Below are positions 1 through 59,753 of a stretch of DNA of 59,753 nucleotides, piece by piece. The notes beneath the pieces are model-generated. The model saw nothing but the letters and a program-made list of their open reading frames with translations. It had not been told where the DNA came from and ran no database searches. The stretch lies in UHGV virus genome UHGV-0209512; one strand, written 5' to 3'. This DNA is from a virus. How positions within the stretch are numbered: position 1 is the first letter of the stretch; each line of letters begins with the position of its first letter. Both the position numbers and the translations under genes were made by a program.

Positions 1-6
1 TTGATA

Positions 7-810
7 TTACAAGCCGTTCAGGGCTTCCGGTACTGGTACAGGTACGCGACCAGTCACACCATTAAATTTCTTCCAGCGTGCATACTGGGTCTTAACAGTA
101 TCTTCGTTCAGACCGTGACGACCAGCCAGGTTCAGAACATAAGAGATCGGGGCAGGCTGACCCAGCGTAGCGCTAATCTGGTCCATCAGAGCCCAGGCAC
201 GACCGCAGGAAGTTTCCGGTTGTGGACGACGAACACCGTTCTGTTCCGGCATACGATTAGCTTCTTTTTCTTTCTCGCGGAGCTCTTTAGCGCGCGCTTT
301 TTCCGCTTCTTTTTCTGCCTGTTTTGCAGCACGGATCTTGTCTTTGAAGCCTTTAATAGTAGCTTCCAGACCATCCACCAGACCCTGAGCAGAAGTTACA
401 GCACCAGACAGGTCTTCACCTTTAGACTTCTTAACGACAGCTTTCAGCTCTTTCAGAGCTTCTTTAATGGTCTTCAGGTTTGCAGATCCCTGAGTTTCTG
501 CTTCCGTGATCTGTTCAACAGTGCTTTCGTCGGTGACGGTAGCCAAAGAGTTTTTCAGAATTTCAGCAGCGTTAGCAATCGCATTAAATTTGTTTTCCGC
601 TTCAATGCGGATTTCAGCTTGTTTCTTTTCAGCGGCAGCTTTTTTCTCTGCTTCTTTTTTCTCTTTTGCTACGCGTGCAGCTTCAGCAGCAGCGGCTTTC
701 TTAGCTTCTGCATCATTCACAGTAGCTTCTTTCTTTGCAGGTTTAGCAGATTTTGCAGCGGCAGCAGCGGCAGCAGCGGCAGCGGCTTTTTTATCTTCAA
801 TGTTGCTCAT
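7..810 (-). CDS. Hypothetical protein with Ala/Lys/Glu-rich low-complexity N-terminal half and a C-terminal putative DNA-binding module
   Basis: ORF 7..819 trimmed to ATG at 808-810 preceded by GGAG; stop TAA at 7-9. Poly-Ala run encoded by a GCN repeat near 740-790. The last ~60 aa resemble the C-terminus of the 16228..16842 product. Confidence 0.55.
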   Translation of the reverse strand: MSNIEDKKAAAAAAAAAAAKSAKPAKKEATVNDAEAKKAAAAEAARVAKEKKEAEKKAAAEKKQAEIRIEAENKFNAIANAAEILKNSLATVTDESTVEQITEAETQGSANLKTIKEALKELKAVVKKSKGEDLSGAVTSAQGLVDGLEATIKGFKDKIRAAKQAEKEAEKARAKELREKEKEANRMPEQNGVRRPQPETSCGRAWALMDQISATLGQPAPISYVLNLAGRHGLNEDTVKTQYARWKKFNGVTGRVPVPVPEALNGL

Positions 811-937
811 TCTCTTCACTCCGAATTGTTATGGGTTCGTTTGTTACCAACGGGGTTAAATGTACCAAAGGATTTTGTGACACGCAACCCCTTATCTGAA
901 CATTTTTAAAAATATTTTTGATCAAGCTTAGAACTTA

Positions 938-1432
938 CTAGCTCTTTGCCCCTCTACCCGGCGTCCATGCAGCTTGCAATGCGGGTTGCTCACAAACGAC
1001 CCTGGCACCGGAAATAATACCACCCTCCCGTTCAGCATTGTATTTGACACGGGCAGGTTTCCAAAGTCCTTCATCCATTGACGGAACGTATTGCCCAATT
1101 TGAGGTGAGCAAAAGCCTTGGATATCGTATTCCACACAGAATTCGGCTTGTTCGCTGATTTGGGCGTGATCCAGGATTGTTTCTGGAAGTTGCGTAAAGT
1201 AATCAAACAAAATGCGCTCAACGATTTCCCGTTCATAAGGTGCAGCTCCTAAATTTTCTGTCAAGTTAATATAAAGCATTTGAAGATCAACATCTTCAAG
1301 ATCGTGTAAATCGTCTACTGGTGTTACCAGTGTTGACTCAGGGCAACAAATAATTCCAAGTTGGTGTAGTGTTAGCCAATTGGGATGCTTTGCCAAGAGT
1401 TCAAATTTATCTGTATCAATCAGGACGTACAT
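938..1432 (-). CDS. Hypothetical protein (164 aa)
   Basis: Intact ORF co-oriented with the replication operon; no motif recognised. Confidence 0.5.
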   Translation of the reverse strand: MYVLIDTDKFELLAKHPNWLTLHQLGIICCPESTLVTPVDDLHDLEDVDLQMLYINLTENLGAAPYEREIVERILFDYFTQLPETILDHAQISEQAEFCVEYDIQGFCSPQIGQYVPSMDEGLWKPARVKYNAEREGGIISGARVVCEQPALQAAWTPGRGAKS

Positions 1433-1491
1433 TGCAATCCCCTATAAATAAGTAATACCCCAATAGTAGGGGCATTAGATGTTGAAGTCAA

Positions 1492-3474
1492 TTAGAACGG
1501 AACGTAATCCGGATCATCTACTTGTACAGGATTAACCACATTGTTCACTGTTATACCTTGCGTATTCTGCGAAACAATATCATCCCAGCTCACATCATCA
1601 TTATAGCTTGGACCTTCTGTTGTTCCATCCTGCCCGTATACTTTAACCTGAATAGCTTCGTCGTCCTGTGGTGTTTCAAACTTACCGAAACACGTACCAT
1701 CATAATCATAGTTCAATATCTCAGGCCATTTCTTATTGGTATGAACTTTGATGTATTTCGGTGTTTTAAGCATTGCAGCAACATCAAGAGCTTCTTCAAT
1801 AGTTTGTGGTAAAGGAAGATGCGTCCTTTTCTTCCACCATGCAACCGCTTTACGACCTGCCCAGTCACCATGAAGCAGAGCTACCCATTCGCTGAATATT
1901 TTACTACCGCAATAATAAGTCACCTTCATTGTTGGAGGTTTAGAGCTGTCATTGCGTTTAGTGTGCTTCGCATAAGTAACATGCGTAACTTTAAAGTCTT
2001 CAACTACCGGAATGTCCTGCTTGATTAATGCTTCGGTACTTGCTGCCTTTTTAAGTTTTGTCTGGAACTTAAACTCATGACCGCAAAATCCTTCTTTAAC
2101 ATAATCCGTTCCACGTAGTCTGAATCCCTTCAAATACAATTGTTGAACTTGTTCCTGTGTAACGCTATCCATAGGAATTGGTGCAAAGCCACCGCAATAG
2201 CGAGCAGATGCATGATTATACGACCCGCACACATCGCATTCTTTAACCGGAGCAGTACCAGCACCTTTTTCGCCCGGGCGCTTAGGTTTAACAGGGTCGT
2301 TAATAGGCCCCAAACGGCGCGTATTACCGCTGAAATCCAGTACAAGGCAGTTCTGCTTAGGGCTTGCTGCAATAGCTTGCAAGCGGCCTTCCTGCGTGGA
2401 AAGATCAAAACCCTCCGCGTACACCGGACGCGTACCGCGACCTAACATCTGGACCCATAGCACCGCCGACGCAGTGGGGCGGAGCATGATAATTAGATCG
2501 AGCATTGGATGGTCGAAACCTGTGGTTAAGACGTTGTTGTTCGTTAACGCTCGAAACTCTCCCCGCTTGAACTTTTCAATAATTTCATCACGCTCTTTTG
2601 CATCAAGCTTTGAGTGAATACATCCGCAGCTAATACCCATATCGTTCAGCATATCACACGCATCTTTAGCGTGTTCAATACCAGAACAAAATATAAGCCA
2701 GCTTTGACGGTCTTCACCACATTCAATTGCTTCCTCAAGTGCGCGGAGTGTTGCGTCGTCGCGGTTCACCGCACTTTGCAGCTCACTTTGAATAAACTCA
2801 CCACCGCGTTTACCTACCCCGTTGAGGTCCAGTTCCATCTTTGTACGCTTTGGCACAACCGGAAGCAAATAACCTTGCTCCAGGAACCAGTTAAAGGCTT
2901 CAGGGGTAGTCGCATCAAACGTTACTTTATCAAATAAAGCATCATCATCTTCGTTTTCCTTAACAATTGAGCCGTAACCCAGTCGATAAGGTGTAGCGGT
3001 AAGACCGATAATTTTTAAATACGGGTTAACTTCACGCAATGCTGCAAAGAACTTCTTATACATTGTTGCATCACGCGGACTAATAAGGTGCGCTTCATCC
3101 ACAAAGATTAGATCAACCTTGCCGAACTTTTTAGGATGCTTAGCAACAGATGCAATCCCCGCAAATGTGATAAGATTATAGACTTCTTTACGCTTCAAAC
3201 CTGCGCTGTAAATACCTGCTGGCGCTTCAGGCCAGACTTTCATTAATTTATCATAGTTTTGTGCAATTAACTCTTTGACGTGAGTTAACATCATTACGCG
3301 CTGGTTTGGATACCATTTATAAAGCAGATCGAGGAACCCCGCGATAACGAGCGATTTTCCTGTCCCTGTTGGTAACAGGATCAAAGGGTTCCCCGCGTTA
3401 CCCTTTTCAGCATCAAAATAGCGGAATACGCTATAAACTGCTTCCTGTTGATAATCGCGGAGCTGCATAATCAA
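1492..3474 (-). CDS. Superfamily 2 DEAH-box helicase with C-terminal extension
   Basis: Walker A-like LLPTGTGKS, DEAH box in IFVDEAHLIS, TAT-like motif in GLTATPYR; C-terminal Cys cluster CDVCGSYNHASARYC. Confidence 0.75.
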   Translation of the reverse strand: MIMQLRDYQQEAVYSVFRYFDAEKGNAGNPLILLPTGTGKSLVIAGFLDLLYKWYPNQRVMMLTHVKELIAQNYDKLMKVWPEAPAGIYSAGLKRKEVYNLITFAGIASVAKHPKKFGKVDLIFVDEAHLISPRDATMYKKFFAALREVNPYLKIIGLTATPYRLGYGSIVKENEDDDALFDKVTFDATTPEAFNWFLEQGYLLPVVPKRTKMELDLNGVGKRGGEFIQSELQSAVNRDDATLRALEEAIECGEDRQSWLIFCSGIEHAKDACDMLNDMGISCGCIHSKLDAKERDEIIEKFKRGEFRALTNNNVLTTGFDHPMLDLIIMLRPTASAVLWVQMLGRGTRPVYAEGFDLSTQEGRLQAIAASPKQNCLVLDFSGNTRRLGPINDPVKPKRPGEKGAGTAPVKECDVCGSYNHASARYCGGFAPIPMDSVTQEQVQQLYLKGFRLRGTDYVKEGFCGHEFKFQTKLKKAASTEALIKQDIPVVEDFKVTHVTYAKHTKRNDSSKPPTMKVTYYCGSKIFSEWVALLHGDWAGRKAVAWWKKRTHLPLPQTIEEALDVAAMLKTPKYIKVHTNKKWPEILNYDYDGTCFGKFETPQDDEAIQVKVYGQDGTTEGPSYNDDVSWDDIVSQNTQGITVNNVVNPVQVDDPDYVPF

Positions 3475-4379
3475 TCTTTCCCGTAATAGTTAGCTACTTG
3501 ATAGTTTTGACAACCAACTTTTTGACCCTGCGTGTCCACTGACGCGGAATGAAAATTGCAATACCATGTTCCATCATCTTTTGGCTCAAGAAATTGACAT
3601 GTGCGACAGTTTACTTCCGGCATAGTTTTACGCCAGCACAATGAGGAGTGGTCGCACCATTTGCATTCGAAGAATGTAGAGTCTTTAAAAGCACGGTCAG
3701 GAATATCCGTAGCAATAGCAATCTGCACACCACGATCAATATACATGTCCGCAGTGACCGGATCAAATGGAATAATTTCTGCGTAAACTTCATCATCGTT
3801 CTTGTTTACAGCAAGATATAACGCTGCGCCAAGTCCAAGCTTTCGCATGTACACGTTCATCTGCACATAGTGCTCAGGTTTAGCTTCTTTAACACCTTTA
3901 GCTTTCAGCTTCTTGAAAGACTTATCGTTGTGGGTCTTCATCTCAGTAAGCACAGGCATCCCAGGCTGAACGTCCGGACAACCTATGACCACACCATCGC
4001 AGGAACCGCCAAAGTGTCCGCCAGCTTCGCTGATACGGAACTGGTGTCCGTTTTCATCCTGCTGGTAGACCTGCATACCTGCCGCAAGAAGCATAGCAAT
4101 GAAACGCGCTTCTTCCAGATGTCCGCGGTTAAATAAGCGGAGCTGGCGTCCATCAAACTCTTTACGCGTAGCCCAGCGATATCCGTAGAACAGCTTGCGA
4201 GCACATTGCTGTCCAATAAGGGAAGCGCCTAAGTGACTGCGATTTCCGCTTTCAGGACGATATGCATCTTCAATTGTGGGAATGACTACGCCAAGATATT
4301 TACGGTAAGTCCCACCCTGATCTTTTTGCACACCGTCATTAATCGCTTGAAGTGTTTTTTCTGCAATATAAATAGCCAT
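3471..4379 (-). CDS. Cas4-like / RecB-family PD-(D/E)xK exonuclease with Fe-S type cysteine motif
   Basis: Asp in GSCDGVV and E-x-K in TEMKTH; C-terminal C-x2-C-x5-C (CKWCDHSSLC) plus an N-terminal Cys; sits in the recombination module next to SSB and Sak4-like genes. Confidence 0.65.
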   Translation of the reverse strand: MAIYIAEKTLQAINDGVQKDQGGTYRKYLGVVIPTIEDAYRPESGNRSHLGASLIGQQCARKLFYGYRWATRKEFDGRQLRLFNRGHLEEARFIAMLLAAGMQVYQQDENGHQFRISEAGGHFGGSCDGVVIGCPDVQPGMPVLTEMKTHNDKSFKKLKAKGVKEAKPEHYVQMNVYMRKLGLGAALYLAVNKNDDEVYAEIIPFDPVTADMYIDRGVQIAIATDIPDRAFKDSTFFECKWCDHSSLCWRKTMPEVNCRTCQFLEPKDDGTWYCNFHSASVDTQGQKVGCQNYQVANYYGKD

Positions 4380-4444
4380 TGGAATACCTTAGAAAAATAA
4401 GCCGTCTTTCGACGGCTTATGGACACTACAGAGGGAGGGTTAAC

Positions 4445-5329
4445 TTACTGCTGCCACGGCGGGACTGCTGCTTGTGCCGGATGCGGTTCAGCTTGCTGCT
4501 GCGGCTGAGCTTGCTGCTGAGGTGCTGCTACCTGGCCCGGCTGTGCTACCTGCTGCGCCCACGGCTGCTGAGCTGCTTCCGGTGCTACTGGCTGTTGTAC
4601 CGGAGCTTGCTGCACTGGCTGCTGTGGTGCTGCGTTTTGAGCAGGATTATCCCACGGCTGCGGTGCGGCATTCTGCCACGGTTGTGCTGCTGCGCCCTGC
4701 TGTGGTGCTGGTTGCTGCACAGGCTGCTGAACTGGTTGCTGTTGCTGCACCGGAGCTTGCTGCTGTACAGGTGCTTGCTGTTGTTGTGCAAACGGGTTAG
4801 CTGCTGGTTGCTGAGGTGCTGCGCCCGGGAAAGCTGGCTGCTGTGCTGGCGCACCTGCACCGAACGGGTTAGCTACTGCCGCTTGAGCACCCATTGCTGG
4901 AGCACCTGCTTCTTTTTCTGCATACTTAACCGGATCGTTGATGTTAGCATAACCGTTAGGCTCGTTGCTGTCTTCATAACCTTCCTGAGAACGAACTTTC
5001 AGACGCAGGTTCAGCGGAATGTTATGCAGTTGAGCAGGAGTATCCCAGCGAATTACGCCAACCGCGTGGGAAAGCGCGCCCAGTTGCTCGTATGCGATAC
5101 GCACAGTGTCTTCGTTGTCGTTAATAACGTTGTAACGAGCGAAAATTTTACGACCTTTAGCAAAACCGTCAATGATACTGAACGTTACCTGGATTGCCAT
5201 ACCGCCATTTTTGGTCGGTTTAAATTCAGATTCTTGAATTACTGCTTTATACCAACCTTTCGGCAATGCGCCGTAAGAAGGTGCTTGATAGCTGCTCGCG
5301 TCAAAGTGGAAATTAGTTGGCATAGTCAT
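4445..5329 (-). CDS. Putative ssDNA-binding protein (DUF669-like N-terminal domain) with ~160-aa Gln/Pro/Ala-rich tail
   Basis: Globular N-terminal ~135 aa followed by a tail of PVQQ/AQQP-type repeats; position between Sak4-like ATPase and exonuclease. Family assignment is from recall. Confidence 0.45.
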   Translation of the reverse strand: MTMPTNFHFDASSYQAPSYGALPKGWYKAVIQESEFKPTKNGGMAIQVTFSIIDGFAKGRKIFARYNVINDNEDTVRIAYEQLGALSHAVGVIRWDTPAQLHNIPLNLRLKVRSQEGYEDSNEPNGYANINDPVKYAEKEAGAPAMGAQAAVANPFGAGAPAQQPAFPGAAPQQPAANPFAQQQQAPVQQQAPVQQQQPVQQPVQQPAPQQGAAAQPWQNAAPQPWDNPAQNAAPQQPVQQAPVQQPVAPEAAQQPWAQQVAQPGQVAAPQQQAQPQQQAEPHPAQAAVPPWQQ

Positions 5330-6057
5330 TAGTTGATACCTTTCATTTTGTTGATAACAGAACCTAAGTGTGGGACTTCAACCGCATCTAAACGTCCCGA
5401 ACGATCCTTAGCGATTGTATTAAAGTCCGGTTGAGTTTGCAAGTAACGATACGAGTTACCTTGCTGATCCTTATTTACATTCAGACGAAACACTTCGTCG
5501 AAGAAGTAAGGGAGCATTTGCCCCAATTTGGACCCAGGCATAGATGGAGCATACGCGGTAACACCGGAGACTTCATCTTTGTCTTTACCCATTTTAGCAG
5601 ACATGTAAACATGTTTGCCAGGAATATCGCGAAACTTACGGATCAGATCTTGCATCTTTTCAAGCAAAGTACCATAAGCTTGACGAGGATCTTTCGTTCC
5701 CTTTTTCGCGTTGTTTAAACATTGTTCAGCGATTTCGCTCAAGCTGTCAAGCGCAATAGAATCGAAATACTGCTGGTTAGCTGGAGTTACACACCACTGA
5801 TAAGCAGCTTCAACGTCCTCCAGACATTTAACTTCGATAACAGGAATGTCATAAACGATCGGTAATCCCATGTTACCATAAACGCGATTAAGGTTTTCCG
5901 CTGCAATAGATAACAGACCGGACTCTGCGCTGATCAAAATTGGTTTAGGCAGTGTGGCTACAAGGCTGGTTTTACCCATACCTGCTTCACCGTAAACCAG
6001 AATTTTAACGCCTGTGTCTTGCACTACTTGTGAAGACATTTTAATTTCAATGGCCAT
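5329..6057 (-). CDS. Sak4-like RecA-fold ATPase (phage recombination protein)
   Basis: Walker A in ILVYGEAGMGKTS; ~240 aa; AGAGAGG RBS; typical partner of SSB and Cas4-like nuclease. Confidence 0.6.
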   Translation of the reverse strand: MAIEIKMSSQVVQDTGVKILVYGEAGMGKTSLVATLPKPILISAESGLLSIAAENLNRVYGNMGLPIVYDIPVIEVKCLEDVEAAYQWCVTPANQQYFDSIALDSLSEIAEQCLNNAKKGTKDPRQAYGTLLEKMQDLIRKFRDIPGKHVYMSAKMGKDKDEVSGVTAYAPSMPGSKLGQMLPYFFDEVFRLNVNKDQQGNSYRYLQTQPDFNTIAKDRSGRLDAVEVPHLGSVINKMKGIN

Positions 6058-6122
6058 TTAACGCCTCTCTTTTAAGTTCGCGCTCATTGTAACGTAATAT
6101 ACTTTGAACCCTCAATTACTTT

Positions 6123-7049
6123 TTAATCTAAAGCCTGATCACTTTCATCGCGGAAATGCATAAAGTTTGCAAAACGCGGTTTATCTTTCACGCCATGAGG
6201 AAAGTGTTTATATGAAATAGTCCGACCTTTAATTTTGTCAGGGTTATTCCAATAATAAATCTTATCCTCTTGCGTTAGTTTACCAGGACTAACGTTGATT
6301 GTATTGCCCGTCTTAACGTCTTTACAAACCAACGTCCCGATCATACCGTTAGGAACTTTATTTTCCTGATGTGAAGATCGTGTAGTCCTGCCCAGCTCGT
6401 TAACAGTAGCTTCATTAAGGTTAGTTTCACCCTCAATAATATCAAGGACAATAGCGTCTTCCTGAATAAAGCGTTTAATACGAAGATATCCACCTTCACG
6501 AACTGTGCCGCGCCCATGTTTATAAGGCTTGTCAGGATCACGGATAATAATACCTTCATAGCCCATATCAAGCCAGATGTTTTCCCAGTAGAGCAGCTCT
6601 TGTAAAGACTTAACCACATGCATCTCTACCACTTTCAGGTCGAACAATTCACCCTTCGCGTGCTGTGTGGTTATAAAGTCTTTCATCATGTTGTAGCGAG
6701 CTTCATAGCCCAGCTCTGCTACACTTTCCGCACACAGATCAAAGATGTGCCATATTAGCAACGGCTCACCTTCAATTGTATTTACCGCACTGGTTGTTTT
6801 ACGACACAGGTCCGGATCTGTTTCCAACCCTGCCGCAAGTTCACCGTCATAGCCCATGTACTGCGGACCGCTGAAAATTGCGCTTGTATGGCGGTTTTTA
6901 AACAGCTTTAAGCTGCGCCCTACTATTTGCCCATCCGGATTTAAACCGCGCACACCGTCGATTTTAGGCAGTATGCAGCACGGAAACTTAATCTTTTCTT
7001 CAACCGCGTCAGTCGCTAAATGTGGTTTGAATGCCATTGTCAACCTCAT
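6123..7049 (-). CDS. ATP-dependent DNA ligase
   Basis: Adenylation motif KIDG in LPKIDGVRGL; ATGA overlap with upstream stop at 7046-7049. Alternative start at ATG 7035-7037 with a GAGG RBS. Confidence 0.7.
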   Translation of the reverse strand: MRLTMAFKPHLATDAVEEKIKFPCCILPKIDGVRGLNPDGQIVGRSLKLFKNRHTSAIFSGPQYMGYDGELAAGLETDPDLCRKTTSAVNTIEGEPLLIWHIFDLCAESVAELGYEARYNMMKDFITTQHAKGELFDLKVVEMHVVKSLQELLYWENIWLDMGYEGIIIRDPDKPYKHGRGTVREGGYLRIKRFIQEDAIVLDIIEGETNLNEATVNELGRTTRSSHQENKVPNGMIGTLVCKDVKTGNTINVSPGKLTQEDKIYYWNNPDKIKGRTISYKHFPHGVKDKPRFANFMHFRDESDQALD

Positions 7050-7669
7050 TCATAATAATCATGTTGATGGGAACTGCTGCGTATACCGCAACGTTCTAAA
7101 AGTATTGCAGCTTTTTGAGCTTTCTCTTTCATACGGGTATTACGGCGTAAATGTCCGCTACCCTTTTTAGGTCTATTTTCCTTTTTCTTTGCTTCGGAAA
7201 TAAGCTCTTTGCATTCCTGCAAACGGATCTTACTTCTTTCCAATCGCATAGCAGAACGCGCACGTTCATCGCAAAATCTTTGGGCTTTGCTACGCTGGTC
7301 CTGATTACTTGTATGACCTTTAACGTGGCGAAACTCAATAGTAAGGTTATATTTACGAAGTTGATCGTTCAACCATTTGAAAGCTGTACCTTCCTGTTCG
7401 CTTTTCCAGCTTGCCTCTTTATACACTTTAATAGCAGTTGAACAATCTGTTTGCACAATTAAATGATCACCCGATTGAATTAAATTAGCTTTCAATCCTT
7501 CCCAAATGACATTACAAATTGCCATTGTTTCAGCTGCATTGTTATCCGGAGCACCGCGTAATGGGCCACCATTAGCATTATTTCCACGGTTACAGACTAC
7601 CCATCCACCATATCCCGCGGCTTTTGTATTTGGGCAAAAACTTGCATCAGAAATAATTGTTACTCTCAT
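7046..7669 (-). CDS. RNase H-like nuclease with basic C-terminal tail
   Basis: RNase H-fold acidic residue pattern (SDASF, ETMAI, QTDC, HVKGH) by eye; Lys/Arg-rich C-terminus. Confidence 0.5.
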   Translation of the reverse strand: MRVTIISDASFCPNTKAAGYGGWVVCNRGNNANGGPLRGAPDNNAAETMAICNVIWEGLKANLIQSGDHLIVQTDCSTAIKVYKEASWKSEQEGTAFKWLNDQLRKYNLTIEFRHVKGHTSNQDQRSKAQRFCDERARSAMRLERSKIRLQECKELISEAKKKENRPKKGSGHLRRNTRMKEKAQKAAILLERCGIRSSSHQHDYYE

Positions 7670-7687
7670 TGTTTTTCCTTAATAAAC

Positions 7688-7707
7688 AGGGGGTCGAAAG
7701 ACCCCCT
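7688..7707 (-). terminator. Stem-loop AGGGGGTC-GAAA-GACCCCCT inside the leftward operon
   Basis: Perfect 8-bp stem with GAAA loop; on the minus strand followed by GUUUAUU. Possible attenuator or RNA-stabilising hairpin. Confidence 0.4.
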
Positions 7708-7713
7708 TGTAAG

Positions 7714-7944
7714 TTATGCAGGAATAGATTCTTCCGGTTCTTCAGGGATTACGATTTCAATCTCTTCTTCATTTTGGAAGGTTAGACGGAAACCATCCCC
7801 TGGGCGCCCGAAAGCAAAGGTAAGGGCTATCGTATTATCCTGCTCGTAATGACAGATACTTTCTACTTTCATTTCGTTACCGTAAAAGTCACGGTAAATC
7901 ATTCCAGGAAGCGCATCGGTCGCTTTGATCTTTCTTACAGCCAT
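7714..7944 (-). CDS. Hypothetical protein (76 aa)
   Basis: ORF with GGGGGAA RBS; acidic C-terminus. Confidence 0.45.
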   Translation of the reverse strand: MAVRKIKATDALPGMIYRDFYGNEMKVESICHYEQDNTIALTFAFGRPGDGFRLTFQNEEEIEIVIPEEPEESIPA

Positions 7945-7955
7945 TATTCCCCCGT

Positions 7956-8747
7956 TTACAGTTTGTCTTTGAACTCTTCGATATATTTCTCAATCGGGTA
8001 CTGTTTGCGTTTGAAACGATCAAACAAAATCTTAGCAGCTTTTACCTCCTCTTTATTCTCCTTATTTGCGCCCGGTGCCATAAAGTCATGCCATGTGAAA
8101 CCGTTCAGAGTATACATGTTTGCAATGTGTTTATTGTAACGGCTTTCCCAGTCTACACGCGGACCTTCCATTGTGCGTAAGCCGCGACCAAGCACCTGTA
8201 CATATAAATCTTTCTGACGTTGTACAGCTTCGCCATTATAAGGTCCGGTTTTAAACTCAACAACACTACCGTTAAGATCTGCACCATCTGCAAAATTTTG
8301 CAACAGAGTGTCAATAACGTCATTGAATGTCGGGGCCATTACTTTACCCTGAGCAATACCTGCCAAATAACCGACATTTTCTTCACCGTACAACTCGATC
8401 AGTTCTTTCTTGGTCGCTTCTGCTTCTTTGTTTGCGGACAAAGCCAACATCTGTTGTTCGAACATGTGTTCCTGTTCCAGGAACTGGGCATAGCGCTCTT
8501 CATCCACTTTGCAGACAATCCATTTGTATTCAACATCCTTACTGAAGTCCGGATATTGATCCACTTCTACTACTTCCGTAGTAAAGAACTTGCCGTTATA
8601 TTGAATAACAACTGTATCGCCCGGCTGCAATTCGTCGCTTTCCAGGGCACGGTAGGTATAAAGACGACCACCTGCTTCAAACTTAACTTTGACAGTCACA
8701 ACACCTTTCAGCAGGGCGTGATAAGCTTTCTGAAATTCTTTACGCAT
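7956..8747 (-). CDS. Hypothetical protein (263 aa)
   Basis: Intact ORF with AGAGGA RBS; no recognisable motif. Confidence 0.55.
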   Translation of the reverse strand: MRKEFQKAYHALLKGVVTVKVKFEAGGRLYTYRALESDELQPGDTVVIQYNGKFFTTEVVEVDQYPDFSKDVEYKWIVCKVDEERYAQFLEQEHMFEQQMLALSANKEAEATKKELIELYGEENVGYLAGIAQGKVMAPTFNDVIDTLLQNFADGADLNGSVVEFKTGPYNGEAVQRQKDLYVQVLGRGLRTMEGPRVDWESRYNKHIANMYTLNGFTWHDFMAPGANKENKEEVKAAKILFDRFKRKQYPIEKYIEEFKDKL

Positions 8748-8789
8748 TTTTAGTTTCCTCTTGGGCGGTTGATCCGCCCGTTAATGTGG

Positions 8790-9200
8790 TTAAGCTTTAT
8801 TTGGAACAATTTCCAGTGACGCAGATCCAACTTTAGATTCAACGCACTGGTTGAAGACTGCGGCTTGCTCCGCTGTAAGTTTACGCCAAGCCGCGACTTT
8901 CAATACAGGTTTATTTTCCACAAGCTGATCAACGTCAACACCAACTTTAATCAGATCGCCCAGGATTCCGTTAAGGCTTGGAAGATCAATCTTACGATCA
9001 ATCTTGTGGGTCATTTTCATAACCCCGCCAGTAATCTCAACTTTATTAGTCCCCTCAGACGGCGCTGGGAAATAGGACTTAATAATCTTATCACGGAGTG
9101 CTCGCTCACGAGCTTGCAGCTTCTGCAATTCCGCTTTAGTTTTATACCACTCAATTACATCTGCTTCTGTTGCTTGTACTGCTTTATCTGCGTCGAACAT
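8790..9200 (-). CDS. Hypothetical protein (136 aa)
   Basis: ORF 8790..9260 trimmed to ATG 9198-9200 preceded by GAGGA. Confidence 0.45.
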   Translation of the reverse strand: MFDADKAVQATEADVIEWYKTKAELQKLQARERALRDKIIKSYFPAPSEGTNKVEITGGVMKMTHKIDRKIDLPSLNGILGDLIKVGVDVDQLVENKPVLKVAAWRKLTAEQAAVFNQCVESKVGSASLEIVPNKA

Positions 9201-9263
9201 TTTTCTGTCCTCTGTTGTGTTTCGATGTATGTATAGTAACACATCCATGTGCTTAAGCAAGAC

Positions 9264-9848
9264 TTATTTTTTATCTAAATGACGTGAAGTCATGATCGGA
9301 TGCGTAGCAGCTTCTTCCTCTGCTGTAACCACATTAGCAGATGTACCAGTGGACCCGAAGCCATTAGCACCGCGCTCAGTAGTTTTGAGCTCGTCTACTT
9401 CTACCAGTTGCACGCAAGGCACCTTAATAAGCATAGCTTGCGCGACACGGCTACCGTGCTCAACAATGAAGCCTTCTTCACCATCAATGGTAAGCTTAAT
9501 CTTAACTTCCCCAGTGTAATCGCTGTCAATAACACCCACGCAGTTTGCCAAACGCACATCATTTTTGAACCCGTGACCGCTGCGGGAATAGATCATAAGC
9601 GCGTAGCCTTCAGGGATGTCAAATGCTAATCCTGTGCGAATAACTTCGCTTTCTCTGAAGTACACCTGATTATACCCATCCGCACGTAGATCCGCGTGCA
9701 GGTCAAAACAAGCTGCCCCGGCAGTGGCGAACGCTGGTAGAATTGCGGTGTCGGTTAAGCGCTTTACCCCAATTAACTTGGCTGGTTTACGAGAAAGGAT
9801 TTTATCCTGTAAGTTTATATTTCGTATCTCATTAATGATATCAGTCAT
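9264..9848 (-). CDS. dut: dUTP diphosphatase (dUTPase)
   Basis: Conserved dUTPase motifs GVIDSDYTGE and RGANGFGSTG; AAGGGG RBS. Confidence 0.8.
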   Translation of the reverse strand: MTDIINEIRNINLQDKILSRKPAKLIGVKRLTDTAILPAFATAGAACFDLHADLRADGYNQVYFRESEVIRTGLAFDIPEGYALMIYSRSGHGFKNDVRLANCVGVIDSDYTGEVKIKLTIDGEEGFIVEHGSRVAQAMLIKVPCVQLVEVDELKTTERGANGFGSTGTSANVVTAEEEAATHPIMTSRHLDKK

Positions 9849-9857
9849 GATTTCCCC

Positions 9858-10325
9858 TTATTGAATTGAACCGCGATCAATTAACCATTGTTTCGCGTGC
9901 GCTTTAAAAATAATGCGATAGTCATCAAGACTAATCTCCGCGCGGATGGAATCTTTAACTTCGTACCACTGCCACTCGCCATTGCTAAAGACAACTGGAT
10001 TGAGTGGTAGAACAACCTTCCATCCTTTACGTTCTATTTTATACATCAGAACTGGATATCTTCCAAGCTCTTTAGCCGATTGAACAGTCTGCTTCCACCA
10101 TGTGTTCACCTGTGGTGTAGCATGGTTTTTTACTTCAACCGCATGGTGGCATGTATTGCTAATGTCGCAACCACCGACCGCACTTTGATTCTGGTTACGC
10201 TGAGCAATAGGTTTCTCCGGTAACCGCATCCCCAAACACACCCAACACTCGGCATAAATTGCATTAAAGAAATCGCATACTTCCCGCTCACCGCGTTGAC
10301 CTTTAGCGCGAATATTTACTGCCAT
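9858..10325 (-). CDS. Hjc-like PD-(D/E)xK endonuclease (putative Holliday junction resolvase)
   Basis: ORF 9858..10415 trimmed to ATG 10323-10325 preceded by GGAGA; KGQRGEREV and GGCDI ... AVEVKNH resemble archaeal Hjc-type resolvase motifs. Confidence 0.45.
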   Translation of the reverse strand: MAVNIRAKGQRGEREVCDFFNAIYAECWVCLGMRLPEKPIAQRNQNQSAVGGCDISNTCHHAVEVKNHATPQVNTWWKQTVQSAKELGRYPVLMYKIERKGWKVVLPLNPVVFSNGEWQWYEVKDSIRAEISLDDYRIIFKAHAKQWLIDRGSIQ

Positions 10326-10367
10326 GTTTGTCTCCATAACTTTAATGTAAAACACTTCATAAAGAAT

Positions 10368-10394
10368 TTTATATTGAAGTTCTGTTGATCTCAA
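10368..10394 (-). promoter_or_regulatory. Candidate sigma70-like promoter (TTGAGA-15 nt-TATAAA) on the minus strand
   Basis: -35-like TTGAGA (complement of 10389-10394) and -10-like TATAAA (complement of 10368-10373), immediately downstream of the terminator and upstream of the resolvase gene. Spacer is short; by-eye only. Confidence 0.25.
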
Positions 10395-10397
10395 GGA

Positions 10398-10430
10398 ACA
10401 AAAAAGCCCAGGCATAAGGATTCCTGGGCT
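10398..10430 (-). terminator. Rho-independent terminator (minus strand)
   Basis: 8-bp stem AGCCCAGG/CCTGGGCT with 10-nt loop; on the minus strand followed by UUUUUUG. Confidence 0.55.
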
Positions 10431-10742
10431 CTCTTGATTGTCGGATAGCTTACTTTGACTGCCGTCTTCGTCTATCCTGGCCTACTTGTACAGCCTCGCC
10501 AAAGGCTGGTGACGGTTTGGTACATCTGGCGCCGTCGCGTTAAACATCGTTCACATCGTTCAGTAAGTTGCGGGTTTACCCTGTCCGCTCCAGGAAGCCC
10601 AGCGAAAGTAGTTGCTGTAAGGAGGTACAGCTACCGCTTTCAAGGGCTTGAGTTAAGCATCGTTCACTAAGTTAATGTTGTTAAATTGTTAAACCTCGTT
10701 AACTGTGGTTATCTTAAAGGATGCAGTCTTGAATGGCAAGCT

Positions 10743-11048
10743 TCAATTTTGCGCGGTTCCCTTTGCCGCTTTTGGTGCTAAAATGCCACCTCTTAGAAGT
10801 ATTTCAAAACCTTGTACTTCATAAGTTGGGACAATAGCATAGCCCATGATTGTAAGTACAATAGATTCATCCTCACGACGCGGATAATAAATATGACACC
10901 AATGAGGAAAAGCATTGTCGTGACGAATGTCCGCATAAGTTTTATGATCCACCAAAATCTTTTGGATTTGGTTATTGTCCTCATTATTTACATTTTCACG
11001 GATAAGCTCCGCATAAATTGCTTCACAGATAGTATTTACAATGCTCAT
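10743..11048 (-). CDS. Hypothetical protein (101 aa)
   Basis: Intact ORF in the early leftward operon; no motif recognised. Confidence 0.45.
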   Translation of the reverse strand: MSIVNTICEAIYAELIRENVNNEDNNQIQKILVDHKTYADIRHDNAFPHWCHIYYPRREDESIVLTIMGYAIVPTYEVQGFEILLRGGILAPKAAKGTAQN

Positions 11049-11135
11049 TTTAACACCTCCTGGAAAGTTAATAATCCATCAAAGCTGTGGGCCGTAACAG
11101 CTAATAACCAGCCTACAGCTACTCCCCAAATAAAC

Positions 11136-11324
11136 TTATTCATCTTTATCACCCTCATAAGAAATAACAACCAAAGAAGCTGAACCAATAGTGCAACTAA
11201 TACCATAAGCTATCACATAAAGTATTCCCAGGACAGTTGATTTATCAACATATACGATAAGAATAACTGTAATGATAGTCCAAACCGTCCAATATAAATT
11301 CTTTAATAGTTTAAGATTCATCAT
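11136..11324 (-). CDS. Small membrane protein (62 aa, two predicted hydrophobic helices)
   Basis: Hydrophobic stretches WTVWTIITVILIVYV and LGILYVIAYGISCTIGSASLVVI. Confidence 0.45.
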   Translation of the reverse strand: MMNLKLLKNLYWTVWTIITVILIVYVDKSTVLGILYVIAYGISCTIGSASLVVISYEGDKDE

Positions 11325-11518
11325 TTACCCCTTAAGTTTTGAATCATTCTATCGCAGGCAGCTTTTACGGATGAGTTCTGCCAGTCTTCTTCGATTTGTG
11401 AAGGTTCTTCAGGCGAATAAGCAGCACTAATTAGACATTGATTATAACCTTCAATATAAGCTTGCTTTGCGGTATCTACTATTGCTTGTAAAGCAATATT
11501 GAATAATTGTTGATCCAT
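11321..11518 (-). CDS. Hypothetical protein (65 aa)
   Basis: ORF 11321..11530 trimmed to ATG 11516-11518 preceded by GAGGT. Confidence 0.4.
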   Translation of the reverse strand: MDQQLFNIALQAIVDTAKQAYIEGYNQCLISAAYSPEEPSQIEEDWQNSSVKAACDRMIQNLRGK

Positions 11519-11526
11519 CTTACACC

Positions 11527-11601
11527 TCACAGAATATACATAAACCAGAAATAACCAGCTACGAAAATAGCACCCGCAAATAATTTTAAAAGCTCGAACA
11601 T
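11527..11601 (-). CDS. Candidate 24-aa hydrophobic peptide (MFELLKLFAGAIFVAGYFWFMYIL)
   Basis: ATG at 11599-11601 preceded by GGAGGG (4-nt spacer), TGA at 11527-11529; below the ORF-track size cut-off. Confidence 0.3.
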   Translation of the reverse strand: MFELLKLFAGAIFVAGYFWFMYIL

Positions 11602-11759
11602 TGTTCCCTCCGTTAACTTTATGCTGTAAGTATAGCAGGACTTACGATGTATGCAACAACTTTAGACATGAAATAAATCTATTAGACAGCACGATTTGCC
11701 TTTACCTTTGATCCGTCTAGTTGTACTATTAATGCATAAACAAAGCGGAGGATTACAAA

Positions 11760-11984
11760 ATGGTCATGTTAAATAAAGTATATAGCACAATGGGCGCGGA
11801 TTATAAAGTTGTACGTCACCCGCGTACTGGTAAATTTGAAGCATATATCCGTCCAATGGGTGAAGGTTGGATGTATTACGGTACTTATGACGACGCTGAG
11901 CAAGCTTATGAAGAAGCGGAAAGTGCGGCGGAAGCATCCGAAATTATGGCAAGGTACGACGTCGATGATTACTATCTCAACTAA
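11760..11984 (+). CDS. Small acidic protein with AP2-like DNA-binding domain pattern (74 aa)
   Basis: GGAGG RBS 8 nt upstream of ATG; RTGKFEAYIRPMGEGWMYYGTYDDAEQAYEEA fits the AP2 pattern; only rightward gene inside the leftward block, with its own terminator. Confidence 0.5.
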   Translation: MVMLNKVYSTMGADYKVVRHPRTGKFEAYIRPMGEGWMYYGTYDDAEQAYEEAESAAEASEIMARYDVDDYYLN

Positions 11985-11988
11985 CAAT

Positions 11989-12008
11989 AAAGGGCCGAAA
12001 GGCCCTTT
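11989..12008. terminator. Bidirectional rho-independent terminator AAAGGGCC-GAAA-GGCCCTTT
   Basis: Perfect 8-bp stem with GAAA tetraloop, flanked by A-run upstream and T-run downstream; lies between convergent genes 11760..11984 (+) and 12011..14347 (-). Confidence 0.6.
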
Positions 12009-12010
12009 AT

Positions 12011-14347
12011 TTATTTGCTTAAGTCTTTGAAAACACTCTCAATTGACTCGTCTATATACCATCCCAACCCCCTGAAATTACGCTTTAACGCATCCTCACG
12101 TGTGACTGGGACGAGTGCTCCCATATCTACAAGTTGTTTGATAGTGAGGTCTGTTGCAGTACCTGCTCCCATCCTGTGATTCTTGAATGCTGCTAACCCG
12201 TAGGTTCTGCGTGTGATAGTTGCCTTCGGAATAATACCGTCAACTCGCAGCTCCTTACGATCACATGCAATTTTACCGCCAAGATAGTCTTTGCAGACCT
12301 GACAGATAGCCTTCACACGCGTTTCATCATCGCCGCCAATAGTACCTTTTTCCCATGCATTGATCATGATGTCCTGTCCGTGCGTAACAAAATCTACCGC
12401 CCATTGCATGTGATTAGGCTGAACGACAGGATTGATCCAGTTTTCCCCAACTGCTAACAGGGATGCAAGACGCAGAGCTTTAAGGTGCGCACGGTTCCAC
12501 GGCTGACGAATAGCTTCGTCTTTAGTTGCGTTAATGTGTTCATCACATAACAAGTTAAACTCCCGTTCAATCCTTTCCGCTTCAGGGCTTAACTGGACAG
12601 TAACGGTCTGGAACTTTGCCATTGTCACCAACGTGTGGTTAACGAGATGGCAGACCATGTCCTTTAATTGTTGTGGCATTGTGATTTCAGGATTTTCGTT
12701 TGCAGGAACACGATCCCCTTCATATTGCACAATGTGGAAACGGGACAAGAAACCGTCTTCCATCATTTCACGGGTTAATGCTTCAAAGAATGTGTCCGGT
12801 GTTGTTTCGCCCAGCACGCTAAACGCCACCCCGTCCATCGTTTTGGTATTATTAGCCTTATCAGAATATCCGATACCGCCAACAACATCCATAGCACCAG
12901 ATTTTTGATACACATCTGTGATAGTTTGCTTCAGGGTGTAGTTTGCAGTGCCAGGTTGAGCTGTTGCCATACCTTTAATGGTTTTACCGAACTCGCCGTT
13001 AATATTCACAAACGAAGTGTGATCCGCAAAACTTTTACGCAAGGCAGGGCCGGAAGCATAGTTAGTCATGTCTACAAATTCATGCACTTGCGGTAATTGC
13101 TCGCCCACTTGCTTACAAATATAACTGGGCCCAGCGTGAAGCATTTCTTTACCCACACCTGATCGGGCAATAAGCACAAAGTAACCGTTTAACCCTGTGT
13201 TGGTGATAGTATTCCACACCTTGCCGCATACGCCGGATAAGAATGCTAAAGATGCAGTGATTGCAATTTCTTTTACCGGACGCTGCGAGGCCTTGTAGAT
13301 ATACTTCGCAAGCTCACCAGCAAGTCCCGGCGGCCATTCAATAGCTGTTGCATCAATGGACGTACTTTCTGCAACTACTATTTCACCGGACGGGCTGACT
13401 GTGGTTACAGGCGTTTCCGTTACCTGCTGCATTGCACTGTGTGCGGCTTGCATACGGGCAGCGTAATCCCGCGCCAGCGCCGCTACGTTTTCCTGGGCAA
13501 TGCGCTCACGCTCCATACGACCGCGGCACATGCGCAAACAACGGTCAATATGAACATTGTTCTTGTTAGCCTTCTCACGTTTGCCCAGTGCGCTGTAACG
13601 GAACAGACGACGACATTGCTCATTACTTTCTGTGTAGAATGCATACATAGAAATAAGGGCAAGGTCTGCTTCAGACTGGGAAGGGAATCCCATTTCAACC
13701 CATTCGCCATTGAAGAGGCGTGCATACTTATCGCCGTTGTCTGCTTCAAGGGCACGCTGGTGAATGGTTGCATCGTCTTCTACCGGATCTTTTTCTACCA
13801 GTTCAATTTCATATGTCTTGCGCTGAAGATCAATTTCATTCACAAGCATAGTAAGGTAATGATCACGCTCTGCAACTGGTTTGTTATAGACAGGATTACC
13901 CGTGCAGATAATAAAACGCTCCTGACTATAAACCTCGACACCATCACGTCGGCGTCCTTTACCGATATTTCCTCTTAACCACAGGTGGACACCCAAGCCT
14001 GACCGACTTACTTCAGTGTAAGTATCGAACGCAGTCATGATCTGTTCGAAGCGACGCAACTGTTCCGGCGTTGTGTGCTTCTTGGGATCCGGTTCATTGG
14101 TTGCGTTCTTCACATCCAGGTCGATGCAGGTGAACGGGTCTTGCGCAGTAAGCACAAAGCCAATATAAGGTTTGTTGAAATGAGCGGCACAACCTTTGGC
14201 AGCTTCAAACGTCATAAGCATATCCGGATCGGTAACATCCGCAGCCATCAGGCGCCCGATATCGTTGTCCCACACAAGCGGCTTTTTGTCCGCATCGGCG
14301 ACAGCCCATTGTGGGAAAGCTTTAATTTCAGCGGGAAACAATTCCAT
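12011..14347 (-). CDS. Replication protein with N-terminal primase-polymerase-like domain (778 aa)
   Basis: N-terminal region with GFVLTAQDPFTCIDLDVKN resembles prim-pol catalytic motifs; central P-loop-like ARSGVGKE is not a canonical Walker A; adjacent to the AT-rich repeat region. Confidence 0.5.
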   Translation of the reverse strand: MELFPAEIKAFPQWAVADADKKPLVWDNDIGRLMAADVTDPDMLMTFEAAKGCAAHFNKPYIGFVLTAQDPFTCIDLDVKNATNEPDPKKHTTPEQLRRFEQIMTAFDTYTEVSRSGLGVHLWLRGNIGKGRRRDGVEVYSQERFIICTGNPVYNKPVAERDHYLTMLVNEIDLQRKTYEIELVEKDPVEDDATIHQRALEADNGDKYARLFNGEWVEMGFPSQSEADLALISMYAFYTESNEQCRRLFRYSALGKREKANKNNVHIDRCLRMCRGRMERERIAQENVAALARDYAARMQAAHSAMQQVTETPVTTVSPSGEIVVAESTSIDATAIEWPPGLAGELAKYIYKASQRPVKEIAITASLAFLSGVCGKVWNTITNTGLNGYFVLIARSGVGKEMLHAGPSYICKQVGEQLPQVHEFVDMTNYASGPALRKSFADHTSFVNINGEFGKTIKGMATAQPGTANYTLKQTITDVYQKSGAMDVVGGIGYSDKANNTKTMDGVAFSVLGETTPDTFFEALTREMMEDGFLSRFHIVQYEGDRVPANENPEITMPQQLKDMVCHLVNHTLVTMAKFQTVTVQLSPEAERIEREFNLLCDEHINATKDEAIRQPWNRAHLKALRLASLLAVGENWINPVVQPNHMQWAVDFVTHGQDIMINAWEKGTIGGDDETRVKAICQVCKDYLGGKIACDRKELRVDGIIPKATITRRTYGLAAFKNHRMGAGTATDLTIKQLVDMGALVPVTREDALKRNFRGLGWYIDESIESVFKDLSK

Positions 14348-14368
14348 TATTTATCACCTCCAATCACT

Positions 14369-14650
14369 TTAGCCATAGATCTGTTTCCTCCGCCATTCTT
14401 CATATGCTGAATTATTTGCGTCATATACTTCGCAAGCGTCTTTCATGCTGTCGTACAGTCCAAGGAAGGTTCGCCTTGTTTCCCCGCCTGCATCTACCCA
14501 TGTTAATCGGGCAAGCCATTTACCCGTTTTGTAATCGAAAGTAACGCCCTCACGCCCGCTCACATTTTCCCGAGGTACTCGCGGTTTCCGGCGTGCAAGC
14601 CCGCGACCTTTGAAATTACTGCCCGGGACAGTCCTGCACTTACGACCCAC
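14369..14650 (-). CDS. AP2-domain DNA-binding protein (about 93 aa)
   Basis: GVTFDYKTGKWLARLTW ... FLGLYDSMKDACEVYD matches the AP2 pattern; no in-frame ATG, proposed GTG start at 14648-14650 preceded by GGAGG with 6-nt spacer (track ORF starts at TTG 14668). Confidence 0.45.
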   Translation of the reverse strand: MGRKCRTVPGSNFKGRGLARRKPRVPRENVSGREGVTFDYKTGKWLARLTWVDAGGETRRTFLGLYDSMKDACEVYDANNSAYEEWRRKQIYG

Positions 14651-14855
14651 GACCAACCTCCGACACAATCCGACCAGCGTGCAACATTAAGACGGGCTCT
14701 GCAACTTCGCGGACATAAACGTAAACGTTAGCAATTTTAACTTCGCCAGGCAGCTTACCGCGTAGCGAACATAATTTGCGACGGCTAAGACCGAAGCGCT
14801 TTTCGATTTCTGATGTGGTTATGTATTTAAGATCAAATTCTTTTTGATGGTCCAT
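14640..14855 (-). CDS. Helix-turn-helix DNA-binding protein (71 aa)
   Basis: ATG 14853-14855 preceded by GGAGG (5-nt spacer); ITTSEIEKRFGLSRRKLCSLRGK looks like an HTH; its stop overlaps the AP2 gene start. Confidence 0.5.
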   Translation of the reverse strand: MDHQKEFDLKYITTSEIEKRFGLSRRKLCSLRGKLPGEVKIANVYVYVREVAEPVLMLHAGRIVSEVGRGS

Positions 14856-15011
14856 ACCTACCTCCTAACAGCACTATACACAATACATACCGGCGCAGCC
14901 ACAATTATTCCACCTGAAGTTATGATGTGAGAGGATTGTTAATATATAACCACATGTGATGGAAAGTTTTGGGTAGGAATAGTTGGTGCTCCACAGTTTG
15001 CGCAATGTGAC

Positions 15012-15052
15012 CGAAAGTTTTGTGAGTTTTGCGAAGTTTTGCGAAGTTTTGT
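15012..15052. repeat. Tandem phased repeats (G/C)GA(A/G)GTTTTG, four copies at 9-10 bp spacing
   Basis: AGTTTT at 15016, 15025, 15035 and 15045 (a further copy at 14965); inverted copy CAAAACTCGCAAAA near 15450. Confidence 0.5.
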
Positions 15053-15242
15053 GGTGCCACTGTTGCTAAAAACTTTAATAAAAACAATAAGTTGGTGCAG
15101 TAAGTTTTTGCGTTTTACCCCAAAACGCATTTTTTACCCTAACACCCAAATCCCGACTGTTAGTAAAAAACGTATATAAATCAATAATATAGATACTAAA
15201 TGAATAGTGAATGGAATGGGTAGAAATCCAAATGATGGAAGT

Positions 15243-15257
15243 GGAATAAATTATTCC
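15243..15257. promoter_or_regulatory. Perfect 15-bp palindrome GGAATAA-A-TTATTCC (candidate operator)
   Basis: 7-bp arms around a single central base, read directly from sequence. Confidence 0.45.
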
Positions 15258-15525
15258 TACTTGATAGAATAATGGAATCGGTACTCCAGAGCGCAAAAAC
15301 CTAAAACTTTCAGTCAACAGACTAAAAACGGATAGAAACTAAAAGTTAATAAGTAATACCATAAATATATATAAAATAAGGATTTATTAGTAATGTATAT
15401 AGTACCTATTTGTATTATTTGAATGTTTTTGGGTCATTGTTAAAAAGTCCCAAAACTCGCAAAAAGTGAAAGAATACAATTCGTGACAGGATTGTTAATG
15501 GAATAAGGTGTATGGATATACAGTA

Positions 15526-15570
15526 TTATTCCAGATTCCGGAATAATTGGAATAATGGAATAAATTATTG
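15526..15570. promoter_or_regulatory. Second cluster of the GGAATAA/TTATTCC motif (inverted repeat plus near-palindrome)
   Basis: TTATTCC (15526-15532) and GGAATAA (15540-15546) around palindromic ATTCCGGAAT; then GGAATAA-A-TTATTG at 15557-15570. Confidence 0.45.
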
Positions 15571-15684
15571 AACTATTGTGATCGGAAGGTATATCAAGCT
15601 ATAATGCGCTTAATCGCGGGATATTGGAGGAGGACTTTATTGCGCGGTTAACCGGACCAGTAGGAGGACTGGCCCGGAAGTAGT

Positions 15685-16011
15685 TTAGAGCTGTACAGGT
15701 GTGAAGTGGGCTAGCGTATCGTCGGACATAATACCCGACAGTTTTTCGCATACCCAGTCGGACCAAATGCTGTCCGGTTCCTGGCGATGCACAAACCAGA
15801 TTTCGGATGTGCCTTCTTTGCGCATCGGTTGCACTTCTACAAGGAACTTGTCCTGCATAAGGCGGGTGAAGCATACGCTGGTCATTGGGACCGGCTTTTC
15901 GTGTTTATTGTAATAAGGAGTCAGTAATTTATTTCCGAAGTTGGCAACTTCATAAACTGTTCCTTTGCGAAGACCTCTGATGTCTGTGTAAGAGCGGATA
16001 AATGTTTTCAT
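15685..16011 (-). CDS. Hypothetical protein (108 aa)
   Basis: ATG at 16009-16011 with GGAG upstream; first gene downstream of the AT-rich region. Confidence 0.5.
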   Translation of the reverse strand: MKTFIRSYTDIRGLRKGTVYEVANFGNKLLTPYYNKHEKPVPMTSVCFTRLMQDKFLVEVQPMRKEGTSEIWFVHRQEPDSIWSDWVCEKLSGIMSDDTLAHFTPVQL

Positions 16012-16061
16012 TTTTCGTTACTCCTAGGGCTCCCGCAGAAGCCCGTCAGTGAACAGTGTGG

Positions 16062-16226
16062 TTATAGAAAATATAGATTGCCTTGTAGGTTGTATTTAAT
16101 TCTAACTTTATCGCGCCATTTTATATAAGCTACACGAGGACTATCAGCAGAGCTTGCCATTTCTTGCCCATTCCAGCAGAACCAAAGACCGCCTTCAAAA
16201 TATATCCGTGGTTTATTAAGTTTCAT
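16062..16226 (-). CDS. Candidate small protein (54 aa)
   Basis: ATG 16224-16226 preceded by GGAGG (6-nt spacer), open to TAA at 16062-16064; translation verified codon by codon; not in ORF track. Confidence 0.4.
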   Translation of the reverse strand: MKLNKPRIYFEGGLWFCWNGQEMASSADSPRVAYIKWRDKVRIKYNLQGNLYFL

Positions 16227-16227
16227 A

Positions 16228-16842
16228 TCAAGCCTCCAGTCCGTGGAACTTTCTCCAAGCGTAGAACTGAATGGCGACTGTTGTCCCGTTGTAAGAAGGC
16301 ATTGCTGCTTTCATTTCTTTCAGCTCCGGCGTGCGGCCCAGTTCAGCTAAAAGTTTGTCGCCCATTGCCCACACTTCGGCAGTTTTTCCTTTTAGAGGCT
16401 TGCGAGCGCCATTTTTGAAATCACAGCGAGCAGCTTTTGCATCTTGTTTTGGCGCGGCAGCTTTTGGCTCTTCAATTTTGATTTCAGAAACCTGCGTGAC
16501 AGCTTTTGCATGTTTCATATCTTTCTCTTCCTCCTGCTCCAGAGCTTCGAGGCAGCTTTTAACAATTTCCGGATTTACCATCGGGCGCAGTACCGAGACG
16601 CTGGCAGCTGGCGCGGCGGTCGGCGCCGGGACTTTCTGCTCCGGCTGTTGCGCTTTTTTATGGTCGCGCAGTACCTGAAGCACTTCCTTTTCGACGATGT
16701 AAAAACCGATCTCGTCCTGATGGATTAACTGCTCGTGTGCATCGCGTGCAACCTGCCCCCAGCGGGTCTTCAGAGCGCGGCGTGCATTGGTCTTCATGGT
16801 GTAGCGCATTTTATCCTGTTCGCGGTGAGTTACTTTAGACAT
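16228..16842 (-). CDS. Hypothetical protein with charged low-complexity linker and C-terminal putative DNA-binding module (204 aa)
   Basis: C-terminal VWAMGDKLLAELGRTPELKEMKAAMPSYNGTTVAIQFYAWRKFHG aligns with the C-terminus of the 7..810 product. Confidence 0.55.
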   Translation of the reverse strand: MSKVTHREQDKMRYTMKTNARRALKTRWGQVARDAHEQLIHQDEIGFYIVEKEVLQVLRDHKKAQQPEQKVPAPTAAPAASVSVLRPMVNPEIVKSCLEALEQEEEKDMKHAKAVTQVSEIKIEEPKAAAPKQDAKAARCDFKNGARKPLKGKTAEVWAMGDKLLAELGRTPELKEMKAAMPSYNGTTVAIQFYAWRKFHGLEA

Positions 16843-16910
16843 TTTGTAGTTCCTTTGTTTGGTCGATGTATCTTATTATCAATGTATTTCAGGACAAGCC
16901 AAGTATTATT

Positions 16911-17054
16911 TCAAACTTTTTCAATATGGAACTGAGCATCGAAATCGTTAGCGCTTACGTGCAGCTCTTCAATTGCAAGGGCTTCAGCTTCTACGAAATT
17001 TGAAGCTTCTACAAAAGCAACGATAACACCGTCAGCTCTGATTACTTCGTACAT
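16911..17054 (-). CDS. Small hypothetical protein (47 aa)
   Basis: ORF 16911..17099 trimmed to ATG 17052-17054 preceded by AAGGAG. Confidence 0.4.
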   Translation of the reverse strand: MYEVIRADGVIVAFVEASNFVEAEALAIEELHVSANDFDAQFHIEKV

Positions 17055-17127
17055 GATATAGCTCCTTTCGTTAATATTAGTTTGCTTATTACTGCCCACC
17101 GTAATGATGAGCAGTGTATAAGAAAAC

Positions 17128-17376
17128 TTATTGCACGATTGCTACGAAATCGGCGGTTGCGATATCCATGCTTGCGAAAGCAACGATGCCATAGTCGGTG
17201 TCGTTTTCGGCGTTAAACGCTTTGAGGAACTGCTGTACTGCTGCTTTATGGTTAAGCGTTACGTCGATGGCATAGTCCCAGCTATACACTTTGCGGCGAC
17301 CGAAACCTTTAACAGCAATGCGTGCGCTTTTAGTGTTAGTTGGTGCCAAAAATTTGGTGACGATAGAAGTAGCCAT
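17128..17376 (-). CDS. Hypothetical protein (82 aa)
   Basis: ATG 17374-17376 preceded by GAGGA. Confidence 0.5.
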   Translation of the reverse strand: MATSIVTKFLAPTNTKSARIAVKGFGRRKVYSWDYAIDVTLNHKAAVQQFLKAFNAENDTDYGIVAFASMDIATADFVAIVQ

Positions 17377-17444
17377 GATGTAATCCTCGTTTTGTTTAAG
17401 TTGACTTATTATTGCCCGGTCCGATCAACTGGGCAAGATATAAA

Positions 17445-17612
17445 TCAACTATTTTCGCTTACATAATCCAGTGCGGCGCTCAGGAACTCGAACTCACCGC
17501 GATTGTACATGCTGATAGCCCATTCGAGCTGGTCGCGGGTAAGGTGACGATATTCGTTACGAATGCTATAGCTGCGACCGAAGTACATAATAGCGAAGTA
17601 TGAGCTGGACAT
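17445..17612 (-). CDS. Candidate small protein (55 aa), first gene of the leftward early block
   Basis: ATG 17610-17612 preceded by GGAGG (6-nt spacer), TGA at 17445-17447; preferred over the overlapping low-complexity track ORF 17480..17833. Confidence 0.4.
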   Translation of the reverse strand: MSSSYFAIMYFGRSYSIRNEYRHLTRDQLEWAISMYNRGEFEFLSAALDYVSENS

Positions 17613-17639
17613 AACGCGCCTCCAAGTGTGGTTAAGAAG

Positions 17640-17940
17640 TAGTACCGTGTTGCTATGGGTACATAATAGCGATGCATTGTGATATTGAATAGGCCAAACG
17701 TGCTATTTTGATCTTGTTTTGCATCTAGTGAAAAATTATGCTTGCCATGCATGTTTAGCACTAATGGCCTAACTAACATCACATGAATTGCACTATACGC
17801 GCGGGCACGCACACATACATATAAAGCTGCCAAATATTTTTATAAAAAGATGCAAAAAGGTGTAGACATATGATCAATCTAACCCTACTATATACACATA
17901 CCGCAACGGTACTACAAATTAACTCAAAGGGGTTTACATC
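17640..17940. promoter_or_regulatory. Divergent intergenic region separating leftward and rightward gene blocks
   Basis: About 300 bp AT-rich gap between the first leftward gene and the first rightward gene; individual -35/-10 boxes not assigned with confidence. Confidence 0.4.
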
Positions 17941-18144
17941 ATGTCTATTCGTAACGTTATCTGTGTAATGGTTGCAAACAATAATTTTGGTTTCGTAGAA
18001 GGTGCAGAGTATAAAATGGATCTTAAAACTCGTTGCATTATTAAAGGTGAAGAGGAATGGCGTGCAGTAGTAGAAGATTGCGGAGATATCTACATCTATA
18101 GTTCTGATACAATGAAAACTATCGCTGTCTTCGAATTTAACTAA
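17941..18144 (+). CDS. Hypothetical protein (67 aa)
   Basis: First rightward ORF; AAGGGG upstream of ATG. Confidence 0.45.
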   Translation: MSIRNVICVMVANNNFGFVEGAEYKMDLKTRCIIKGEEEWRAVVEDCGDIYIYSSDTMKTIAVFEFN

Positions 18145-18212
18145 GCTAACTTATACAATGGGCATTAATACAGTGCCCATTAATAAGCTAACTAATTATA
18201 ACGAGGTGTATT

Positions 18213-18398
18213 ATGTCTACGGACACTGTGAAGTCTGTAAATAATAGCAACAGAACATTTAAAGTTATGTATTATGGTCAGGACGTTGGTCAGGTCAAGG
18301 CGCCCAGCCGTATCGTGGCGGAAGAGTTCGTCCGTACAGAGATGCAACTTGGAATCGCCGATTTTGGCGCCATCGTTAAACTGGTAGAGGTGTACTAA
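18213..18398 (+). CDS. Hypothetical protein (61 aa)
   Basis: ORF with GAGGTG RBS. Confidence 0.45.
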   Translation: MSTDTVKSVNNSNRTFKVMYYGQDVGQVKAPSRIVAEEFVRTEMQLGIADFGAIVKLVEVY

Positions 18399-18399
18399 T

Positions 18400-18543
18400 A
18401 TGCCACGCAAATACACGCTTACACGCGCACAGCACGCGCTATTATTGCAGGTTATGCGCATGGAGTACGAAGAGACTACATGGGCTCATGCTATGCAAAC
18501 TGGGCGCGAGTTCTACGCGCAATTAATAGCACAAAATGCCTAG
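18400..18543 (+). CDS. Candidate small protein (47 aa)
   Basis: ATG at 18400-18402 right after the upstream stop, GGTAGAGG upstream; below track cut-off. Confidence 0.3.
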   Translation: MPRKYTLTRAQHALLLQVMRMEYEETTWAHAMQTGREFYAQLIAQNA

Positions 18544-18601
18544 ACAACATGATCGGTCTAGTGGATACTACACACATCAACCAAACAACGGAGTAAACAA
18601 A

Positions 18602-18829
18602 ATGCGTAGTTTCAAATGTGTAAGCGTAAATGCTACTGGTAACGGTCTGTTCACAGCAGGTAATGTATATGACTTCAACATGGAAAGTTACAAAGACACA
18701 ACGCTTACAGGTGTGATGTTCGGTGGCGCTCGTGTCGTTCGCTGCCATTTAAACAAGAACACGGAAAATGAATATACCCTTATCAGTCGCTACACGGGCA
18801 AGCGGTTAGCTGTGTTCCATGCAGCTTAA
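18602..18829 (+). CDS. Hypothetical protein (75 aa)
   Basis: ORF 18536..18829 trimmed to ATG 18602 with GGAG upstream. Confidence 0.4.
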   Translation: MRSFKCVSVNATGNGLFTAGNVYDFNMESYKDTTLTGVMFGGARVVRCHLNKNTENEYTLISRYTGKRLAVFHAA

Positions 18830-18856
18830 GCTATAACGCACACAGCGCCACGCTAG

Positions 18857-18895
18857 CGAGCTAATGCACAAAGGCAATGGTAATGCATTAGCTCG
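18857..18895. other. Long perfect hairpin/palindrome (12-bp arms CGAGCTAATGCA / TGCATTAGCTCG, 15-nt loop)
   Basis: Read directly; not followed by a U-tract on either strand, so not a canonical terminator; sits in a ~430-bp gap with GC-rich CACAG repeats. Confidence 0.4.
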
Positions 18896-19264
18896 GGCGA
18901 AACAGGCACACAGCGTCGCGCACAGCTCGCACAGCGCACACAGACCCACGCAGGCCCAGCCGCGCGACCCGACCCATCCTTTTCCAGGTACTTGGAGCGC
19001 TGGGGCGTGCCCTGTCCATCCTGATAGTAAGTTCTTGCCTAAATCTCACCTATCACCTTACATATCCACCTACATCCATGACCCCACCTACCTTCTTTTT
19101 GAATATATTGCGCTCATCCTTTCTAAATATATGGATTTTGGTAGTAAATTCTGAGTCGTCAACGTATAATTCGTCTTGTAGCTGCTCCATAGCTACCATC
19201 TTTAAGCGGATGCAACCAATTTCTATCAATTCACACCTGTTTTTAGAGCATCAAGGAGGTATTT

Positions 19265-19516
19265 ATGTGCGACACCAGTGCAAGCGCTACACCCAGCACC
19301 TCCAGCAATGTGGTTACAGAGGTAAATGCAATGCGATTAGGTCCATATCGCGGCTATTATGGTCGTGCTACATGGAATGACGCTACTCAACGTTTTGAAG
19401 GCTGGATTATCTGCCCGGAACGTGTTAAATTTCACTCCGTAAAAGAGAAAAATATCGTTCTTAATTTTCAAAAATGTGTCACTAAATATGTAGAGGAGCA
19501 AGAAGAATGCGTGTAG
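19265..19516 (+). CDS. Hypothetical protein (83 aa)
   Basis: Strong RBS AAGGAGG before ATG. Confidence 0.5.
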   Translation: MCDTSASATPSTSSNVVTEVNAMRLGPYRGYYGRATWNDATQRFEGWIICPERVKFHSVKEKNIVLNFQKCVTKYVEEQEECV

Positions 19517-19785
19517 AAGAGATTGTTGTAGGTAAAGAGTATCGTTTGCTGACTGATATTGGCGGTGTTGGGTATAGTCCGGGCGATGGTGTTGAGTTCC
19601 GGGAACTGAAAGCTGGTTCTATTGTTACTGTTAATAAGGTGGTGTTTGATCTGCATATCCTTTTCGGGCAGTGGAACCATACTGTAATTGTTAGCCAGGG
19701 TAGCGATGGATACAATGAAGAAGAGGATGCTTACGAAATCAGTTATACTGGTCTTGTAGGCGCCAATTTTCTTGAAGAAGTATAA
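19507..19785 (+). CDS. Hypothetical protein (92 aa)
   Basis: ORF overlapping the upstream stop. Confidence 0.5.
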   Translation: MRVEEIVVGKEYRLLTDIGGVGYSPGDGVEFRELKAGSIVTVNKVVFDLHILFGQWNHTVIVSQGSDGYNEEEDAYEISYTGLVGANFLEEV

Positions 19786-19836
19786 TTATCAATCTATAAT
19801 GGGCTCTAAGGAGCCCTTAATTATCTGGAGGTTGTT

Positions 19837-20136
19837 ATGCTGTATTTAGGAATGGATTTAAATCGAGAAAAACCGGATATCCCTGCGGTAGATTCTAAAA
19901 CTGCAATCAAAGTCCTGTTTTTCGGTCAGGAAATCCCTGTGGCGCCTTGGGCTACTCACATTGCAGTGGACGCTAACGGTGTTGTCCACTGTTATAATAG
20001 TAAGCCTAAAGCATATGAACAACTTAAAGAATGGCTGCATGATGGTCATAAGAGTCGCTACTGCGGTGAAGTTGACCTTGAAGGTGCGGACTGGCGCGAT
20101 ACGTTGATGGAGATTACTACATATGTCTGTAGCTGA
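19837..20136 (+). CDS. Hypothetical protein (99 aa)
   Basis: GGAGG RBS before ATG. Confidence 0.5.
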   Translation: MLYLGMDLNREKPDIPAVDSKTAIKVLFFGQEIPVAPWATHIAVDANGVVHCYNSKPKAYEQLKEWLHDGHKSRYCGEVDLEGADWRDTLMEITTYVCS

Positions 20137-20212
20137 AGTTACCACATTCATAATAGCATTTGCGGTTGCTTTATTTCTTCTAGCTAAGTTAGATTTATTT
20201 ATTGGGTGATTT

Positions 20213-20404
20213 ATGCAAAGACTGTCAGATGAGCGTGTTGCTAAGCTTGCGGAATATGACTGTGCAAGCAATGACGAAGTTATGTCGTTGGCGCAAGAAG
20301 TAAAGGAACTTCGTGCTGTAGCAAAGGACTTCCTGCGTCGTAACGCTAACGGTCCTTTGTTCTATCGTGATTTGTATAACCGTTTTAAGGAGATTGTGAA
20401 ATGA
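20213..20404 (+). CDS. Hypothetical protein (63 aa)
   Basis: ORF in the small-gene array; no motif. Confidence 0.4.
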   Translation: MQRLSDERVAKLAEYDCASNDEVMSLAQEVKELRAVAKDFLRRNANGPLFYRDLYNRFKEIVK

Positions 20405-20670
20405 TTACTGCTCAAGAAGCTCGTGAATTAAGTGATAAGCTGGATATTAGCGAAGATATTGCAGTCATTAGTGATAGTATTCGCGCAGCTGCTACAAAGG
20501 GATACAATAAAGTATCACTTGTAACTAAATACGGATCTGTTGGCAATCCTGACACTCAAGACCCGACCACTATGAAGATTGCTAAATGGTTAGCAGATTC
20601 AGGTTTTACTGTCCTATACTATCCTTCAATGGACCAACGGGATAACGAGCGTACTGAGGTGGCATGGTGA
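20401..20670 (+). CDS. Hypothetical protein (89 aa)
   Basis: ORF with ATGA overlap to the upstream gene. Confidence 0.45.
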   Translation: MITAQEARELSDKLDISEDIAVISDSIRAAATKGYNKVSLVTKYGSVGNPDTQDPTTMKIAKWLADSGFTVLYYPSMDQRDNERTEVAW

Positions 20671-20737
20671 TTGAAGAAAATATCAAATATTGGAAAGAAT
20701 TCATTGACGAAATGTTGAAACCGATGGAGAAGAAATA

Positions 20738-21130
20738 ATGCTATTAGTCGTCACCGGAGGTCGAGATTTTAAGCATGTGGAGTATATTTACGCTCAATTG
20801 GATAAGCTGCATATGCAAAGAAGGATAACCACACTTCGCCACGGTGACGCTGACGGTGTTGACCGCATTTGCGCACATTGGGCAGAGCGCAACGGTATTA
20901 AGACAGAAGCGTTCCCTGCCCCGTGGGACAATCTTTCACTGCCAAATACTAAGATACGGTATAACGCCAGAGGTGCTTATAATGCACAAGCGGGCGCTTA
21001 CCGCAATCAATTAATGCTGGATACTGATCCTAAACCAGATCACGCTATTGTGTTTCCAGGCGGAGCTGGTACTATGGACATGTACAGACGGATTAAAGCA
21101 TCCGGTATTCCTTACACATTAGCGGAGTAA
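20738..21130 (+). CDS. DUF2493-like (SLOG-type Rossmann fold) protein
   Basis: LLVVTGGRDF ... HGDADGVDRICAHWA ... AFPAPW ... YRNQLM ... IVFPGGAGTMDM ... GIPY matches the DUF2493 consensus as recalled. Confidence 0.5.
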   Translation: MLLVVTGGRDFKHVEYIYAQLDKLHMQRRITTLRHGDADGVDRICAHWAERNGIKTEAFPAPWDNLSLPNTKIRYNARGAYNAQAGAYRNQLMLDTDPKPDHAIVFPGGAGTMDMYRRIKASGIPYTLAE

Positions 21131-21604
21131 ATGATGGCTGACGTTAAAACTATTGTTGATGCAATGGACGAATCCAAAGACTGCCAACTGAAGAAGTCTT
21201 TTGAAGTGAAACAAGTTACAGAAACGCAGTTGATAAGCAACTTTGCGCGTTATTGCGGATTGGGTCGCGGGAAGGACTGGAACGGTCTCATTGTTATGCC
21301 CACATCACAGATCCTGCTATACGTGCGCAACATTGTAGAAGATGTTCTGCGTCTTCAAATAGATATTGGTGACGTAGAAATTAACATGACCGCTAGTTCC
21401 ACCATTGTGGTTAAATGGCAGTCGGGCGAGACACTTCGTTTGGAAGCGTGTCATTGTGCTAAGAGCTTGCACCACCTGCGCGGTTGTCACTACCAGTTCG
21501 TTGGGTTTGTACATCCGCAAGGGTTAAGCGAGCGTACGGCGCTGGTAGCGCGTTTGCTGCTGCGTCCTTATAATAACGAGCCGGAAGTCATATACGAGGC
21601 GTAA
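21131..21604 (+). CDS. Hypothetical protein (157 aa)
   Basis: Intact ORF; no motif recognised. Confidence 0.5.
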   Translation: MMADVKTIVDAMDESKDCQLKKSFEVKQVTETQLISNFARYCGLGRGKDWNGLIVMPTSQILLYVRNIVEDVLRLQIDIGDVEINMTASSTIVVKWQSGETLRLEACHCAKSLHHLRGCHYQFVGFVHPQGLSERTALVARLLLRPYNNEPEVIYEA

Positions 21605-21605
21605 A

Positions 21606-22028
21606 ATGATTAAACACGTCAAGCAACCAACTTTAAATACATGCGTTTCTGCGTGTTTGGCAATGATCCTTAATAAACCTGTTGAGAAGGTGATTGAGGA
21701 ATTTCATGATCGATATTACAACAACTGGGAAATAACAATTTCCGAATATTTAGTACAAAACAATGTTGACCACATCCGTTCTGTAGGCGGTGGGCGTGAA
21801 ACTATATACATGGGCGGTTTGTTTTTGTGTACTGTCCCAAGTCTGAATGTTCCTGGAGCACTGCATCAGGTTGTGATCGATACAACTAATCACAAGTTTA
21901 TTGTACATGACCCAATTAAAGGTTGGGAAGGTAAAAAGTTCTATGTTGGTCCGGACCAAGATCCTGAACAGCCAGGAGCATTTATCATTCATACTTGGGT
22001 TAAAGACGTTGAGATTGTACTTAATTAA
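21606..22028 (+). CDS. Putative papain-like cysteine peptidase (C39-like)
   Basis: N-terminal QPTLNTCVSACLAMIL (Gln...Cys) and later HQVVIDTTNHKFIVHDP resemble the Cys/His arrangement of C39-type peptidase domains; by eye. Confidence 0.4.
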   Translation: MIKHVKQPTLNTCVSACLAMILNKPVEKVIEEFHDRYYNNWEITISEYLVQNNVDHIRSVGGGRETIYMGGLFLCTVPSLNVPGALHQVVIDTTNHKFIVHDPIKGWEGKKFYVGPDQDPEQPGAFIIHTWVKDVEIVLN

Positions 22029-22090
22029 AACCCTTGCTATCAGATAACCCTTCATTGTATTGTGTACCCATCGAATAAGAGGGGTACACA

Positions 22091-22276
22091 ATGACCAAAC
22101 TATACGCCGGATTGTTTTTATTTGCGACGTTAATGTTCGCTGGACTTTATACCTATACAGTAGTCGAACAACCTTCCACGGTTATCCGAATCTTTGCAAG
22201 TACAGGACTGTGCATCTGTCTTATTCTGTTTGTTTTATGTATTGTTATTATCCAAGACCAAAGGAAAATTAAATGA
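22091..22276 (+). CDS. Small membrane protein (61 aa, two hydrophobic helices)
   Basis: LYAGLFLFATLMFAGLY and GLCICLILFVLCIVII hydrophobic segments. Confidence 0.45.
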   Translation: MTKLYAGLFLFATLMFAGLYTYTVVEQPSTVIRIFASTGLCICLILFVLCIVIIQDQRKIK

Positions 22277-22737
22277 CAACCATTGCTTACGATGGAAAAG
22301 TATTAGCTGCGGACCGTGGAGTTATGCGCGGGGAAGTTGTGACTGCATATAAGAAAGTTCACAGCGTAAATGGGCATCGTGGACGCTTCTTGCTGGGCTT
22401 GTGCGGTCTGACTGCATTTACTGATCAGGTATTGCGTTATTTTAATAGCCCGGAACCTGTTAAGTTCCCTGATATTAAACTTTACAGCAAAGATGATGAT
22501 TACGGGCAAACTTGCGGTCTTGCGGTTACTCCGGAAGGCACTTGCCATTTTATTTACAATGATGGTACGTTGAGCGAGCCTATGCTGGACGGCTGGGGGT
22601 CGGATGGTAGCGGTTGTGTGTTTGCTGCGGGAGCTCTGGCTGCTGGTGCAAGCGCACGCGAAGCTATCGAGCTAGCAATCAAGCATACTACATGTGCATT
22701 TCTTGGCGTTGATACAATATCGTTTGAGGGTTTTTAA
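22273..22737 (+). CDS. HslV/proteasome beta-like N-terminal-nucleophile peptidase homolog
   Basis: Starts M-TTIAYDGKVLAAD (Thr right after Met, as in HslV TTIVSV); C-terminal GSDGSGCVFAAGALAAGASAREAIELAIKHTTCAFLGVDTISFE parallels HslV GSGGPYAQAAARALL...; AAGGAAA RBS. Confidence 0.5.
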   Translation: MTTIAYDGKVLAADRGVMRGEVVTAYKKVHSVNGHRGRFLLGLCGLTAFTDQVLRYFNSPEPVKFPDIKLYSKDDDYGQTCGLAVTPEGTCHFIYNDGTLSEPMLDGWGSDGSGCVFAAGALAAGASAREAIELAIKHTTCAFLGVDTISFEGF

Positions 22738-22998
22738 ATGACTACATTCAGTCACCTGATCCCACCTGCTTATCACAGCAAGGTAGTTGACCACGGGACG
22801 CATGTTGTAATTGGTGGCGAAATCTTTATCACCGATAACGAGGAAATCGCCATTGCAATTATTGACAGCACTCAGCATGACTTTATGGTTATCCTGCAAC
22901 ACGAACCCGATAACTTCACTTTTTACTCCAGCTACGGGGTCGATAAAGGTGGAAAAAGCCTTGTTAGCTGCTACATTAGCGAGTGGTTTGACGGGTAA
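22738..22998 (+). CDS. Hypothetical protein (86 aa)
   Basis: ORF in operon; no motif. Confidence 0.45.
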   Translation: MTTFSHLIPPAYHSKVVDHGTHVVIGGEIFITDNEEIAIAIIDSTQHDFMVILQHEPDNFTFYSSYGVDKGGKSLVSCYISEWFDG

Positions 22999-23080
22999 TC
23001 TTCTTAGATCAATTCTCCTTGCGCCGTATCAAGTTTCTCTGTTACCCTTGAGTGGTTCATGTCAAGCGGAGGAACTCGAT

Positions 23081-23518
23081 ATGGCGCTTCAACCTCGTGG
23101 TATTCGTAACAACAATCCAGGTAACATTCGCTGGGGTGATAATTGGCAGGGATTGGTCCCTGTTGATAAGCGGACCGACAAATCTTTTGCACAATTTACG
23201 CAACCGATCTACGGCATCCGCGCTCTGGCGAAAGTCCTGACAAACTACACCAAACGTGAAGGCTTGCCCAATGTGGGTAAGAAAAACATCGACACTGTAC
23301 GTGAAATTATCTCTCGCTGGGCCCCGCCTAACGAAAACGATACGGAAGCGTATATTCGTTCTGTTGCCAAAGCAATTGGTGTTGAACCTAACGATCCAAT
23401 CAATGTCTTCGACAAGACGATAATGTCAGGTTTGGTAAAAGCAATCATTCGTCATGAAAATGGCATGATGCCCTACACGGACGACGTAATCAACCGAGCT
23501 ATTGCAATGGTAATTTAA
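23081..23518 (+). CDS. Conserved phage protein with RNNNPGNIR motif; candidate endolysin by context only
   Basis: ORF 22811..23518 trimmed to ATG 23081 preceded by GGAGGA; lies directly upstream of holin-like and spanin genes; enzymatic family not recognised. Confidence 0.4.
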   Translation: MALQPRGIRNNNPGNIRWGDNWQGLVPVDKRTDKSFAQFTQPIYGIRALAKVLTNYTKREGLPNVGKKNIDTVREIISRWAPPNENDTEAYIRSVAKAIGVEPNDPINVFDKTIMSGLVKAIIRHENGMMPYTDDVINRAIAMVI

Positions 23519-23523
23519 CTGAT

Positions 23524-23545
23524 GGGGCGTCAGCCCCTTTTTATT
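23524..23545 (+). terminator. Short rho-independent terminator GGGGC-GTCA-GCCCC + TTTTT
   Basis: 5-bp GC stem, 4-nt loop, T-run; between the 145-aa gene and the holin-like gene. Confidence 0.45.
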
Positions 23546-23554
23546 GGAGGGAAC

Positions 23555-23899
23555 ATGTTCAACTCATCGAACGAACATTGGGCAGTTCTAGCGGGGTTTG
23601 CTCTGATTTCCCTCATTGGGGGATCTCTCGGTTACGTCATGCGTACAATTGACGCTGGTAAGAAGGTACGGATAAGCATTGCATGTCTTGAAGGCTTATC
23701 CGCCGCGTTCTTTGGCGTTATAATGTATGCAATCTACAGGGAGTTTAATATCAGCCTTTGGTTCGCTTTTGGCCTTGCTGGCCTATTCGCTTGGGCGGGT
23801 TCACGTGCTACGCTAAAAGCTCTAAAGTCGCTTCTAGCATCGCGGACAGGGATCAAACTCGACTCAGAGGACTGCAAACATGAAAATGATTCTAAATAA
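23555..23899 (+). CDS. Holin-like membrane protein (three predicted TM helices, charged C-terminus)
   Basis: ORF 23522..23899 trimmed to ATG 23555 after GGAGGG; three hydrophobic segments; directly upstream of spanin-like genes. Confidence 0.45.
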   Translation: MFNSSNEHWAVLAGFALISLIGGSLGYVMRTIDAGKKVRISIACLEGLSAAFFGVIMYAIYREFNISLWFAFGLAGLFAWAGSRATLKALKSLLASRTGIKLDSEDCKHENDSK

Positions 23900-24356
23900 C
23901 TTCTTCGGCTTTATAAAAGCTAAACCGCGTCTGTTTATCGAGTATTTGATGATCGGCGCGGTAGTGTTTTTATGCGGGGTGGCCGCCTACCTGTGGTCAC
24001 AGAACGAGCTTAACAAATCAAATTTAAGTTTGGCTGAAGAACGTTTAACCGTTGTGGAGAAAGACAATGCAAAGCTGGGCGAGGCTGTTGTATTTCTTGC
24101 TGCACAAAGGGAGAAGGACACGGACTCTTTCAAGAAACTAACTTCTGCAATTCAAGATGAACAACATAACCACAAGTTGCTTCAGGACAAGTTGCAGACA
24201 CTGGAGAAAAGCAATGCTGACGTCAAAGCTTATCTTAACGAGCGTATTCCTGATGATTTGCGCAGGTTGCTCGACGCAGACTCAACCTCCTCCAGCTCCA
24301 CAGATAGTGAAGGTAAGACTACCCGCACATCTACTGGTGGAATGTCGGGAAGTTGA
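23880..24356 (+). CDS. i-spanin-like protein (N-terminal TM helix + coiled coil)
   Basis: TM segment LFIEYLMIGAVVFLCGVAAYLW followed by a heptad-rich charged region. Confidence 0.5.
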   Translation: MKMILNNFFGFIKAKPRLFIEYLMIGAVVFLCGVAAYLWSQNELNKSNLSLAEERLTVVEKDNAKLGEAVVFLAAQREKDTDSFKKLTSAIQDEQHNHKLLQDKLQTLEKSNADVKAYLNERIPDDLRRLLDADSTSSSSTDSEGKTTRTSTGGMSGS

Positions 24357-24519
24357 GAAAATTCCTTTGGTTTACACAAGAGATATTATCCGACGTTTAC
24401 AGGATACAGAAACTGCTCTGACTGAATGTAAGCTAAGGGTTAAGGAAATCATACGCTATGAAGCTGAAAATGTTTCGCTTGATTTTGTAGGATCAAGCAA
24501 TTATATTCAGCCTAAATAG
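24214..24519 (+). CDS. o-spanin-like lipoprotein candidate, overlapping the i-spanin gene in another frame
   Basis: ORF 24157..24519 trimmed to ATG 24214; hydrophobic signal LILTSVFLMICAGCS with Cys, then Pro-rich QPPPAPQ; lipobox is not canonical. Confidence 0.4.
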   Translation: MLTSKLILTSVFLMICAGCSTQTQPPPAPQIVKVRLPAHLLVECREVEKIPLVYTRDIIRRLQDTETALTECKLRVKEIIRYEAENVSLDFVGSSNYIQPK

Positions 24520-24539
24520 CAATAAGAAGGGGAGCTTCC

Positions 24540-25097
24540 ATGAACGGGGCAAGTCAAGAGCAATATGATCGTGACTGGACGAACTATATCCAGTATGCAA
24601 ATAGCTTGTCCGCTGACGAGATGGCAATACGTGACAAAGTTGTTGCTGAGTATATGTTCGACTACAATTGGACTAACGCTTGCATGAGATGCGGGTTCAA
24701 TGCTATGTTTGCACAGGAGCTTGGCCAACGCTTTGCCACGGACTGTTACGTTCGATGGAAGCTCAAGGAGATTGAAAGATCCCGTGTTCAACGTACTTCT
24801 GAGCAAGCTAACATTGAAGCAGACCTAGAGCGTCAGCATATCATTGAAGCATTAAAACGTGAAGCTCATTATACAGGACCGGGATCTTCTCAAGCTGCTA
24901 GAGTAGCCGCATTGGGCAAGCTTGCACAAATTTATGATTTGGATGCGCCCAAGAAGGCTAAAATTGATGTTACTAACAGAGGCGGCGTAATGATAGTCCC
25001 TGCTGTAGCAAATATTGACGAATGGGAAAAAACTGCATCCGAGTCTCAACAACGACTAGTTAAAGAGACTGAAGATGGAGCTAAACCGACAACCTGA
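24540..25097 (+). CDS. Putative terminase small subunit
   Basis: 185-aa ORF immediately upstream of and overlapping the large terminase gene; assignment by position. Confidence 0.45.
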   Translation: MNGASQEQYDRDWTNYIQYANSLSADEMAIRDKVVAEYMFDYNWTNACMRCGFNAMFAQELGQRFATDCYVRWKLKEIERSRVQRTSEQANIEADLERQHIIEALKREAHYTGPGSSQAARVAALGKLAQIYDLDAPKKAKIDVTNRGGVMIVPAVANIDEWEKTASESQQRLVKETEDGAKPTT

Positions 25098-26634
25098 TAA
25101 CATGCCGCGAGTAGTCTGGAAGCCACATCCAGGTTCACAGACGCTCGCTTTATCCTGCCCTGCTGATATCATTTTATACCACGGTACTCGCGGTCCTGGA
25201 AAGACGGACTGCCAGCTTATGCGTTTCCGTAAGAATGTTGGCGTAGGGTACGGTAAATTCTGGAAGGGTATTATATTCGATCGTGAATATAAAAACCTTG
25301 ATGACCTTGTAACCAAATCACAGCGTTGGTTCCCTGAATTTAAAGATGGTGCTAAATTCCTTAGCTCTAAGTCTGATTATAAATGGGTTTGGCCCACTGG
25401 GGAAGAATTGCTGTTCCGTGTTGCTTGCAAAGAAAAGGATTATTGGTCCTATCATGGTCACGAATACCCGTTTATCGGATGGAACGAATTAACAAAGTAT
25501 CCGGACGGGCGTTTGTTTGAAGCAATGATGTCCTGTAACCGTTCATCATTCCTACCAGAAGATAATCCAATTATCAATCCGGACGGTACTGTTACATATT
25601 TACCAGACATTCCTCTGGAAGTGTTTGCTACCAGTAACCCGTTTGGTGCGGGTCATAACTGGGTTAAGAAACGCTTCATTGACGCTGCACCGATGGGTAA
25701 GATACTCAGGAAAACTACGCGAGTGTTTAACCCGCGGACGCAGAAAGAGGAAGATGTGGTTACGACGCAATGCCATATCTTCGGATCTTATCGTGAGAAC
25801 AAAAACCTAAGTCCGAAATATATTGCAGAACTTATGTCTATCACAGACCCGAATAAACGCGCCGCATGGTTGGGCGGTAGCTGGGACATCACCTCCGGTG
25901 GTATGTTCGATGATCTGTGGCGTAGCACTGTTCATAAAATACGCCCATTCCCAATTCCTTCAAGCTGGAAGATTACACGTTCTTTCGACTGGGGTTCTTC
26001 AAAACCATTCTCCGTTGGCTGGTGGGCTATTAGTGATGGTTCGGATGTTGTACGTGAGGATGGTACTACATTCTCTACTGTACGCGGTGACTTGTTCCGT
26101 ATTAACGAATGGTACGGCACTAACGGTAAAACAAACGAAGGTCTACATTTGCTGGACTCAGAGATTGCAAGCGGTATACTGGAGCGGGAATTGGCCTGGG
26201 GTATACACGACCGTGTAGTTCCTGGACCTGCGGATAACTCTATTTGGGATCTGGAGAACAATAACTCTACCGCCGCAACAATGGCGAAGAAAATCCGTCT
26301 TAACGGCAAGCTGTATAACGGTATCCATTGGAAGAGAAGTGATAAATCTGCTGGGTCGCGTAAACGCGGATGGCAGAAAATGCGTGAGTTTCTTAAAGCT
26401 GCATTGCGGGAAGATGCAAACGGTAAACCTTTGCCGGGACCACGTGAAAATCCAGCAATGTATGTTTTCGATAACTGCAATTATTTCTTTGAACTGGTTC
26501 CAAGTCTCCCGCGCGATGAAGTAGATCAGGATGACGTTGATACGGAATGTGAAGACCATATGGGCGATGAAGTACGTTATATGGTTCTGGATCAAGCTGT
26601 TTATACAGGTGTTGGTAAAACTATCGGTATTTAA
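25075..26634 (+). CDS. Terminase large subunit
   Basis: 519 aa; N-terminal ATPase P-loop-like HGTRGPGKT; C-terminal acidic nuclease-like region; followed by portal gene. Confidence 0.75.
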   Translation: MELNRQPDNMPRVVWKPHPGSQTLALSCPADIILYHGTRGPGKTDCQLMRFRKNVGVGYGKFWKGIIFDREYKNLDDLVTKSQRWFPEFKDGAKFLSSKSDYKWVWPTGEELLFRVACKEKDYWSYHGHEYPFIGWNELTKYPDGRLFEAMMSCNRSSFLPEDNPIINPDGTVTYLPDIPLEVFATSNPFGAGHNWVKKRFIDAAPMGKILRKTTRVFNPRTQKEEDVVTTQCHIFGSYRENKNLSPKYIAELMSITDPNKRAAWLGGSWDITSGGMFDDLWRSTVHKIRPFPIPSSWKITRSFDWGSSKPFSVGWWAISDGSDVVREDGTTFSTVRGDLFRINEWYGTNGKTNEGLHLLDSEIASGILERELAWGIHDRVVPGPADNSIWDLENNNSTAATMAKKIRLNGKLYNGIHWKRSDKSAGSRKRGWQKMREFLKAALREDANGKPLPGPRENPAMYVFDNCNYFFELVPSLPRDEVDQDDVDTECEDHMGDEVRYMVLDQAVYTGVGKTIGI

Positions 26635-26645
26635 CTGGAGGGTAT

Positions 26646-28142
26646 ATGGGTATTGATGCAACTCACCCGCTATATGACAAGTGGAAGGATGCATGGGTTA
26701 AGTGCAACGACTGCTATGAGGGTGAAGATAAAATTAAGGAAGAAGGTGTTAAATATCTACCACCTTTAGCTTCCATGATTATTGATGGGATGAATAACCC
26801 TAATGATTTGGGCTTTCAACGTTGGCTCGCTTATCGTTTGCGTGCTAACTTCCCTGACGATTATTCAAGTGCTGTCACAAATAATTTAGGTCTGTTGCAC
26901 CAGAAGCCGCCTACAATCCAGCTTCCTCCTGAAATGGAGTACATGCGGGAGCTGTGTACTGCGGATGGTGAAGACATTATTGCTCTGCTACGTCGCATCA
27001 ACGAAATGCAGTTAAAAAATGGACGTTTGGGCCTGCTGCTGGACTTGCCAAAAGGTGAGGATGTAAATAACAGACCGTATATTAGCGTTTATGATGCTTT
27101 ATCCATTATCAACTGGGATGATGGTAAAGATGAACTAGGTAATATCAACTTGAACATGGTTGTACTGGATGAAAGCGGTCCTGTACGTGTTAATCAGTTT
27201 GACTGGAAAGAAGAGAAGCGTTATCGAGTTCTGCAATTAGGTCCGATGGACACAGATGAAGTTGCAGGCGGGGCGGTCTACTCCCAGCATTTATTTATCA
27301 ACAATACCAATTATGATGAAGGGCAAATGATTGCTCCTTATTATAAAGGTAAGACTCTGGACGAAATACCTTTCCAGTTTGTTAATACAACAGATATTAC
27401 CCCAGCACCGGAAGCGCCTCCATTGTTGGGGCTAGCTAACATCTGCTTAAGCATGTACCGAAGTGACGCTGATTACCGTCAAAGTCTGCATATGCAAGGT
27501 CAGGACACGTTAGTTGTTGTTGGTGGCTCTGGCGAGAATGGGGATAAAGCCCCTCAACGTATTGGTCCTGGTGCGGTGATCAACGTTGCTCTTGGGGGTG
27601 ACGCTAAATATGTAGGCGTTAGCGGCGATGGTTTGTCCGAGCAACGCCTTGCATTGGCAGCGGATAAGCAGGAAGCTCAGATTAAAGCTGGGCAGATGGT
27701 AAACAACACCAAGAGCACGCAGGAATCAGGCGAAGCTATGAAAACGCGTATTGCTGCGCGTACCGCTAGCCTGATTCGAATTGCGTATACTGGTGCGGCA
27801 GGTTTGGAAAACTTGCTAAAGGTTTGCGCTAAATGGATGGGTGCTGATCCAGAGAAAGTTGTGGTTAAACCTAATCTTGAATTTACTAAGAGCATGTTTA
27901 ACGGTCAGGACTTTGTTCAAATTATTACTGCACGCAACCTTAAGGCTCCGATCAGTTTGCAGTCTATTCATGGCTGGCTTGTTGATCAGGGCTTAACCAC
28001 ACTAAGCTTTGAAGAAGAAATGGCAATTCTTGAAGAAGAGCTTAAGAAGTGGCCTCTGCCCGATGATGCCAAAGCTGATTTAAACGCAGAGCAGCAAGTA
28101 AACAAAGATCCTAAGGAAGACGACGCTTCCGATAAAGAATAG
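26646..28142 (+). CDS. Portal protein
   Basis: 498-aa ORF directly after terminase with GGAGGG RBS; acidic C-terminus; assignment by size and position. Confidence 0.65.
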   Translation: MGIDATHPLYDKWKDAWVKCNDCYEGEDKIKEEGVKYLPPLASMIIDGMNNPNDLGFQRWLAYRLRANFPDDYSSAVTNNLGLLHQKPPTIQLPPEMEYMRELCTADGEDIIALLRRINEMQLKNGRLGLLLDLPKGEDVNNRPYISVYDALSIINWDDGKDELGNINLNMVVLDESGPVRVNQFDWKEEKRYRVLQLGPMDTDEVAGGAVYSQHLFINNTNYDEGQMIAPYYKGKTLDEIPFQFVNTTDITPAPEAPPLLGLANICLSMYRSDADYRQSLHMQGQDTLVVVGGSGENGDKAPQRIGPGAVINVALGGDAKYVGVSGDGLSEQRLALAADKQEAQIKAGQMVNNTKSTQESGEAMKTRIAARTASLIRIAYTGAAGLENLLKVCAKWMGADPEKVVVKPNLEFTKSMFNGQDFVQIITARNLKAPISLQSIHGWLVDQGLTTLSFEEEMAILEEELKKWPLPDDAKADLNAEQQVNKDPKEDDASDKE

Positions 28143-28237
28143 TTGCAACTTGCAAGTTGATCGGTTTATATTAACGAACACGGGGCTGGGACGGCTCAGC
28201 CCCAAAAACGTCACACGGGTGACAACGGAGATAAGAA

Positions 28238-29110
28238 ATGAAAAAGAGTTCTGTAGCTATTAGTGTTGGTTTTGCTCTAATTGATCCACGCGCTCGCGGT
28301 GAAGGTGATGTGGAATTGCAATACGAGTACGCATCTGCGGAAGAAATCCCAGCGGAATTTGCAACTCTTTACGCAGAGCAGGGCGGTAAATACGTTCTTG
28401 CAAAAGTCAAAGGTGTGGCACCTGCTGATAGCGTTCGTCGTCTGGAAAGTGCGTTAGCAAAAGAGCGTAACGATCATCGTCAGGTGAAGCAACAAATTAG
28501 CGCACTGGGGCGTCCGGTTGAAGAAGTCTTGGCGGATTTGGATCGTATCCCTGAGCTGGAAGCTGCTGCTAACGGTAAAGGTAATCCGGAAGACATTGAG
28601 AAGATGGTCAAAGCCCGTCTTGCTCCGCTTGAGCGTCAATTGCAAACTGTCATCGCCGAGCGTGACACGGTTAAGCAGGAAATTGAAGGCTACCGCACTC
28701 GCGAAACTAAAGCGAAGATTAAAGATGCAGTTATTGCCGCTGCTTCTGGTGCTAAATTGCGTCCATCTGCTATCGAAGACGCTGTAACTTATGCGCAGTT
28801 GCAAATGACTGTCGACGAGAACGGCAATGTGGTTACGAAAGATGGGGCTGGTGTAACTCCTTACCTGACTCCGGCGGATTGGCTTAACGAGATCCTCCCG
28901 AAACGTCCGCATTGGGTTGAAGGATCTGCTGGTGGCGGTGCATCTGGTCCTGGCGCTGGCGGCCATCACGGTGAAGACCCATACAGTCACGACGGTTGGA
29001 ACATCTCTAAGCAGATGAATCTCTGGAAAACTAATCAATCTTTAGCTAAACGCTTAGCTGAAAAGAATGGCGTAGATCCGTTGAAGCCTGTACGTCCTGC
29101 TAAGAAATAA
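28238..29110 (+). CDS. Putative scaffolding protein
   Basis: 290 aa, charged helix-rich protein between portal and capsid genes. Confidence 0.45.
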   Translation: MKKSSVAISVGFALIDPRARGEGDVELQYEYASAEEIPAEFATLYAEQGGKYVLAKVKGVAPADSVRRLESALAKERNDHRQVKQQISALGRPVEEVLADLDRIPELEAAANGKGNPEDIEKMVKARLAPLERQLQTVIAERDTVKQEIEGYRTRETKAKIKDAVIAAASGAKLRPSAIEDAVTYAQLQMTVDENGNVVTKDGAGVTPYLTPADWLNEILPKRPHWVEGSAGGGASGPGAGGHHGEDPYSHDGWNISKQMNLWKTNQSLAKRLAEKNGVDPLKPVRPAKK

Positions 29111-29232
29111 GTTGACATCCCGACGTCCCTGATGTTAAGTTTCAACAAATCAGGGACACGGGTTCCTAAACAGCCTTCCACGGGGAAAGGCTACCAACAG
29201 TAAACAAATCAATCCTTTTCCTGGAGACAAGT

Positions 29233-30294
29233 ATGTCTAAATCTAAAATTATTCTACCATTTGGTCGTGGTGAAACTGACCTGACTCGTTTGAAGGATGT
29301 CATTGTCCCTGAGATCTTCACTGGTTATGTTCAGACGCAGACCGCTGAACTTTCTGCTCTGATCCAATCCGGTGCGGTTGTAATGGACGAGCGTTTATCT
29401 GCTAACCTTGCTGGTGCAGGTCTGACTTTTAACGAGCCGTTCTATAATGACCTGAAAGACGAAGACGAAGATATTGCGATCGATAAAGGTGCTCCGTCCA
29501 AACCGTCAAACATCACTACCGGATCTGAAGTTCAGGTTCGTATGAGCCGTTCGAAATCCTGGGGTTCTGCAGATCTGGTATCTGCTTTGATTGGTAACGA
29601 CCCAATGACCGCTATCGGCAACCGCGTGTCTGCGTGGTGGGTTCGCCGTCTGCAAGCTGCATACATCGCAACCTGGAAAGGTGTGTTTGCTAATGCCAAG
29701 AAATCCCATTCGGACGATCTGACGTTCGATATTTCCGGTTCTTCATTTGTAAACAACCAGACCAACTTTACCGCGTCTAACTTCATCAACGCAACTGCAA
29801 CGATGGGTGATGCTGCTCGCGGTCTGACCATGATTATGGTACACTCTACCGTTCGTAACCGTATGCGTCAGCTGAACCTGATTGACTTCATTCCGGATGC
29901 TCGCGGTGAAACTCAGTTTGAGTATTATCAGGGTCTGCGTATTATCGAAGACGACTCCATGCCGCACGATCCGTCTACTGGTATCTTTGAAAGCTGGCTG
30001 TTCGGCCCGGGCGCTACCGCAATGGGCGCTGGTTCACCGAAAGTTCCGACCGCCGTGGTTCGTGATGAAGCTGCTAACAATGGTGCTGGTGAAGAAGTTC
30101 TTCACAACCGTGTTGAATGGATTCTGCATCCTGTTGGTCATGCTTGGGCTGCTGCTCAAACTGCTAAAGGTGGTCCGTCTAACGCTGCAACCACTAACAA
30201 CCTGGCCCATGAAGATTCCTGGCGTCGTGCGTTCCCTGAGCGCAAGCAGCTTAAAGTTGCTCGCCTGATTACTCGTGAGTATCAGGGTTCCTAA
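29233..30294 (+). CDS. Major capsid protein
   Basis: 353 aa with GGAGA RBS, followed by a strong terminator; assignment by position and size. Confidence 0.6.
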   Translation: MSKSKIILPFGRGETDLTRLKDVIVPEIFTGYVQTQTAELSALIQSGAVVMDERLSANLAGAGLTFNEPFYNDLKDEDEDIAIDKGAPSKPSNITTGSEVQVRMSRSKSWGSADLVSALIGNDPMTAIGNRVSAWWVRRLQAAYIATWKGVFANAKKSHSDDLTFDISGSSFVNNQTNFTASNFINATATMGDAARGLTMIMVHSTVRNRMRQLNLIDFIPDARGETQFEYYQGLRIIEDDSMPHDPSTGIFESWLFGPGATAMGAGSPKVPTAVVRDEAANNGAGEEVLHNRVEWILHPVGHAWAAAQTAKGGPSNAATTNNLAHEDSWRRAFPERKQLKVARLITREYQGS

Positions 30295-30325
30295 GGCTTC
30301 ACTCAACGCCGCGCTGTAGTATTTT

Positions 30326-30351
30326 GGGGACATTTATGTCCCCTCTTTTTT
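30326..30351 (+). terminator. Rho-independent terminator after capsid gene (GGGGACA-TTTA-TGTCCCC + TCTTTTTT)
   Basis: 7-bp GC-rich stem with T-run, 32 nt after the capsid stop. Confidence 0.65.
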
Positions 30352-30363
30352 AGGAGAACAACC

Positions 30364-30687
30364 ATGCGTTATCAACGTTATGAACGACATGACTTGATGG
30401 AAAAATCGTTGCAGGTGGAGCCAATTTCGATTACTCTCGATCCTGCTACGATTGACACCACAACTTCAGAAGTAAAAACGGTTACTGTTAAAATAAACTT
30501 TGTCCCAGGCGGAACTACAAACAAAGCGTATAGCGCGTCAGTTGACGGTTCCTCTGCTACAATTAAAGACAACGGGGACGGTACAATTACTGTGACCACG
30601 ACCGAAAGCAGTGGTACTTCAAACTTGACAGTAACGTCCAAGGCAAAGGATAGTGTTACTGGTACATGTGTTATTAATGTGACCTAA
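30364..30687 (+). CDS. Ig-like (Big_2-type) domain protein, possible head decoration protein
   Basis: Thr/Ser/Val-rich beta-strand pattern (TVTVKINFVPGG ... TITVTTTESSGTSNLTVTSKAKDSVTGTCVINVT). Confidence 0.45.
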   Translation: MRYQRYERHDLMEKSLQVEPISITLDPATIDTTTSEVKTVTVKINFVPGGTTNKAYSASVDGSSATIKDNGDGTITVTTTESSGTSNLTVTSKAKDSVTGTCVINVT

Positions 30688-30704
30688 AAAATAAGGATTA
30701 AACA

Positions 30705-31358
30705 ATGAAGACATTAATTGAAGCATTGTTAGAACTTGATCCGGATAACCCGAATCATTGGACCAGCGATGGCTTACCTAAAGTTGACGCTCTGCGTTTC
30801 GCTACCGCTAACCCGTCTTTAACCCGCGACGATATTACAACTGCTGCTCCGCTGTTTACCCGCGATAACCGCGTGCTGGAAGAGCCCGAGCCAGTGGAAC
30901 CTGTTAAATCTGCTGATCCAGTTTTACATGAAGCTGTCAAACAGGAGAAAGCTCATGAAGAACAAAAGAAAGTCGCGGTTGCAACGATGCAAATCGAAGT
31001 TAAGATTAGCGAAGCACTGCGTGCTCTTCTGGAGCCGGAAAAAATCGGTGACACTTCCAGCTTAACCGATGAAGAGCTGAAAGCGAAGCGTGAAAAGCTT
31101 AGCAATGTGGTTAAAGAGATTGCTCACACTAAGCACGCGCTGGAGCTTGCTATTGCAGACGTTCAAGCAGATCTGGATAAGATTATCGTTGAGCAGGAAA
31201 GTCGTCGTCCTAAGTCCGGTCTTACTGCAACTCAGATGTATCTTGAAGCGCAGAAAAAACGTAAACCTGAAGACATGCTTTCTGACCATCGCTTCCAGAA
31301 CCCTATTGACGATCCGGTTGCCCGTATGGTTGCGCGTAATATGATGCGTCGAGGTTGA
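30705..31358 (+). CDS. Hypothetical virion-module protein (217 aa)
   Basis: ORF in structural operon; charged helical sequence. Confidence 0.5.
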   Translation: MKTLIEALLELDPDNPNHWTSDGLPKVDALRFATANPSLTRDDITTAAPLFTRDNRVLEEPEPVEPVKSADPVLHEAVKQEKAHEEQKKVAVATMQIEVKISEALRALLEPEKIGDTSSLTDEELKAKREKLSNVVKEIAHTKHALELAIADVQADLDKIIVEQESRRPKSGLTATQMYLEAQKKRKPEDMLSDHRFQNPIDDPVARMVARNMMRRG

Positions 31359-31412
31359 TCATGGAAATGAGCCATAGACAATATGTGTTGTGGCTCCTCC
31401 GACGTAATAGAA

Positions 31413-31440
31413 AACGGCGTCAAGAAGACGCCGTTTCTGT
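31413..31440 (+). terminator. Intra-operon stem-loop/attenuator AACGGCGTC-AAGAA-GACGCCGTT + TTCTGTT
   Basis: 9-bp perfect stem about 55 nt after the 30705..31358 stop. Confidence 0.45.
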
Positions 31441-31496
31441 TCCTGAAGAAGAGCTCCCGCCACTTATCCCTACAACCATCGCAATGAGGAAGAAAG

Positions 31497-32003
31497 ATGG
31501 AGATTCCACTGATAGTTGAAGATGGTACTGGTGTATCGGACGCCAACAGTTATGTGACCATTGAACAAGTCCGGATGTATGCCGCAATGCGAGGTATTGT
31601 ACTTCCAAGTGAAGATGAAGATCTAAAGACAAAGATCTTCGACGCTATGGATTTTGTGGAAGGATACGGTCAAAGGTTTAAGGGTTACAAAATGGACCCA
31701 CAGCAACCGCTAAATTGGCCACGCTACGGGGTGTTTGTGGATGGGTTCGAGCTACCCCAAAGCCCTTTACCAAAGGCGCTTATAAACGCGGTTTGCCAGC
31801 TTACAGCGGACTCAGCTACTGGCGGTCCCCTTAATGGGAAAACTACTGCATATGCAGTCAAAAGAACTAAAGTAGAAGGTCTTGAGATTGAATATGCAAC
31901 TGGTAGCACAGCACAGTCAGGTCCAGCAAAAACATATGATAAAGCTATGACGTTTTTATCACCTTTGCTTGGTTATCAAATGGGTAACAGATTAATACGG
32001 TGA
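31497..32003 (+). CDS. Putative head-tail connector/adaptor protein
   Basis: 168-aa ORF with GAGGA RBS; assigned by position. Confidence 0.4.
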   Translation: MEIPLIVEDGTGVSDANSYVTIEQVRMYAAMRGIVLPSEDEDLKTKIFDAMDFVEGYGQRFKGYKMDPQQPLNWPRYGVFVDGFELPQSPLPKALINAVCQLTADSATGGPLNGKTTAYAVKRTKVEGLEIEYATGSTAQSGPAKTYDKAMTFLSPLLGYQMGNRLIR

Positions 32004-32006
32004 TTT

Positions 32007-32387
32007 ATGAGCTTTCCTTATGAGCAGTTAGTTGAAGCTGCAAAGCAAATGATCAACGACGCTGGCGTGAACTGTACACTTGTGGTCATGGAAGAAGGAG
32101 AAGGTCAAGATGAGTGGGATGATCCAAGTGTTGAAAAACGCTACCCATTTATCGGAGCTTTTCTTTCTCCGAAGGAAAAAATGATCGGTGGGAGTCTTGT
32201 TGCTGCTGGCGAATTGAAAGTCTTAACCTATCCAATGACACCTCCGTTGACTCGCGATAAGGCAATGACTGCACGCATTGAGCGTATGTCACCGGATGGG
32301 GAACTGGAAGTGTGGACCATAAATGAGTTTGTTGATACACGACCAGCTAACGTTTCTGTTCTTTATACTTTCAAGGTGACGCGATAA
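32007..32387 (+). CDS. Putative head completion/head-tail joining protein
   Basis: 126-aa ORF in conserved position. Confidence 0.4.
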   Translation: MSFPYEQLVEAAKQMINDAGVNCTLVVMEEGEGQDEWDDPSVEKRYPFIGAFLSPKEKMIGGSLVAAGELKVLTYPMTPPLTRDKAMTARIERMSPDGELEVWTINEFVDTRPANVSVLYTFKVTR

Positions 32388-32794
32388 TGGGATTCGGGGC
32401 GGATATACGGCGTGCAAGTCAAAAGGTGCTTGTCCAGACTGGGGAGCAAGCCAAAAAGGTTGTTGTCAAGTTCACGGAGAATGTAATTCAGGATACTCCT
32501 GTTAAGACCGGACGTACAAAAGGCGGTTGGCGTTCATCCATTGGTACACCATATGCGACGGAAACTATCCGCCTCGACCCTACTGGGGAATTAGCTAAAG
32601 CGGAAGCTAGGGTTATCGTAAGACAGTTGCCGGATGATAAAGACTGGACTTTCTACTTTAGCAACTTAACCCCGTATGCTCCGAAACTTGAATATCTTGG
32701 TTGGTCGCAGCAAGCGCCAAATGGCATGGTGCGTATTAACGTAGCGAAGCTACCAATGTTGATACGCCAAGCTATTGTAGAAGGAAAACTATAA
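32387..32794 (+). CDS. Putative neck/tail-completion protein
   Basis: 135-aa ORF overlapping the upstream stop. Confidence 0.4.
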   Translation: MGFGADIRRASQKVLVQTGEQAKKVVVKFTENVIQDTPVKTGRTKGGWRSSIGTPYATETIRLDPTGELAKAEARVIVRQLPDDKDWTFYFSNLTPYAPKLEYLGWSQQAPNGMVRINVAKLPMLIRQAIVEGKL

Positions 32795-33243
32795 TGCTGG
32801 GATACGATTTTATCAATGACGCATTTAATAAGATGCTACGCGAAGCCGTTGGACCGGATATCGGTATAGCTTGGAAGAACAAGAAGTTTACACCCAAAGC
32901 GAATCAGATGTGGTTAAAGGCAATCAATGCACCTGCATCCACATACGCGGCAACGCTAGGTGACAACGGTCTGAATGAAATTCCAGGATTCTATCAAGTC
33001 ACAGTGTACAGTCCGTTAAACACTGGAACGTCTAAACAGAATCAAATCTTGGATTCCATTCGGAAAAAGTTTAAACTGGGCTTGCGTATCCCGTGCCCGG
33101 ATGACCACACGATACGAATTGTCAGCTTAGACTTTTCGCAGGGTGGACAAACTTCGCTGAATGATTTTACCAAAGGCGGGGTTGAAGACAACTGGGACGT
33201 TAACTTTATTACAATCTATTGGTCGGCTCGTGAGCCGAGGTAA
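32794..33243 (+). CDS. Putative tail terminator protein
   Basis: 149-aa ORF immediately upstream of the major tail protein gene. Confidence 0.4.
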   Translation: MLGYDFINDAFNKMLREAVGPDIGIAWKNKKFTPKANQMWLKAINAPASTYAATLGDNGLNEIPGFYQVTVYSPLNTGTSKQNQILDSIRKKFKLGLRIPCPDDHTIRIVSLDFSQGGQTSLNDFTKGGVEDNWDVNFITIYWSAREPR

Positions 33244-33257
33244 GTGAGGATCTAAAT

Positions 33258-34181
33258 ATGGCTACAGGTTCACGTTATTCGTGTTATTACGTCAAAGAAG
33301 ATGTGAGCAACACAACTCCAGCGAACGCAAAGTTTACCCCGTTTCGTGTGACGAGTTCCGGTCTGGATATTAACATCGCGACGCTGGAGTCTGAAGAACT
33401 GCGTGATGACGCAGAAACCGCAGACTTCCGTCTTGGCGCTCGAAGCGTTGAAGGTACGGTAACGGGCGAAATGTCCTTCGGTACGTTTGACGACCTCATT
33501 GCGGCAGCGCTGCGCGGTGAATGGCAGGAGAACGTCCTTAAAGGTGGTATTGTTCGCCAGTCATTTACTTTTGTAGACTATAACGCAGATCTGCCATCAG
33601 GTAAATACACAATCTATCGCGGTTGTGAAGTTAACAGCATGACTTTCGCATTGTCAGCTGAAAACATGACCACAGTAGAGTTTGGTATTGTTGGTCGCTC
33701 CATGGAAATTGCTGAATCACTTCCTGCCGGTGCTTCCATTAAAGCTCGTACAACTTCTTCACCGATGGACGGCTTCTCCGGTCGCTTGCTGGAAGGCGGT
33801 CAGGAAATTAGCGTTATTACGGAAATCGGTCTTACCGTTGAAAACGATATCTCCCCGCGCTTCGTTGTTGGCTCGAAGTTCTCCATTGAACCGTCTGCTG
33901 GTCGCCGTGCTGTAACTGGTACAGCTAACGTTTACTTCCTGGATAACAAACTGCGTAAGAAGTATCTGGATGAAGTGGAAACTTCAATCAAGTTTGATCT
34001 GATTGACCCAAGCAATCCGCAACAAAAATACACCGTGGAAATCCCTCGCGTGAAATTCACAGAGGCTCCGCGTCCTATTGACGGTGAAGGCGATATCATG
34101 CTTAATATGGGCTACCGCGGATTGCTGGACCCAACAACCGCAAGTTCCATCAAAATTACCCGCGTTTTAGCGGCAGCATAA
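33258..34181 (+). CDS. Major tail (tube) protein
   Basis: 307-aa ORF directly upstream of the chaperone/frameshift/tape-measure unit. Confidence 0.55.
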   Translation: MATGSRYSCYYVKEDVSNTTPANAKFTPFRVTSSGLDINIATLESEELRDDAETADFRLGARSVEGTVTGEMSFGTFDDLIAAALRGEWQENVLKGGIVRQSFTFVDYNADLPSGKYTIYRGCEVNSMTFALSAENMTTVEFGIVGRSMEIAESLPAGASIKARTTSSPMDGFSGRLLEGGQEISVITEIGLTVENDISPRFVVGSKFSIEPSAGRRAVTGTANVYFLDNKLRKKYLDEVETSIKFDLIDPSNPQQKYTVEIPRVKFTEAPRPIDGEGDIMLNMGYRGLLDPTTASSIKITRVLAAA

Positions 34182-34190
34182 GGATAAGAA

Positions 34191-34598
34191 ATGACCGACA
34201 CCAAAAAAGCCAAAGTTGCAGTAGCTAAAAGCTTCCGTGATTTTAAAACTGTGAGCCGGGCAAATGACCCGGCAAACACTAAGCCAATGAATGTGGTTAT
34301 TCCTGGTGTAGGCGACACTGGCGAAAAACTCTACATTCGTAGCCGCTACTGCACAGAGTATCGTGACGCAGAATTGAAAGCACAGCGTCAACTGTTGGCG
34401 CTTATGCAGGGTAAAGACGGTGAAGTAACGGATGCTATGAAGGAAGATATCCTTACCCGTTCACTGTGTAACCTTGTAGCAGGTTGGACTTTTGACGAGC
34501 CACCGACTGTTGATAACGTGTTTGAGTTCTTAACGGAGAACCCAACTGTCCGAGAAGACCTTAACGTATTTGCCGCTAAAGATAGTAATTTTTTCTAA
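34191..34598 (+). CDS. Tail assembly chaperone (G-like)
   Basis: 135-aa acidic protein immediately upstream of tape measure; ends in a slippery heptamer. Confidence 0.6.
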   Translation: MTDTKKAKVAVAKSFRDFKTVSRANDPANTKPMNVVIPGVGDTGEKLYIRSRYCTEYRDAELKAQRQLLALMQGKDGEVTDAMKEDILTRSLCNLVAGWTFDEPPTVDNVFEFLTENPTVREDLNVFAAKDSNFF

Positions 34599-34996
34599 AA
34601 GCGCGCAGACAGTTAATTGATAAGAAGATCCTCCAATGGGAACTAAATAGCAAAGTCCCCGGCGGGGGATCTTCTTTATTATCGCAACTGCAAAAGGTTG
34701 AGGAACAGTCTGGTAAGACGCCACCTAAGCTTAAAGAATATCGGGAAAAGGAAATACCGCTTTGCTTCGAATATCTATCTACTTTATTTGATGATATCTA
34801 CACTGGAGGAGATTTTAGTTATACAGAATTGCACAGCTATCAAGTGACAATGGGCTTACGTCTTCAACCGTACGAATGCGAAATACTGCGGCAGCTATGG
34901 CTTGAAAAGCGCGTGTCAGAAGCTGAACAAAATGCTAAACTCATGGAAAGTCAAATGCAAAATCAAAATAAAGGTAGAAGAAAAAGGAGAAGATAA
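34191..34996 (+). CDS. Tail assembly chaperone -1 frameshift fusion product (GT-like), predicted
   Basis: Joins 34191..34595 to the -1 frame 34595..34996; the -1 frame was translated codon by codon with no stop and ends next to the tape measure ATG. Confidence 0.5.
34589..34595 (+). other. Slippery heptamer T_TTT_TTC for programmed -1 ribosomal frameshift
   Basis: Zero-frame codons AAT TTT TTC TAA; after a -1 slip the frame stays open for 133 codons to TAA at 34994-34996. Confidence 0.55.
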
Positions 34997-37900
34997 TGGC
35001 CGAAACCGCTTCGCTAGTAATCAGAGTTGACGCGAGAGGGATTAGTACCGCGGACTCCATGTTGCGGAACTTAGCGCGTACAGGTGACACAGCGGAGCGG
35101 TCTGCTCAACGTGTTACCTCCAGCTATAAAACATTGTCTAACACATCTAACGAACTTGCAACTGTCACAAGTCGTTTGGATGCTGCAATTGTAGGAATGA
35201 TTAGCGTTGACACTATTAGCCGTGTTATTTCGCTATCGGACTCCTGGACTATCCTCACCAACAAACTTGAACTGGCTCGTACGGGTAATGAAACCGTTGC
35301 GGATGCGCAGCAACGCGTGTTTGATATTGCCCAGCGGTCACGTACAAGCTTGGAAGCGACTGCAACTCTGTACTCCCGTCTCCAGCGTGCGATGAAGAAT
35401 ACTGGTATGACTGGTATGGAGCTTGGACGTATCACGGAAACAATTAACAAAGCAATGATTGTTTCCGGTGCAACATCCCATGAAGCAAGTGCTGCTCTTA
35501 TTCAGTTTTCGCAAGCGATGGCATCCGGTGTTTTGCGCGGGGATGAATTCCGATCTGTTGCAGAACAGGCACCGCGCTTAACTCAAATCATGTCCGATTC
35601 GTTAGGCGTTACCATTGGACAATTGCGTGAGCTGGCGTACAGCGGAAAGTTAACATCAGATGTGGTTATCAAATCGTTGTCTGGTGCTGCGGATACAATT
35701 GATAAAGAATTTAGCCGCACTATGCCAACGTTCAACCAGCAATGGACAGTTGCAACAAACAACCTGACTAAGTTTATGGGTGAATCCCAAAAGACTCAAG
35801 GTGCGGTTGCTGCATTGGGACAGACGTTTGTTGCATTATCCGAAAACTTAGGAACGGTTGTAACGGTTGGTTCAGCTTTAGCCACAGTGATTACCGCCCG
35901 TATCATTACGGCAATGCTTGCTAAGACTAAAGCGTCTATAGCTGCTGCAAAAGCATCACGGATGGAAGCTGCACAAACGGCGGCAACTACGGCGGTGATG
36001 CAAAGCTCTATTGGCGTTACCGCACAGAAAGCGGCTGCGGATCGTGCTGCTTCGCTTGCATCGTTGCAGGTGGCACGCGGTGCATTAGCAGTTGCTAAAG
36101 GTACGGCAGCGGAAGCAGGCGCACGTCTTGCTCTTATTAACGCTACCCGTGCGCATTCTGCGGCAATTATGGCGGACGTACAAGCGCGGCAAGCGCTCAA
36201 TGCTGCGCTCAATGCAACCGTACCAGCCGCAAGCCGAGCCGCTACAGCAATGAGCGTGCTGCGCGGTGCTATGGGGTTAATTGGTGGTCCTGTTGGTGTA
36301 GCAATGCTGGCAGCGGGTGCAATTTACTCCTATAAAGCGTCGCTGGAAGCTGGTCGTGCGGAAAACAATCAGTTTGCAGATAGTGTTGATAGTGTACGCG
36401 AAAAACTAATGCAGATGACGGAAGCTCAGCTGGCAGCTAACGCTGTCAAAGCTCGCGCAATACTTCCTGAACTTGAAGAGCAAATGAAGCGGGAACAGAC
36501 CGCTCTAAAATCTGCAACAGAAACGCAAAAGTTCTACGAAGCACAATTAAAACGTCGAGCTGCATCCGGTCGAGATACTGCTAGTGCGGAAAAGAACTTA
36601 CAGATTGCTACGGATAACGTCAAGCTAGCTGCTGAACGCGCGGAAGACGCACAACGTCGATATAACAATGTGCTTGAAATGACAAGCCCCGCTATAGAGA
36701 AAATAATCCCTCTAGCACGTCAGCTTGCTGCGGATATGAAGGCTGTCCTTAGCATTAAATCCGGTCCGTTAATTGACGAAAAAGTATTGGATCGCTTTAA
36801 AGGTCAACTCGGGGACGTTAACCGTGAAATTGATGTTAACACGGTTAAGGGTGCTGGCAATGCTCGCCAAGCTGCAATCCTTAGCGGGCTGTATCAAACG
36901 CTGGGCAAGGATGCGGATACATACGGAAGTCTTATTCGCAAAGTAGCTATGGGTCAGGATGTTAGCTCAGAGGCAACAAGCGAATCCGCTAAAGAGCTTG
37001 TTAAATACGCTCAAGATTTAGCCCAAGCTCTTGGCAAAAACTACGATCTTGAAGAAGCAGAGCGAAACCGGACTAAAGCTACAAAAGACGGTATTAAAGC
37101 GGAGCAACAAAACGCCAAAGTTATTGAGGATTTGCGAAACAAGCTTGATGAGGTAACCACAGGGGTTAAGGAAAACGCCAAAGCTAAGGCGCAAGCAGTA
37201 GCGCTTAATAAGCTCAATGCATCTGCGACGGCTGCGGAAAAAGCAGAAGTTGTAAGTCTTGCTGCTGCAATCTACGATGCAGAAGAAGCTCAGAAGAAAC
37301 TGGATGAACGCAAGAAGAATCGTAAGTTTGCTCAAGGCTTGTTAGATGAAGGTATGACGGACTATGAAAAAATTGCGTATGAGCAGAACACTAAGATTGC
37401 AGAACTCAATGCTAAGCAACGAGCGGATGACCTAGCTTATTATCAACTTTACGAAGACGCTAAAACCCAAGTATTGAAAAAAGCAAGTATGGAAAGGGAA
37501 AATCTGGATAAAGTTCTTATGAACCGAATGATATCCTTTTCTCAGGAATCCTTGGGTATTATACTGTCTGGACTGGAAGAAGGTGTTAGTAAACAAAACT
37601 TTATTTATAAAGCGATGTTTGCTGCACAGAAAGCAATGCAAATTCCGTCAATATTGGCAAACACTGAAACCGCTGCATCTGCTGCCCTTGCATGGGGTAC
37701 TCAGCAAGGTGGTGCGACGATGGGCGCTGCAATGGCGGGTATTGTGAAAGCTATGGGTTATGCGTCGGCCGCTACTGTGGGTGGCTTAGCAATCGCTGGT
37801 ATGGCGCATGACGGTATTGATAATGTCCCACGCGAAGGTACATGGTTATTGGATAAAGGTGAACGTGTACTTAATGCCCCGTCTAATGACAAATTAAATC

Positions 37901-38112
37901 GATTCCTGGATAGCCAAGCTTCACAACAAGGTGGCGTGAATATGTCCGGTGGTGTTAGCATTGTTCAGTATATCACGGTGCAAGGAAATGGCGATGCTGC
38001 ACTCACGCAAGCCATGCAGCAAGCAGCTCGTGATGGTGCGGAGCAGGGATATAATAAAGTTCTTAGTGACTTTGCATCCCGAGGAACAATTCGTAGAACT
38101 GCAATGGGGTAA
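34996..38112 (+). CDS. Tail tape measure protein
   Basis: 1038 aa, Ala/Gln-rich helical protein downstream of the chaperone pair. Confidence 0.8.
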   Translation: MAETASLVIRVDARGISTADSMLRNLARTGDTAERSAQRVTSSYKTLSNTSNELATVTSRLDAAIVGMISVDTISRVISLSDSWTILTNKLELARTGNETVADAQQRVFDIAQRSRTSLEATATLYSRLQRAMKNTGMTGMELGRITETINKAMIVSGATSHEASAALIQFSQAMASGVLRGDEFRSVAEQAPRLTQIMSDSLGVTIGQLRELAYSGKLTSDVVIKSLSGAADTIDKEFSRTMPTFNQQWTVATNNLTKFMGESQKTQGAVAALGQTFVALSENLGTVVTVGSALATVITARIITAMLAKTKASIAAAKASRMEAAQTAATTAVMQSSIGVTAQKAAADRAASLASLQVARGALAVAKGTAAEAGARLALINATRAHSAAIMADVQARQALNAALNATVPAASRAATAMSVLRGAMGLIGGPVGVAMLAAGAIYSYKASLEAGRAENNQFADSVDSVREKLMQMTEAQLAANAVKARAILPELEEQMKREQTALKSATETQKFYEAQLKRRAASGRDTASAEKNLQIATDNVKLAAERAEDAQRRYNNVLEMTSPAIEKIIPLARQLAADMKAVLSIKSGPLIDEKVLDRFKGQLGDVNREIDVNTVKGAGNARQAAILSGLYQTLGKDADTYGSLIRKVAMGQDVSSEATSESAKELVKYAQDLAQALGKNYDLEEAERNRTKATKDGIKAEQQNAKVIEDLRNKLDEVTTGVKENAKAKAQAVALNKLNASATAAEKAEVVSLAAAIYDAEEAQKKLDERKKNRKFAQGLLDEGMTDYEKIAYEQNTKIAELNAKQRADDLAYYQLYEDAKTQVLKKASMERENLDKVLMNRMISFSQESLGIILSGLEEGVSKQNFIYKAMFAAQKAMQIPSILANTETAASAALAWGTQQGGATMGAAMAGIVKAMGYASAATVGGLAIAGMAHDGIDNVPREGTWLLDKGERVLNAPSNDKLNRFLDSQASQQGGVNMSGGVSIVQYITVQGNGDAALTQAMQQAARDGAEQGYNKVLSDFASRGTIRRTAMG

Positions 38113-38115
38113 TTT

Positions 38116-38700
38116 ATGCTCACTTGGCCCGAAGAGCTTAGACCATCAGAAATGGAATGGTATTTAGTCTCAAACGCTGTAGAATTTACAAGCCCCTTCA
38201 ATGGGGCTTCCCAAACTGTGTCCTATCCAGGATCACGATGGGAAGCAACATTAACTTTTAACAATTTAAATGACTGGCAATCAAGAAAGCTTGAATCAAC
38301 ATTAGCTAAGCTTGACGGTAAAGCTGGTCGAATTACGCTTCAAGATTTTGGTCGTTGGGGTCGTCCGCCAATGGGATCACCTGTGGTTAATGGTGCTAAC
38401 AATACGGGGACAACTTTATCCACTAAAGGCTGGACACCTAATAGAAAGGTCTTATGGGAAGGGGATTACATTGCAGTAAACAATGAATTAAAATTAATAA
38501 CGGAAGATGCTTGGAGTGATGATTCCGGTAACGTGATTCTAAATATAGCTCCTATGTTAAGAAGCATCCCTCCAAACGGGGCTAAGATTGAAACTCAGAA
38601 ACCACAAGGTGCTTTTCGCTTAGCAGAGAACACTAACGGGGTTAAACGTCAACCTGCATTCAATAACTCCTTTACTTTAAAATTTTCGGAGGCGTTTTAA
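38116..38700 (+). CDS. Minor tail protein (lambda M-like position)
   Basis: 194-aa ORF right after tape measure. Confidence 0.45.
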   Translation: MLTWPEELRPSEMEWYLVSNAVEFTSPFNGASQTVSYPGSRWEATLTFNNLNDWQSRKLESTLAKLDGKAGRITLQDFGRWGRPPMGSPVVNGANNTGTTLSTKGWTPNRKVLWEGDYIAVNNELKLITEDAWSDDSGNVILNIAPMLRSIPPNGAKIETQKPQGAFRLAENTNGVKRQPAFNNSFTLKFSEAF

Positions 38701-39284
38701 TGTTATTCAGTCCATTTAGCGACGAGCTTCTTTCTGCAATGGAGCAACCAAACGTCGGTTTGGTGTTAGCAGCGGAAATAAACTTCCCATCTGGTGTTAC
38801 TCGCGTTCATACAGGAACCGGAACCGTTATTATCAATGGTCAAACATTCCTGGGCGTAGGTACACTTGGGGATGTTGGATCTGTTACTGAAGAAAACAGC
38901 ACAAGCTCCAGCACAATGTCCATGGCGCTTAGCGGGCTGGATATGAGCCTTGTTGGTGAAACTTTAAACGAAGAAGTTATCGGATGTGATGTTGTGTGCT
39001 ATCTAGCTGTAATGAACGATCGAGGTGTTGTTACTGGTGCCAACGTATTATTTGAAGGGTTTATTACAGACACATCCTTACAAGCTGGTCAACAAAACGC
39101 ATTGAGCTATGTTATTGCCAACGTATTTGAACGTTGGTCGCAAGGTTTACCGGATCGTTACACGGATGAAAGCCAACAACGTTTACATCCAGGCGATCGC
39201 TTTTTTAGATATGTTGCGCAAATGGCGGAACGTTCAATCTTTTGGGGGAGTAAAAAAGATGCGCCAGGGTTCACCTATGAGTAA
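38700..39284 (+). CDS. Minor tail protein (lambda L-like position)
   Basis: 194-aa ORF; tail-tip module order. Confidence 0.45.
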   Translation: MLFSPFSDELLSAMEQPNVGLVLAAEINFPSGVTRVHTGTGTVIINGQTFLGVGTLGDVGSVTEENSTSSSTMSMALSGLDMSLVGETLNEEVIGCDVVCYLAVMNDRGVVTGANVLFEGFITDTSLQAGQQNALSYVIANVFERWSQGLPDRYTDESQQRLHPGDRFFRYVAQMAERSIFWGSKKDAPGFTYE

Positions 39285-39693
39285 GCTGCCGGGCTGGCAG
39301 ACACGTTTATTAACCACAGTAAAGGAGTTGTCATCGACTCCTTTTTCTTGGGGTGAAAATGATTGCTGCACGTTTGCGGCTAAATGTGTTGATGCTCAAT
39401 ACGGTACAACTATCTATGATGAGATAGCAGGTAAATATAGCACAGAGCTTGGAAGCAAGAGATTTTCAATTGAAAAAGTTGGAACAGCTTATCTTCCAAC
39501 TTTGCTGGATGCTTATTTGAGCGAACGGGTTGATAAAAATTATGCGCAAAGAGGCGATGTGGTTACATTTAAGGGAGCTTTAGGCTTAACTGCTGGCATA
39601 TTATGGACGGGATATGTATGGGCCATGGGCCCAAACGGTGTGGAAACGTTCCCGCTTAATAAGATCGAAATTACGGATATTTGGAGGGTCTAA
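39259..39693 (+). CDS. Tail assembly protein with NlpC/P60-like cysteine motif (lambda K-like position)
   Basis: ORF 39109..39693 trimmed to ATG 39259 after GGGGGAG; WGENDCCTFAA suggests a Cys active site. Confidence 0.45.
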   Translation: MRQGSPMSKLPGWQTRLLTTVKELSSTPFSWGENDCCTFAAKCVDAQYGTTIYDEIAGKYSTELGSKRFSIEKVGTAYLPTLLDAYLSERVDKNYAQRGDVVTFKGALGLTAGILWTGYVWAMGPNGVETFPLNKIEITDIWRV

Positions 39694-42344
39694 TGCCACC
39701 AGCAATAATTGGAGCAGCAATAGCTTTAGGTGCTTCCGCTGCCGCTGCGGCGGGGTGGATTGCTACGGGTGTAGCTTTAGCTATTGGTATGGCTGCAACC
39801 GCGGCAGGTGCTCTTCTAACTAAGACACCTAATACAAACTTTAATGCTTATAAAGGTCAACAAGAACGTAAGCAAGTTCTACGAGCAGCCGCAGCCCCGC
39901 GTACCGTAGTCTATGGAACAACCGTTGCTTCCGGTGTTATGGTGTTTGCGGAAGAGCAACCGGGCGATCAAGAAGAAGACGAATTGCTGCACATGGCTTT
40001 AGTTATAGCAGGACACCCTCTTGATGGTATTGGAGATATATGGCTTGGGGATGACCTTGTTCAAACGTTTGAGGATTATGTTACTTGGGAGTTTCATAAT
40101 GACCGTCAGACTGTAGACCCTTTCATGAAAAAGAATTGTCCTTCCTGGAAGGAAGATATGATTGGTAAAGGGATCGCATGGCTTCGCATTAGTTTTAAAT
40201 TTAATGCGGAGAAATTCCCGTCAGGTTTACCAAACGTCAAAATGCTGAAACGTGGTCGCCGTATATACGATCCACGTTCCGGACAAACTGTATTCAGCGA
40301 TAACGCTGCATTAGTCATACTCGATTATTTCCGTACTTACCTAAAACGTAAAGACGAGAATATTAACTGGGATCAGTTTAAAGAAGCAGCTAACATCTGC
40401 GATGAATACGTTCCTAATGCGGATGGTTCTACTGAACAGCGCTATAGAATTAATGGTGAGTTTGAAGTAGATGAAGCGCCTTCTAAAATCCTGGATGCAA
40501 TGCTACAGGCTTGCGGCGGTGAACTAACATATGTAGCTGGTAAACACGGTCTGCTGGTTGGTGCATATTATGGTCCCGCAACAATGACTTTGGATGAAAG
40601 CTGCATTGCTGGCGATATTAAAATTGTTCCGGAGACTTCTTACAAGGAGCGCACCAACACCATTACAGGGACATTTATCGACCCGAAGCAAAACTATGTT
40701 GAAGCCGACTTCCCTCCAGTTGTGGTTAAAGAATGGGTGGAAAAGGATGGCGGGGAAATAACTCAGGATATGGATTTCCGTTTTGTTGCTAGCGAGTATC
40801 AAGCTCAACGTCTAGCTAATATTGTTCTACGTCGTAAACGTGTTGGACGTACAATTGAAATCCCTTGTAACATGAAGGGTTATAAGTTCCGTCCAGGAAT
40901 GTATGTAAAAGTTATCATTACGCAGATTGGCATGAAGAATGTTGAAATGCGTGTTACCAAATGGTCGTTTAACCCTAAAGGCGGAGTTAACCTGACATTA
41001 CGCCAGGATTTCCTGGAGATGTGGGACGATGCTATTGGTAAACCTATGGAGCGCCCGGATCTTGTAGACCTACCTACGGGTGGCGTTGCCCAACCTCAGA
41101 ACCTTCAATATCAAATATTACAAATTAGCGATGTTGTACAGGGGGTTCTATCCTGGACCAATATGGGACAGGTTGCGTATAACCGCGTAGCCGTGCGACA
41201 GGGAGGTAAAACTATTTGGACCGCACAAGTCCCTGGCCAAAGTGTCCGCGTTACTGGGTTGCTGCGAGGCGCGTACACAGCGCATGTTCAAGCGGCATCC
41301 TATAGCGGCGCGGTGTCACCGGAAGCTTATCTAGAATTTAACATTCAAGCACCACCTCCGCCAACGTCTGTTGAGGTACAACAGGGTTATTTTGCAATAA
41401 GCTTGATTCCAAAGTCGGCGGACATTTCAAACGTTAGTACGCAATATGATTTCTGGACTTCTGGTGAAACAAGACTTTCTTCTGCATCTACGGATGTAGT
41501 AGAGCGCGATGCGACTCGTAAAGGTATGGGCACAACATGGACTTCCGAAGGTTTGAAGAATGACCACACTTATTACTGGTACATCCGCACTATCAATGCC
41601 TTTGGATCATCTGCATTTGTAGAGGTTGCTGCAACATGCTTCACAACTGCTACAGAACTAATGCCACAGATTGATGCAGAACTCAAAAAGACGGAGACGT
41701 TTAAAGAGCTTACTGCTGAAATTACTGGTGTTAAAGATGGTGTTACCCAGCTTAGTCAAACTGTAGTAGAAACCGAACAACGTTTAAGTCAAAGTATTAG
41801 CAGCGTTCAGGAAAGCTTAAATGATGTTAGCGCAACTGTACAGGAGACAAGTAAAGCAGTTGTTGATCTGGAAGGCAATGTTAACGCTCAATGGGGTGCT
41901 AAAGTACAGGTCGATAATAAGGGGCAAAAATACGTTGCTGGTATCCAGTTAGGTATGGAGGGCTCCGGTGGTGCTGTTCAATCTTACTTTATGGTGAGCG
42001 CAAACAACTTTGCTGTTTATAACCCGACAAACAGTGTAGCAGAATTAGCCTTTGTCGTTAAGAACGGTCAGGTGTTCATGAAAGCTGCATTTATTGAAAA
42101 TGGATCTATCGATAATGCTAAGATTGGTAACTATATTCAGTCCAACAACTATGTAGGCGGTTCTTCTGGCTGGAGGATTACTAAGGACGGGGCTTCAGAG
42201 TTTAATAATGTTATTGTCAGAGGCGAGATACATGCAGCGGTTGGTAAATTTGGATTCGACGGGAATGGAGGTATAACAATCAATAGCAACGGGATTACTG
42301 TTCCATTATCAGGTGGAGGTAAAGTTGTAGTTGGTAGATGGTAA
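39693..42344 (+). CDS. Tail tip / host specificity protein (lambda I+J-like)
   Basis: ORF 39681..42344 with ATG 39693 after GGAGGG; Ala/Gly-rich hydrophobic N-terminus then a large beta-rich body. Confidence 0.6.
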   Translation: MPPAIIGAAIALGASAAAAAGWIATGVALAIGMAATAAGALLTKTPNTNFNAYKGQQERKQVLRAAAAPRTVVYGTTVASGVMVFAEEQPGDQEEDELLHMALVIAGHPLDGIGDIWLGDDLVQTFEDYVTWEFHNDRQTVDPFMKKNCPSWKEDMIGKGIAWLRISFKFNAEKFPSGLPNVKMLKRGRRIYDPRSGQTVFSDNAALVILDYFRTYLKRKDENINWDQFKEAANICDEYVPNADGSTEQRYRINGEFEVDEAPSKILDAMLQACGGELTYVAGKHGLLVGAYYGPATMTLDESCIAGDIKIVPETSYKERTNTITGTFIDPKQNYVEADFPPVVVKEWVEKDGGEITQDMDFRFVASEYQAQRLANIVLRRKRVGRTIEIPCNMKGYKFRPGMYVKVIITQIGMKNVEMRVTKWSFNPKGGVNLTLRQDFLEMWDDAIGKPMERPDLVDLPTGGVAQPQNLQYQILQISDVVQGVLSWTNMGQVAYNRVAVRQGGKTIWTAQVPGQSVRVTGLLRGAYTAHVQAASYSGAVSPEAYLEFNIQAPPPPTSVEVQQGYFAISLIPKSADISNVSTQYDFWTSGETRLSSASTDVVERDATRKGMGTTWTSEGLKNDHTYYWYIRTINAFGSSAFVEVAATCFTTATELMPQIDAELKKTETFKELTAEITGVKDGVTQLSQTVVETEQRLSQSISSVQESLNDVSATVQETSKAVVDLEGNVNAQWGAKVQVDNKGQKYVAGIQLGMEGSGGAVQSYFMVSANNFAVYNPTNSVAELAFVVKNGQVFMKAAFIENGSIDNAKIGNYIQSNNYVGGSSGWRITKDGASEFNNVIVRGEIHAAVGKFGFDGNGGITINSNGITVPLSGGGKVVVGRW

Positions 42345-42347
42345 CAA

Positions 42348-42367
42348 AAAGGGGCGAAAGCCCCTTT
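42348..42367. terminator. Bidirectional terminator AAAGGGGC-GAAA-GCCCCTTT
   Basis: Perfect 8-bp stem with GAAA loop between convergent genes ending at 42344 (+) and 42366 (-). Confidence 0.6.
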
Positions 42368-43331
42368 AATACATATTTGGTAATGCGATAATTGGTGTTG
42401 GAATAACAATATTTCTTTCAGGTGCTGTTAAGGAGCCGAAGCTGTAGTTCCCTATCCTCTGATTTCTTTCAGCACGTACTTTATTGTTATACATATGAAC
42501 ACCATTATAACGCACATTGTGATAGCCGCCTGTATTAATTGACCTCATTCCGTAGAACCCAAGTTGAATTAATCTATCGCCAATATCCTGGTCACTTGGT
42601 GTCAAAGTTAAAGTTTTATCAAACAAGAAAGGTTTCTTTACTGTGGAGAACGTAACCTGACCAGCGTTATTTGTCATTGTAATACCGTCGCCCGGAGTTG
42701 GTGGGGTATTATTAAATATTACCAGTTCCATGGTAACACTAGCGGAAACATCATCTATCCCCGAATAGGAAGAGTTTCTAACAACTATATTAGTGCCATC
42801 AAATCCAACAGATATTCCGTTCGCATTCCATCTTGCAAAAGGGATTCCAGATACTGGAAGTCGCATACTCCCGTTAACTGTAACAGTACCAGCATACTGA
42901 CAAGTCATTAATTTTGCATTATTTGAAATAGCTGTAAAATCCGTAGAGTTTGACACATACAGACCCGTGTTATATGTAGAAGCAGGTAATACTTCCATGA
43001 TAGATCCTGCCCATTGTGGGAGTTTTCCAGTATACCCAAAAGGATTACCACCCCTTAAAATAATACCAGAATTCCCATTCCTGGAGATGGAGGAGATATA
43101 GAAAGGTGAAGGAACAACAAGACCTTGATCATACACCTCAATGATGTCAACAGGCTTAGTAGGAATTACAAAAACTTCAGAAGCTTGGGTAAGAGTGGTA
43201 TCGATTGTTAAAGTTTGGTCAGATTGACAACGCTGATTAAAGTTAGCACAAAAAGATAAAGCCCGTAGACCTGACGTTATTTGCATTGCAGGTCTTCCGT
43301 CATTGTAGTTTATGTAAATACCTTCAGGCAT
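42366..43331 (-). CDS. Hypothetical beta-rich protein (321 aa) on the opposite strand within the tail-fiber locus
   Basis: ORF 42366..43346 trimmed to ATG 43329-43331 after GGAG; Ser/Thr/Asn/Gly-rich; no signal peptide seen. Confidence 0.5.
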   Translation of the reverse strand: MPEGIYINYNDGRPAMQITSGLRALSFCANFNQRCQSDQTLTIDTTLTQASEVFVIPTKPVDIIEVYDQGLVVPSPFYISSISRNGNSGIILRGGNPFGYTGKLPQWAGSIMEVLPASTYNTGLYVSNSTDFTAISNNAKLMTCQYAGTVTVNGSMRLPVSGIPFARWNANGISVGFDGTNIVVRNSSYSGIDDVSASVTMELVIFNNTPPTPGDGITMTNNAGQVTFSTVKKPFLFDKTLTLTPSDQDIGDRLIQLGFYGMRSINTGGYHNVRYNGVHMYNNKVRAERNQRIGNYSFGSLTAPERNIVIPTPIIALPNMY

Positions 43332-43456
43332 TATGGACTCCAACAATGTGGTTAAAGATGATAGACAATATTGTTTTATATTCTAATTTAATTTACCATA
43401 TTTGTATGCCATAGTGCATCCATTAATTGATCAACTCTGCGAGACAAGAGGTAAAA

Positions 43457-46400
43457 ATGGCAACTCGTTTATATGGTGTTTTGCTTGATGGCTTAAAAAA
43501 ACCAATCGTTAATGCGACGGTTGTGCTCTTAGCAAAAGGGAACACAATAACCGTCCTTAACGGTAGCGAAGCAATTTTTAAGACTGACGCTCAGGGTGCT
43601 TATAATGTCACCGTACAGTCCGGCTATTATAAAGTGATTATAGGTCCACAAGGTATCGAACCTTATAAAGCTGGGGAAATTGCAATATATGCAGATAGCC
43701 CGGAAGGATCTCTTAACAGTTATTTAGTTAACTGGGCGGAAGAAGACTTAACGCCTGAAGTTATTAAACAAGTTAAAGAGCTGGTAGCAGTCTCAGAAGA
43801 GTACGCTCTCCAGGCTGGAAGATCCGCTGCTGCTGCTCAATCTGATGCTACCGATGCACGCAATAGTAAAGCTTCCGCTGCTCAATCCGCCTCGGACGCG
43901 CTTGTGTATAAAAACGACTCTAAAGCTAATGCTGACGCCGCTAAACAGGCACAAGCAGGGGCTGCGGGGTCTGCCAACACCGCCAATACAGCTTTAACCA
44001 CAATTCAGGGCATTCAAAAGGATGTTACAGCGTCCAAGGACCGCGCCGTGACTGCGGAAACCAATGCTAAATCCAGCGAGAATGTGGCTACGCAAGCTAA
44101 AACAGAGGCTGTGACTGCTAAAGATCAAGCTGTAGCGGCTAAGGACAAAGCCAAAGAATATGTAGATAGTATTCAACCTGCAAACTTTGTCGTCAAGTCT
44201 CAGAATTTAGCAGATTTACCTGATAAGACTAGATCGAGAAATAATCTCTCTGCAATGTTAGACTCTAAAGTAGGTCTTGATGCTACTACTGACCTAAACA
44301 GTCTCAACGGTGTAAAGGCTGGGTTTTACTATCAACCAATGTCAGCTAACGCTAAACCTGAACTGAACTACCCCATTGCTTTGGCTGGAGCACTTCTGGT
44401 AATCAAGACAGGTGCTAACACAGAATACTCCTGCAAGCAAGTTTATAGTCTCTATAACAATCCCAATGTAACATACTCAAGAGTTCTTAACGCATCTACT
44501 GGTCCGAATGCGCCTTGGTCTGAATGGAGAAAACATACAGCTTTGGAAAGGGTTGAAGAGGGTCTTTCTACAACTTACATGTACTCCATCTACTCTTTAG
44601 GCTCTCCTAGACTTCAAGTAAATACGGAGGGTTTATGGGGATGTAGTGATGGTACTAGATGGATCCCATTAGCTGTTGCACAAGGTGGTACTGGTGCAAC
44701 TACTATTGAGGATGCCAAAACGAATCTACAAATCCCTGAGGGTGGATTAACAAAAGCCATGTACTTGCAAGCGCCAAAAGGTGCCGAAGATGGTAAATAC
44801 TACCCTGTCATAATCGACGTCTCAGGAATTGAAGGTAACGGAAACCTTACGTGCCCTGTTGATATAAAAACAGCAGGACGTGTATCATCCGATCCGATGA
44901 ATAGCAATACATTTAGCGGGTATTTTAGATGTGGTGGCTGGACTGATACCAAAGATATAGCCTGCGGATCATTTATTGCCTATGATAAAAATGAGCTAGG
45001 GATACTCTGCCTTAAAGTTTCGCAGAAAGATTATCCGCAATATGTAGCGTTCTATATCCATAAAGCCGCTTTCCCGATATTATTGCAAACAGGCTATAAA
45101 GCGCGGGTTATTGTACCAACAGAAGATTATGCGATCGGCACAAACGGCGTCAAATATAAATTTGGTGTATCAACGTCAGAAGAGGGTAATGTCGAGAACG
45201 CAGTTAAAAATGCTCTCGATTTTACTGGCGGAGAAAGCGGGTTTTATAGCAACCTTCCGTTCAGACAAGGGGTGTCAGAAAGGATTGCATTAACAAATGG
45301 CCTGAGTTTTGATAAAAATTTTACCGTCACTATTCCTATATTTGTAAACAATGGTCAGATTAAAGCAACACAATCTTTCACCACGTATGGTACGGACGCT
45401 GCAAACAGAACATTTGTTTCTCAAAGATTACAATCCGAAGGAGGTCCGGTTGTCGATCAAACCGAACTAAGGGCTGCTAATGCTTCTGGTGAAATTGTTG
45501 TCAGAGATACAAATAATTCAAGTAATTCCAAGTGGTTTTCTTTTAAACTTGATGGAACATTTGATGCTTATCATGGGTTAACTCTCCGCACAGGGCATAA
45601 CTGGACTATCCAACATACAGATAACGTAAACAAGTTTAAGCCAATAGCAGGGAGCGCAGGCGGTCCTGACGGAACAATGGTTGTTGGCGGGTTCCATGCT
45701 CAATTTAGCGGTAATTACGTCACACAATTCGCCGGTCGCAACTCCAAATTTTGGGCAAGAAGCTTTGAGGCTGGTGTTGATAAGGGATGGAAACAACTAT
45801 TAACAGTAGACGATCTAAATTCAGCAACCGATCTTGCTGTCAGATCATTAACCACATCTAACCCGGTAAAATCCGGTGGAGGGCGAATTGATGTCCTTGG
45901 AAGCACGTCAGACTATAGCAAAATGGATTGCTTTGTACGTGGGTTTGATAGCACCGGTAATTCTCTCGCGTGGGCGTTGGGTTCATCAGTCGGCGTAAGT
46001 AAGATGCTATCGCTAAAAAATTTCTTTAGCGGAGCTGAGATACTGCTAAATGGCAGTGATGGAGCAGTTCAACTCAAAACAGGTACTGTTGGAGGAGCCG
46101 CTGCGCAAGCAATTACTATAAATAAAGATGAAGTTTATTCAACTGTCAATTTTTCTATTACAAAAGAAGGTAAACGGTTCTCTATAGAAAATAGTGCCAA
46201 CTCTGAGTTATCGTTTAATATGAGGGTATGGGGATCCAGTACCCGTCAAAACGTTTTTGAGGTTGGAACGTCTGCTGCGTATTTGTTCTATGCTCAAAAA
46301 ACATCACAGGGACAACTGTTTGATGTAAACGGTAATATTAACTGTGTAACACTTAACCAATCATCGGACCGAAGACTTAAAGAGAATATCAATGTCATTG

Positions 46401-54247: not shown

Positions 54248-55167
54248 CAGAACAACTCCATTACACGATCACGGAATGTGCCGTCATGGGTAGCGTTAAT
54301 GTTTGCAGCAATCACACCATACGCCCATAAGTTGAAGGCAGCACGTGATTCATAGATTGTTGATAAACGTTCGTAAGTGAAACCGTTTTGCTCAAGGTAT
54401 TTAAGGACAGCGTCTTGTTCAATTTCAGTTAATGTTGAAACATGCTTACCAAAATGATGGCGGTCCGGTGACTTATCTGATACGCGCATTGGTCCCCACG
54501 GAGGGGTAACCACACTTCCAAACGCTGCCGCTTGAATCCAGGAGGATGAGTCGCAGCTATACCACGGATAACGCTCCATAATGGTTGTTGACGTAATACC
54601 AAACGCATGAAGTTTAATCTTAGCACGTCCGCTACCATCGCAAATATATTTGTCCCACATGCGGTCCAGCCAAGTTTTAAGCGTGTCCGTTGAACGCCCT
54701 ACCATGCCACCAATCGTGATATATTCGTAGTTCTTCATGTAATATTCAAGATAGCGGAAGTCCTCACCAAAGTGGAAGCACGGTAACGGTTTAGCACCGC
54801 GTGCTTCCATTTCAAGCTGATTACGGTATGTTTGCAGTGGATCACCAATACCATCAAGCACCGAGGCCATTACAGCACCATCTTCTACCCGCAGAATATC
54901 TTTATTGCGTTTGATGTACTCACAGTATTCAACAATATCAATGTGAGCACCTAACGAGTGCGCGGAGAATGCACCAGAGTCGAGAAACACTTTAGCCCCA
55001 TCCGCACGCATTTGATCAACATACTTCTGACGTCCAACGTAGTGGTATGATTCCAAAATATGGGGCAGATTGCGCGTGATATTTTTCTCATGCTCCGACA
55101 GTTTTTCATAACGCTGCTGTCCAGGCATATATCCGTTCGTGTAAACTGCTGCCATAAAAACGTTCAT
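54247..55167 (-). CDS. dpdA: DpdA-like DNA-guanine transglycosylase (TGT-fold) for 7-deazaguanine insertion into DNA
   Basis: 306 aa; TGT-like features by eye (LDSGAF, HAFG); linked to folE-queD-queC-queE in the same operon. Confidence 0.6.
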   Translation of the reverse strand: MNVFMAAVYTNGYMPGQQRYEKLSEHEKNITRNLPHILESYHYVGRQKYVDQMRADGAKVFLDSGAFSAHSLGAHIDIVEYCEYIKRNKDILRVEDGAVMASVLDGIGDPLQTYRNQLEMEARGAKPLPCFHFGEDFRYLEYYMKNYEYITIGGMVGRSTDTLKTWLDRMWDKYICDGSGRAKIKLHAFGITSTTIMERYPWYSCDSSSWIQAAAFGSVVTPPWGPMRVSDKSPDRHHFGKHVSTLTEIEQDAVLKYLEQNGFTYERLSTIYESRAAFNLWAYGVIAANINATHDGTFRDRVMELF

Positions 55168-55370
55168 TTTTGGAATGGCCCTCCAAACTGATCAATTAAT
55201 TCTAAAGTACGCCACGCTTCATTAAATGCTTCGTCCGCGCGATGTTTAGCGTCAATAAGCTGCTGCTTTAAAACATCTGTAGGCGCATCATTCTGTATTG
55301 CAGAACAAGCATCCCCAGTACCTGCTTTAAGCTGGTAGAATGCTGTCTCTAAGATTAGTTGTCTTGACAT
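55164..55370 (-). CDS. Hypothetical protein (68 aa)
   Basis: ORF 55164..55397 trimmed to ATG 55368-55370 after GGAGG (4-nt spacer); ATGA overlap with dpdA start. Confidence 0.4.
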   Translation of the reverse strand: MSRQLILETAFYQLKAGTGDACSAIQNDAPTDVLKQQLIDAKHRADEAFNEAWRTLELIDQFGGPFQK

Positions 55371-55390
55371 ATTTCCTCCAATGACTAAAA

Positions 55391-55422
55391 AGCCCATACC
55401 AGTATTATGACCGATATGGGCT
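55391..55422 (-). terminator. Stem-loop AGCCCATA...TATGGGCT downstream of folE (minus strand)
   Basis: 8-bp stem with 16-nt loop; on the minus strand followed by UUUUAGUC; possible partial terminator between folE and dpdA. Confidence 0.35.
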
Positions 55423-55441
55423 TGATCTGTAAAGCTATCTA

Positions 55442-56068
55442 TTATTTACAAGCTTCAAGGAACTCCCGACGCCAAGCATCACCTTTAAACGATGCAGCAC
55501 CGCGGAAAGCTTTAGTAATGGTAGAGCTTCCGCATACCTGCTTAACCCCGCGCGATTCCATGCACATATGCTTAGCATCGATGTAAACGCACACAGCTTT
55601 CGGGTCTAAATGCTCCTGGATAGCATCTGCAATCTGGTTAGTAAGACGTTCCTGAACTTGCAGTCGACGACTAAAAGCATCCACAACGCGAGACAGCTTA
55701 CTAAGCCCAACGATCTTCCCATTGGGGACATAACCCACAACAGCACGCCCGATAATAGGAGCCATGTGATGCTCACAATGACTGTATACAGGAATATCAC
55801 GGACAATGACCATTTCATCCGTACCTTCCGCACCATCTTCAAAGGTTTTAAACAATCCAGCAATATCTGCATCGTAACCGCCGAACCACGTTGCATAAGC
55901 TTTCGCTACACGCTCCGGAGTTTCCTCCAGCCCTGGGCGCAGAACTGCGCTAACTTCAATTTGGGATAGCAAAGTACGCACAGCGTTAGCAATACGGAAT
56001 TGAACACCTTCACTATTAATACTATATTTAGACATGGTTTGCAGTTTCCTTGTTGTTAATGTGGTCAT
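55442..56068 (-). CDS. folE: GTP cyclohydrolase I
   Basis: Conserved FolE motifs CEHH (SHCEHHMAP), GLSKL and QVQERLT. Confidence 0.85.
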   Translation of the reverse strand: MTTLTTRKLQTMSKYSINSEGVQFRIANAVRTLLSQIEVSAVLRPGLEETPERVAKAYATWFGGYDADIAGLFKTFEDGAEGTDEMVIVRDIPVYSHCEHHMAPIIGRAVVGYVPNGKIVGLSKLSRVVDAFSRRLQVQERLTNQIADAIQEHLDPKAVCVYIDAKHMCMESRGVKQVCGSSTITKAFRGAASFKGDAWRREFLEACK

Positions 56069-56069
56069 A

Positions 56070-56603
56070 TTACAGGCTATAGTTTACGTGGCATTTCGAA
56101 GTTTCTTCGATGGTGCATTCTACAAGTTGAACACCATGTTCGTCAAGCAGTTGCGGTCCAATTACGTTAACCATATATGCAGCCAGATTTTCAGCTGTCG
56201 GGTTGAACGGTAAAGATACCAGCGAACCTAAGAAATGAAGGTTATCTTCCTGCTCTGTCATATCATAACCTTGAGCAGCATCACGACAAGTGAGATCTTT
56301 CAACCCTTGCATTAGCGAGTCTTTTTCCCAGTGCAGGAACTTATGATCCCAGTTATCTTCCAGCCACTGACAGAGCGTAGTTTTAACCACACTAAAATCG
56401 ATAACTCTCCCAACGTCGTCCAACTTACCTTCAACGGAGAAGCCTTTCGCGCTCGGGATGTAGTTTTCGCTTTCTATACGTTTCGGTGCAACCTTAAAAT
56501 GAAACTTATAGTTGTGACCGTGAAGATGACGACACTTGCTTTCGTGTCCTACAACACGATGTCCAGCACAAATTTCATGTGAACGAATTACTGTATAGCT
56601 CAT
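56070..56603 (-). CDS. queD: 6-carboxy-5,6,7,8-tetrahydropterin synthase (QueD-like, PTPS family)
   Basis: N-terminal EICAGHR ... HGHNY fits the PTPS/QueD metal-binding pattern; 177 aa, longer than typical QueD. Confidence 0.7.
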   Translation of the reverse strand: MSYTVIRSHEICAGHRVVGHESKCRHLHGHNYKFHFKVAPKRIESENYIPSAKGFSVEGKLDDVGRVIDFSVVKTTLCQWLEDNWDHKFLHWEKDSLMQGLKDLTCRDAAQGYDMTEQEDNLHFLGSLVSLPFNPTAENLAAYMVNVIGPQLLDEHGVQLVECTIEETSKCHVNYSL

Positions 56604-57190
56604 TTTAATACCTCTTTAGACTGTTCAATTTCTAACGCACGCTGTGCTGACGCAATAATGTCTTTCAAATCTTCTACCAGATTCTTATGACCGCGTTCAC
56701 CAGGCTGCAACGCCTTTTTAATCAAATGTTGTAAAGCTGGGTTAGTTGTCTTCCAAGCTTCCAAGACATCATACACGTCCACGATGCATTTTACAACATT
56801 CCCATTTTGATCTTTACCATAAATAACTTTCTGATATTTATTCATGGGAATTTTAGACGGTTCGTATTTCGTAAAAACCGCACCATTAAATGTATTACTT
56901 ATACTTATTCCAGAAGAAGGTTGATGGTACAATCCGGAGCGAGTGTTTTCGCTAGCCTGTTTGACGTAATCTTCCGTAACGATATATCGCCAAGCTATAA
57001 TATCTTGAACTTTATAAGGGCTATTCTCATCCATAGCTGAACGCCCTTCCATAGCCCAATCCCATCCATGTAATAGATTCTTAACGTGTGTGCCGTTGCG
57101 CAAACGAACTTCAAACTTCTCATTACGAAGAAAAATAGGCATTCCTTTACCGTCGTGTTGGTGCCAAATTTTATTCAAATTATCTTTCAT
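56600..57190 (-). CDS. Uncharacterised protein embedded in the 7-deazaguanine cluster (196-209 aa)
   Basis: ORF 56600..57229 (TTG start); alternative ATG 57188-57190; no recognisable motif; lies between queD and a membrane protein gene. Confidence 0.5.
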   Translation of the reverse strand: MKDNLNKIWHQHDGKGMPIFLRNEKFEVRLRNGTHVKNLLHGWDWAMEGRSAMDENSPYKVQDIIAWRYIVTEDYVKQASENTRSGLYHQPSSGISISNTFNGAVFTKYEPSKIPMNKYQKVIYGKDQNGNVVKCIVDVYDVLEAWKTTNPALQHLIKKALQPGERGHKNLVEDLKDIIASAQRALEIEQSKEVLK

Positions 57191-57191
57191 T

Positions 57192-57671
57192 TTACGCTCT
57201 CGCTGTACGTGAATGAACTTCGTAAACAACCCAAAGGATAGCGGACGCTGTGAACTTACTTAAGCTCATTGCCACCATAGATCCTGGATTAACAATACCT
57301 ATAATACTTAAGAACACAATGGAGTCAATCGGTACAGCTACTAAAGAGCTGATAAATACTCGTTGATGAAAAGGCTTCTTGGTGACCGTGTATACTACAT
57401 AATCAGCAAACTCACTAAGCGCAAAAGACGCAACGGATGCTACTACAACCGCAGGATCTCCGAACACCCAGCTAAGGACGCAACCAACAATCATTGCAGG
57501 GATGACGCCTTTGCCAGCGTTACGCTGTGCGTAATCACGCAAGACAAAGATAATGCCTACAAAGAAAGCCATCATTGGGACTACGCCGAGTGGCGTATTA
57601 AGCATTGGAAGGTAGGAAAAACCCAGGTTTACGAATGTAATTGCAGCCAGATAAGCAACAATAAATTTCAT
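57192..57671 (-). CDS. Polytopic membrane protein; candidate queuosine-precursor transporter
   Basis: ORF 57192..57761 trimmed to ATG 57669-57671 after GGAGAA; about five hydrophobic segments; transporter assignment is inferred from the neighbourhood only. Confidence 0.35.
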   Translation of the reverse strand: MKFIVAYLAAITFVNLGFSYLPMLNTPLGVVPMMAFFVGIIFVLRDYAQRNAGKGVIPAMIVGCVLSWVFGDPAVVVASVASFALSEFADYVVYTVTKKPFHQRVFISSLVAVPIDSIVFLSIIGIVNPGSMVAMSLSKFTASAILWVVYEVHSRTARA

Positions 57672-57791
57672 ACTTTTGTTCTCCAGTTTTAACAGCGTTA
57701 TTCGCTGGTTGTTGGGTTTAAAAGCTTTAGTAGTATAGTTGGGTTCCCGCACCCTAAACAATGCGCTAGCGGTGCGGTTTTCTCGGTAAGA

Positions 57792-58514
57792 TCAAACGTG
57801 TTTGCTGTAAGCTTTATCCATAAATTCGCTGTACCCTTTAGCACGCAGTTTACACGCCGGGCATTCCCCACAACCGTAACCCCAATCATGCAGAGTACGA
57901 CGGACGCCGTTATAGCAAGTATGCGACTGCTCAATTACTGTGGTTAAGAAACCGACCTTATCCGCCAGCTCAAACGTTTCTGCTTTATTTAAACGCATAA
58001 GCGGAGTGACAAAATGGATATCTGTTTCATATCCAACGTTTAACGTAGCTTCAAGCAGATCTACAAACTGCTGACGACAATCAGGATAACCGCTATAGTC
58101 CGTTTCACAAACGCCCGTAACCACATATCGGGCTCCAACCTTCTGCGCGTAAGCGTGCGCGGTAGTCAGGAAAAGGGCATTACGGTTTGGCACAAAGCTT
58201 GCCGGAAGGTTGTTGTGCTGTTCGTGATGTTCGTTAACATCACCTTCGTTCCCTATTAAAGCGCTATTACCAATCTGTTTCAAAGCAGGTAATTCGAAGA
58301 CAACAAACGGAACATCGTGCTCTTTACAAATTTGATTTGCACAAGCCAGCTCAATGTTATGACGTTGACCGTATGCAAAACCAATAGCGTAGACTTTATC
58401 GTAGTTATTCAGTGCAAGACCTAGACAAGTCACGCTGTCCTGGCCGCCAGACAGGACGACAACGGCGGAGTTATGATTTTTTACAGGGAATACCAGTTTA
58501 TCTAATTTATTCAT
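57792..58514 (-). CDS. queC: 7-cyano-7-deazaguanine synthase
   Basis: PP-loop SGGQDS near N-terminus and C-terminal Cys cluster CYNG ... CGECPAC; 240 aa, no fused amidotransferase domain. Confidence 0.85.
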   Translation of the reverse strand: MNKLDKLVFPVKNHNSAVVVLSGGQDSVTCLGLALNNYDKVYAIGFAYGQRHNIELACANQICKEHDVPFVVFELPALKQIGNSALIGNEGDVNEHHEQHNNLPASFVPNRNALFLTTAHAYAQKVGARYVVTGVCETDYSGYPDCRQQFVDLLEATLNVGYETDIHFVTPLMRLNKAETFELADKVGFLTTVIEQSHTCYNGVRRTLHDWGYGCGECPACKLRAKGYSEFMDKAYSKHV

Positions 58515-58778
58515 TTACTTCACCTCTTCATAAGTAATTTTAAAGATATCAGGTTTGCAAGGATAAATCTCACCTTTCACACCCTGAACAATATAATCAC
58601 CAACATTAGCAAGATGATCACCTTCTAGTGTTTTGATAGTAAAGCTACCATCTTTATTTTCAATAGCTGTGCCATTTAAACAAGCTTTACTAAACCATGT
58701 AGGCGTTGAACCAATTTCCATTGTTGTAGTTAGCAGGAATGCTTCAACTTCTACAGGCTTCTTTCTAAATTTAGCCAT
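58515..58778 (-). CDS. Hypothetical protein (87 aa) between queC and queE
   Basis: Intact ORF; no motif. Confidence 0.45.
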   Translation of the reverse strand: MAKFRKKPVEVEAFLLTTTMEIGSTPTWFSKACLNGTAIENKDGSFTIKTLEGDHLANVGDYIVQGVKGEIYPCKPDIFKITYEEVK

Positions 58779-58983
58779 TTACTTCACCTTTAATATCACA
58801 AGGGTTGATTGTTACGTTAGACATTACGATTGGATGATTGCGCGCTCCAATTGTACTAACGTGATTAATATCCAATTCTACATGCACGCCTTGCATAGTA
58901 GCGTGAGCAATTGAAGAATTAAGTTTTTCTACCAGCTCAGTGATCATTTCCTGATGCTGTTTTGCTTCTTCCAAAGTAATCAT
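58771..58983 (-). CDS. Hypothetical protein (70 aa) between queC and queE
   Basis: Intact ORF; no motif. Confidence 0.45.
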   Translation of the reverse strand: MITLEEAKQHQEMITELVEKLNSSIAHATMQGVHVELDINHVSTIGARNHPIVMSNVTINPCDIKGEVNG

Positions 58984-59690
58984 TATTCCACCCCGATATA
59001 TTTGTGGACCTGAAGCTGCAACGTGTACCCGTGTTTCATACAGCTTTGGACAACCGCTTGGATGTTACTGTGGTTAAGGTCTTCATCCTGCTCGTCCATT
59101 GGCTGTAAATATATCTTACCCTTGAACCCCTTCGGAGGTCTAGCGATAAATGGCGTAGCCTGATGATCTAATGCTTGAAGAGGTAAACCATCTTCCACGT
59201 TTACACAGCACGCTTTAAGCACATATTTAAATGCATTAGCGCGGTACAGCACAGAAGGATGAATTTTTGTAGTCTTGGGGCTACATACAATTACTGGTAT
59301 CTGGGAAAAGTTCTTAGGTAAAGGCATAGACCCATTCGTTTCAATCTGTACAAGATACCCGCGCGATAACAGTTGTTCGACAAACGGGTTAATTTGCTGG
59401 CGGAATGGTTCGCCCCCAGTAATAACCACAAGTGAGGTGCTATTACCTGACTCCAGTTTACGGCTTTCAATCAATCGCATAATATCCACAATGTGATAAA
59501 GAGAACGACCAACAGTATAATCGGTATCACAGCCAGGACATTGCAGATTACACCCAGCAAGACGCACAAATACAGCAGGTTGGCCGCAGAATGGACCTTC
59601 ACCCTGAATGGTAGAGAATACCGAATGCACGTCTAAATACATATCGTTTTCTTTAGAACGGGACTCGGGAGCTTGTTGATTAATATTCAT
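58983..59690 (-). CDS. queE: 7-carboxy-7-deazaguanine synthase (radical SAM)
   Basis: QGEGPFCGQP and radical-SAM CNLQCPGC (C-x3-C-x2-C); AGGA RBS 7 nt before ATG. Confidence 0.8.
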   Translation of the reverse strand: MNINQQAPESRSKENDMYLDVHSVFSTIQGEGPFCGQPAVFVRLAGCNLQCPGCDTDYTVGRSLYHIVDIMRLIESRKLESGNSTSLVVITGGEPFRQQINPFVEQLLSRGYLVQIETNGSMPLPKNFSQIPVIVCSPKTTKIHPSVLYRANAFKYVLKACCVNVEDGLPLQALDHQATPFIARPPKGFKGKIYLQPMDEQDEDLNHSNIQAVVQSCMKHGYTLQLQVHKYIGVE

Positions 59691-59712
59691 CTTAAATCCT
59701 CTAGTGAAAAAG

Positions 59713-59734
59713 AAAGCGCCTCATTGGGCGCTTT
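59713..59734 (-). terminator. Stem-loop AAAGCGCC-TCATTG-GGCGCTTT at the window edge (minus-strand terminator-like)
   Basis: 8-bp stem; on the minus strand followed by CUUUUUC, 22 nt upstream of queE ATG; a TATAAT-like hexamer (complement of 59736-59741) lies just beyond. Confidence 0.35.
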
Positions 59735-59753
59735 CATTATAACGTGATATGTT

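Follow-up and report, generated by a model that had tools for sequence, protein, structure and literature searches.

Two genes of the virus genome UHGV-0209512, here called A and B, encode proteins that resemble each other at their C-termini, and A is followed immediately by a cassette of 7-deazaguanine genes. What is the module that the two proteins share, and what might it do beside genes for DNA modification? The whole stretch of DNA analyzed here (59,753 nt, hereafter the window) was a complete genome, circularly permuted relative to the GenBank records, and minus-strand sequence that exits it at position 1 resumes at position 59753 exactly as in SeppeHuegi. In the region tested, the window shared about 92–98% identity with the Escherichia phages phiG7, CSP1, SeppeHuegi (Bas24), and CAjan, all of the genus Seuratvirus in the subfamily Queuovirinae. 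Seuratvirus-type phages have part of their guanine swapped for 7-deazaguanine derivatives (PMC6884629). The SeppeHuegi orthologues of A and B (bas24_0048 and bas24_0071) are both labelled 'hypothetical protein', and the PHROG groups of the two proteins are listed without function (Table 1). A and B also both matched phrog_18634 and phrog_21588.

The initial annotation had described A and B as paralogues that share a DNA-binding-like module behind long charged linkers. It did not state that both genes are on the minus strand, and it had missed that B has a globular N-terminal domain and that A is linked to the 7-deazaguanine cassette.

Two proteins with one C-terminal module

The C-termini of A and B aligned with 30% identity over 69 residues (BLASTP, E=2e-6), and the C-terminal peptides quoted in the initial annotation were present in the two products. 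We searched all stop-to-stop ORFs of at least 30 aa in the six frames of the window with phmmer, and each C-terminus matched only the other protein (E=1.1e-05). No third copy of the module was found among these ORFs, and because the next match had E>0.1, the window holds exactly two. The A-family and B-family profiles aligned over 65 columns with 98.5% probability (hhalign, E=1.7e-15), so the proposed paralogy was borne out by both pairwise and profile alignment. Relatives were gathered with full-length queries, which returned 120 relatives of A and 37 of B among the matches listed; full-length queries were needed, as a search with the 85-aa module alone gave a single match. The module was present in 158/158 relatives then retrieved (including P0001).

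Table 1 Coordinates of genes A and B, the parts of their products, and neighboring features in the window
Feature	Position	Strand	Description
Gene A	7..810	minus	ORF, 267 aa (stop codon included); phrog_11298
N-terminal two thirds of A	253..810	minus	length and sequence variable among orthologues
C-terminal module of A	43..252	minus	residues 187–256; two-stranded beta-hairpin (EQ-NG-VR), then three helices; pI 9.85
Short tail of A after the module (TGRVPVPVPEALNGL region)	10..42	minus	from alignment of relatives
Upstream neighbor of A	938..1432	minus	164 aa; phrog_7864 (function not given by PHROGs)
Gene B	16228..16842	minus	ORF, 204 aa (stop codon included); phrog_22313
N-terminal globular domain of B	16648..16821	minus	residues 8–65; pLDDT about 90
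Linker of B	16423..16647	minus	residues 66–140; Pro/Ala/Glu/Lys-rich; pLDDT mostly below 50
C-terminal module of B	16231..16422	minus	residues 141–204; pLDDT about 90; pI 9.67
7-deazaguanine cassette	54247..59690	minus	immediately downstream of A
dpdA	54247..55167	minus	cassette gene
folE	55442..56068	minus	cassette gene
queD	56070..56603	minus	cassette gene
yhhQ-like transporter gene	between queC and queD	minus	cassette gene
queC	57792..58514	minus	cassette gene
queE	58983..59690	minus	cassette gene
Intrinsic-terminator-like hairpin	59707..59735	minus	GAAAGCGCC-CAATGA-GGCGCTTTC, then T run; GC-rich

In A, an Ala/Lys/Glu-rich N-terminal region is followed by a central region that is not enriched in Ala and then by the C-terminal module. 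The ATG at 810 is more likely to be its start than the alternative GTG that extends the ORF to 819, because a GGAG lies 8 nt upstream of the ATG. Residues 1–70 are 40% Ala and rich in Lys and Glu, with a poly-Ala run encoded by a tandem repeat of GCAGCGGCA at 755–783. Residues 71–160 (14% Ala, pI 5.5) could be aligned to homologues, and residues 161–186 are again Ala/Lys/Glu-rich. The Ala/Lys/Glu region is near charge-neutral, unlike histone H1. In the tail behind the module, a G-R-(V/I)-x-x-P motif was conserved among A orthologues and also followed each repeat in relatives with tandem repeats of the module.

B combines the module with an N-terminal globular domain that has a predicted beta-alpha-alpha-beta-beta-alpha topology and an invariant NARRALK motif, and for which no family match was found. 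The linker between the two differed by insertions and deletions among close orthologues, with protein lengths of 179–214 aa. The long charged linkers of the initial annotation therefore correspond to residues 1–70 and 161–186 of A and to residues 66–140 of B, but the description fails for the central part of A and for the globular domain of B. B is the third annotated gene of a transcription unit that runs leftward from the divergent region near 17.6–17.9 kb and that we take to be early. In CAjan, the B orthologue is closely followed by a distinct gene for a homing endonuclease; this gene is absent from the window.

The upstream neighbor of A is itself connected to the module in other phages. 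Its homologues PaMx25 gp43 and Bhz54_34 had a divergent module copy at the C-terminus, the copy in gp43 being a less secure match judged by eye. In P0091, an N-domain of the neighbor's type (N-terminal match E=7e-8) and an A-like protein were read as one protein. The same joining in P0217, P0218, and P0255 was judged by a shared N-terminal motif; the match of P0218 to the neighbor was not significant (E=0.09), and significance was reached for P0091 only. In these last three, the apparent fusion could stem from reading through a short spacer with a ribosome-binding site.

A winged-helix-like fold with an N-terminal hairpin

AlphaFold2 modeled residues 181–267 of A with a mean pLDDT of 82.5 and a pTM of 0.70 from a 100-sequence alignment, and the B module (residues 142–199) was predicted with the same topology at the confidence given in Table 1. 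The conserved pattern reads N-G-x-R-x-P ... W ... N..T..Y.RW(R/K)KF.G, and the module has a net charge of +4 and +5 in the two paralogues. In structure comparison both models returned the same winged-helix set, which contained DNA-binding domains (HxlR, BrxR/CapW, ArsR, MecI, Fur, and Z-alpha) as well as protein-binding domains (RPA32C, the MCM C-terminal winged helix, cullin WHB, and SWIRM); RecX repeats were also among the matches of both. The predicted three-helix bundle, with helices 2 and 3 forming a helix-turn-helix, superposed on known members of this fold. Unlike the winged-helix and three-helix HTH proteins HxlR, ArsR, MecI, BrxR/CapW (N-terminal wHTH), and Z-alpha, the module has its hairpin before helix 1. 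This was the sole hairpin (residues 9–14 of the A model and 142–147 of the B model), the chain was extended after helix 3, and no beta-hairpin wing was found after the recognition helix in either model. The resemblance to small HTH domains proposed in the initial annotation thus survives in the three-helix bundle and its winged-helix matches but not in the wing. Foldseek against the PDB gave no match with E<0.8. The best hit in a profile search of PDB sequences was ribosomal protein S20 (E=0.17), which we judged spurious.

No Pfam model was found for the module, either with single sequences or with 36 and 139 family members. Pfam matches of the family were limited to low-complexity models (CAF1A_acidic and Borrelia_P83) and a weak signal to the homing-endonuclease-associated repeat PF18780 (HNH_repeat). 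Whole B matched PF18780 with 15.9 bits (E=0.016) and its C-terminus alone with E=0.0024, below the 26-bit gathering cut-off, and A had no match. A distant relative, P0289, scored above the cut-off with 27.1 bits, and 2/139 family representatives matched in all. PF18780 is likewise a small helical repeat of similar length with the pattern helix ... LG+xP ... helix ... aromatic-x-x-W/F ... G, and relatives of the module also occur as tandem repeats. The two differ in that the NGxRxP hairpin falls outside the weak alignments (profile positions 12–49) and that A and B come without an HNH nuclease; Pfam found neither this nor any other nuclease domain in the two proteins. On the basis of the models, the structure matches, and the PF18780 signal, we classify the module as a predicted winged-helix-like domain with an unusual N-terminal hairpin and as an apparent distant cousin of the homing-endonuclease-associated repeat that is not yet described as a family.

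The family is large and its members have varied partners. With a threshold of E=0.001, an exhaustive HMMER search of 1.84 billion representatives recovered 2,297 clusters (at 50% identity), and 1,279 of these remained at a threshold of 1e-10. Besides the Ala/Lys/Glu-rich regions of the A type and the N-domain of the B type, the module was joined to the N-domain of the neighbor's homologue in PaMx25 gp43 and to an N-terminal motif read as SAP-like in PaMx25 gp45. Tandem arrays of two to three copies made up P0159, P0160, P0161, and P0174. In P0289 (665 aa), the module was fused to a MuF-like N-terminus and a C-terminal region with HExxH, both assigned by eye; no informative context was found for P0174, P0161, or P0289 in IMG/VR. 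Two Brevundimonas genomes had the module on an N-terminal domain that we read by eye as nuclease-like, and the fusion gene adjoins a gene for a ParB_N + N6_N4 DNA methyltransferase. Pfam and PDB sequence searches gave no confirmation of the nuclease-like reading, and we treat it as a weak indication only. Such shuffling among many partners, several of which act on DNA, is the behavior expected of a binding or targeting module.

Linkage to the 7-deazaguanine cassette

Gene A is flanked on one side by the upstream neighbor and an SF2 helicase gene and on the other by queE. Among 80 IMG/VR loci retrieved with the module profile, an A-like gene lay directly upstream of queE in 77, and two of the three exceptions were loci cut off after the gene. 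The usual order was helicase, (x), A-like, queE, queC, queD, folE, dpdA, clamp, and polymerase. In bacterial genome collections, where the matches were phage contigs inside metagenome-assembled genomes, queE was directly downstream of the A-like gene in 6/9. Seven GenBank phages that differ in taxon and host also have the block of A-like gene and cassette: PaMx25, RHEph04, Bhz54, the 95-kb Achromobacter phage ART, Vibrio VspDsh_1, Aminobacter Erebus, and a Synechococcus phage in which the A-like gene was beside the polymerase, clamp, and dpdA genes.

Across 50,697 phage records, the module was found in 152 and full-length DpdA in 155, a comparison of counts rather than of accession lists. The two counts were identical for phages of Escherichia (41), Pseudomonas (32), Vibrio (23), Enterobacteria (8), Providencia (4), and Salmonella (3). 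Full-length homologues of the neighboring helicase occurred in 404 records. Pseudomonas phage 73 and Sphingomonas phage Lucius share the same helicase and the order of the replication module without the cassette; in both, the helicase gene is followed by one small gene and then the clamp gene, and the module was not found in any of the six frames of either whole genome. Bhz54, with the same gene order, has the cassette and three consecutive module genes (E=3e-24, 6e-10, and 7e-4). The module genes therefore appear to travel with the deazaguanine block and not with the surrounding replication genes. The weakest of the three Bhz54 matches, Bhz54_35, is less secure. Common descent of a single block, and not a common function, could explain the synteny.

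Between A and the cassette, a terminator-like hairpin lies in the gap that separates the A stop codon (at 7..9, on the other side of the window junction) from the start of queE at 59690, with about 15 nt left between the hairpin and the ribosome-binding site of queE. The PaMx25 and Bhz54 records have annotated terminators in the corresponding position, and a strict scan found a terminator-like hairpin in 25/79 related loci (1.8 expected), with stem sequences that differed. As A ends a unit just before queE and a terminator follows, we infer that A closes a transcription unit and would be made in larger amounts than the enzymes downstream. Such an excess would fit a stoichiometric DNA-binding protein better than a low-copy regulator. 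The DNA-organizing role once suggested for A and B would be compatible with an intrinsic terminator directly after gene A; the accompanying suggestion of host takeover found no support.

We found no description in the literature of the gene, the domain, or the module's tie to the 7-deazaguanine cassette. What is already known is the fold class, which is an ordinary one, and the existence of homologues that databases list as 'hypothetical' or under wrong labels. New here are a large family without a Pfam model, a predicted winged-helix variant with an N-terminal hairpin, its repeated shuffling, and the tight association with the cassette.

What the module proteins may do

With moderate confidence we regard A and B as paralogous, non-enzymatic phage proteins that bind nucleic acid, A probably serving as a stoichiometric architectural or coating factor on replicating phage DNA. 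The module would bind nucleic acid, most probably double-stranded DNA, through the third helix (N..T..Y.RWRKF) as putative recognition helix, and the conserved N-G-x-R-x-P hairpin would serve as a wing or arm. Nucleic-acid binding is indicated indirectly, by the basic pI and by the domain fusions. In A the module would be carried on an Ala/Lys/Glu-rich helical spacer, and in B on a predicted disordered linker joined to a second small globular domain. A is a fixed component of the preQ0/DpdA gene block in Queuovirinae-like siphoviruses and would act stoichiometrically on DNA under replication; B would be a variant encoded near the start of its putative early unit. Two features argue against this reading: the hairpin lies ahead of helix 1 and not behind helix 3, where canonical winged helices have it, and the Ala/Lys/Glu region is near-neutral.

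KfrA-type plasmid proteins combine an HTH DNA-binding domain with a long Ala-rich alpha-helical tail. A likewise has one small HTH-like domain on a long Ala/Lys/Glu-rich helical region, which suggests that it may be an elongated, possibly oligomeric DNA-bound protein. Unlike in KfrA, the domain order is reversed, with the module at the C-terminus, and A belongs to a lytic phage and is not associated with plasmid partition. Pfam gave no match of A or B to KfrA_N, even at E up to 10.

A second reading, possible but considerably less probable, makes A and its paralogues an accessory factor of 7-deazaguanine DNA modification, either as a DNA-binding partner of DpdA or as a binder or organizer of preQ0-modified DNA. 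The fixed place of A-like genes directly upstream of queE, the matching of module and full-length DpdA counts per host genus, and the joint gain or loss of module and cassette between Bhz54 and phages 73 and Lucius all speak for it. There is also a precedent, since preQ0 insertion into DNA by bacterial DpdA depends on DpdB, a ParB-like ATPase (PMC10164549). DpdB resembles the module proteins in being a non-transglycosylase protein, proposed to act on DNA, that is encoded with dpdA (PMC10164549), but the two share no sequence or fold similarity and the module proteins lack an NTPase domain. A ParB-like gene lies beside dpdA in two mycobacteriophages among the matches listed, and positions 22000–60068 of the SeppeHuegi record contain no annotated ParB-like gene. 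By analogy, and only tentatively, the module proteins of the Queuovirinae-like DpdA lineage would hold the place that DpdB has in bacteria and that a ParB-like protein possibly has in mycobacteriophages. In the same doubtful category is the idea that A, the relatives of its neighbor, and B are unrecognized parts of the phage 7-deazaguanine system that would raise the efficiency of DpdA, direct it, or organize or read preQ0 DNA.

Against an accessory role, the DpdA of phage 9g together with Gat-QueC was active in E. coli with no module protein or other phage gene, modifying up to about 18% of plasmid G (PMC6884629). A is therefore not required, and any role in modification would be accessory. 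A terminator stands between A and queE, gene B lies 15 kb away, one module-bearing locus (L076) has no que genes in the 10 kb covered downstream, and the module has no NTPase.

It is improbable that A and B act as sequence-specific regulators of transcription, for example for the que operon or the middle and late genes. Local regulators are often HTH proteins encoded immediately ahead of a biosynthetic operon, which is the place of A; both models have an HTH-like fold, B is in a transcription unit that starts at a divergent region, and the Vid5, Iggy, and CAjan records carry 'transcriptional activator' labels. These labels were unsupported, however. Neither an AraC-type HTH nor a DJ-1/PfpI-like domain was matched in Pfam for the label 'transcriptional activator FtrA', even at E up to 10, and no other regulator domain was found there. 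Up to three module genes in a row and relatives with tandem repeats would be unusual for a dedicated regulator, and the approximately 15 nt from the terminator T run to the queE ribosome-binding site leave little room for a regulated queE promoter. No repeated motif adjoining gene A or queE came out of the direct- and tandem-repeat scans, and a genome-wide repeat search found no repeated DNA sites near gene A.

It is also quite improbable that the module is a protein–protein winged helix, like those of RPA32C, MCM, or cullin WHB, which recruits a host or phage replication or repair factor while the N-terminal parts would act as spacers or oligomerization regions. A does lie inside a replication and recombination block with exonuclease, helicase, clamp, and polymerase genes, and some relatives are fused to the N-domain of its neighbor. 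The module is nevertheless basic in both paralogues, more so than expected of protein-binding winged helices (the RPA32 C-terminal domain, the MCM C-terminal WH, cullin WHB, and SWIRM). The sequence link to the homing-endonuclease-associated repeat and the Brevundimonas relatives, in which a putative nuclease-like domain carries the module and the adjacent gene encodes a DNA methyltransferase, point away from it as well.

Least probable by far is a role in replication initiation for one of the two proteins, most likely for B, by binding to an origin or iterons in the repeat-dense non-coding region of about 14,870–15,680, just downstream of B's gene group. Five of the nine TGGAATAAW copies that the window holds (1.7 expected) are in this region, together with five AAGTTTTGYG copies in tandem or near-tandem. 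The region lies at the cumulative GC-skew minimum and offers repeated sites that would suit the tandem-repeat relatives, but the argument is purely positional, the skew minimum coincides with the switch in gene orientation, and AAGTTTTGYG is not enriched over the whole window (17 matches, 13.8 expected).

Other assignments were rejected. The labels 'outer capsid protein', 'chromosome segregation ATPase', and 'colicin-uptake membrane protein' had no profile support, and these record labels, like the FtrA one, most likely stem from the Ala/Lys/Glu-rich region. A scaffold or virion role disagrees with the position of A between the helicase gene and queE, on the strand opposite the structural genes; in the text of the Vid5 paper on its virion proteomics, the A orthologue was not among the proteins named as identified (PMC6266253). 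A role as single-stranded DNA-binding protein (SSB) was set aside because the phage has another protein (4445..5329) in the position where Bhz54 has one annotated as an SSB with DUF669. The SSB-like trigger described in the literature belongs to an unrelated phage.

Phages with 7-deazaguanine in their DNA are studied as a way to bypass restriction enzymes and CRISPR. To our knowledge, the gene sets described so far for this modification consist of enzymes, a transporter, and DpdA. The analysis adds a non-enzymatic gene for a probable DNA-binding protein, whose linkage to the cassette is as faithful as that of the enzyme genes and which occurs three in a row in some phages. Describing the family would annotate hundreds of phage genes now listed as 'hypothetical' or mislabelled as 'FtrA activator', 'outer capsid protein', or 'TolA-like'. 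If A acts on modified DNA or aids DpdA, a missing component would be added to the modification system, and this would provide a handle on how the modification is coupled to replication.

Gene surroundings in the window

Coordinates of the features discussed here are collected in the table. In gene A, the module-encoding gene directly upstream of queE, the codons of the poly-Ala run formed a perfect tandem array of 3.2 GCAGCGGCA copies, a likely place for replication slippage to alter the length of A. The hairpin separating gene A from queE resembled an intrinsic terminator and had TATAAT directly upstream. Of 79 related loci, 25 had a comparable hairpin, and the stem sequences differed.

Homologues of the neighbour of gene A in PaMx25 (gp43, L003 2978-3649) and Bhz54 (Bhz54_34, L104 28234-28914) contained a divergent copy of the module at the C-terminus. 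Several metagenomic proteins joined a neighbour-like N-terminal domain and an A-like protein in a single reading frame, with P0091 assigned by BLASTP and P0217, P0218, and P0255 assigned by a common N-terminal motif. At gene B, the second module gene of the window, the CAjan orthologue was followed immediately 3' by an inserted HNH homing-endonuclease gene (L002 3501-3983) that overlapped its 3' end by 14 nt. The corresponding position in the window (16062-16226) held only a 54-codon ORF.

Features in the window and in other genomes that carry the module
Feature	Sequence	Coordinates	Strand
Poly-Ala run of gene A, residues 9-19	Window	755-786	(-)
164-aa neighbour of gene A, lacking the module in the window	Window	938-1432	(-)
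294-aa protein	Window	4445-5329	(-)
AT-rich non-coding region, ~800 bp, crowded with short repeats	Window	14870-15680	
Intrinsic-terminator-like hairpin between gene A and queE	Window	59707-59735, running over the window junction into 1-9	(-)
Chromosomal A-type module behind an N-terminal domain, Brevundimonas diminuta	L095	9539-10249	
Chromosomal A-type module behind an N-terminal domain, Brevundimonas diminuta	L097	9539-10189	
Module protein plus another copy of greater divergence, close to an end of the contig	L076 (71-kb IMG/VR contig)	429-866; 2029-2694	

Probable SSB and a candidate replication region

The 294-aa protein is probably the phage's own SSB, since the position of its ORF, upstream of an exonuclease gene, matched that of the annotated SSB (DUF669) gene in Bhz54. 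Behind its N-terminal half (about 140 residues) lay a tail of about 150 residues that was rich in Gln, Pro and Ala and was encoded by GCTGCTG-type repeats (4476-4830).

We regard the repeat-dense non-coding region as a candidate origin of replication or major control region. The cumulative GC skew minimum fell within it, as did five of the nine window copies of TGGAATAAW (1.7 expected in the window), some of which formed palindromes. AAGTTTTGYG was present in five tandem or near-tandem copies (14964-15053), and parts of it recurred in inverted orientation at about 15292-15312 and 15448-15466. The annotation of the close relative SeppeHuegi had a gap of about 525 bp at the corresponding position.

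The module in other proteins and genomes

We read the N-terminal domain preceding the A-type module in the two Brevundimonas diminuta proteins as nuclease-like, a reading for which sequence searches of Pfam and PDB gave no confirmation. Both genes adjoined a ParB_N + N6_N4 DNA methyltransferase gene amid recombinase and transposase genes, and the module and methyltransferase genes may form a pair akin to a restriction-modification system and located on a mobile element. The metagenomic protein P0289 (665 aa) had a MuF-like N-terminus ending in NCKCTMEY, two module copies with proline runs between them, and an HExxH motif in its C-terminal region. By eye, it resembled the 'polyvalent' proteins, which phage heads carry and deliver into the host by injection. 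The IMG/VR contig L076 belonged to a different, larger phage. The 10 kb examined downstream of its module genes contained no que genes, and thus the wider module family is not strictly tied to queE.

Follow-up and report, generated by a model that had tools for sequence, protein, structure and literature searches.

SSB proteins act through their tips as hubs on ssDNA, around which the proteins of replication, repair and recombination are organised; in the known tip code the peptide is acidic and has Pro-Phe at its end. In canonical SSB-tip docking, the carboxylate of the terminal Phe is bound together with the acidic residues. In E. coli SSB, a 56-aa disordered Gly/Gln/Pro-rich linker leads to a 10-aa acidic tip (PMC7584906); the former drives condensation, and the latter is responsible for recruiting partners (PMC7584906, PMC10164576). 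DUF669 has been argued to be a phage SSB family whose proteins carry acidic C-terminal tails, and phages with DUF669 were reported to be devoid of other SSBs (Kazlauskas et al., 2016, PMC4889955). One protein assigned to DUF669, the SSB of HK620, loses its hold on Sak4 when its last six residues (NDYPPF) are removed: Sak4 then no longer binds to SSB-coated ssDNA and annealing is no longer stimulated; cognate phage SSB genes follow sak4 directly (Hutinet et al., 2018, PMC5928155). PrgE from pCF10, by hypothesis derived from a phage SSB, binds ssDNA by means of an N-terminal arm, its monomers lining up like beads on a string (PMC11137577). On phage SSB tails that are rich in Gln or tipped with Trp, our literature search returned nothing relevant.

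The stretch of DNA analysed here in its entirety (the window) comprises 59,753 nucleotides of the virus genome UHGV-0209512. The locus in question contains the following features:

4445-5329, minus strand: SSB gene, an open reading frame for a 294-aa DUF669-family protein (stop codon 4445-4447)
4898-5308, minus strand: globular DUF669 domain, residues 8-144, predicted OB fold (b1-b2-b3-alpha-b4-b5)
4448-4912, minus strand: Gln/Ala/Pro-rich C-terminal tail (linker) predicted to be disordered, residues 140-294, recognised by composition, pLDDT and dN/dS
5329-6057, minus strand: upstream gene for a Sak4-like AAA_24 ATPase/annealase, whose stop overlaps the SSB ATG by 1 nt (TAATG)

The earlier note on this DNA had called the protein SSB-like, and this designation is supported by its membership in DUF669, by a predicted OB fold and by the position of its gene directly after the Sak4-like gene. 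The Pfam DUF669 match (PF05037; 54.4 bits versus a cut-off of 21, E 1.8e-14) covers protein residues 8-144 and model positions 2-138 of 138; phrog_13350 matches over the full length (E 1e-137), and there are further matches to the SSB phrogs 6015, 378 and 7778. We infer that the protein binds ssDNA. At the DNA level, the gene region is 95-96.5% identical to that of Seuratvirus phages, CAjan and Seurat being at 95%, with a sense-frame dN/dS of 0.04-0.09 among these relatives, and in all close relatives whose annotation was read the DUF669 gene is labelled 'hypothetical protein'. The bacterial SSB family PF00436 gave no match to the 294-aa protein in Pfam at E <= 0.01, and a phmmer search of limited sensitivity (E <= 10), with E. 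coli SSB against the reading frames of the window, matched neither this protein nor any other frame. As in the DUF669 SSBs described previously (PMC4889955), we are dealing with a predicted, highly diverged OB fold in the only SSB candidate found. A phmmer search of the PDB sequences yielded no match; a profile search of the PDB hit only two lipoproteins and ZipA, the latter in its Pro/Gln-rich linker, and we discarded these matches as compositional.

AlphaFold2 confidently predicts residues ~20-140 to be an OB fold, with pLDDT values above 90 and OB topology. The best solved structural match to this predicted domain is the ssDNA-bound OB protein PrgE (PDB 8S4S/8S4T), followed by bacterial SSBs. 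PrgE, with 144 aa and about 10% identity to the window protein, lacks a long disordered tail, and it was not recovered by a sequence-profile search with the window protein. Both proteins possess an N-terminal arm, and that of the phage protein is conserved and contains a Phe residue (F9) that is invariant in a 56-sequence alignment.

The earlier layout, with a domain of ~135 aa followed by a tail of ~160 aa at 4445-4950, proved to be correct within about 12 codons. Residues 140-294 consist to 77% of Gln, Ala and Pro (31%, 26% and 20%, respectively) and are predicted to be disordered, with pLDDT values of 45-55 and no secondary structure in the AlphaFold2 model; the disorder prediction suggested at the outset hence agrees with the disordered Gln/Pro/Ala-rich tail proposed there. 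Sequence entropy is 2.62 bits in the tail versus 4.14 in the domain, and the best 100-aa fraction of Gln, Pro and Ala reaches 0.81 in the SSB reading frame, the next-highest reading frame of the window attaining 0.45. The tail contains four Trp and three Phe residues and not a single Lys or Arg. Its four acidic residues give it a net charge of -4 over 155 residues; E281, 11 positions before W292, is the sole acidic residue in the last 15, and there is none in the last 13.

The underlying DNA has a GC content of 0.60-0.645 versus about 0.42 nearby. It had been described as repetitive, and this is true in the sense of low complexity and cryptic repeats, with direct-repeat families that are 60-80% identical, but not in the sense of a clean tandem array: the arrays that TRF detects are all short and imperfect, with units of 12 or 18 nt in 2.1-2.8 copies. 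Those at 4708-4741 and 4743-4780 mark one particular segment:

4697-4774, minus strand: residues 186-211, zone of (A)PVQQ repeats where the in-frame differences in length among relatives are chiefly located

Three further open reading frames run across the same DNA:

4379-5332, plus strand: spurious antisense frame of 317 aa, the in-phase reverse complement of the SSB gene (frame offset 0)
4474-4800, plus strand: antisense frame of 108 aa
4585-4860, minus strand: alternative-frame reading frame of 91 aa

The 317-aa antisense frame is open because the SSB gene is free of TTA, CTA and TCA codons, which is the sole requirement; given 7 Leu and 8 Ser residues, such an absence has a probability of about 0.05. 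As a candidate gene this frame was rejected, since it is broken by one or two stops in eight of ten relatives and has an antisense dN/dS of 1.1-3.4 versus the low values of the sense frame. The earlier judgement that the antisense reading frames are spurious was consequently sound.

Conservation of the tail was followed at two evolutionary depths. Ten Seuratvirus relatives taken from GenBank phage records were compared with the window protein (11 sequences in total). All eleven proteins, 282-296 aa in length, have the tail, in which dN/dS is 0.03-0.15 across the ten relatives; it also holds all 22 gap columns of the alignment, and every indel is in frame, with a cluster in the (A)PVQQ zone. 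The tail is under purifying selection and is not slippage junk. For the wider comparison, the 150 nearest representatives of 50%-identity clusters were retrieved with the domain alone in an exhaustive representative search, in which some 5,200 DUF669 hits came up; a single match was obtained when only the N-terminal domain was used in a word-indexed search for homologues, and a scan of viral contigs with the 294-aa protein gave four loci. Tails of at least 80 aa are present in 129 of these 150 representatives, whose median total length is 274 aa. Many other DUF669 proteins have just 118-190 aa, so that the tail can rightly be called unusually long in comparison with them and with bacterial SSB; within its own clade, its length is ordinary. 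The earlier note had named an absence of the tail from close relatives as a refutation, but every relative examined has it. In more distant genera the linker is rich in Gly, Asn and Gln, yet periodic Trp residues and a terminal APW, PAW or PSW are kept.

Along with its bulk composition, the tail harbors short motifs:

4448-4483, minus strand: C-terminal tip HPAQAAVPPWQQ, residues 283-294, with PPW at 4454-4462
4559-4684, minus strand: three tip-like QPW motifs, residues 216-218 (4676-4684), 224-226 (4652-4660) and 255-257 (4559-4567)
4790-4870, minus strand: two ANPF motifs, residues 154-156 (4862-4870) and 178-180 (4790-4798)

In the 56-sequence alignment, the tip residue W292 is invariant, and P290, P291 and the internal W226 are each conserved to at least 90%. 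A PPW motif is found within the last 16 residues in 117 of the 150 representatives versus 3.0 expected by shuffling, a statistic that overstates independence because the representatives share phylogeny. Their tip consensus reads (H)PAQ[GAS]A[TVL]PPW[AQM]Q. The motif has no acidic flank and is never C-terminal, 2-13 residues following it in the relatives; pLDDT goes up slightly at the tip. A few close relatives end at the same position in a classical acidic ...DDVPPFE or ...DDDSDLPF, and this ties PPW to the classical tip. In the tails of the relatives, Trp has preferred neighbors: Pro stands before it in 293 cases and Ala, the next most frequent, in 75, and it is mostly followed by Ala or Gln. 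Both ANPF motifs are shared by all 11 Seuratvirus sequences, and their two DNA copies form a direct repeat (D5) with 94% identity. Judged by their sequence, the three QPW and two NPF motifs spaced along the linker resemble the tip and may be regarded as tip-like. When the window was screened for further proteins with a PPW-like C-terminus, as possible competitors for one docking site, the sole additional hit was an unannotated open frame of 135 codons that ends at 14410 on the plus strand. This frame overlaps the reading frame 14075-14410 and is antisense to a 778-aa reading frame at 12011-14347.

How different is this tail from that of a bacterial SSB? The linker measures about 143 aa versus 56 in E. 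coli and the whole tail 155 versus 66, a factor of 2.4-2.8. Both linkers are disordered and Gln/Pro-rich, that of E. coli containing a GGWGQPQQPQ stretch; the phage linker is Ala-rich, whereas that of E. coli is Gly-rich. The contrast drawn earlier with the short acidic tail of bacterial SSB is therefore a loose one: the phage tail has about 2.4 times the length and lacks the acidity, but the two tails do not differ in kind. The order of OB fold, disordered linker and conserved tip parallels bacterial SSB with a different tip chemistry, PPW-QQ as opposed to DDDIPF-COOH, and this parallel with PF00436 is one of shared design, not of family membership. Within DUF669, the tail of the window clade departs from the acidic type in being long and nearly uncharged. 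With an uncharged tip whose aromatic residue is never the last, the canonical docking mode is impossible.

The HK620 SSB (HkaK/Abc1) offers another parallel. Its gene likewise lies directly downstream of, and overlaps, a gene for a Sak4-like AAA_24 protein, and both proteins have a Pro-Pro-aromatic C-terminus (NDYPPF versus VPPWQQ). At 195 aa, the HK620 protein is devoid of the long Gln/Pro/Ala linker; there are Asp residues near its tip, and Phe is the final residue. The tip of the window protein, by contrast, is uncharged and continues for two residues after the Trp. BLASTP detected no similarity between the two SSBs, hhalign gave a probability of 3.7%, and in our hands the HK620 protein had no Pfam DUF669 match at E <= 0.1. 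Since similarity was not detected, we use HK620 as a functional precedent based on analogy and synteny and not as a demonstrated homologue.

This synteny is not peculiar to the window. The Sak4-like gene (Pfam AAA_24, E 1.2e-27; Sak4-like phrog_124, E 1.7e-59) is followed by a DUF669 gene in nine other phages or contigs as well, and the order Sak4, DUF669, Cas4-like nuclease recurs across genera. RHEph04 is a tenth case with a DUF669 gene, and the gene upstream of it is unannotated. An SF2 helicase gene is found downstream in the window and in CAjan, L002, L003 and L005, that is, wherever the fetched stretch extended far enough. In the window, the helicase gene occupies 1492-3474 and the gene for the Cas4-like nuclease 3471-4379. 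Between the SSB stop codon and the gene for the Cas4-domain exonuclease sits one further element:

4397-4420, minus strand: terminator-like hairpin with a 10-bp stem, a GAAA loop and a T-run, recognised as a consensus match only

We conclude with high confidence that the window encodes an SSB whose disordered tail is under selection and whose terminal motif is conserved. On this basis, we propose the following mode of action. The N-terminal OB fold would hold ssDNA at forks and processed ends, and the disordered linker of ~145 residues would present the terminal PPW to replication and recombination proteins of the phage, probably together with the tip-like copies, QPW and NPF, that lie within it. 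The segment HPAQAAVPPWQQ would thereby act as the functional counterpart of the DDDIPF and NDYPPF tips of E. coli and HK620, and partner proteins would be loaded via this tip onto the SSB-covered ssDNA, the translationally coupled Sak4-like annealase being the most likely of them. The earlier suggestion that the tail recruits partner proteins has gained indirect support from purifying selection and from a conserved PPW that matches the NDYPPF of HK620 by position and sequence; because NDYPPF loads Sak4, we infer that partner recruitment by PPW is the best-supported mechanism. By analogy, recruitment of a protein partner by the tip is probable. That this partner is Sak4 appears plausible from the same analogy, although somewhat short of an even chance; it could instead be a helicase, primase, polymerase or nuclease, or PPW could fold back onto its own OB fold. 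The tip probably serves partners encoded by the phage and not the SSB interactome of the host. Taken as a whole, the chain from OB-fold SSB through linker to a recruiting PPW tip, with Sak4 as the likeliest partner, is the reading that we favor, with some confidence.

The most serious competitor of this reading, although we rate it as unlikely, views the tail chiefly as a phase-separation module in which Trp and Phe stickers separated by Gln/Pro/Ala spacers on an oligomeric SSB might drive the formation of liquid condensates, as the earlier note had suggested, and so concentrate factors of replication and recombination, a role that is compatible with recruitment by the tip. The Gln/Pro-rich, uncharged tail indeed resembles the linker that E. 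coli SSB requires for phase separation (PMC7584906, PMC12143593), and an aromatic residue occurs about once per 18-20 residues. This spacing is more even than in shuffled sequences in 84% of the tails of 124 relatives (mean z -0.78), but for the window tail alone it is not significant (P = 0.2). The Trp periodicity persists where spacer composition has changed, as in phage 73 and phage Shy. However, the E. coli mechanism includes an electrostatic contact between tip and OB fold that an uncharged tip could not copy, and the strongest conservation concerns one terminal motif, which favors specific docking over diffuse stickiness.

An improbable reading is that of a passive entropic spacer that would tune ssDNA cooperativity or binding mode, or auto-inhibit the OB fold, and that has no dedicated partner. 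The linker of E. coli SSB does regulate cooperative ssDNA binding (bioRxiv 10.1101/2022.01.17.476650; PMC7584906), and length variation by in-frame indels, together with compositional drift between genera, is what would be expected if bulk properties matter. A spacer of this kind leaves unexplained, however, the invariant Trp, the 12-residue C-terminal consensus across clusters of at most 50% identity, and a tail dN/dS of about 0.1.

Still less probable is a C-terminal region that functions as a transcription activator in the manner of the N4 SSB, where contact with the host RNA polymerase would tie late genes to replication. Profile searches have connected N4 SSB with DUF669 (PMC4889955), its C-terminal residues, and not its ssDNA binding, activate E. 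coli sigma70 RNA polymerase via beta' (PMC4496689), and the annotated region of CAjan, a Seuratvirus, contains no RNA polymerase gene. Nevertheless, the conserved neighbors are recombination and replication genes and not regulators, and this type of tail occurs in many phage genera that differ in their regulatory strategy. A functionless slippage expansion, or an annotation artefact in which the genuine product would stop behind the OB domain, can practically be dismissed, since the cryptically repetitive and length-variable tail DNA is open in frame in all relatives, combines its low sense dN/dS with antisense values above 1, and ends in the same terminal motif in those 117 of 150 divergent representatives.

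Returning to the recruitment of phage proteins by the tip, its wider meaning lies in a tip code other than the acidic one. We tentatively suggest, as an idea that may well turn out otherwise, that a large clade of phage SSBs has swapped the acidic Pro-Phe-COOH tip found in cellular and many phage SSBs for an uncharged internal PPW with degenerate QPW repeats along a very long linker, which would constitute a second docking code. This clade, to which the majority of the 150 nearest 50%-identity clusters belong, includes the genera Seuratvirus, Nonagvirus, Septimatrevirus, Lokivirus and Kleczkowskavirus and many uncultured phages as well. The description of DUF669 SSBs as acidic-tailed in general needs correction, and a widespread non-terminal PPW tip on a Trp-punctuated linker of ~150 residues would imply a different mode of docking. 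If our suggestion is true, then the PPW code would be orthogonal to the host SSB interactome, and the phage could assemble its Sak4, nuclease and helicase on ssDNA free from competition or interference by SSB-binding proteins of the host, possibly inside a self-made condensate. Mutations of the tip (W292A, deletion of the last 12 residues) would then provide a handle with which to map, in Queuovirinae and related phages, the contacts made in the replisome and in recombination, and the system would equally be a handle for asking if phage SSB linkers build replication condensates. In the same vein, recombineering with Sak4 might improve if the annealase were used together with the SSB tip cognate to it.

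The window is essentially a complete genome of a Seuratvirus (Queuovirinae) coliphage, and its DNA between positions 3400 and 6100 is 95-96.5% identical to phiG7, OddieOddie, CAjan, Seurat and about 30 further phages. The SSB-like identity that the earlier note had assigned to its 294-aa protein is well supported by profile matches and structure prediction, with ssDNA binding as its predicted activity. Pfam DUF669 (PF05037) matches residues 8-144 with 54.4 bits (cut-off 21), phrog_13350 matches the whole protein, three SSB-annotated PHROGs match the domain, and an AlphaFold2 model calculated from a 56-sequence alignment predicts the canonical OB topology (b1-b2-b3-alpha-b4-b5) with a pLDDT above 90 for residues ~20-140. 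An earlier study put DUF669 forward as a family of phage SSBs, akin to N4 SSB and with an OB fold that has diverged strongly (PMC4889955), and the HK620 protein, placed in DUF669 by its authors, is a proven SSB in vitro (PMC5928155). A PDB sequence search with the protein gave no match; a PDB profile match to the Pro/Gln-rich, unstructured ZipA linker (alignment A1) is compositional and does not reflect homology. Among the window's other ORFs, a phmmer search with E. coli SSB (E <= 10, of limited sensitivity) revealed no SSB of that type. The N-terminal arm (residues 1-20, window 5270-5329) carries an invariant F9 and a near-invariant A11 ("NFDA"); as the N-terminal tail of PrgE, an OB-fold ssDNA binder of plasmid pCF10 and the best structural match to the predicted domain, touches the neighboring monomer on ssDNA, the arm may serve to make binding cooperative and filament-like.

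The SSB gene is embedded in the following same-strand gene order:

6123-7049, minus strand: DNA ligase, first in the order
5329-6057, minus strand: Sak4-like AAA_24 ATPase, directly before the SSB gene
4445..5329, minus strand: gene of the putative DUF669 SSB (294 aa), between the Sak4-like and Cas4-domain genes
4420-4397, minus strand: terminator-like hairpin (10-bp stem, GAAA loop, T-run), after the SSB stop codon and ahead of the exonuclease start
3471-4379, minus strand: Cas4-domain exonuclease (302 aa; phrog_1990, E 1e-117)
1492-3474, minus strand: SF2 helicase, last in the order

The stop codon TAA of the Sak4-like gene and the ATG of the SSB gene share one base (TAATG, 5327-5331, minus strand), which suggests that the two genes are translationally coupled. 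The same 1-nt junction is present in CAjan, Nonagvirus BRET and a metagenomic contig (L002), and the Sak4-then-DUF669 order recurs in nine other loci (CAjan, L002, L003, L005, BRET, phage 73, Shy, SE4 and HK620), a count that leaves out RHEph04, whose DUF669 gene is preceded by one annotated as hypothetical. A Cas4-like nuclease, scored by annotation or by an unannotated ~300-aa gene in the matching position, follows the SSB gene in these nine loci minus HK620, plus RHEph04, in some cases after one inserted gene; the SF2 helicase comes after the nuclease in 5/5 loci whose fetched stretch extended far enough.

The hairpin at 4397-4420 may leave Sak4 and SSB more highly expressed than the downstream nuclease and helicase. 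The Cas4-domain exonuclease, which adjoins the SSB gene in many genera, has no Pfam match at E <= 0.01, and its C-terminal region is Cys-rich (CKWCDHSSLC...CRTCQF...C). In the deposited record of Escherichia phage KS_W4 (L012 1046-1915) the SSB start is placed at the second Met (M3) and so lies six bases further in than in other Seuratvirus records, a small annotation inconsistency. Solely from the gene order of CAjan (L001 1713-10538), a 7-deazaguanine DNA-modification cluster (QueC, QueD, QueE-like, GTP cyclohydrolase, queuine tRNA-ribosyltransferase/DpdA-like) is expected beside the DNA polymerase at 50713-59690, which fits the Queuovirinae.

The long, disordered Gln/Pro/Ala tail described in the earlier note is borne out by composition and by the AlphaFold2 model. 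The tail (residues 140-294, window 4448-4912) consists of 31% Gln, 26% Ala and 20% Pro, lacks both Lys and Arg, includes four Trp, three Phe and four acidic residues, and has a sequence entropy of 2.62 bits versus 4.14 for the domain; no other ORF of the window approaches this bias. Its pLDDT is 45-55, a little higher at the very C-terminal end, and the model shows no secondary structure there. Its DNA (GC 0.60-0.645 versus ~0.42) had been called repetitive; all that it holds are short, imperfect arrays of 12 and 18 nt and dispersed repeats 60-80% identical, a cryptic repetitiveness that is better termed low-complexity. The antisense reading frames noted there are spurious, as had been supposed. 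The plus-strand ORF 4379..5332 (317 aa), the in-phase reverse complement of the entire SSB gene, is open because that gene lacks TTA, CTA and TCA codons (probability ~0.05 with 7 Leu and 8 Ser at the neighbors' codon usage). One or two stops break it in 8/10 Seuratvirus relatives, and its dN/dS is 1.1-3.4 versus 0.04-0.09 in the sense frame.

Whether the tail is unusually long depends on the reference. It is so against DUF669 at large, where many proteins measure just 118-190 aa (viral structure library) and acidic tails have been described (PMC4889955), but by the standard of its clade it is ordinary. A HMMER search, run exhaustively on the first 140 residues alone and hence not biased by the tail, gave 5,224 matches at E <= 0.001; among the best 150 of the 50%-identity cluster representatives, median length is 274 aa, and 129/150 have tails of at least 80 aa (median Gln+Pro+Ala 67%, median net charge -1). 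Likewise, the contrast drawn with bacterial SSB holds for length, the tail being ~2.4 times longer, with Ala replacing Gly and another tip chemistry, but E. coli SSB also possesses a 56-residue Gly/Gln/Pro-rich disordered linker, followed by a 10-residue acidic tip (PMC7584906).

Absence of the tail from close relatives had been named as grounds for rejecting its importance; comparison with ten other Seuratvirus genes (proteins 282-296 aa) revealed the opposite. All 22/22 gap columns fall in the tail, every one in frame and most of them clustered among the (A)PVQQ repeats at residues 186-211, and dN/dS of the tail is 0.03-0.15 (dS up to 0.40), slightly above the 0-0.08 of the domain. These in-frame indels and low ratios exclude a drifting slippage product, and the pattern of substitution marks the tail as functional sequence.

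The most conserved part of the tail is its tip. Across the 56-sequence alignment W292 never varies, and conservation reaches at least 90% at P290, P291 and W226. Pro-Pro-Trp occurs in the last 16 residues of 117/150 representatives versus 3.0 expected when each tail is shuffled, and P-x-W in another 15/150; the consensus reads (H)PAQ[GAS]A[TVL]PPW[AQM]Q. In these tips the Trp is never C-terminal (2-13 residues follow) and its flank is non-acidic. A few close relatives carry a classical end (...DDVPPFE or ...DDDSDLPF), so that PPW sits at the classical SSB tip position. Further inside its tail the window protein carries QPW three times and ANPF twice, and in relatives Pro precedes tail Trp residues far more often than any other residue. 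Spacers of more distant genera vary (Gly/Asn/Gln-rich in Septimatrevirus phage 73 and Lokivirus Shy, Gln/Pro/Ala-rich in Rhizobium RHEph04); the periodicity of Trp is kept, and so is a terminal motif in the form APW, PAW or PSW. The tails of Pseudomonas phage 73 (L017 1447-2193) and Escherichia phage Shy (L018 1492-2289) show a strikingly periodic G-[AG]-W-G-[GQ] pattern, Gly/Gln/Asn-rich, resembling GGWGQPQQPQ in the linker of E. coli SSB.

The reading with the best support is that of an SSB on the bacterial plan, with OB fold, disordered linker and terminal interaction motif, but with another tip chemistry. Partners that dock canonically bind the carboxylate of the terminal Phe as well as the acidic residues; an uncharged Trp away from the terminus would call for a different pocket and would probably insulate the tip from host SSB-binding proteins. 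Judged by position, Pro-Pro-aromatic core and synteny, the PPW tip most likely serves as docking site for the translationally coupled Sak4, possibly also for the nuclease, helicase or replisome, and the QPW and NPF copies further inside would increase valency; we infer these docking, valency and pocket steps. The precedent is HK620, whose SSB is too diverged to be recognizable as a homolog by BLASTP, Pfam or hhalign: once its last six residues (NDYPPF) are removed, Sak4 no longer binds ssDNA coated with the SSB, and annealing and recombineering are no longer stimulated (PMC5928155).

Condensate formation driven by the tail, the second possibility raised in the earlier note, is compatible with tip docking and plausible. 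In E. coli, SSB phase separation depends on a linker of similar composition (PMC7584906, PMC12143593), and a sticker-like placing of Trp agrees with the idea: relatives' tails carry about one aromatic per 18-20 residues, and in 84% of 124 tails their spacing is more even than after shuffling (mean z -0.78; sequences not independent), although the window tail alone is not significant (P = 0.2). That the tail is a purely passive spacer is unlikely, as the invariant terminal motif would go unexplained. Activation of late transcription by the C-terminus, as in N4 SSB (PMC4496689), is more improbable still and finds no support in the conserved recombination/replication context.

Wherever the annotation of a close relative was examined, the SSB gene is labeled "hypothetical protein", and we found no description of a Trp-tipped or Gln/Pro/Ala-tailed DUF669 SSB in the literature. 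While the architecture of OB fold, linker and tip is a known design, the combination of a non-acidic PPW tip, repeated QPW and a very long linker is an undescribed, widespread variant. It does not overturn the understanding of how SSBs work; its tip chemistry is noteworthy to specialists and easily testable.

Follow-up and report, generated by a model that had tools for sequence, protein, structure and literature searches.

Direct repeats in an early-region gap of a Seuratvirus genome probably belong to a structured non-coding RNA gene

Phage early regions can encode short transcripts that have their own promoter and terminator, such as the c4 antisense RNA of phage P1 and the CI antisense RNA of phage P4, both assigned to the Rfam C4 family, and the OOP RNA of phage lambda. 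In RNAs of this type, exposed sequences complementary to ribosome-binding sites block translation or transcription. The hairpins of Staphylococcus RNAIII and RsaE present C-rich or anti-Shine-Dalgarno loops of the CCUCC type, which are able to pair with GGAGG sites. Short direct repeats are known from other settings: the origin iterons of phage P4 read TGTTCACC and are bound by the P4 primase-helicase, and type III antitoxin arrays of the ToxI kind consist of tandem 34-45-nt units upstream of a gene encoding a ToxN-like endoribonuclease toxin. To our knowledge, non-coding RNAs have rarely been described from virulent coliphages, and the annotations of Seuratvirus and the wider Queuovirinae contain none.

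The window, namely the whole 59,753-nt stretch of virus genome UHGV-0209512 analysed here, is a complete or near-complete Seuratvirus (Queuovirinae) genome, with Escherichia phage slur01 as its nearest relative. A first-pass annotation had pointed to direct repeats in an intergenic gap of the early operon, interpreting them as either protein-binding iterons or a structured RNA. The structured RNA is supported by a promoter and a terminator that bracket the stretch, by covariation and by folding of the sense strand, whereas iterons are disfavored by the irregular spacing of the repeats and by their position as spacers of the RNA. We propose that the repeats belong to a stand-alone, early-expressed gene for a structured non-coding RNA of ~305 nt, running on the minus strand from ~10704 to ~10399, which would act in trans through exposed loops; we give this reading a probability of roughly 0.6. 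On the computational evidence, it is quite likely that the RNA exists as a structured transcript, and action through the exposed loops is a tentative and rather doubtful mechanism.

Like the c4, CI and OOP RNAs, the predicted RNA is a short non-coding unit of the early region with its own promoter and terminator. However, it is about four times longer, consists of multiple domains, lacks an Rfam match, has no complementary cis or trans target in the phage and shows nothing that points to RNase P processing. Similar to RNAIII and RsaE, its hairpin P2 displays a CCUCC-type loop, in which the constraint is tighter on the loop than on the stem, but sequence, host group and size are unrelated; moreover, the P2 loop reproduces the 16S 3' terminus over a full 9-10 nt and is missing in the Hafnia relative yong3. 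By type, the RNA is similar to the stand-alone phage regulatory RNAs and to the small RNAs that present an anti-Shine-Dalgarno sequence in a loop, but it belongs to none of the described families against which it was compared. It probably represents a new phage small-RNA family, restricted to Seuratvirus and accessory. Compared to ToxI-like arrays, the locus shares the order of promoter, repeat-containing RNA, terminator and downstream gene, as well as a repeat copy number that varies among phages, but its repeats are 9-16 nt long with structured domains of ~100 nt between them, and the downstream gene varies and is not ToxN-like. Tandem repeats of 34-45 nt upstream of a toxin gene are not present; the only tandem repeat in the RNA has a unit of 9 nt in 2.1 copies.

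Table 1. Features in and around the gap (positions in the window; sequences of RNA features in RNA sense)
Feature	Position	Strand	Sequence or content	Remark
Prim-pol/DUF3987 primase-helicase gene	12011-14347	-		followed by several small ORFs toward the gap
101-aa ORF, upstream of the gap	10743-11048	-
Promoter of the RNA, sigma-70-like	10711..10739	-	TTGCCA-17-TAAGAT	consensus scan; begins 4 nt past the stop of the 101-aa gene
Leader, A/U-rich	10652..10704	-	five UUAAC, repeat copies 3 and 2, UUUAACAAUUUA	apparently unstructured
Repeat copy 3	10688-10703	-	GUUAACGAGGUUUAAC	extreme 5' end of the predicted RNA
Repeat copy 2	10652-10667	-	GUGAACGAUGCUUAAC	3 nt 5' of P1
Domain 1	10595..10649	-	helix P1 (AAGCCC/GGGCUU) closing the long hairpin P2
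P1	10644-10649 with 10595-10600	-		two-sided changes in 3/6 pairs
P2	10626-10641 with 10604-10619	-		two-sided changes in 4/14 pairs
P3, small hairpin	10570..10594 (P3 within 10570-10588)	-	GCGG/CCGC	one C-G to U-A double change, in STP-SP5
Inter-domain spacer	10539..10563	-	tandem CUGAACGAUG-UGAACGAUG and repeat copy 1, GUGAACGAUGUUUAAC (10539-10554)
Universal core, P4 and P5	10491..10536	-		hairpins 2 nt apart
P4	10511-10536	-	GACGG[CGCCAGAUGUACCAAA]CCGUC
P5	10491-10508	-	CAGCCU[UUGGCG]AGGCUG
P6, hairpin with large loop	10443..10477	-	GGAUAG/CUAUCC	two-sided changes in 3/6 pairs
Intrinsic terminator of the RNA	10399..10434 (stem and T6: 10399-10436)	-	AGAGAGCCCAGG ... CCUGGGCUUUUUUG	inverted-repeat search and fold
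Second promoter, for the RusA-like/PDDEXK nuclease gene	10366..10394	-	TTGAGA-17-TAAAAT	consensus scan
RusA-like/PDDEXK nuclease gene, downstream of the gap	9858-10325	-		followed by dUTPase and other genes
10-bp tandem repeat	15015-15051		3.8 copies	within non-coding 14860-15600

A 601-bp query around the repeats matched 35 phage records, 34 of them at 91.7-97.2% identity; the lowest value, 76.7%, was that of Salmonella phage STP-SP5. The gap is surrounded by minus-strand genes only (Table 1), and the repeats are located 1.3 kb from the primase-helicase gene, among genes of replication and recombination; the primase itself combines an NrS-1-like prim-pol with DUF3987. The gap is non-coding, as the first-pass annotation had it, but its size of 312 bp needs correction: the annotated RusA-like homologue starts at the equivalent of 10325 and the mechanically called ORF reaching to 10415 is overlong, so that the true gap spans ~417 bp (10326-10742), and the 312 bp begin only past the terminator. 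Among relatives, the downstream gene is a RusA-like gene, a 100-aa ORF or an HNH endonuclease gene, and the mosaic upstream gene has a breakpoint near 10837.

The candidate promoter noted earlier held up on a consensus scan, which listed two minus-strand promoter-like sites instead of one. From the position of the first -10 hexamer, transcription is predicted to start near 10704. The minus-strand terminator also proved real, with a GCCCAGG/CCTGGGC stem and a 10-nt loop followed by T6; the consensus terminator scan allows loops of at most 8 nt, which is presumably why it went unlisted there. As the second promoter serves the downstream nuclease gene, the RNA would form an insulated unit. According to these consensus predictions, a non-coding stretch is enclosed by a promoter and a terminator of its own, the arrangement generally expected of a small-RNA gene.

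The same arrangement recurs in relatives with different sequences. STP-SP5 has the better promoter TTGACA-17-TAATAT together with the same terminator, and ECP2304 has TTGACG-17-TAAGAT, the promoter being kept despite four changes in 15 nt around the -35 hexamer, next to an RNA body of 98-99% identity. Phage yong3 possesses the promoter TTGCAA-17-TAAGAT, a third terminator sequence and the downstream promoter TTGCAA-18-TATAAT. In the type represented by SA80RD, ΦDruSM1 and OddieOddie, a different 3' domain ends in an unrelated terminator, GCGCAGCG...CGTTGCGC followed by T7, at the same distance; in SA80RD-type phages, an annotated promoter and then an inserted HNH endonuclease gene come after the terminator. 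Altogether, four diverged lineages share the layout of promoter, RNA, terminator and promoter, and among them the terminator has three unrelated sequences. That promoter and terminator were re-created from different sequences would be difficult to understand if a discrete minus-strand transcript were of no importance. Our literature search found no Seuratvirus transcriptome data.

The fold was derived with RNAalifold and hand curation from an alignment of 10 distinct sequences, in which the few independent lineages behind the covariation are the E. coli type, STP-SP5, yong3 and the SA80RD-type 3' domain. In this model, the transcript from ~10704 to ~10399 would fold into at least six helices (Table 1), and 90.8% of the alignment cells are paired. 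Two-sided changes were observed in 15 pairs, compared to 3.9±1.4 in 500 shuffles (0/500 reach 15), a statistic that ignores kinship, and controls with the partners slid by 1-3 columns gave 2-6 such pairs. Read in the minus sense, the alignment has 22 G-U cells versus 8 A-C cells. In three lineages, the folding z-scores relative to shuffles are -3.27, -2.40 and -2.18 for the sense strand, compared to -1.28, -1.15 and -0.21 for the antisense strand. A conserved secondary structure with compensatory changes is seen on the transcribed strand.

Helix P1 changes from AAGCCC/GGGCUU to GGGUCU/AGACCU in STP-SP5, and in the otherwise near-identical L027 it shows a single C-G to U-A switch. At P3, CCUG/CAGG might be the partner segments of an H-type pseudoknot, a possible helix that is invariant in the alignment. 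In yong3, the stem of P4 changes from GACGG/CCGUC to GAGGG/CCCUC and that of P5 from CAGCCU/AGGCUG to CAACCC/GGGUUG, whereas their loops, CGCCAGA(U/A)GUACCAAA and UUGGCG, are unchanged. The two loops are complementary to each other (CGCCAG/UUGGCG), which suggests a kissing contact; since both are invariant, this contact lies beyond the reach of covariation. In P6, single changes give rise to G-U wobbles of the sense orientation in Seurat and ECP2304, and in the SA80RD/ΦDruSM1 type a diverged version stands in place of the P6 region.

Among E. coli Seuratviruses, the identity of the RNA is 97-99.8%, compared to ~54% for the adjacent 101-aa protein in most of them. Against STP-SP5, the 3' half retains 86-88% identity per 100 nt, which is at the top of the local range, and against yong3 only the P4-P5 core and parts of P6 can be aligned, with unalignable flanks. 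The most conserved element is this core, to which the first-pass annotation had drawn no attention, rather than the repeats. With a covariance model of the core, single copies were recovered from the window (144 bits) and from yong3 (103 bits), and no other match was convincing. A search of the whole window against Rfam 15 at gathering score gave no match, and at E values up to 10 the region 10250-10900 gave four matches of 10-14 bits, compared to gathering scores of 60-270; the families covered include C4 antisense RNA, preQ1 riboswitches, 6S, tmRNA and group I/II introns. ARAGORN found no tRNA or tmRNA gene in the window. Exact and degenerate pattern scans of IMG/VR returned only Seuratvirus contigs, in addition to chance matches without the stems, and the metagenome scan added eight further Seuratvirus contigs. 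The core had no match in GTDB genomes, nor did the RNA in E. coli genomes and plasmids. A 16-mer of the loop of helix P4 had at least 120 matches in GTDB genomes, those listed being in unrelated taxa, with no Enterobacterales among them. The syntenic gap of the sister genus Nonagvirus holds a different, shorter conserved element without sequence similarity; thus the RNA is not shared by the whole subfamily.

The repeats themselves were confirmed with one shift of coordinates. Two 16-bp copies, GTTAAACATCGTTCAC and GTTAAGCATCGTTCAC (copies 1 and 2 in Table 1, in plus sense), are identical at 15/16 positions, and the proposed tandem duplication of CATCGTTCA occupies 10545-10553 and 10554-10562. 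A third, diverged copy does exist, GTTAAACCTCGTTAAC, identical at 14/16 positions, but it lies at 10688-10703 and not at 10689-10704. None of 300 dinucleotide-preserving shuffles of 10431-10742 produced a 16-mer pair matching at 15/16 positions, the shuffle maximum of 14 being reached twice. Of the four matches found by a motif search over the genome (59.7 kb, at most three mismatches), three fall within the gap. A tandem duplication of a ~110-nt unit was considered as the source of the repeats and rejected, as 202/2000 shuffles score equally well beyond the 16-mer.

In RNA sense, the repeat consensus is GUGAACGAUGYUUAAC, and the tandem pair reads CUGAACGAUG-UGAACGAUGUUUAAC, 2 nt 5' of P4. According to the predicted fold, the repeats are the single-stranded leader and spacers immediately 5' of every folded domain. 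GAACGAUG is the motif of the spacers. Three of the four minus-strand occurrences of GAACGATG in the genome fall in the predicted RNA. TTAAC occurs six times in 175 nt, where 0.37 occurrences would be expected, and no cluster on either strand of the genome is denser; five UUAAC fall in the first 59 nt of the predicted RNA, with pentamer spacings of 10, 8, 9 and 19. UUAAC is present four times in yong3 and three times in STP-SP5, and the latter retains the repeat arrangement. Phage yong3 has other motifs, which are nevertheless again repeated (ACGUUAACAAG twice), and UGAAC(G/U)AUG immediately 5' of the first hairpin is common to the window and yong3. In the proposed RNA, the repeated linker motif might be a recurrent site of protein binding or processing, and in addition to this, or in its place, the repeats may have a role at the DNA level.

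The invariant exposed loops that would act in trans are the anti-Shine-Dalgarno loop ACCUCCUUA of P2 and the core loops CGCCAGAUGUACCAAA and UUGGCG; they might base-pair with the ribosome-binding sites of mRNAs or titrate an RNA-binding factor. In the E. coli and Salmonella phages, the apical loop of P2, ACCUCCUUA (10618-10626), equals the 3' end of 16S rRNA, and together with the following C it matches 16S 1534-1542 plus the next base at 10/10 positions, a match that is modest alone (BLAST E of 0.44 against 1.9 kb of rrn sequence). In STP-SP5, the loop is unchanged, whereas the stem beneath is altered at no fewer than eight positions. Given that it is displayed in a loop and selectively conserved, a function of this site is plausible. 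Phage yong3 lacks the loop and, where domain 1 would lie, has a second hairpin whose loop is CCAGAUUCUUACCAAAG; the anti-Shine-Dalgarno loop therefore cannot serve a universal function. In the plus-strand reading of the loop, UAAGGAGGU, no start codon follows, and the only other perfect TAAGGAGGT in the phage genome is an ordinary ribosome-binding site at 48875. The search for antisense targets in the phage genome gave only 10-11-mers at chance level. A 25-nt match at 38255 was rejected as a target, being same-sense inside a tail gene and not complementary. Similarity to 16S helix 45 past the anti-Shine-Dalgarno stretch was likewise rejected, as STP-SP5 does not conserve it and the matching 7-8-mers do not exceed chance. 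Counted by eye, GGA motifs of the CsrA type number ~4-5 in 316 nt, about the chance expectation.

A further likeness to the rRNA operon is found in the leader, where the 12-mer UUUAACAAUUUA (10682-10693), near the 5' end of the predicted untranslated transcript, matches the 3' half of E. coli rrn boxA and the adjoining spacer at 12 of 12 contiguous bases (BLAST E of 0.028; 3/1000 shuffles reach it). The 12-mer is absent from yong3, the leader of which contains a copy of 16S 1498-1508 (UAACAAGGUAA). Together with the loop of P2, such pieces would fit a decoy that imitates parts of the host rRNA operon transcript, a reading that we hold to be unlikely. Were it true, the RNA might block Shine-Dalgarno-led translation of chosen messages, or it might act as a sink for a host factor or toxin recognising the 3' minor domain of 16S rRNA or the rrn leader; candidate partners are an rRNA-targeting endoribonuclease, assembly factors of the Era/KsgA type and Nus factors. 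Phage takeover or counter-defence by such an RNA would be of a novel kind.

The rrn likeness also bears on whether the element acts in cis, as a leader or 3'-UTR serving as attenuator, as put-like or boxA/Nus-like antitermination signal for read-through into the RusA-dUTPase genes, or in protection from Rho. Its place inside a string of co-oriented early genes with a strong terminator at its end fits this explanation, and the two core hairpins superficially recall HK022 put, which consists of two stem-loops acting in cis on RNA polymerase. The gamma-proteobacterial boxA consensus is GYTCTTTAANA; at the suhB boxA, a C4T/T6C double mutation abolished SuhB association (PMC5725501), and boxA sits upstream of rRNA and CRISPR arrays (PMC7665894). 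We rejected the leader as a boxA: GAGGTTTAACA agrees at 7/10 specified positions but fails at positions 2-4, with G in place of C4, so that the leader lacks the 5' GYUC, and the rrn match is missing from yong3. Moreover, the terminator is followed by a conserved promoter in all lineages, and the downstream genes therefore need no read-through; the identity of the downstream gene itself changes among relatives. A cis-acting element is thus improbable. Still less probable is an array of protein-binding DNA repeats, whether iterons of a replication origin or of another kind, in which an initiator such as the primase-helicase would bind the GTTCAC/GTTAAC repeats and transcription would be incidental or origin-activating. 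In common with the iterons of P4 ori/crr, plasmids and lambda, the gap has GTTCAC-like short direct repeats, clustered beyond chance, near a primase-helicase gene and beside an A/T-rich stretch (10650-10750, 34% GC), which is also the promoter and leader of the predicted RNA; in addition, the motifs differ between yong3 and the window, yet are repeated in each genome. However, the start-to-start spacings of 9, 104/113 and 36 bp lack the regular helical phasing of three or more direct repeats that characterises iterons, and the structure in which the repeats are embedded shows covariation of the RNA type, with G-U pairs on a single strand. Nor does the gap follow the primase type, being near-identical in phages whose primases are only 77% identical, and the Pfam matches of the primase-helicase include no origin-binding domain of the P4 alpha type. 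A better candidate for an origin or regulatory region is the non-coding stretch 14860-15600 at the GC-skew minimum, with its own tandem repeat (Table 1), and a 67-nt deletion adjoining the repeats is viable, though it leaves the repeats intact.

The element might also be a functionless mosaic junction, with repeats that arose by slippage or as scars of homing endonucleases or module exchange, and with conservation that reflects recent common ancestry. The varying 9-mer copy number, the HNH endonuclease genes inserted beside the element and the replaced 3' part in some relatives, the mosaic upstream gene and a core deletion with no listed phenotype would all agree with such an origin. But six helices are kept by compensatory changes across lineages that are 77-79% identical or less, the core loops are invariant in yong3 despite unalignable flanks, and promoter and terminator have been re-created with different sequences, so we consider it very unlikely. 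The least probable explanation, and a highly improbable one, is a small protein gene, namely the 21/29-aa minus-strand ORF (PH_ORF65 in ΦDruSM1) or the 53-71-aa plus-strand ORF of BASEL and KS phage records. An AUG lies within the repeats, and annotators have called such ORFs as hypothetical proteins in database records, though different ones on both strands that are mutually inconsistent. The gap holds only ORFs of 21-71 aa, in agreement with the earlier statement that none is credible, and none of them has a Shine-Dalgarno sequence at the right distance. STP-SP5 has 1-, 2-, 3- and 8-nt indels inside the short ORFs, and no reading frame is conserved: frames are broken by the 1- and 2-nt indels of STP-SP5 and, in the SA80RD type and yong3, by the exchange of whole domains.

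A published deletion bears directly on the proposed RNA. Single-ORF deletions were built in the Seuratvirus ΦDruSM1 by Ojima et al. (bioRxiv 10.1101/2024.04.14.589459), whose PH_ORF65 primers join GTGAACGATG straight to CCGGAAATAAGG. The resulting 67-nt deletion abuts the repeats, leaves them intact and removes the P4-P5 core. The mutant is listed as obtained, with no altered defence sensitivity listed (bioRxiv 10.1101/2024.04.14.589459). Its recovery indicates that the core is dispensable for plaque formation in the laboratory host, and the RNA is accessory, since its core can be deleted with plaques still formed. The authors themselves remarked that some of the results left unexplained might be due to non-coding nucleic acids (bioRxiv 10.1101/2024.04.14.589459). 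Reading the locus as an RNA gene would recast the PH_ORF65 deletion as an RNA-core deletion and correct the inconsistent short-ORF annotations on both strands, in phages that are much used in defence-system screens (for example, the BASEL collection and the ΦDruSM1 knockout library). It also offers a compact, testable model with two domains, invariant loops, an anti-Shine-Dalgarno loop and, at the repeats, a slot for variable modules. Should targeting of translation or titration of a host factor be true, the RNA would add a new family to the few regulatory RNAs of lytic phages.

The inter-domain spacer differs even among close relatives. ΦDruSM1 has three tandem 9-mers there, and the metagenome relative L025 carries a self-folding insert of 90 nt, without a match in the phage database, exactly between two 9-mers. 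The spacer is a hot spot at which copy number varies and modules are gained or lost at the repeats.

The upstream 101-aa gene and the predicted ~305-nt minus-strand structured RNA differ greatly in conservation. The gene shares 94% identity with slur01, compared to only ~54% at the protein level with most other Seuratviruses. Despite this protein divergence, the final ~95 nt of the gene together with the downstream RNA show >95% DNA identity, and a recombination breakpoint lies within the gene near position 10837. In addition, two primase sequence types, 99% and 77% identical, are found in the genus, and the RNA locus is constant across both.

Features near the RNA locus and elsewhere in the window, with elements of relatives (window coordinates unless a record is named)
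Feature	Coordinates	Strand	Description
101-aa gene	10743-11048	-	mosaic, upstream of the RNA
74-aa gene	11760-11984	+	lone plus-strand gene; PHROG 22269
Terminator-like hairpin	11986-12011	+ (terminator scan)	directly after the 74-aa gene
778-aa "primase" gene	12011-14347	-	NrS-1-type prim-pol helix-bundle domain and DUF3987 helicase-like region
Origin-like region	14860-15600		~740 bp without convincing ORFs, 5' of the primase operon
10-bp tandem repeat AAGTTTTGCG	15015-15051		3.8 copies, within the origin-like region
Leader-like sequence GCAACATTAACTTTTAACAATTTAA	38245-38272	+	in a tail gene
Anti-SD match	48875-48883	+	ribosome-binding site of the 67-aa ORF
67-aa ORF	48889-49092		end of the plus-strand late genes
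HNH endonuclease gene	L017 (SA80RD) 1390-1872; L018 (ΦDruSM1) 1361-1873		inserted just 3' of the RNA in some Seuratviruses
90-nt insert	L025 (contig ERZ1026901 NODE-154) 1137-1245		additional, GC-rich, folds on its own
187-bp element	L029 (Nonagvirus JenP1) 10656-10843		non-coding

In the HNH carriers SA80RD and ΦDruSM1, diverged versions replace the 3' domain of the RNA and its terminator (left of window position ~10488), a replacement beside the HNH gene that may represent co-conversion next to a homing endonuclease. The insert of L025, a Seuratvirus relative from a metagenome, falls precisely at the junction of the spacer's two tandem 9-mers; a search of the phage database returned zero matches to it. 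In the sister genus Nonagvirus, the syntenic gap 5' of the RusA-like gene harbors a different element, composed of a hairpin and a strong terminator just ahead of the RusA ribosome-binding site. With 95-100% conservation among 18 Nonagvirus records, this element is a possible second RNA that annotation has missed.

The sole other perfect copy of TAAGGAGGT in the genome is the ribosome-binding site of the 67-aa ORF, to which the anti-SD loop, the apical loop of hairpin P2, is perfectly complementary. This site is a possible target of the RNA, though an ordinary strong Shine-Dalgarno site would look the same. The tail-gene sequence GCAACATTAACTTTTAACAATTTAA repeats two neighboring segments of the RNA leader, each 12-13 nt long, in the leader's own sense but with their order permuted, a likeness that is probably due to chance.

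The 74-aa gene and ORF65 of ΦDruSM1 belong to one PHROG and occupy equivalent positions. Ojima et al. (bioRxiv 10.1101/2024.04.14.589459) report that ORF65 is an anti-hhe gene and that deleting it made escape from Druantia type I weaker as well. In the Seurat and SA80RD records, the site equivalent to the hairpin following the 74-aa gene carries a terminator annotation on both strands.

The cumulative GC-skew minimum of the window coincides with the non-coding stretch 5' of the primase operon, which also contains two copies of GAAAGTTTTG. This stretch is a candidate origin or early regulatory region, and a more conventional one than the RNA/repeat locus.

Follow-up and report, generated by a model that had tools for sequence, protein, structure and literature searches.

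Homing endonuclease genes are expected to degenerate after fixation. Magnani et al. are said to have proposed in 2004 a route from endonuclease to transcription factor for the evolution of AP2. AP2 domains usually bind as monomers, while among the small winged-helix proteins BldC (PDB 6ama) binds direct repeats as head-to-tail multimers. CasPRs, nuclease-free AP2 proteins encoded by phages, were reported to silence cas genes by binding to the coding sequence, an activity for which their CapR domain is required (bioRxiv 10.64898/2026.02.23.707548). The locus described here lies in a 59,753-nucleotide stretch of viral DNA (the window), which was found to be the genome of a Seuratvirus, an E. coli phage.

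The locus is the start of the Seuratvirus replication operon, headed by a winged-helix gene that is overlapped by an AP2 gene. Read leftward, a repeat-rich spacer is followed by the winged-helix gene, the AP2 gene, a primase-helicase gene and a bidirectional terminator. The third cistron (12011..14347, minus strand) was predicted to encode a 778-aa primase-polymerase/helicase (Pfam DUF3987, 3.7e-12; NrS-1 polymerase HBD, 1.5e-6) and is annotated as primase or primase/helicase in relatives. The spacer 5′ of the winged-helix gene is 829 bp long and packed with repeats that resemble protein-binding sites; an Rfam search for non-coding RNAs over 11400-16100 gave zero matches at E 1 or better. Comparison of relatives showed the slot between the winged-helix and primase genes to be a hot spot of gene turnover. 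Taken as a whole, we read the locus as a core winged-helix gene with a translationally coupled, nuclease-free AP2 gene that came from a homing endonuclease, together heading the replication operon, and we hold this reading to be somewhat better than an even bet. It is neat but fairly ordinary phage biology. The phage itself is a lytic (virulent) coliphage, and the locus has no integrase or recombination context.

The first cistron (14640..14855, minus strand) encodes a 71-aa protein whose sole family match was PHROG_11967 (E 3e-23), a family with the function label unknown; there were zero matches to the curated families of Pfam and NCBIfam. Its AlphaFold model (pLDDT 83.5) showed a beta-alpha-alpha-beta-beta-alpha topology, with the elements E11-13, H14-21, H25-31, E38-41 and E44-48 (pLDDT about 88-92) arranged as in a winged helix. 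A Foldseek search with this model retrieved SoxR, BldC, RacA, RdfS, Tn916 Xis and GIsul2 Xis (TM 0.5-0.68, prob 0.75-0.94), with E-values of 0.14 or worse throughout. The protein thus models as a MerR/excisionase-like winged helix. By tblastn it turned up in 50 phage records, among them phages of Pseudomonas, Pantoea and Providencia, with a dN/dS of 0.1-0.25 for the gene, and sequence comparison places it in the core of the Queuovirinae.

The second cistron (14369..14650, minus strand) was predicted to encode a 93-aa AP2-fold protein free of nuclease. The first-pass annotation had described an AP2 ORF that overlaps the HTH gene, has no in-frame ATG and would start at a GTG preceded by GGAGG inside the upstream gene, suggesting coupled translation; the sequence features were borne out. 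The frame is open on the minus strand from 14668 to 14369, the sole in-frame ATG lying inside the domain (SMKD). The GTG (14650-14648) is preceded, with a 6-nt spacer, by the putative Shine-Dalgarno sequence GGAGG (14657..14661, minus strand) within the final codons of the HTH gene, and is located 8 nt upstream of the TAA of that gene (14642-14640), so that the two reading frames overlap by 11 nt. Two relatives, L009 and L014, have an ATG at the codon homologous to the GTG of the window and of phage OddieOddie and carry purine-rich sequences at the Shine-Dalgarno position (GGGTGAG and AGGAG, respectively). The same GTG start is already annotated in the GenBank records of OddieOddie and ECP2304. 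Comparison with the relatives settles the predicted non-ATG start, and the preservation of the start and Shine-Dalgarno arrangement argues strongly for coupling to the upstream cistron. In a third relative, L008, the AP2 copy (77% identity) has an intact frame and overlaps the HTH gene by an ATGA stop/start. Among AP2-family genes encoding 80, 93-95, 147-151 and 207 aa, the overlap with the HTH stop is 4, 11, 20 and 4 nt, respectively; the organization with a start near the upstream stop and a Shine-Dalgarno sequence inside the upstream gene is kept in relatives.

Compared to OddieOddie, the AP2 ORF showed 17 synonymous changes and 1 non-synonymous change, and compared to L009, 23 synonymous and 12 non-synonymous changes (dN/dS 0.015-0.12 over 93 codons). 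The low dN/dS and the ATG at the homologous codon in two relatives indicate that the ORF is a real gene under purifying selection. A fusion of HTH and AP2 by frameshifting was also considered, as the AP2 frame is +1 to that of HTH and, in the window, extends upstream over 13 codons without a stop. It was rejected, since in L009 a stop closes the AP2 frame two codons ahead of its ATG and a fusion is therefore not conserved. For an mRNA hairpin sequestering the Shine-Dalgarno sequence and the GTG, the folding energy was no better than that of shuffled sequences (z 0.38).

The AP2 protein scored 21.7 bits (E 2.5e-4) against Pfam AP2 (PF00847), which is below the gathering score of 33.3, and P0002 scored 23.6 bits against the same family. 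With a six-sequence profile of the protein family, WRI1, an AP2 factor of solved structure, was matched with an E-value of 2.4e-7. The AlphaFold model (pLDDT 74 overall and 84-88 in the core) contains strands 36-39, 44-52 and 58-66 and helix 69-92, that is, a three-stranded sheet with a C-terminal helix, and the top PDB match was the AtERF1-DNA structure 1gcc (prob 1.0, TM 0.67, rmsd 2.0 A over 51 columns). As models, both fold assignments, the winged HTH and the AP2 domain, appear reasonable. The AP2 protein is basic (net charge +9, pI 10.0), with a net charge of +9 over residues 1-34 of its N-terminal arm, a character that would suit DNA binding. Its two cysteines are C5 and C73, and a separate N-terminal domain is lacking. 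The E-values of the fold searches were weak (0.1 or worse) for both of these small domains.

The AP2 gene was present in just 10 GenBank phage records, whereas the neighbouring core gene for a 74-aa protein matched 34 Seuratvirus records (34 of 35 matches) at an identity of at least 95.9%. In Seurat, CAjan and Greed the AP2 gene is absent and the HTH gene is located 6 nt from the primase gene. When more diverged copies were sought in other collections, IMG/VR yielded 1-2 loci, JGI metagenomes 1 locus (98% identity) and a word-indexed protein search close relatives only. The AP2 protein had 87 matches in an exhaustive HMMER search over 1.84 billion representatives; those outside the gene's own cluster were 127-1289 aa long, bar one of 95 aa, and 7 of 10 sampled matches combined HNH_3 with AP2. 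The PHROG matches landed on the AP2 segment of the HNH-endonuclease families 99 and 4578. In the same slot, Hafnia phage yong3 carries a 207-aa protein (UPT53026.1) whose C-terminus is 42% identical to the AP2 protein of the window (60 residues) and whose N-terminus matches PHROG_99 with no Pfam HNH_3 match left, and ECP2304, SA80RD and Dru_SM1 carry an intact HNH-AP2 endonuclease immediately upstream of the primase gene (HNH_3 at 3.2e-21 for WVH02358.1 of ECP2304). Searches of Pfam and PHROG for an HNH domain in the 93-aa protein found none, and the stretch ahead of the AP2 core is only 34 residues long; the nuclease domain that characterizes HNH-AP2 homing endonucleases is thus lacking. The setting nevertheless resembles that of homing endonuclease genes, in that the gene stands free in an intergenic slot beside a conserved gene and has a patchy distribution. 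These comparisons mark the AP2 gene as an accessory insertion whose relatives are DNA-binding domains of homing endonucleases, a point that the first-pass annotation had missed, and it looks like the leftover DNA-binding half of such an endonuclease, kept by selection. We infer the direction from endonuclease to AP2 alone from this distribution, not from a rooted phylogeny. A role of the AP2 protein as guard of the homing site in the primase gene was disfavoured: in ECP2304 the AP2 gene is present together with an HNH-AP2 endonuclease that has invaded, so the AP2 gene did not block invasion. The small proteins of slot 3 (OddieOddie gp64 and similar) gave 16% probability over 23 columns when compared to AP2 by hhalign.

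The core gene for the 74-aa protein (11760..11984, plus strand) had been put forward as a second AP2-like gene, the only rightward one in the leftward block, with its own terminator. It has its own GGAGG signal and is the sole plus-strand gene annotated there in OddieOddie, so its position stands. The terminator (11986..12011; an 11-pair hairpin with a T-run, and an A-run on the other side) is in contrast a bidirectional intrinsic one: the hairpin is palindromic and is flanked by convergent genes, which means that the primase operon ends at it as well, and it is annotated on both strands in the Seurat record. Of the AP2 likeness, a weak similarity was recovered, with all scores below the family thresholds (Pfam, E 0.0059; PHROG_99, E 0.0027; WRI1 in PDB, E 0.017), and BLASTP against the AP2 part of the ECP2304 endonuclease gave E 0.014. 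A comparison of the 74-aa family with AP2 by hhalign gave nothing, the alignment being spoiled by a non-homologous yong3 row. Since the protein is acidic (net charge -7, pI 4.4), the argument that AP2 domains bind DNA is not simply transferable to it. Its resemblance to AcrIIA4 was put down to chance (E 0.055-0.077; 13.5 bits against a cut-off of 40).

In the spacer, an array of four direct repeats (15011..15054; plus strand AGTTTTGYGA, gene strand CAAAACT) is spaced at 9-10 bp. An extra lone copy (CCCAAAACTTTCC on the gene strand; 14965..14977) is located between the array and a promoter-like site, CTCACA-N16-TGgAATAAT (14904..14931, minus strand), about 50 nt upstream of the HTH start. In a by-eye alignment, the outline of this promoter-like site is kept in all variants without a gp62-like gene, with a -10-like hexamer that varies between AATAAT, AATAGT and AATATT. 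The unit of the array was found to switch with the allele of the HTH recognition helix while the flanks stay constant, four alleles corresponding to four repeat families. In L008, the AP2 gene is retained and both the HTH allele and the array are switched; the array of L008 and yong3 is of the ATAAACC type, and the clean contrast of allele 1 with allele 2 comes from these two loci; the other collections searched did not yield a replicate of the L008 contrast. As the units change with the recognition-helix allele, the array is probably the site of the 71-aa winged-helix protein rather than of AP2, and this appears to be the best link between a protein and a site at the locus, better than that of AP2 to the palindromes discussed below. 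In type-A phages, a 250-aa upstream gene co-varies as well, which confounds the covariation of HTH and array. Further upstream, an AT-rich non-coding core (15294..15478) is conserved in all locus types, with 82-92% identity to Seurat and Greed, while the spacer flanking it is unrelated to theirs; a promoter scan detected a promoter-like TTAACA-N18-AATAAT within it (15443..15414, minus strand). The cumulative GC skew has its global minimum at 14914. As a demonstration that the origin lies at 14.9 kb this was rejected, the curve being flat to 19.5 kb, and the minimum is suggestive only.

According to the reading that we favour, the winged-helix protein would most likely line up head-to-tail on the four CAAAACT repeats, which are phased at 10 bp and located some 160-200 bp ahead of the start of its gene. 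This binding would serve to autoregulate the operon, to organise the AT-rich, origin-like region next to the array, or to do both. Because of the 11-nt overlap and the Shine-Dalgarno sequence inside the first cistron, we propose a hand-over in which the AP2 protein would be translated from the GTG at 14650 by ribosomes finishing, or just done with, that cistron; it would then be made alongside the winged-helix protein, early in infection. The AP2 protein would descend from the DNA-binding half of the HNH-AP2 endonuclease type that has repeatedly invaded the winged-helix/primase slot. The nuclease half would have been lost and the DNA-binding half retained under purifying selection, so that the protein would act as a sequence-specific binder that does not cleave.

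The first-pass annotation had instead placed the AP2 and HTH proteins together with GGAATAA palindromes at 15243 and 15526 in a regulatory hub, a model that would make AP2 a transcription factor and the palindromes its operators. Site-like repeats are indeed dense in the spacer: GGAATAA occurs in 19 copies in the genome, a total that was reached in 0 of 100 shuffles, and 8 of the 19 are found within 14905-15563. The perfect palindrome GGAATAAATTATTCC (15243..15257) was detected in every AP2-family locus with enough upstream sequence and was absent from 7 of 7 loci without an AP2-family gene, and L008, which combines another HTH allele with the same AP2, shows a half-palindrome at the contig end. 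The segment around it occurs in the 10 GenBank records that have the AP2 gene and, in addition, in STP-SP5. However, the AP2 gene is passed on as a single block with the HTH allele and the proximal spacer, and this linkage accounts for the co-occurrence, which therefore cannot assign the palindrome to AP2. Type-C AP2 domains are only 27% identical, yet stand beside the same palindrome; yong3 has an AP2-family protein and no GGAATAA; and the GGAATAA at 14905 coincides with the -10-like hexamer and is not kept as GGAATAA in type C. As AP2 binds mostly as a monomer, a palindrome is also not what one would expect as its site. The second palindrome belongs to a cluster of five GGAATAA in mixed orientation (15500..15563), which appears to be independent of AP2, since it persists intact, with four copies, in Dru_SM1, which has a different HTH allele and no AP2 gene. 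We consider the hub rather unlikely, though not negligible, and GGAATAAATTATTCC the best available candidate for an AP2 target. We rate slightly lower, as unlikely, the explanation that the HTH protein, the AP2 protein and the arrays form a swappable origin-specificity cassette that marks an AT-rich origin and loads the primase-helicase rather than regulating transcription. The genes are located directly upstream of the primase-helicase gene and are co-transcribed with it, the iteron-like 10-bp arrays adjoin the conserved AT-rich core, the skew minimum falls at 14914, and phages with a 95%-identical primase differ by an exchange of the module as a block. Against this, the skew curve runs flat between 15.5 and 19.5 kb, its minimum is partly due to the G-rich repeats themselves, no mapped origin is known in the genus Seuratvirus, and the AP2 gene is dispensable in most Seuratviruses.

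The remaining explanations concern the AP2 gene itself. An anti-defence or competition factor, silencing host or rival-phage genes in the manner of CasPRs or shielding a homing site, would have a precedent in these nuclease-free phage AP2 silencers (bioRxiv 10.64898/2026.02.23.707548) and would suit an accessory gene within a hot spot of gene turnover. But the 93-aa protein has no CapR domain, its context is a replication operon and not an anti-CRISPR locus, and the AP2 gene of ECP2304 did not stop an HNH-AP2 endonuclease from invading the 5′ end of the primase gene; we regard such a role as improbable. That the ORF is a decaying, non-functional remnant of an endonuclease, with a fortuitous GTG and GGAGG, is the least credible of these explanations, although it would agree with the lack of an ATG start, the mere 10 GenBank records, a slot used by homing endonucleases, the endonuclease nature of the AP2 relatives and the usual fate of endonuclease genes after fixation. 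What speaks against decay is the strong purifying selection (17 versus 1 and 23 versus 12 synonymous and non-synonymous changes), the GTG or ATG start and Shine-Dalgarno sequence preserved across lineages, a frame that is intact in copies down to 77% identity, and an overlap with the HTH stop that was kept in four architectures.

Compared to these explanations, the coupled, nuclease-free AP2 gene behind a core winged-helix gene is the reading that we retain. A wider one, which we offer as speculation and think unlikely, is that in Queuovirinae the winged-helix allele, iteron array, palindrome and AP2-family gene make up a swappable cassette in which an endonuclease domain is becoming a regulator or origin factor. 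If so, four stages would be present in one slot (intact HNH-AP2, degenerate HNH with AP2, an extra domain with AP2, and AP2 alone), and the locus would provide a natural and experimentally tractable case of the route from endonuclease to transcription factor for AP2/ERF. What is new here are fold-level assignments for two 'hypothetical proteins' heading the replication operon of a well-sampled coliphage genus, and the prediction that the 71-aa protein binds the CAAAACT array and that allele swaps should switch specificity. Endonuclease modules kept without their nuclease have also been invoked to explain how AP2 transcription factors and, lately, CasPR silencers arose. The effect is modest, as annotations of the genes existed before, the family is a narrow one and the function is inferred.

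Compared to described systems, the 71-aa protein has its beta-alpha-alpha-beta-beta topology and its size in common with BldC, Tn916 Xis, RdfS, P2 Cox and AlpA; its candidate sites, like those of BldC, Xis and Cox, are direct repeats in phase, and its yong3 ortholog is annotated as 'regulatory protein cox'. Unlike MerR/Xis-type proteins, it is without a Pfam or NCBIfam match and an integrase context and is tied to a primase-helicase operon. The AP2 protein has a domain homologous to that of the HNH-AP2 homing endonucleases (PHROG 99/4578), which use the same winged-helix/primase slot, and differs from them in the missing nuclease domain and in being selected as a stand-alone gene. Like CasPR (CapR + AP2, from Bacillota prophages), it is an AP2 protein that is encoded by a phage, lacks a nuclease and is related to the DNA-binding modules of endonucleases; unlike CasPR, it has no CapR zinc-finger/cysteine cluster, and it is encoded by a lytic coliphage in a replication operon, not in an acr locus. 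With the plant AP2/ERF domains (AtERF1 GCC-box, 1gcc; WRI1, 7wq5) it has in common the fold of a three-stranded sheet packed on one helix, from which it differs as a single-domain protein with a longer C-terminal helix (69-92) and a basic N-terminal arm, and the phage gene fits the route from endonuclease to transcription factor that was proposed for the evolution of AP2.

The 4.6 kb surrounding the locus was 93–96% identical to Escherichia phages PLYYY01, OddieOddie and Skure and to other Seuratvirus phages (Queuovirinae), and the window is essentially one such genome of ~60 kb. The winged-helix (HTH) and AP2 genes lie on the minus strand within a long leftward gene block. The former is a core gene, with tblastn matches in 50 Queuovirinae phage records (among them phages of Pantoea, Pseudomonas, Xanthomonas and Providencia), and the latter is accessory and carried by only 10 GenBank records. 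The interval between the winged-helix and primase genes is empty (6-nt gap) in type A loci (Seurat, CAjan, Greed), in which the winged-helix gene is preceded by a 242–260-aa gene of unknown function (PHROG_27223; comparison loci L002 4626–5408, L004 4146–4892 and L020 2207–2935). In type B, including the window, the interval contains a 93–95-aa AP2 gene, in some cases with a further small gene, an HNH endonuclease or both after it; in type C (STP-SP5 and several metagenome contigs) it encodes a 147–151-aa protein that shares 27% identity with the window AP2 protein over its C-terminal 73 residues (E 2e-7), and in Hafnia phage yong3 a 207-aa protein annotated as "HNH homing endonuclease". Upstream of the winged-helix gene, the latter three have spacer only. 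The AP2-family gene was found to overlap the winged-helix stop in all four AP2-bearing architectures. Relatives also encode a variable family of 71–97-aa proteins between AP2 and primase (L001 4355–4600, L008 825–1049, L009 2422–2715, L010 4146–4430, L014 778–1020, L020 3201–3416), which is missing from the window; these had no Pfam matches and show, in their C-terminal halves, a weak likeness to the final strand and helix of AP2 (hhalign probability of 16%).

The 71-aa winged-helix ORF spans 14855 to 14640 and the AP2 frame stays open between 14668 and 14369 with no ATG upstream of the domain, as the first-pass annotation had described. Read on the gene strand, the first frame has GTG TCG GAG GTT GGT CGT GGG TCG TAA at the junction. 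The proposed GTG start (14650–14648, second frame) indeed follows GGAGG (14661–14657) inside the upstream gene after a 6-nt spacer, and the winged-helix TAA (14642–14640) lies 8 nt past this GTG, giving an 11-nt overlap. In the junction DNA alignment the GTG corresponds to ATG in L009 (an IMG/VR contig) and L014, each preceded by an SD-like purine run. Since the AP2 frame of L009 is closed two codons before its ATG, the start cannot be further upstream there, and an HTH-AP2 frameshift fusion was rejected as not conserved. The L008 copy (1.7-kb metagenome contig, 77% identical) is shorter at its N-terminus, with stop and start overlapping as a classic ATGA, and the GTG start was already called by GenBank annotators in OddieOddie and ECP2304. 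Nothing stood out in mRNA structure around the start. On comparison of the sequences, a GTG start, coupled in some way to the preceding cistron, appears well supported. Pairwise Nei-Gojobori counts against the window AP2 ORF gave 17 synonymous and 1 non-synonymous differences for OddieOddie (dN/dS 0.015), 12 and 1 for ECP2304 (0.022) and 23 and 12 for L009 (90% aa identity; 0.12), showing that the ORF is under strong purifying selection.

The 93-aa protein scored 21.7 bits against Pfam AP2, under the curated threshold of 33.3. A profile of its six-member family matched the solved AP2 factor WRI1 (E 2.4e-7), and the AlphaFold model (three strands and a long helix, core pLDDT ~85) had the AtERF1-DNA complex 1gcc as best PDB match (prob 1.0, rmsd 2.0 Å). 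At a net charge of +9 the protein is very basic, and its first 34 residues by themselves carry a net +9. No match in Pfam or NCBIfam was found for the 71-aa protein. It was modelled confidently (pLDDT 83.5) as beta-alpha-alpha-beta-beta-alpha, and its PDB matches were MerR-type/excisionase-type winged helices (SoxR, BldC, RacA, RdfS, Tn916 Xis, GIsul2 Xis) with TM-scores of 0.5–0.68 and E-values of only 0.14 or worse. Judged by the model, its earlier HTH label is thus right at fold level, with family membership unproven.

For the AP2 gene, searching 1.84 billion cluster representatives exhaustively with HMMER gave 87 matches at E 1e-3 or better, and those outside its own cluster were 127–1289 aa long, bar one 95-aa protein. 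Sampled matches were HNH_3+AP2 (7/10), multi-AP2 (2/10) or stand-alone (1/10). In PHROG, the window protein aligned with the AP2 segment in families of HNH endonucleases, and in ECP2304, SA80RD and Dru_SM1 the primase gene is directly preceded by the gene of an intact HNH_3+AP2 endonuclease. The 207-aa yong3 protein (L007 2605–3228) shares 42% identity with the window AP2 at its C-terminus, and its N-terminus matched PHROG_99 (HNH endonuclease; E 2.6e-15), with no detectable Pfam HNH_3 domain; in the alignment it is without the segment between the His and NL(R) motifs. It probably represents an intermediate without catalytic activity. On the simplest reading, the window AP2 gene is the DNA-binding half of an HNH-AP2 endonuclease, retained after loss of the nuclease, the direction being one that we infer, not one read from a rooted phylogeny. 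A neutral remnant is disfavored because of the low dN/dS.

In ECP2304 (L003 3275–3872), SA80RD and Dru_SM1 the HNH-AP2 endonuclease begins with the first 16 codons of the resident primase (MELFPAEIKAFPQWAV; compare window 14300–14347), and the primase downstream has a recoded start (MKLFPDEIKQYNQWAI), which looks like homing into primase codons ~10–20 with a resistant, co-converted target. The ~75-aa N-terminal region of the type C proteins (L010 3706–4149, L018 3203–3658; TVTIGSIMAFLNLPERDLTKIQ...) had no family match; on visual inspection it resembles a second HTH of excisionase type, fused to the AP2 domain. Elsewhere in the window, a 204-aa protein (16228–16842, minus strand) showed a weak match to a "homing endonuclease associated repeat" (PF18780, E 0.016).

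The 74-aa gene at 11760–11984 (plus strand) belongs to the core, with 34 records showing at least 95.9% identity; it carries a GGAGG signal of its own and is convergent with the primase gene (12011–14347). The hairpin at 11986–12011, previously taken as its own terminator, is a palindrome flanked by an A-run and a T-run and therefore serves both directions, being shared with the primase gene. The AP2 resemblance was consistent in four comparisons but weak in all (Pfam E 0.0059, PHROG_99 E 0.0027, PDB WRI1 E 0.017, and BLASTP against the AP2 part of the ECP2304 endonuclease E 0.014). DNA binding, which had been carried over from AP2 domains, is not to be assumed, since the protein is acidic (net charge −7, pI 4.4); its STP-SP5 homolog (45% identical) has a net charge of −10. 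Compared to Seurat, dS was very low for this gene (0.07) and 0.83 for the adjacent primase gene, which suggests recent exchange or extra nucleotide-level constraint.

Taken in transcription order, the spacer (15684–14856) contains five GGAATAA copies (15563–15500), an AT-rich non-coding core (15478–15294) with a promoter-like TTAACA-N18-AATAAT, the perfect palindrome GGAATAAATTATTCC (15257–15243), a four-repeat array with 9–10-bp spacing (15054–15011; CAAAACT-tcg, CAAAACT-tcg, CAAAACT-ca, CAAAACT-ttcgg), one further copy of the repeat (~14970), a promoter-like CTCACA-N16-TGgAATAAT (14931–14904) and lastly the SD and ATG of the winged-helix gene. The core was 82–92% identical even in type A phages whose flanking spacer is otherwise unrelated. 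Cumulative GC skew had its global minimum at 14914. The core and the 14914 region are a candidate for a replication origin or an early promoter region. Two further features of the spacer lie on the plus strand, against the direction of the surrounding genes: a terminator-like hairpin with T-run (15109–15129) and a promoter-like TTGTGA-N18-TATAAT (15576–15605), which could reflect antisense transcription or chance.

Alignment of the 300 nt upstream of the operon from 16 loci showed that the repeat family switches along with the winged-helix recognition-helix allele. Allele SRRKLCSLRGKLPGEV, found in all B and C types, goes with CAAAACT; TLTR(Q/I)RDRIPGAV (L008, yong3) with A(T/C)AAACC in the same position and phasing; the Seurat/CAjan allele with TATAGGG; and the Greed allele with CACTATA. 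The type A upstream gene, whose position in the window is taken up by spacer alone, comes in variants that each have a repeat family of their own upstream (TATAGGG or CACTATA). In the L008 array the flanks ttattaaagtttttagc ... ACTTTCGGTCA are conserved and the repeat units alone have changed. Because L008 keeps the AP2 gene with another HTH allele and another array, the array tracks the winged-helix protein, not AP2.

As for the proposed link of AP2 to the palindromes, the distal GGAATAA cluster has four copies intact in Dru_SM1, which is without both the AP2 gene and HTH allele 1. The 15243 palindrome was present in every AP2-family locus with enough upstream sequence (window, OddieOddie, ECP2304, L009, L010, L013, STP-SP5), half of it at the L008 contig end, and missing from 6/6 type A loci and from yong3. 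In GenBank the palindrome segment occurred in exactly the AP2-carrying records and STP-SP5, and the array segment in the ten AP2-carrying records. As AP2, palindrome and array form one linked block, co-occurrence cannot prove a protein-site pair, and type C AP2 domains beside the same palindrome have a very different sheet surface. Binding of AP2 to this palindrome is kept as a candidate only.

Early leftward transcription through the spacer would yield a single mRNA for winged-helix protein, AP2 and primase-helicase; the gene order, overlaps and shared terminator are observed directly. The winged-helix protein probably binds the phased array as a multimer, and would in this way feed back on the operon and/or organize the neighboring AT-rich region. 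Ribosomes finishing the first cistron would initiate at GTG 14650, a start shown by comparison, and the AP2 protein would bind DNA sequence-specifically without cutting. Besides the 15243 palindrome as target, a role in origin specificity is a candidate, as is silencing like that of CasPRs (CapR + AP2 silencer proteins). Against the latter, the CapR domain that defines CasPRs (bioRxiv 10.64898/2026.02.23.707548) is not carried by the window AP2 protein. Shielding of the primase homing site is disfavored because ECP2304 has the AP2 gene and the invading endonuclease together.

Overall, the first-pass observation is confirmed and its interpretation supported in part. Both genes already have annotations, as hypothetical proteins, within a known phage genus, and every part is of a known kind. 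Of modest interest are the retention of a nuclease-free AP2 gene from a homing endonuclease and the clean covariation of protein allele and iteron sequence, which is directly testable. BldC, Xis and Cox-type proteins bind phased direct repeats, and BldC is one of the fold matches of the 71-aa protein.

Follow-up and report, generated by a model that had tools for sequence, protein, structure and literature searches.

Positions refer throughout to the window, the complete 59,753-nt stretch of DNA analyzed, which derives from an Escherichia coli phage of the Seuratvirus group (Queuovirinae). An intergenic region of 829 bp extends within it from 14856 to 15684, bounded by the start codon of a 71-aa gene (14640-14855, minus strand) and by the stop codon of a 108-aa gene (15685-16011, minus strand), and is considered here as a proposed origin and promoter region. 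Its GC fraction is 0.35, falling to 0.31 at 15001-15500, compared with about 0.44 elsewhere, and two families of short repeats occur in it far above chance, in agreement with the AT-rich, non-coding stretch of about 0.8 kb described in a first-pass annotation. The absence of a credible open reading frame, reported in the same annotation, was also borne out: mechanical ORFs in the gap span 43-80 aa, the core is unannotated in nearly all related records, and relatives differ there by indels.

The gap had been placed downstream of regulator and primase genes. This placement is incorrect, because the operon genes lie on the minus strand; in transcription terms, the gap is upstream (5') of an operon comprising the 71-aa gene, an AP2-like ORF and a primase gene. 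Two small genes separate the primase start codon from the gap, an arrangement that differs from the origin placement of SaPIs, the pathogenicity islands of Staphylococcus aureus. Among the related GenBank records examined, none annotates a replication origin, and the literature searched describes none. The related phages Vid5 and JenP1, which have the primase, the small HTH-like gene or both, lack a comparable intergenic region at the corresponding place, as does contig L023. A duplicated sequence noted previously, AGGATTGTTAAT, was recovered at 14932 as given, its second copy lying at 15488 rather than 15489; both copies are part of a 17-nt duplicate, GTGA[G/C]AGGATTGTTAAT, at 14927-14943 and 15483-15499.

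Operon genes adjoining the region

The 71-aa gene, the first of the operon, is a Cox-/excisionase-like HTH candidate assigned to PHROG 11967. It occurs in every Seuratvirus lineage as well as in the Pseudomonas phage NP1, and its homologue in yong3 is annotated as "regulatory protein cox". For the window protein itself, Pfam, NCBIfam and PDB gave no match, and homologues in NP1 (E 0.008) and L021 (E 0.075) match HTH_17 below its 27-bit cut-off. The adjacent 99-aa AP2-like ORF (14369-14668, minus strand) matches the Pfam AP2 family (PF00847) at 21.7 bits (E 2.5e-4), below the 33.3 cut-off. The labels "HTH" and "AP2" regulator used in the first-pass annotation thus both fall short of Pfam thresholds. 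The AP2-like ORF further matches PHROG 99, "HNH endonuclease", over its AP2 part only, and shares 49% identity with the C-terminus of a 207-aa "HNH homing endonuclease" located at the same site in yong3. Judging from these matches, it is more probably what remains of an HNH-AP2 homing endonuclease than a regulator.

The third component, the proposed initiator, is a 778-aa primase-helicase (12011-14347, minus strand) with an N-terminal AEP prim-pol domain, an MCM-like AAA+ ATPase domain and a predicted C-terminal winged helix, features of a hexameric-type replicative helicase. Residues 9-264 match the PDB sequences of NrS-1 primase-polymerase (E about 2e-7) and PriRep5 (7OLA, E 8e-11), and the Pfam model NrS1-1_pol-like_HBD is matched at 28.4 bits against a cut-off of 27.9. 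The C-terminal domain (CTD; residues 655-778, encoded at 12014-12385, minus strand) contains the predicted winged helix and is the proposed reader of the repeats described below.

Two repeat families around an AT-rich centre

The first repeat family, motif-1 (AGTTTTGSG), is represented by about 16 similar copies within 14964-15466, well in line with a threshold of at least six iterons in a non-coding stretch beside an initiator gene. The AGTTTT copies previously reported at 15016, 15025, 15035 and 15045 occur exactly at these positions, and the inverted copy reported near 15450 was located at 15452, with further inverted copies at 15069 and 15303. AGTTTT occurs nine times in the gap, compared with a mean of 1.07 in 2000 dinucleotide-preserving shuffles of the gap itself, none of which reached the observed count. 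When one mismatch to AGTTTTGSG is allowed, 9 of the 35 matches in the window fall inside the 829-bp gap, which makes up 1.4% of its length. Neither motif-1 nor motif-2, the second family, is enriched genome-wide; they are unusual only in their clustering here.

From left to right, a distal motif-1 cluster occupies 14964-15053 on the plus strand, beginning with AAGTTTTGGG at 14964 and a degenerate CAGTTTGCG at 14995 and ending in four AAGTTTTG(C/T)G units arranged in tandem with a 10-bp repeat (15015-15053, plus strand), an array whose T-tracts lie in helical phase. Tandem Repeats Finder describes this array with a period of 10, 3.8 copies and the consensus AAGTTTTGCG. The array is kept in STP-SP5 despite about 25% overall divergence. 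At 15102-15129, AAGTTTTTGCG precedes an inverted pair of motif-1 copies, GCGTTTTACCCCAAAACGC; on the plus strand, this pair is also scored as a terminator-like hairpin. Two reverse copies, CGCAAAAAC and CTAAAACTT, form the left proximal iterons (15292-15309, minus strand) at the left edge of the AT-rich centre, and the right proximal iterons (15425-15466) comprise GTTTTTGGG in forward orientation followed by TTAAAAAG, CCCAAAACT and CGCAAAAAG in reverse, with 8-9-bp spacing.

Within the AT-rich centre itself (15310-15424), a proposed DNA unwinding element, a block of some 60 bp hardly varies among the Seuratviruses of E. coli and Salmonella. The interval 15331-15430 is the least stable 100-bp duplex in the 59.7-kb window (z = 4.4, 83% AT). 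Two reverse iterons on the left of the centre and one forward and three reverse iterons on its right surround it, the innermost pair being inverted; this orientation differs from the simple symmetric pattern described for SaPIs. The cumulative GC-skew minimum lies at about 15000, and the skew of leftward genes is +0.03 to the right of the region and -0.09 to its left. A search of the region for DnaA boxes (TTATNCACA) returned a single one-mismatch site against 1.47 expected, a result unlike a DnaA-dependent, oriC-like origin, and IHF and Fis consensus scans showed no enrichment. The skew pattern and the lack of DnaA and IHF site enrichment, which fits a self-loading initiator, are weaker lines of support for an origin.

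Motif-2 is GGAATAA in the window and CCCTAT or CACTAT in other phages, and it assorts separately from motif-1. The many GGAATAA and TGGAAT motifs noted at first inspection were confirmed, with eight copies of each in the gap. For GGAATAA, the eight copies compare with 0.27 expected and were reached by none of the 2000 shuffles; any 7-mer with eight copies appeared in 19 of the 2000. Five copies (15500, 15526 in reverse, 15540, 15549 and 15557) lie, together with a second GTGACAGGATTGTTAAT copy, in a right variable module at 15483-15563. Phages with CCCTAT or CACTAT lack this module and carry a shorter, unrelated stretch instead.

Several proteins were considered as readers of these repeats. 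The first-pass annotation had proposed the HTH and AP2 proteins as binders, and neither repeat family is tracked by either of them. Covariation excludes the 71-aa HTH-like protein for both families: L021 has GGAATAA together with a 43%-identical allele of this protein, L022 (CCCTAT) and SeppeHuegi (CACTAT) have almost the same recognition helix in its homologue, and the window and WildeMaa have a common motif-1 with alleles only 46% identical. The AP2-like protein was rejected as a GGAATAA reader, its counterparts in STP-SP5 and L021 being only 25% identical; the closest counterpart occurs in yong3, whose repeat is CCCCTATA. The primase-helicase was likewise rejected for GGAATAA, since the window and WildeMaa primases are 99.6% identical and their motif-2 sequences are GGAATAA and CACTAT, respectively. 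A 250-aa Seurat62-like protein is only partly consistent with the role of CCCTAT/CACTAT reader; yong3 and the GGAATAA phages lack it.

Covariation of motif-1 with the primase-helicase C-terminus

For motif-1, the candidate binder suggested by sequence comparison is the primase-helicase itself. Covariation was followed in 12 sequences, summarized as ten sequenced relatives and two metagenome contigs, with the list by CTD type counting the window itself among its members. Based on the CTD, four types were distinguished: type I (window, RCIP0359, STP-SP5, WildeMaa and Greed), with five to seven copies of GTTTTG and none or one of GTTTAT; type II (Seurat, CAjan, SeppeHuegi and SLUR75), with no GTTTTG and six or seven copies of GTTTAT; type III (yong3), with nine copies of GTTTAT; and type IV (contigs L021 and L022), with TTTTATA(G). 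The corresponding motif-1 variants are GTTTTGCG with type I, GTTTATAG with types II and III, and TTTTATAG with type IV. The switch falls on the same aligned sites within an otherwise conserved core. At the left proximal positions, type II phages have TATAAAC and TTATAAAC; at the right proximal sites, type II homologues have GTTTATGG, TATAAAC, TATAAAT and CATAAAC, and type IV homologues have GTTTTATAG, TGTAAAAC, AATAAAAT and TATAAAAC. In the corresponding left-hand module, too, phages of types II and IV have a motif variant of their own. On this comparison, motif-1 appears specific to its cognate predicted winged helix, four CTD alleles pairing consistently with three repeat variants.

The pairing can be localized within the protein. 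L021 and L022 primases share 79-87% identity with type I over alignment columns 301-660 and 38% in the last 120 or so residues, and the repeats differ accordingly, which maps the covariation to the CTD. All E. coli phages compared share about 100% identity in the primase N-terminus, the part located between the CTD and the repeats. Each of CTD types I, II and IV was encountered in combination with two different intervening cassettes and motif-2 types; the cassette of genes separating primase from repeats has been swapped independently of the motif-1/CTD pairing. At the level of BLAST matches, the type of the primase C-terminal half agrees with the type of the core in 35 of 35 Seuratvirus records (19 with 19 and 16 with 16); because the genomes are related, these do not represent 35 independent events, and the independent support amounts to about seven haplotypes with three or four CTD types. 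When the whole genome was compared with three relatives in 250-bp segments, this allele pattern recurred in no other segment once a single candidate had been excluded. A 78-aa gene (53784-54020) was rejected as a motif-1 partner; only three other phages have it, and one of them is the type II phage phiG7. Searching IMG/VR with a 16-nt core yielded 107 mostly chance matches and three Seuratvirus loci, without a new allele. The yong3 CTD is distinct (45% identical to type II), yet its repeat is similar to that of type II. Furthermore, GTTTTGCG, GTTTATAG and TTTTATAG are all AT-rich relatives, so that part of the signal could reflect AT-rich drift in linked backbones.

Taken on comparative sequence evidence, the region is likely to be a phage replication origin of the iteron type, recognized by the adjacent 778-aa primase-helicase, a reading to which we assign a probability of roughly 0.65. 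Among the three readings offered by the first-pass annotation, this one is favored because the global minimum of duplex stability is flanked by repeats that co-vary with the predicted winged-helix C-terminus. That annotation had also made its proposal depend on conservation of the repeats in related phages; their positions are indeed conserved, and their sequences switch in a protein-matched manner. In the proposed mechanism, the C-terminal winged helix of the AEP-primase/MCM-like-helicase fusion would bind the AGTTTTGSG repeats that flank the AT-rich centre (15310-15424) as well as those of the phased tandem array some 300 bp further left. The oligomerized protein would then melt the centre and load itself as the replicative helicase, and its N-terminal prim-pol domain would make the first primers for the phage DNA polymerase. 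The CTD (residues 655-778) would be expected to prefer DNA containing AGTTTTGCG over the type II or type IV versions.

Alternative functions and relation to known replication systems

The same covariation would arise if the primase-helicase bound its sites only to repress its own operon. More broadly, the region could serve transcription control alone, with promoter and operators of the replication operon, an early-to-middle switch, and repeats acting as operators for the primase-helicase or other regulators. The gap does lie directly upstream of the operon and contains promoter-like sites on both strands. One of these, assigned to the operon (14904-14931, minus strand), consists of CTCACA, a 16-nt spacer and a TG-extended AATAAT, its -10 element overlapping a GGAATAA copy. 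Another, TTGTGA-N18-TATAAT at 15576-15605 on the plus strand, is strongly conserved: this rightward site is nearly invariant across the aligned lineages, has a recognizable variant in L021 and L022, and in STP-SP5 faces a plus-strand gene. A further promoter position is given as 15471-15498 on the minus strand. In the SA126VB record, the homologous gap is annotated by the authors with a near-consensus promoter and with a terminator, the latter coinciding with a conserved hairpin, CCGGACCAG-TAGGAGGA-CTGGCCCGG, at 15652-15677, at the 3' end of the upstream leftward genes, in which stem changes in L021 and L022 are compensated as judged by eye. The small HTH-like protein, a conserved first or second operon gene, also recalls ORF56 of pRN1, repressor of the orf56/orf904 co-transcript (PMC2777425). 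However, sigma-70 promoter-like matches in the region are no commoner than in shuffled sequence (five found against 4.3 expected), which makes the individual promoters weak and leads only. Approximately 16 repeats over 500 bp flanking the least stable DNA of the genome exceed the needs of operators, and the repeats follow the winged helix of the helicase-primase, not the HTH-like protein. We therefore regard an exclusively transcriptional role as rather unlikely. The region probably also carries promoters, so the "regulatory region" of the first-pass annotation may be a second function alongside the origin.

The third option of that annotation, a non-coding RNA, considered here as a small RNA encoded by the conserved core, found no support and is very improbable. 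Conservation of the core (15294-15475) does exceed that of some flanking genes, and a terminator-like hairpin (15109-15129) and promoter-like sites lie nearby. Against this, no Rfam family is matched at gathering score anywhere in the window, where tRNA and tmRNA genes are also absent, and the core folds no better than shuffled sequence on either strand (z = -1.54 and -0.65). Lineage differences fall on the repeated short motifs rather than on paired stems, and the hairpin at 15109-15129 is not conserved in STP-SP5, which makes its role as a terminator doubtful.

A different or additional function is hinted at by the record of phage ECP2304, namely a virion DNA end inside the region. In this record, which is 97% identical here, the first 3,695 bp are identical to the last 3,695 bp, and the boundaries of the duplication correspond to window positions 15243|15244, the left boundary, and about 19014, both non-coding. 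The left boundary falls inside a motif-2 palindrome, GGAATAAATTATTCC (15243-15257). The region might accordingly hold the inner boundary of a direct terminal repeat of about 3.7 kb, with some repeats, especially the motif-2 cluster, acting as packaging or cutting signals. Terminal repeats are present in other Queuovirinae, such as iggy (1,091 bp; PMC10484667), the physical end of 9g lies in a non-coding promoter region (PMC4276943), and every lineage has its own motif-2 cluster at the aligned position. The terminal-repeat evidence nevertheless comes from a single database record without an accompanying paper and could thus represent an assembly overlap. The terminase small subunit was rejected as a motif-2 partner, its N-terminus not following motif-2 (window and Seurat are 97% identical at 24501-24750, and motif-2 differs). 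A DNA end, which is compatible with an origin, explains neither the motif-1/CTD covariation nor the AT-rich centre, and we consider it improbable. A combination is equally speculative: a two-key junction in which an iteron origin would be read by a swappable winged helix on an MCM-like primase-helicase and the independently swapping motif-2 would mark the inner end of the terminal repeat of about 3.7 kb.

The origin reading has its closest counterparts in SaPI elements, whose Rep winged-helix C-terminal domains bind 5-6-nt iterons on both sides of an AT-rich centre (PMC9371898). Shared with these Rep/PriRep initiator-helicases (PMC9371898) are a self-loading helicase with a C-terminal winged helix reading short iterons (here predicted), multiple iterons flanking an AT-rich centre, and the matching of origin and initiator as element-specific pairs. 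In SaPI5, the primase is likewise fused to the helicase, and the window protein matches PriRep5 (7OLA) at its N-terminus; SaPI2 Rep2 likewise has an MCM-type ATPase. SaPI origins, in contrast, lie immediately downstream of rep. The candidate origin is found upstream of its operon, some 0.5-1.1 kb away from the primase start codon, and at about 500-600 bp it exceeds the SaPI origins in size; it additionally has a phased tandem array and another repeat family that assorts on its own. It also belongs to a virulent coliphage rather than to a satellite, and an MCM-like ATPase with a fused primase is a combination outside the three SaPI prototypes.

Other systems share parts of this design. The P4 alpha protein is a single polypeptide in which a primase and a hexameric helicase are combined with a winged-helix domain for origin binding at the C-terminus (PDB 1KA8), as summarized in PMC2777425. 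Its primase is of the DnaG type and its helicase belongs to SF3, in contrast to the AEP prim-pol and MCM-like domains here, and the two CTDs have no sequence similarity. P4 alpha binds short repeats at the origin and in a second, distant cluster, the type I iterons of ori and crr. In lambdoid phages, similarly, the specificity domain of the O initiator and the iteron sequence of ori swap as a module between related phages; unlike the present case, lambda iterons lie inside the O gene, and O, which is no helicase itself, depends on P to deliver the host DnaB. In pRN1 (PMC2777425), a gene for a small sequence-specific DNA-binding protein, orf56, lies just upstream of and is co-transcribed with orf904, which encodes a prim-pol/helicase/winged-helix protein; the small protein here is a putative HTH. 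The helicase of pRN1 belongs to SF3, iterons were not found in this plasmid, the cis region essential to it is located downstream of orf904, and the small proteins are unrelated (CopG-like in pRN1, putative excisionase-type HTH here). BcMCM of a Bacillus cereus prophage (PMC3273815, PMC2715239) similarly joins a phage-encoded AEP-type primase/polymerase N-terminus to an MCM-like AAA+ helicase; an origin or sequence-specific C-terminal recognition is not described in the searched text of these papers, whereas candidates for both are available here.

Iterons, an AT-rich centre and a winged-helix initiator-helicase make up a kind of system already well known from SaPIs, P4 and plasmids. Several Seuratvirus phages, including members of the BASEL collection, are used as model phages, for which a named candidate origin and its probable reader domain provide a direct experimental handle and may permit the engineering of replication specificity. 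If the two-key junction were true, replication initiation would be physically coupled to terminal-repeat regeneration or packaging at one site, and E. coli would offer a genetically tractable system for the self-loading of an MCM-type helicase at a defined origin. The three or four cognate pairs represent a natural specificity-swap series for studying how an MCM-like, primase-fused helicase recognizes and opens DNA in E. coli.

Setting and composition of the intergenic gap

Across 14600-15900, the window shows 94-97% identity to Escherichia phages RCIP0359, ECP2304, GottfriedDienst, Skure and others, and a partial match to Seurat, CAjan and WildeMaa, all belonging to Seuratvirus, subfamily Queuovirinae. 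Leftward (minus-strand) genes occupy 1 to ~18750, and within this block an 829-bp gap (14856-15684) separates a 108-aa early gene (15685-16011) from a downstream operon of three minus-strand genes, encoding a 71-aa protein (14640-14855), a 99-aa AP2-like ORF (14369-14668) and a 778-aa primase-helicase (12011-14347), followed by the remaining replication module. A second, weak AP2-like ORF of 74 aa (11760-11984, plus strand; Pfam E 0.006, PHROG 22269) lies just downstream of the primase gene, convergent to it, and is kept in relatives. Elsewhere, the long, low-complexity, Q/P/A-rich C-terminal half of a 294-aa protein (4445-5329, minus strand) raises the GC content locally, to a peak of 0.59 (4501-5000).

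The repeats listed in the first-pass annotation were all recovered to within one base. AGTTTT occurs at 15016, 15025, 15035 and 15045, an array for which TRF gives period 10, 3.8 copies and consensus AAGTTTTGCG, and in inverted form at 15069, 15303 and 15452; AGGATTGTTAAT lies at 14932 and 15488 within a 17-nt duplicate. The GC content of the gap is 0.35 versus ~0.44 for the genome. In 2000 dinucleotide-preserving shuffles with the gap itself as template, none reached the observed nine copies of AGTTTT (1.07 expected) or eight of GGAATAA (0.27 expected). Genome-wide over-representation of the motifs was not found; the signal is their clustering in the gap, a non-coding element that is real, conserved and not random.

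Aligned with STP-SP5, Seurat, SA126VB, WildeMaa and SeppeHuegi, the gap resolved into a four-part mosaic. Two parts are variable, the left module (14856 to ~15290) and the right module (15480-15575). The other two are conserved: an AT-rich core between these modules (~15294-15475), in which a block of ~60 bp is nearly invariant, and a block at the right end (15576-15684) that carries a promoter-like TTGTGA-N18-TATAAT and a hairpin. Nearest-neighbour energies place the least stable 100-bp stretch of the whole 59.7-kb window at 15331-15430 (z = 4.4), and the second least stable stretch, 15173-15272, also falls inside the gap. Within 15576-15677, the promoter-like site on the plus strand is strongly conserved and points antisense into the 108-aa gene; next come GGAGGAGG and then the hairpin, whose loop is TAGGAGGA (UCCUCC on the opposite strand). 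In two metagenome contigs, L021 and L022, the hairpin stems, judged by eye, are altered yet still paired.

Covariation of motif-1 with the primase-helicase

Two repeat families were told apart by k-mer counts per lineage. Motif-1, in the window AGTTTTG(C/G)G, forms a distal cluster (14964; a tandem array at 15015-15053; 15102; an inverted pair at 15109-15129) and borders the AT-rich centre on its left (15292-15309; CGCAAAAAC, CTAAAACTT) and right (15425-15466; GTTTTTGGG, TTAAAAAG, CCCAAAACT, CGCAAAAAG) edges. Motif-2, in the window GGAATAA, includes a palindrome, GGAATAAATTATTCC (15243-15257), and five copies at 15500-15563; it is replaced by CCCTAT(A) in Seurat and CAjan (12 copies), L022 (9) and yong3 (4), and by CACTAT(A) in WildeMaa, Greed, SeppeHuegi and SLUR75 (7-10 copies).

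The N-terminal 300 residues of the primase are ~100% identical among all E. coli members compared, and its C-terminal half splits into alleles. For types I-III of the C-terminal domain (CTD, the last ~120 residues), k-mer counts show an exact match between motif-1 variant and allele: type I (window, RCIP0359, STP-SP5, WildeMaa, Greed) has 5-7 GTTTTG and 0-1 GTTTAT, type II (Seurat, CAjan, SeppeHuegi, SLUR75) has no GTTTTG and 6-7 GTTTAT, and type III (yong3) has nine GTTTAT. The switches fall on identical aligned sites in the core, for example CAAAAAC-CTAAAAC to TATAAAC-TTATAAAC on the left and GTTTTTGG / TTAAAAAG / CCAAAAC / GCAAAAA to GTTTATGG / TATAAAC / TATAAAT / CATAAAC on the right. At the BLAST level, C-half and core types pair in 35 of 35 Seuratvirus records of the phage collection (19 with 19 and 16 with 16, identical records each). 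A search with the primase C-half retrieved L021 and L022 (type IV), whose primases share 79-87% identity with type I across alignment columns 301-660; over the last ~120 residues they are only 38% identical to type I and 95% to each other, and their repeats at homologous sites read (G/A)TTTTATAG / TATAAAA(C/T). With divergence concentrated in these residues and the repeats differing, the covariation maps to the CTD. Its alleles keep a hydrophobic scaffold; they differ from one another in helix two, at the beginning of the long helix three and in the wing.

Four observations speak against linkage alone as the source of this pairing. The CTD coding region and the core lie ~2.9 kb apart, separated by the near-identical primase N-terminus and a plainly exchanged cassette, and CTD types I (GGAATAA/CACTAT), II (CACTAT/CCCTAT) and IV (GGAATAA/CCCTAT) are each combined with two different cassettes and two kinds of motif-2. 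When the whole window was scanned in 250-bp steps against the complete WildeMaa, SeppeHuegi and Seurat genomes, the I/I versus II/II pattern on a backbone of 90-99% identity was limited to the primase C-half, the core and one chunk that was excluded. These sequence comparisons are good, if not conclusive, evidence that motif-1 and CTD are functionally coupled, since the genomes are related and independent events are few.

A 78-aa gene (53784-54020, minus strand), flanked by DNA polymerase beta subunit and DpdA genes, was rejected as a further motif-1 partner: only three other Seuratviruses carry it (WildeMaa, GottfriedDienst, phiG7), one of them type II. Two records of unrelated E. coli phages with larger genomes (111-116 kb) match it at ~70% on the DNA level. 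The gene has the look of a small mobile element of sporadic occurrence.

Candidate partners of motif-2

The 71-aa protein (PHROG 11967; labelled 'cox' in yong3) is found in all lineages and in Pseudomonas phage NP1, with a weak HTH_17 signal in homologues only; its alleles track neither repeat family, and it was rejected as a repeat reader. The AP2-like ORF at 14369-14668 does not track motif-2 and was likewise rejected as its binder. The similarity of this ORF to phage HNH endonucleases is limited to their AP2 part, and in relatives a complete HNH endonuclease gene is found between the primase gene and the one for the small HTH-like protein (L008 2878-3501; L133, an ECP2304 locus, 750-1274); it thus looks like the decayed tail of an HNH-AP2 homing endonuclease. 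The 250-aa Seurat62-like proteins partly fit the CCCTAT versus CACTAT split and are missing where GGAATAA or yong3's CCCCTATA is present. A WildeMaa segment (L016, 55601-55800, bas23_0085/0086; window equivalent near 19800-20400) is common to the CACTAT-type genomes WildeMaa and SeppeHuegi, not the window or Seurat; leaving aside the cassette and part of a tail fibre, no other segment is shared in this way. It is a candidate motif-2 binder.

Probable origin function and a possible DNA end

We consider it probable (roughly 0.65) that the gap is a replication origin of the iteron type, recognised by the primase-helicase encoded next to it. The origin proposed in the first-pass annotation is favoured by the motif-1/CTD pairing and the stability minimum, and its non-coding RNA option drew no support from our checks. 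Weak support comes from the GC skew, which changes sign near 15000 and not at the strand switch near 18800; no enrichment of DnaA or IHF sites was found. A role in transcription is possible as an additional function; taken as the only one, it leaves unexplained the number of repeats, their placement around the stability minimum and their pairing with the helicase winged helix.

The gap would belong to an already known kind of system, the iteron origin. The 778-aa protein is a fusion of an AEP primase-polymerase, an MCM-like helicase and a predicted winged helix; in a PDB sequence search, its N-terminus matches SaPI5 PriRep5 (7OLA) and the NrS-1 primase-polymerase. SaPI Rep proteins are self-loading initiator-helicases whose C-terminal winged helix binds 5-6-nt iterons flanking an AT-rich centre in element-specific pairing, with a fused primase in SaPI5 and an MCM-type ATPase in SaPI2 (PMC9371898). 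P4 alpha and pRN1 ORF904 share the primase-helicase-winged-helix order of the 778-aa protein, and pRN1 has a small repressor gene in front of ORF904 (PMC2777425). For BcMCM, a primase-MCM fusion from a phage, the text searched yielded no description of an origin; nor did the searchable literature describe a Seuratvirus or Nonagvirus origin. The logic is the same, but the Seuratvirus gap lies upstream of its operon rather than downstream, is larger, has a phased distal array and a second repeat family, and is carried by a virulent coliphage. In NP1, a 399-bp gap (L010 2098-2496) upstream of the homologous small-HTH/primase operon contains GTGTTAAT three times as well as an AT-rich patch, within a locus of 58% GC, and may be an analogous origin.

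Two features are not explained by an origin: the second family of repeats and the possible boundary of a terminal repeat. In the ECP2304 record (OR880647.1; L132, L133), a single record with no accompanying paper, the first 3,695 bp exactly duplicate the last 3,695 bp. The left boundary corresponds to 15243|15244, inside the GGAATAA palindrome, and the right to ~19014, in non-coding DNA between the leftward and rightward early genes. Unusually GC-rich non-coding DNA at 18900-19000, with repeated CGCACAGC-like units (AACAGGCACACAGCGTCGCGCACAGCTCGCACAGCGCACACAGACCC...), adjoins this strand-switch region and is missing from ECP2304. Terminal repeats are documented in other Queuovirinae, and the duplication could be either a true direct terminal repeat carrying small early genes or an assembly overlap. 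If the repeat is real, a virion DNA end also lies in the gap, and motif-2 might have a part in packaging.
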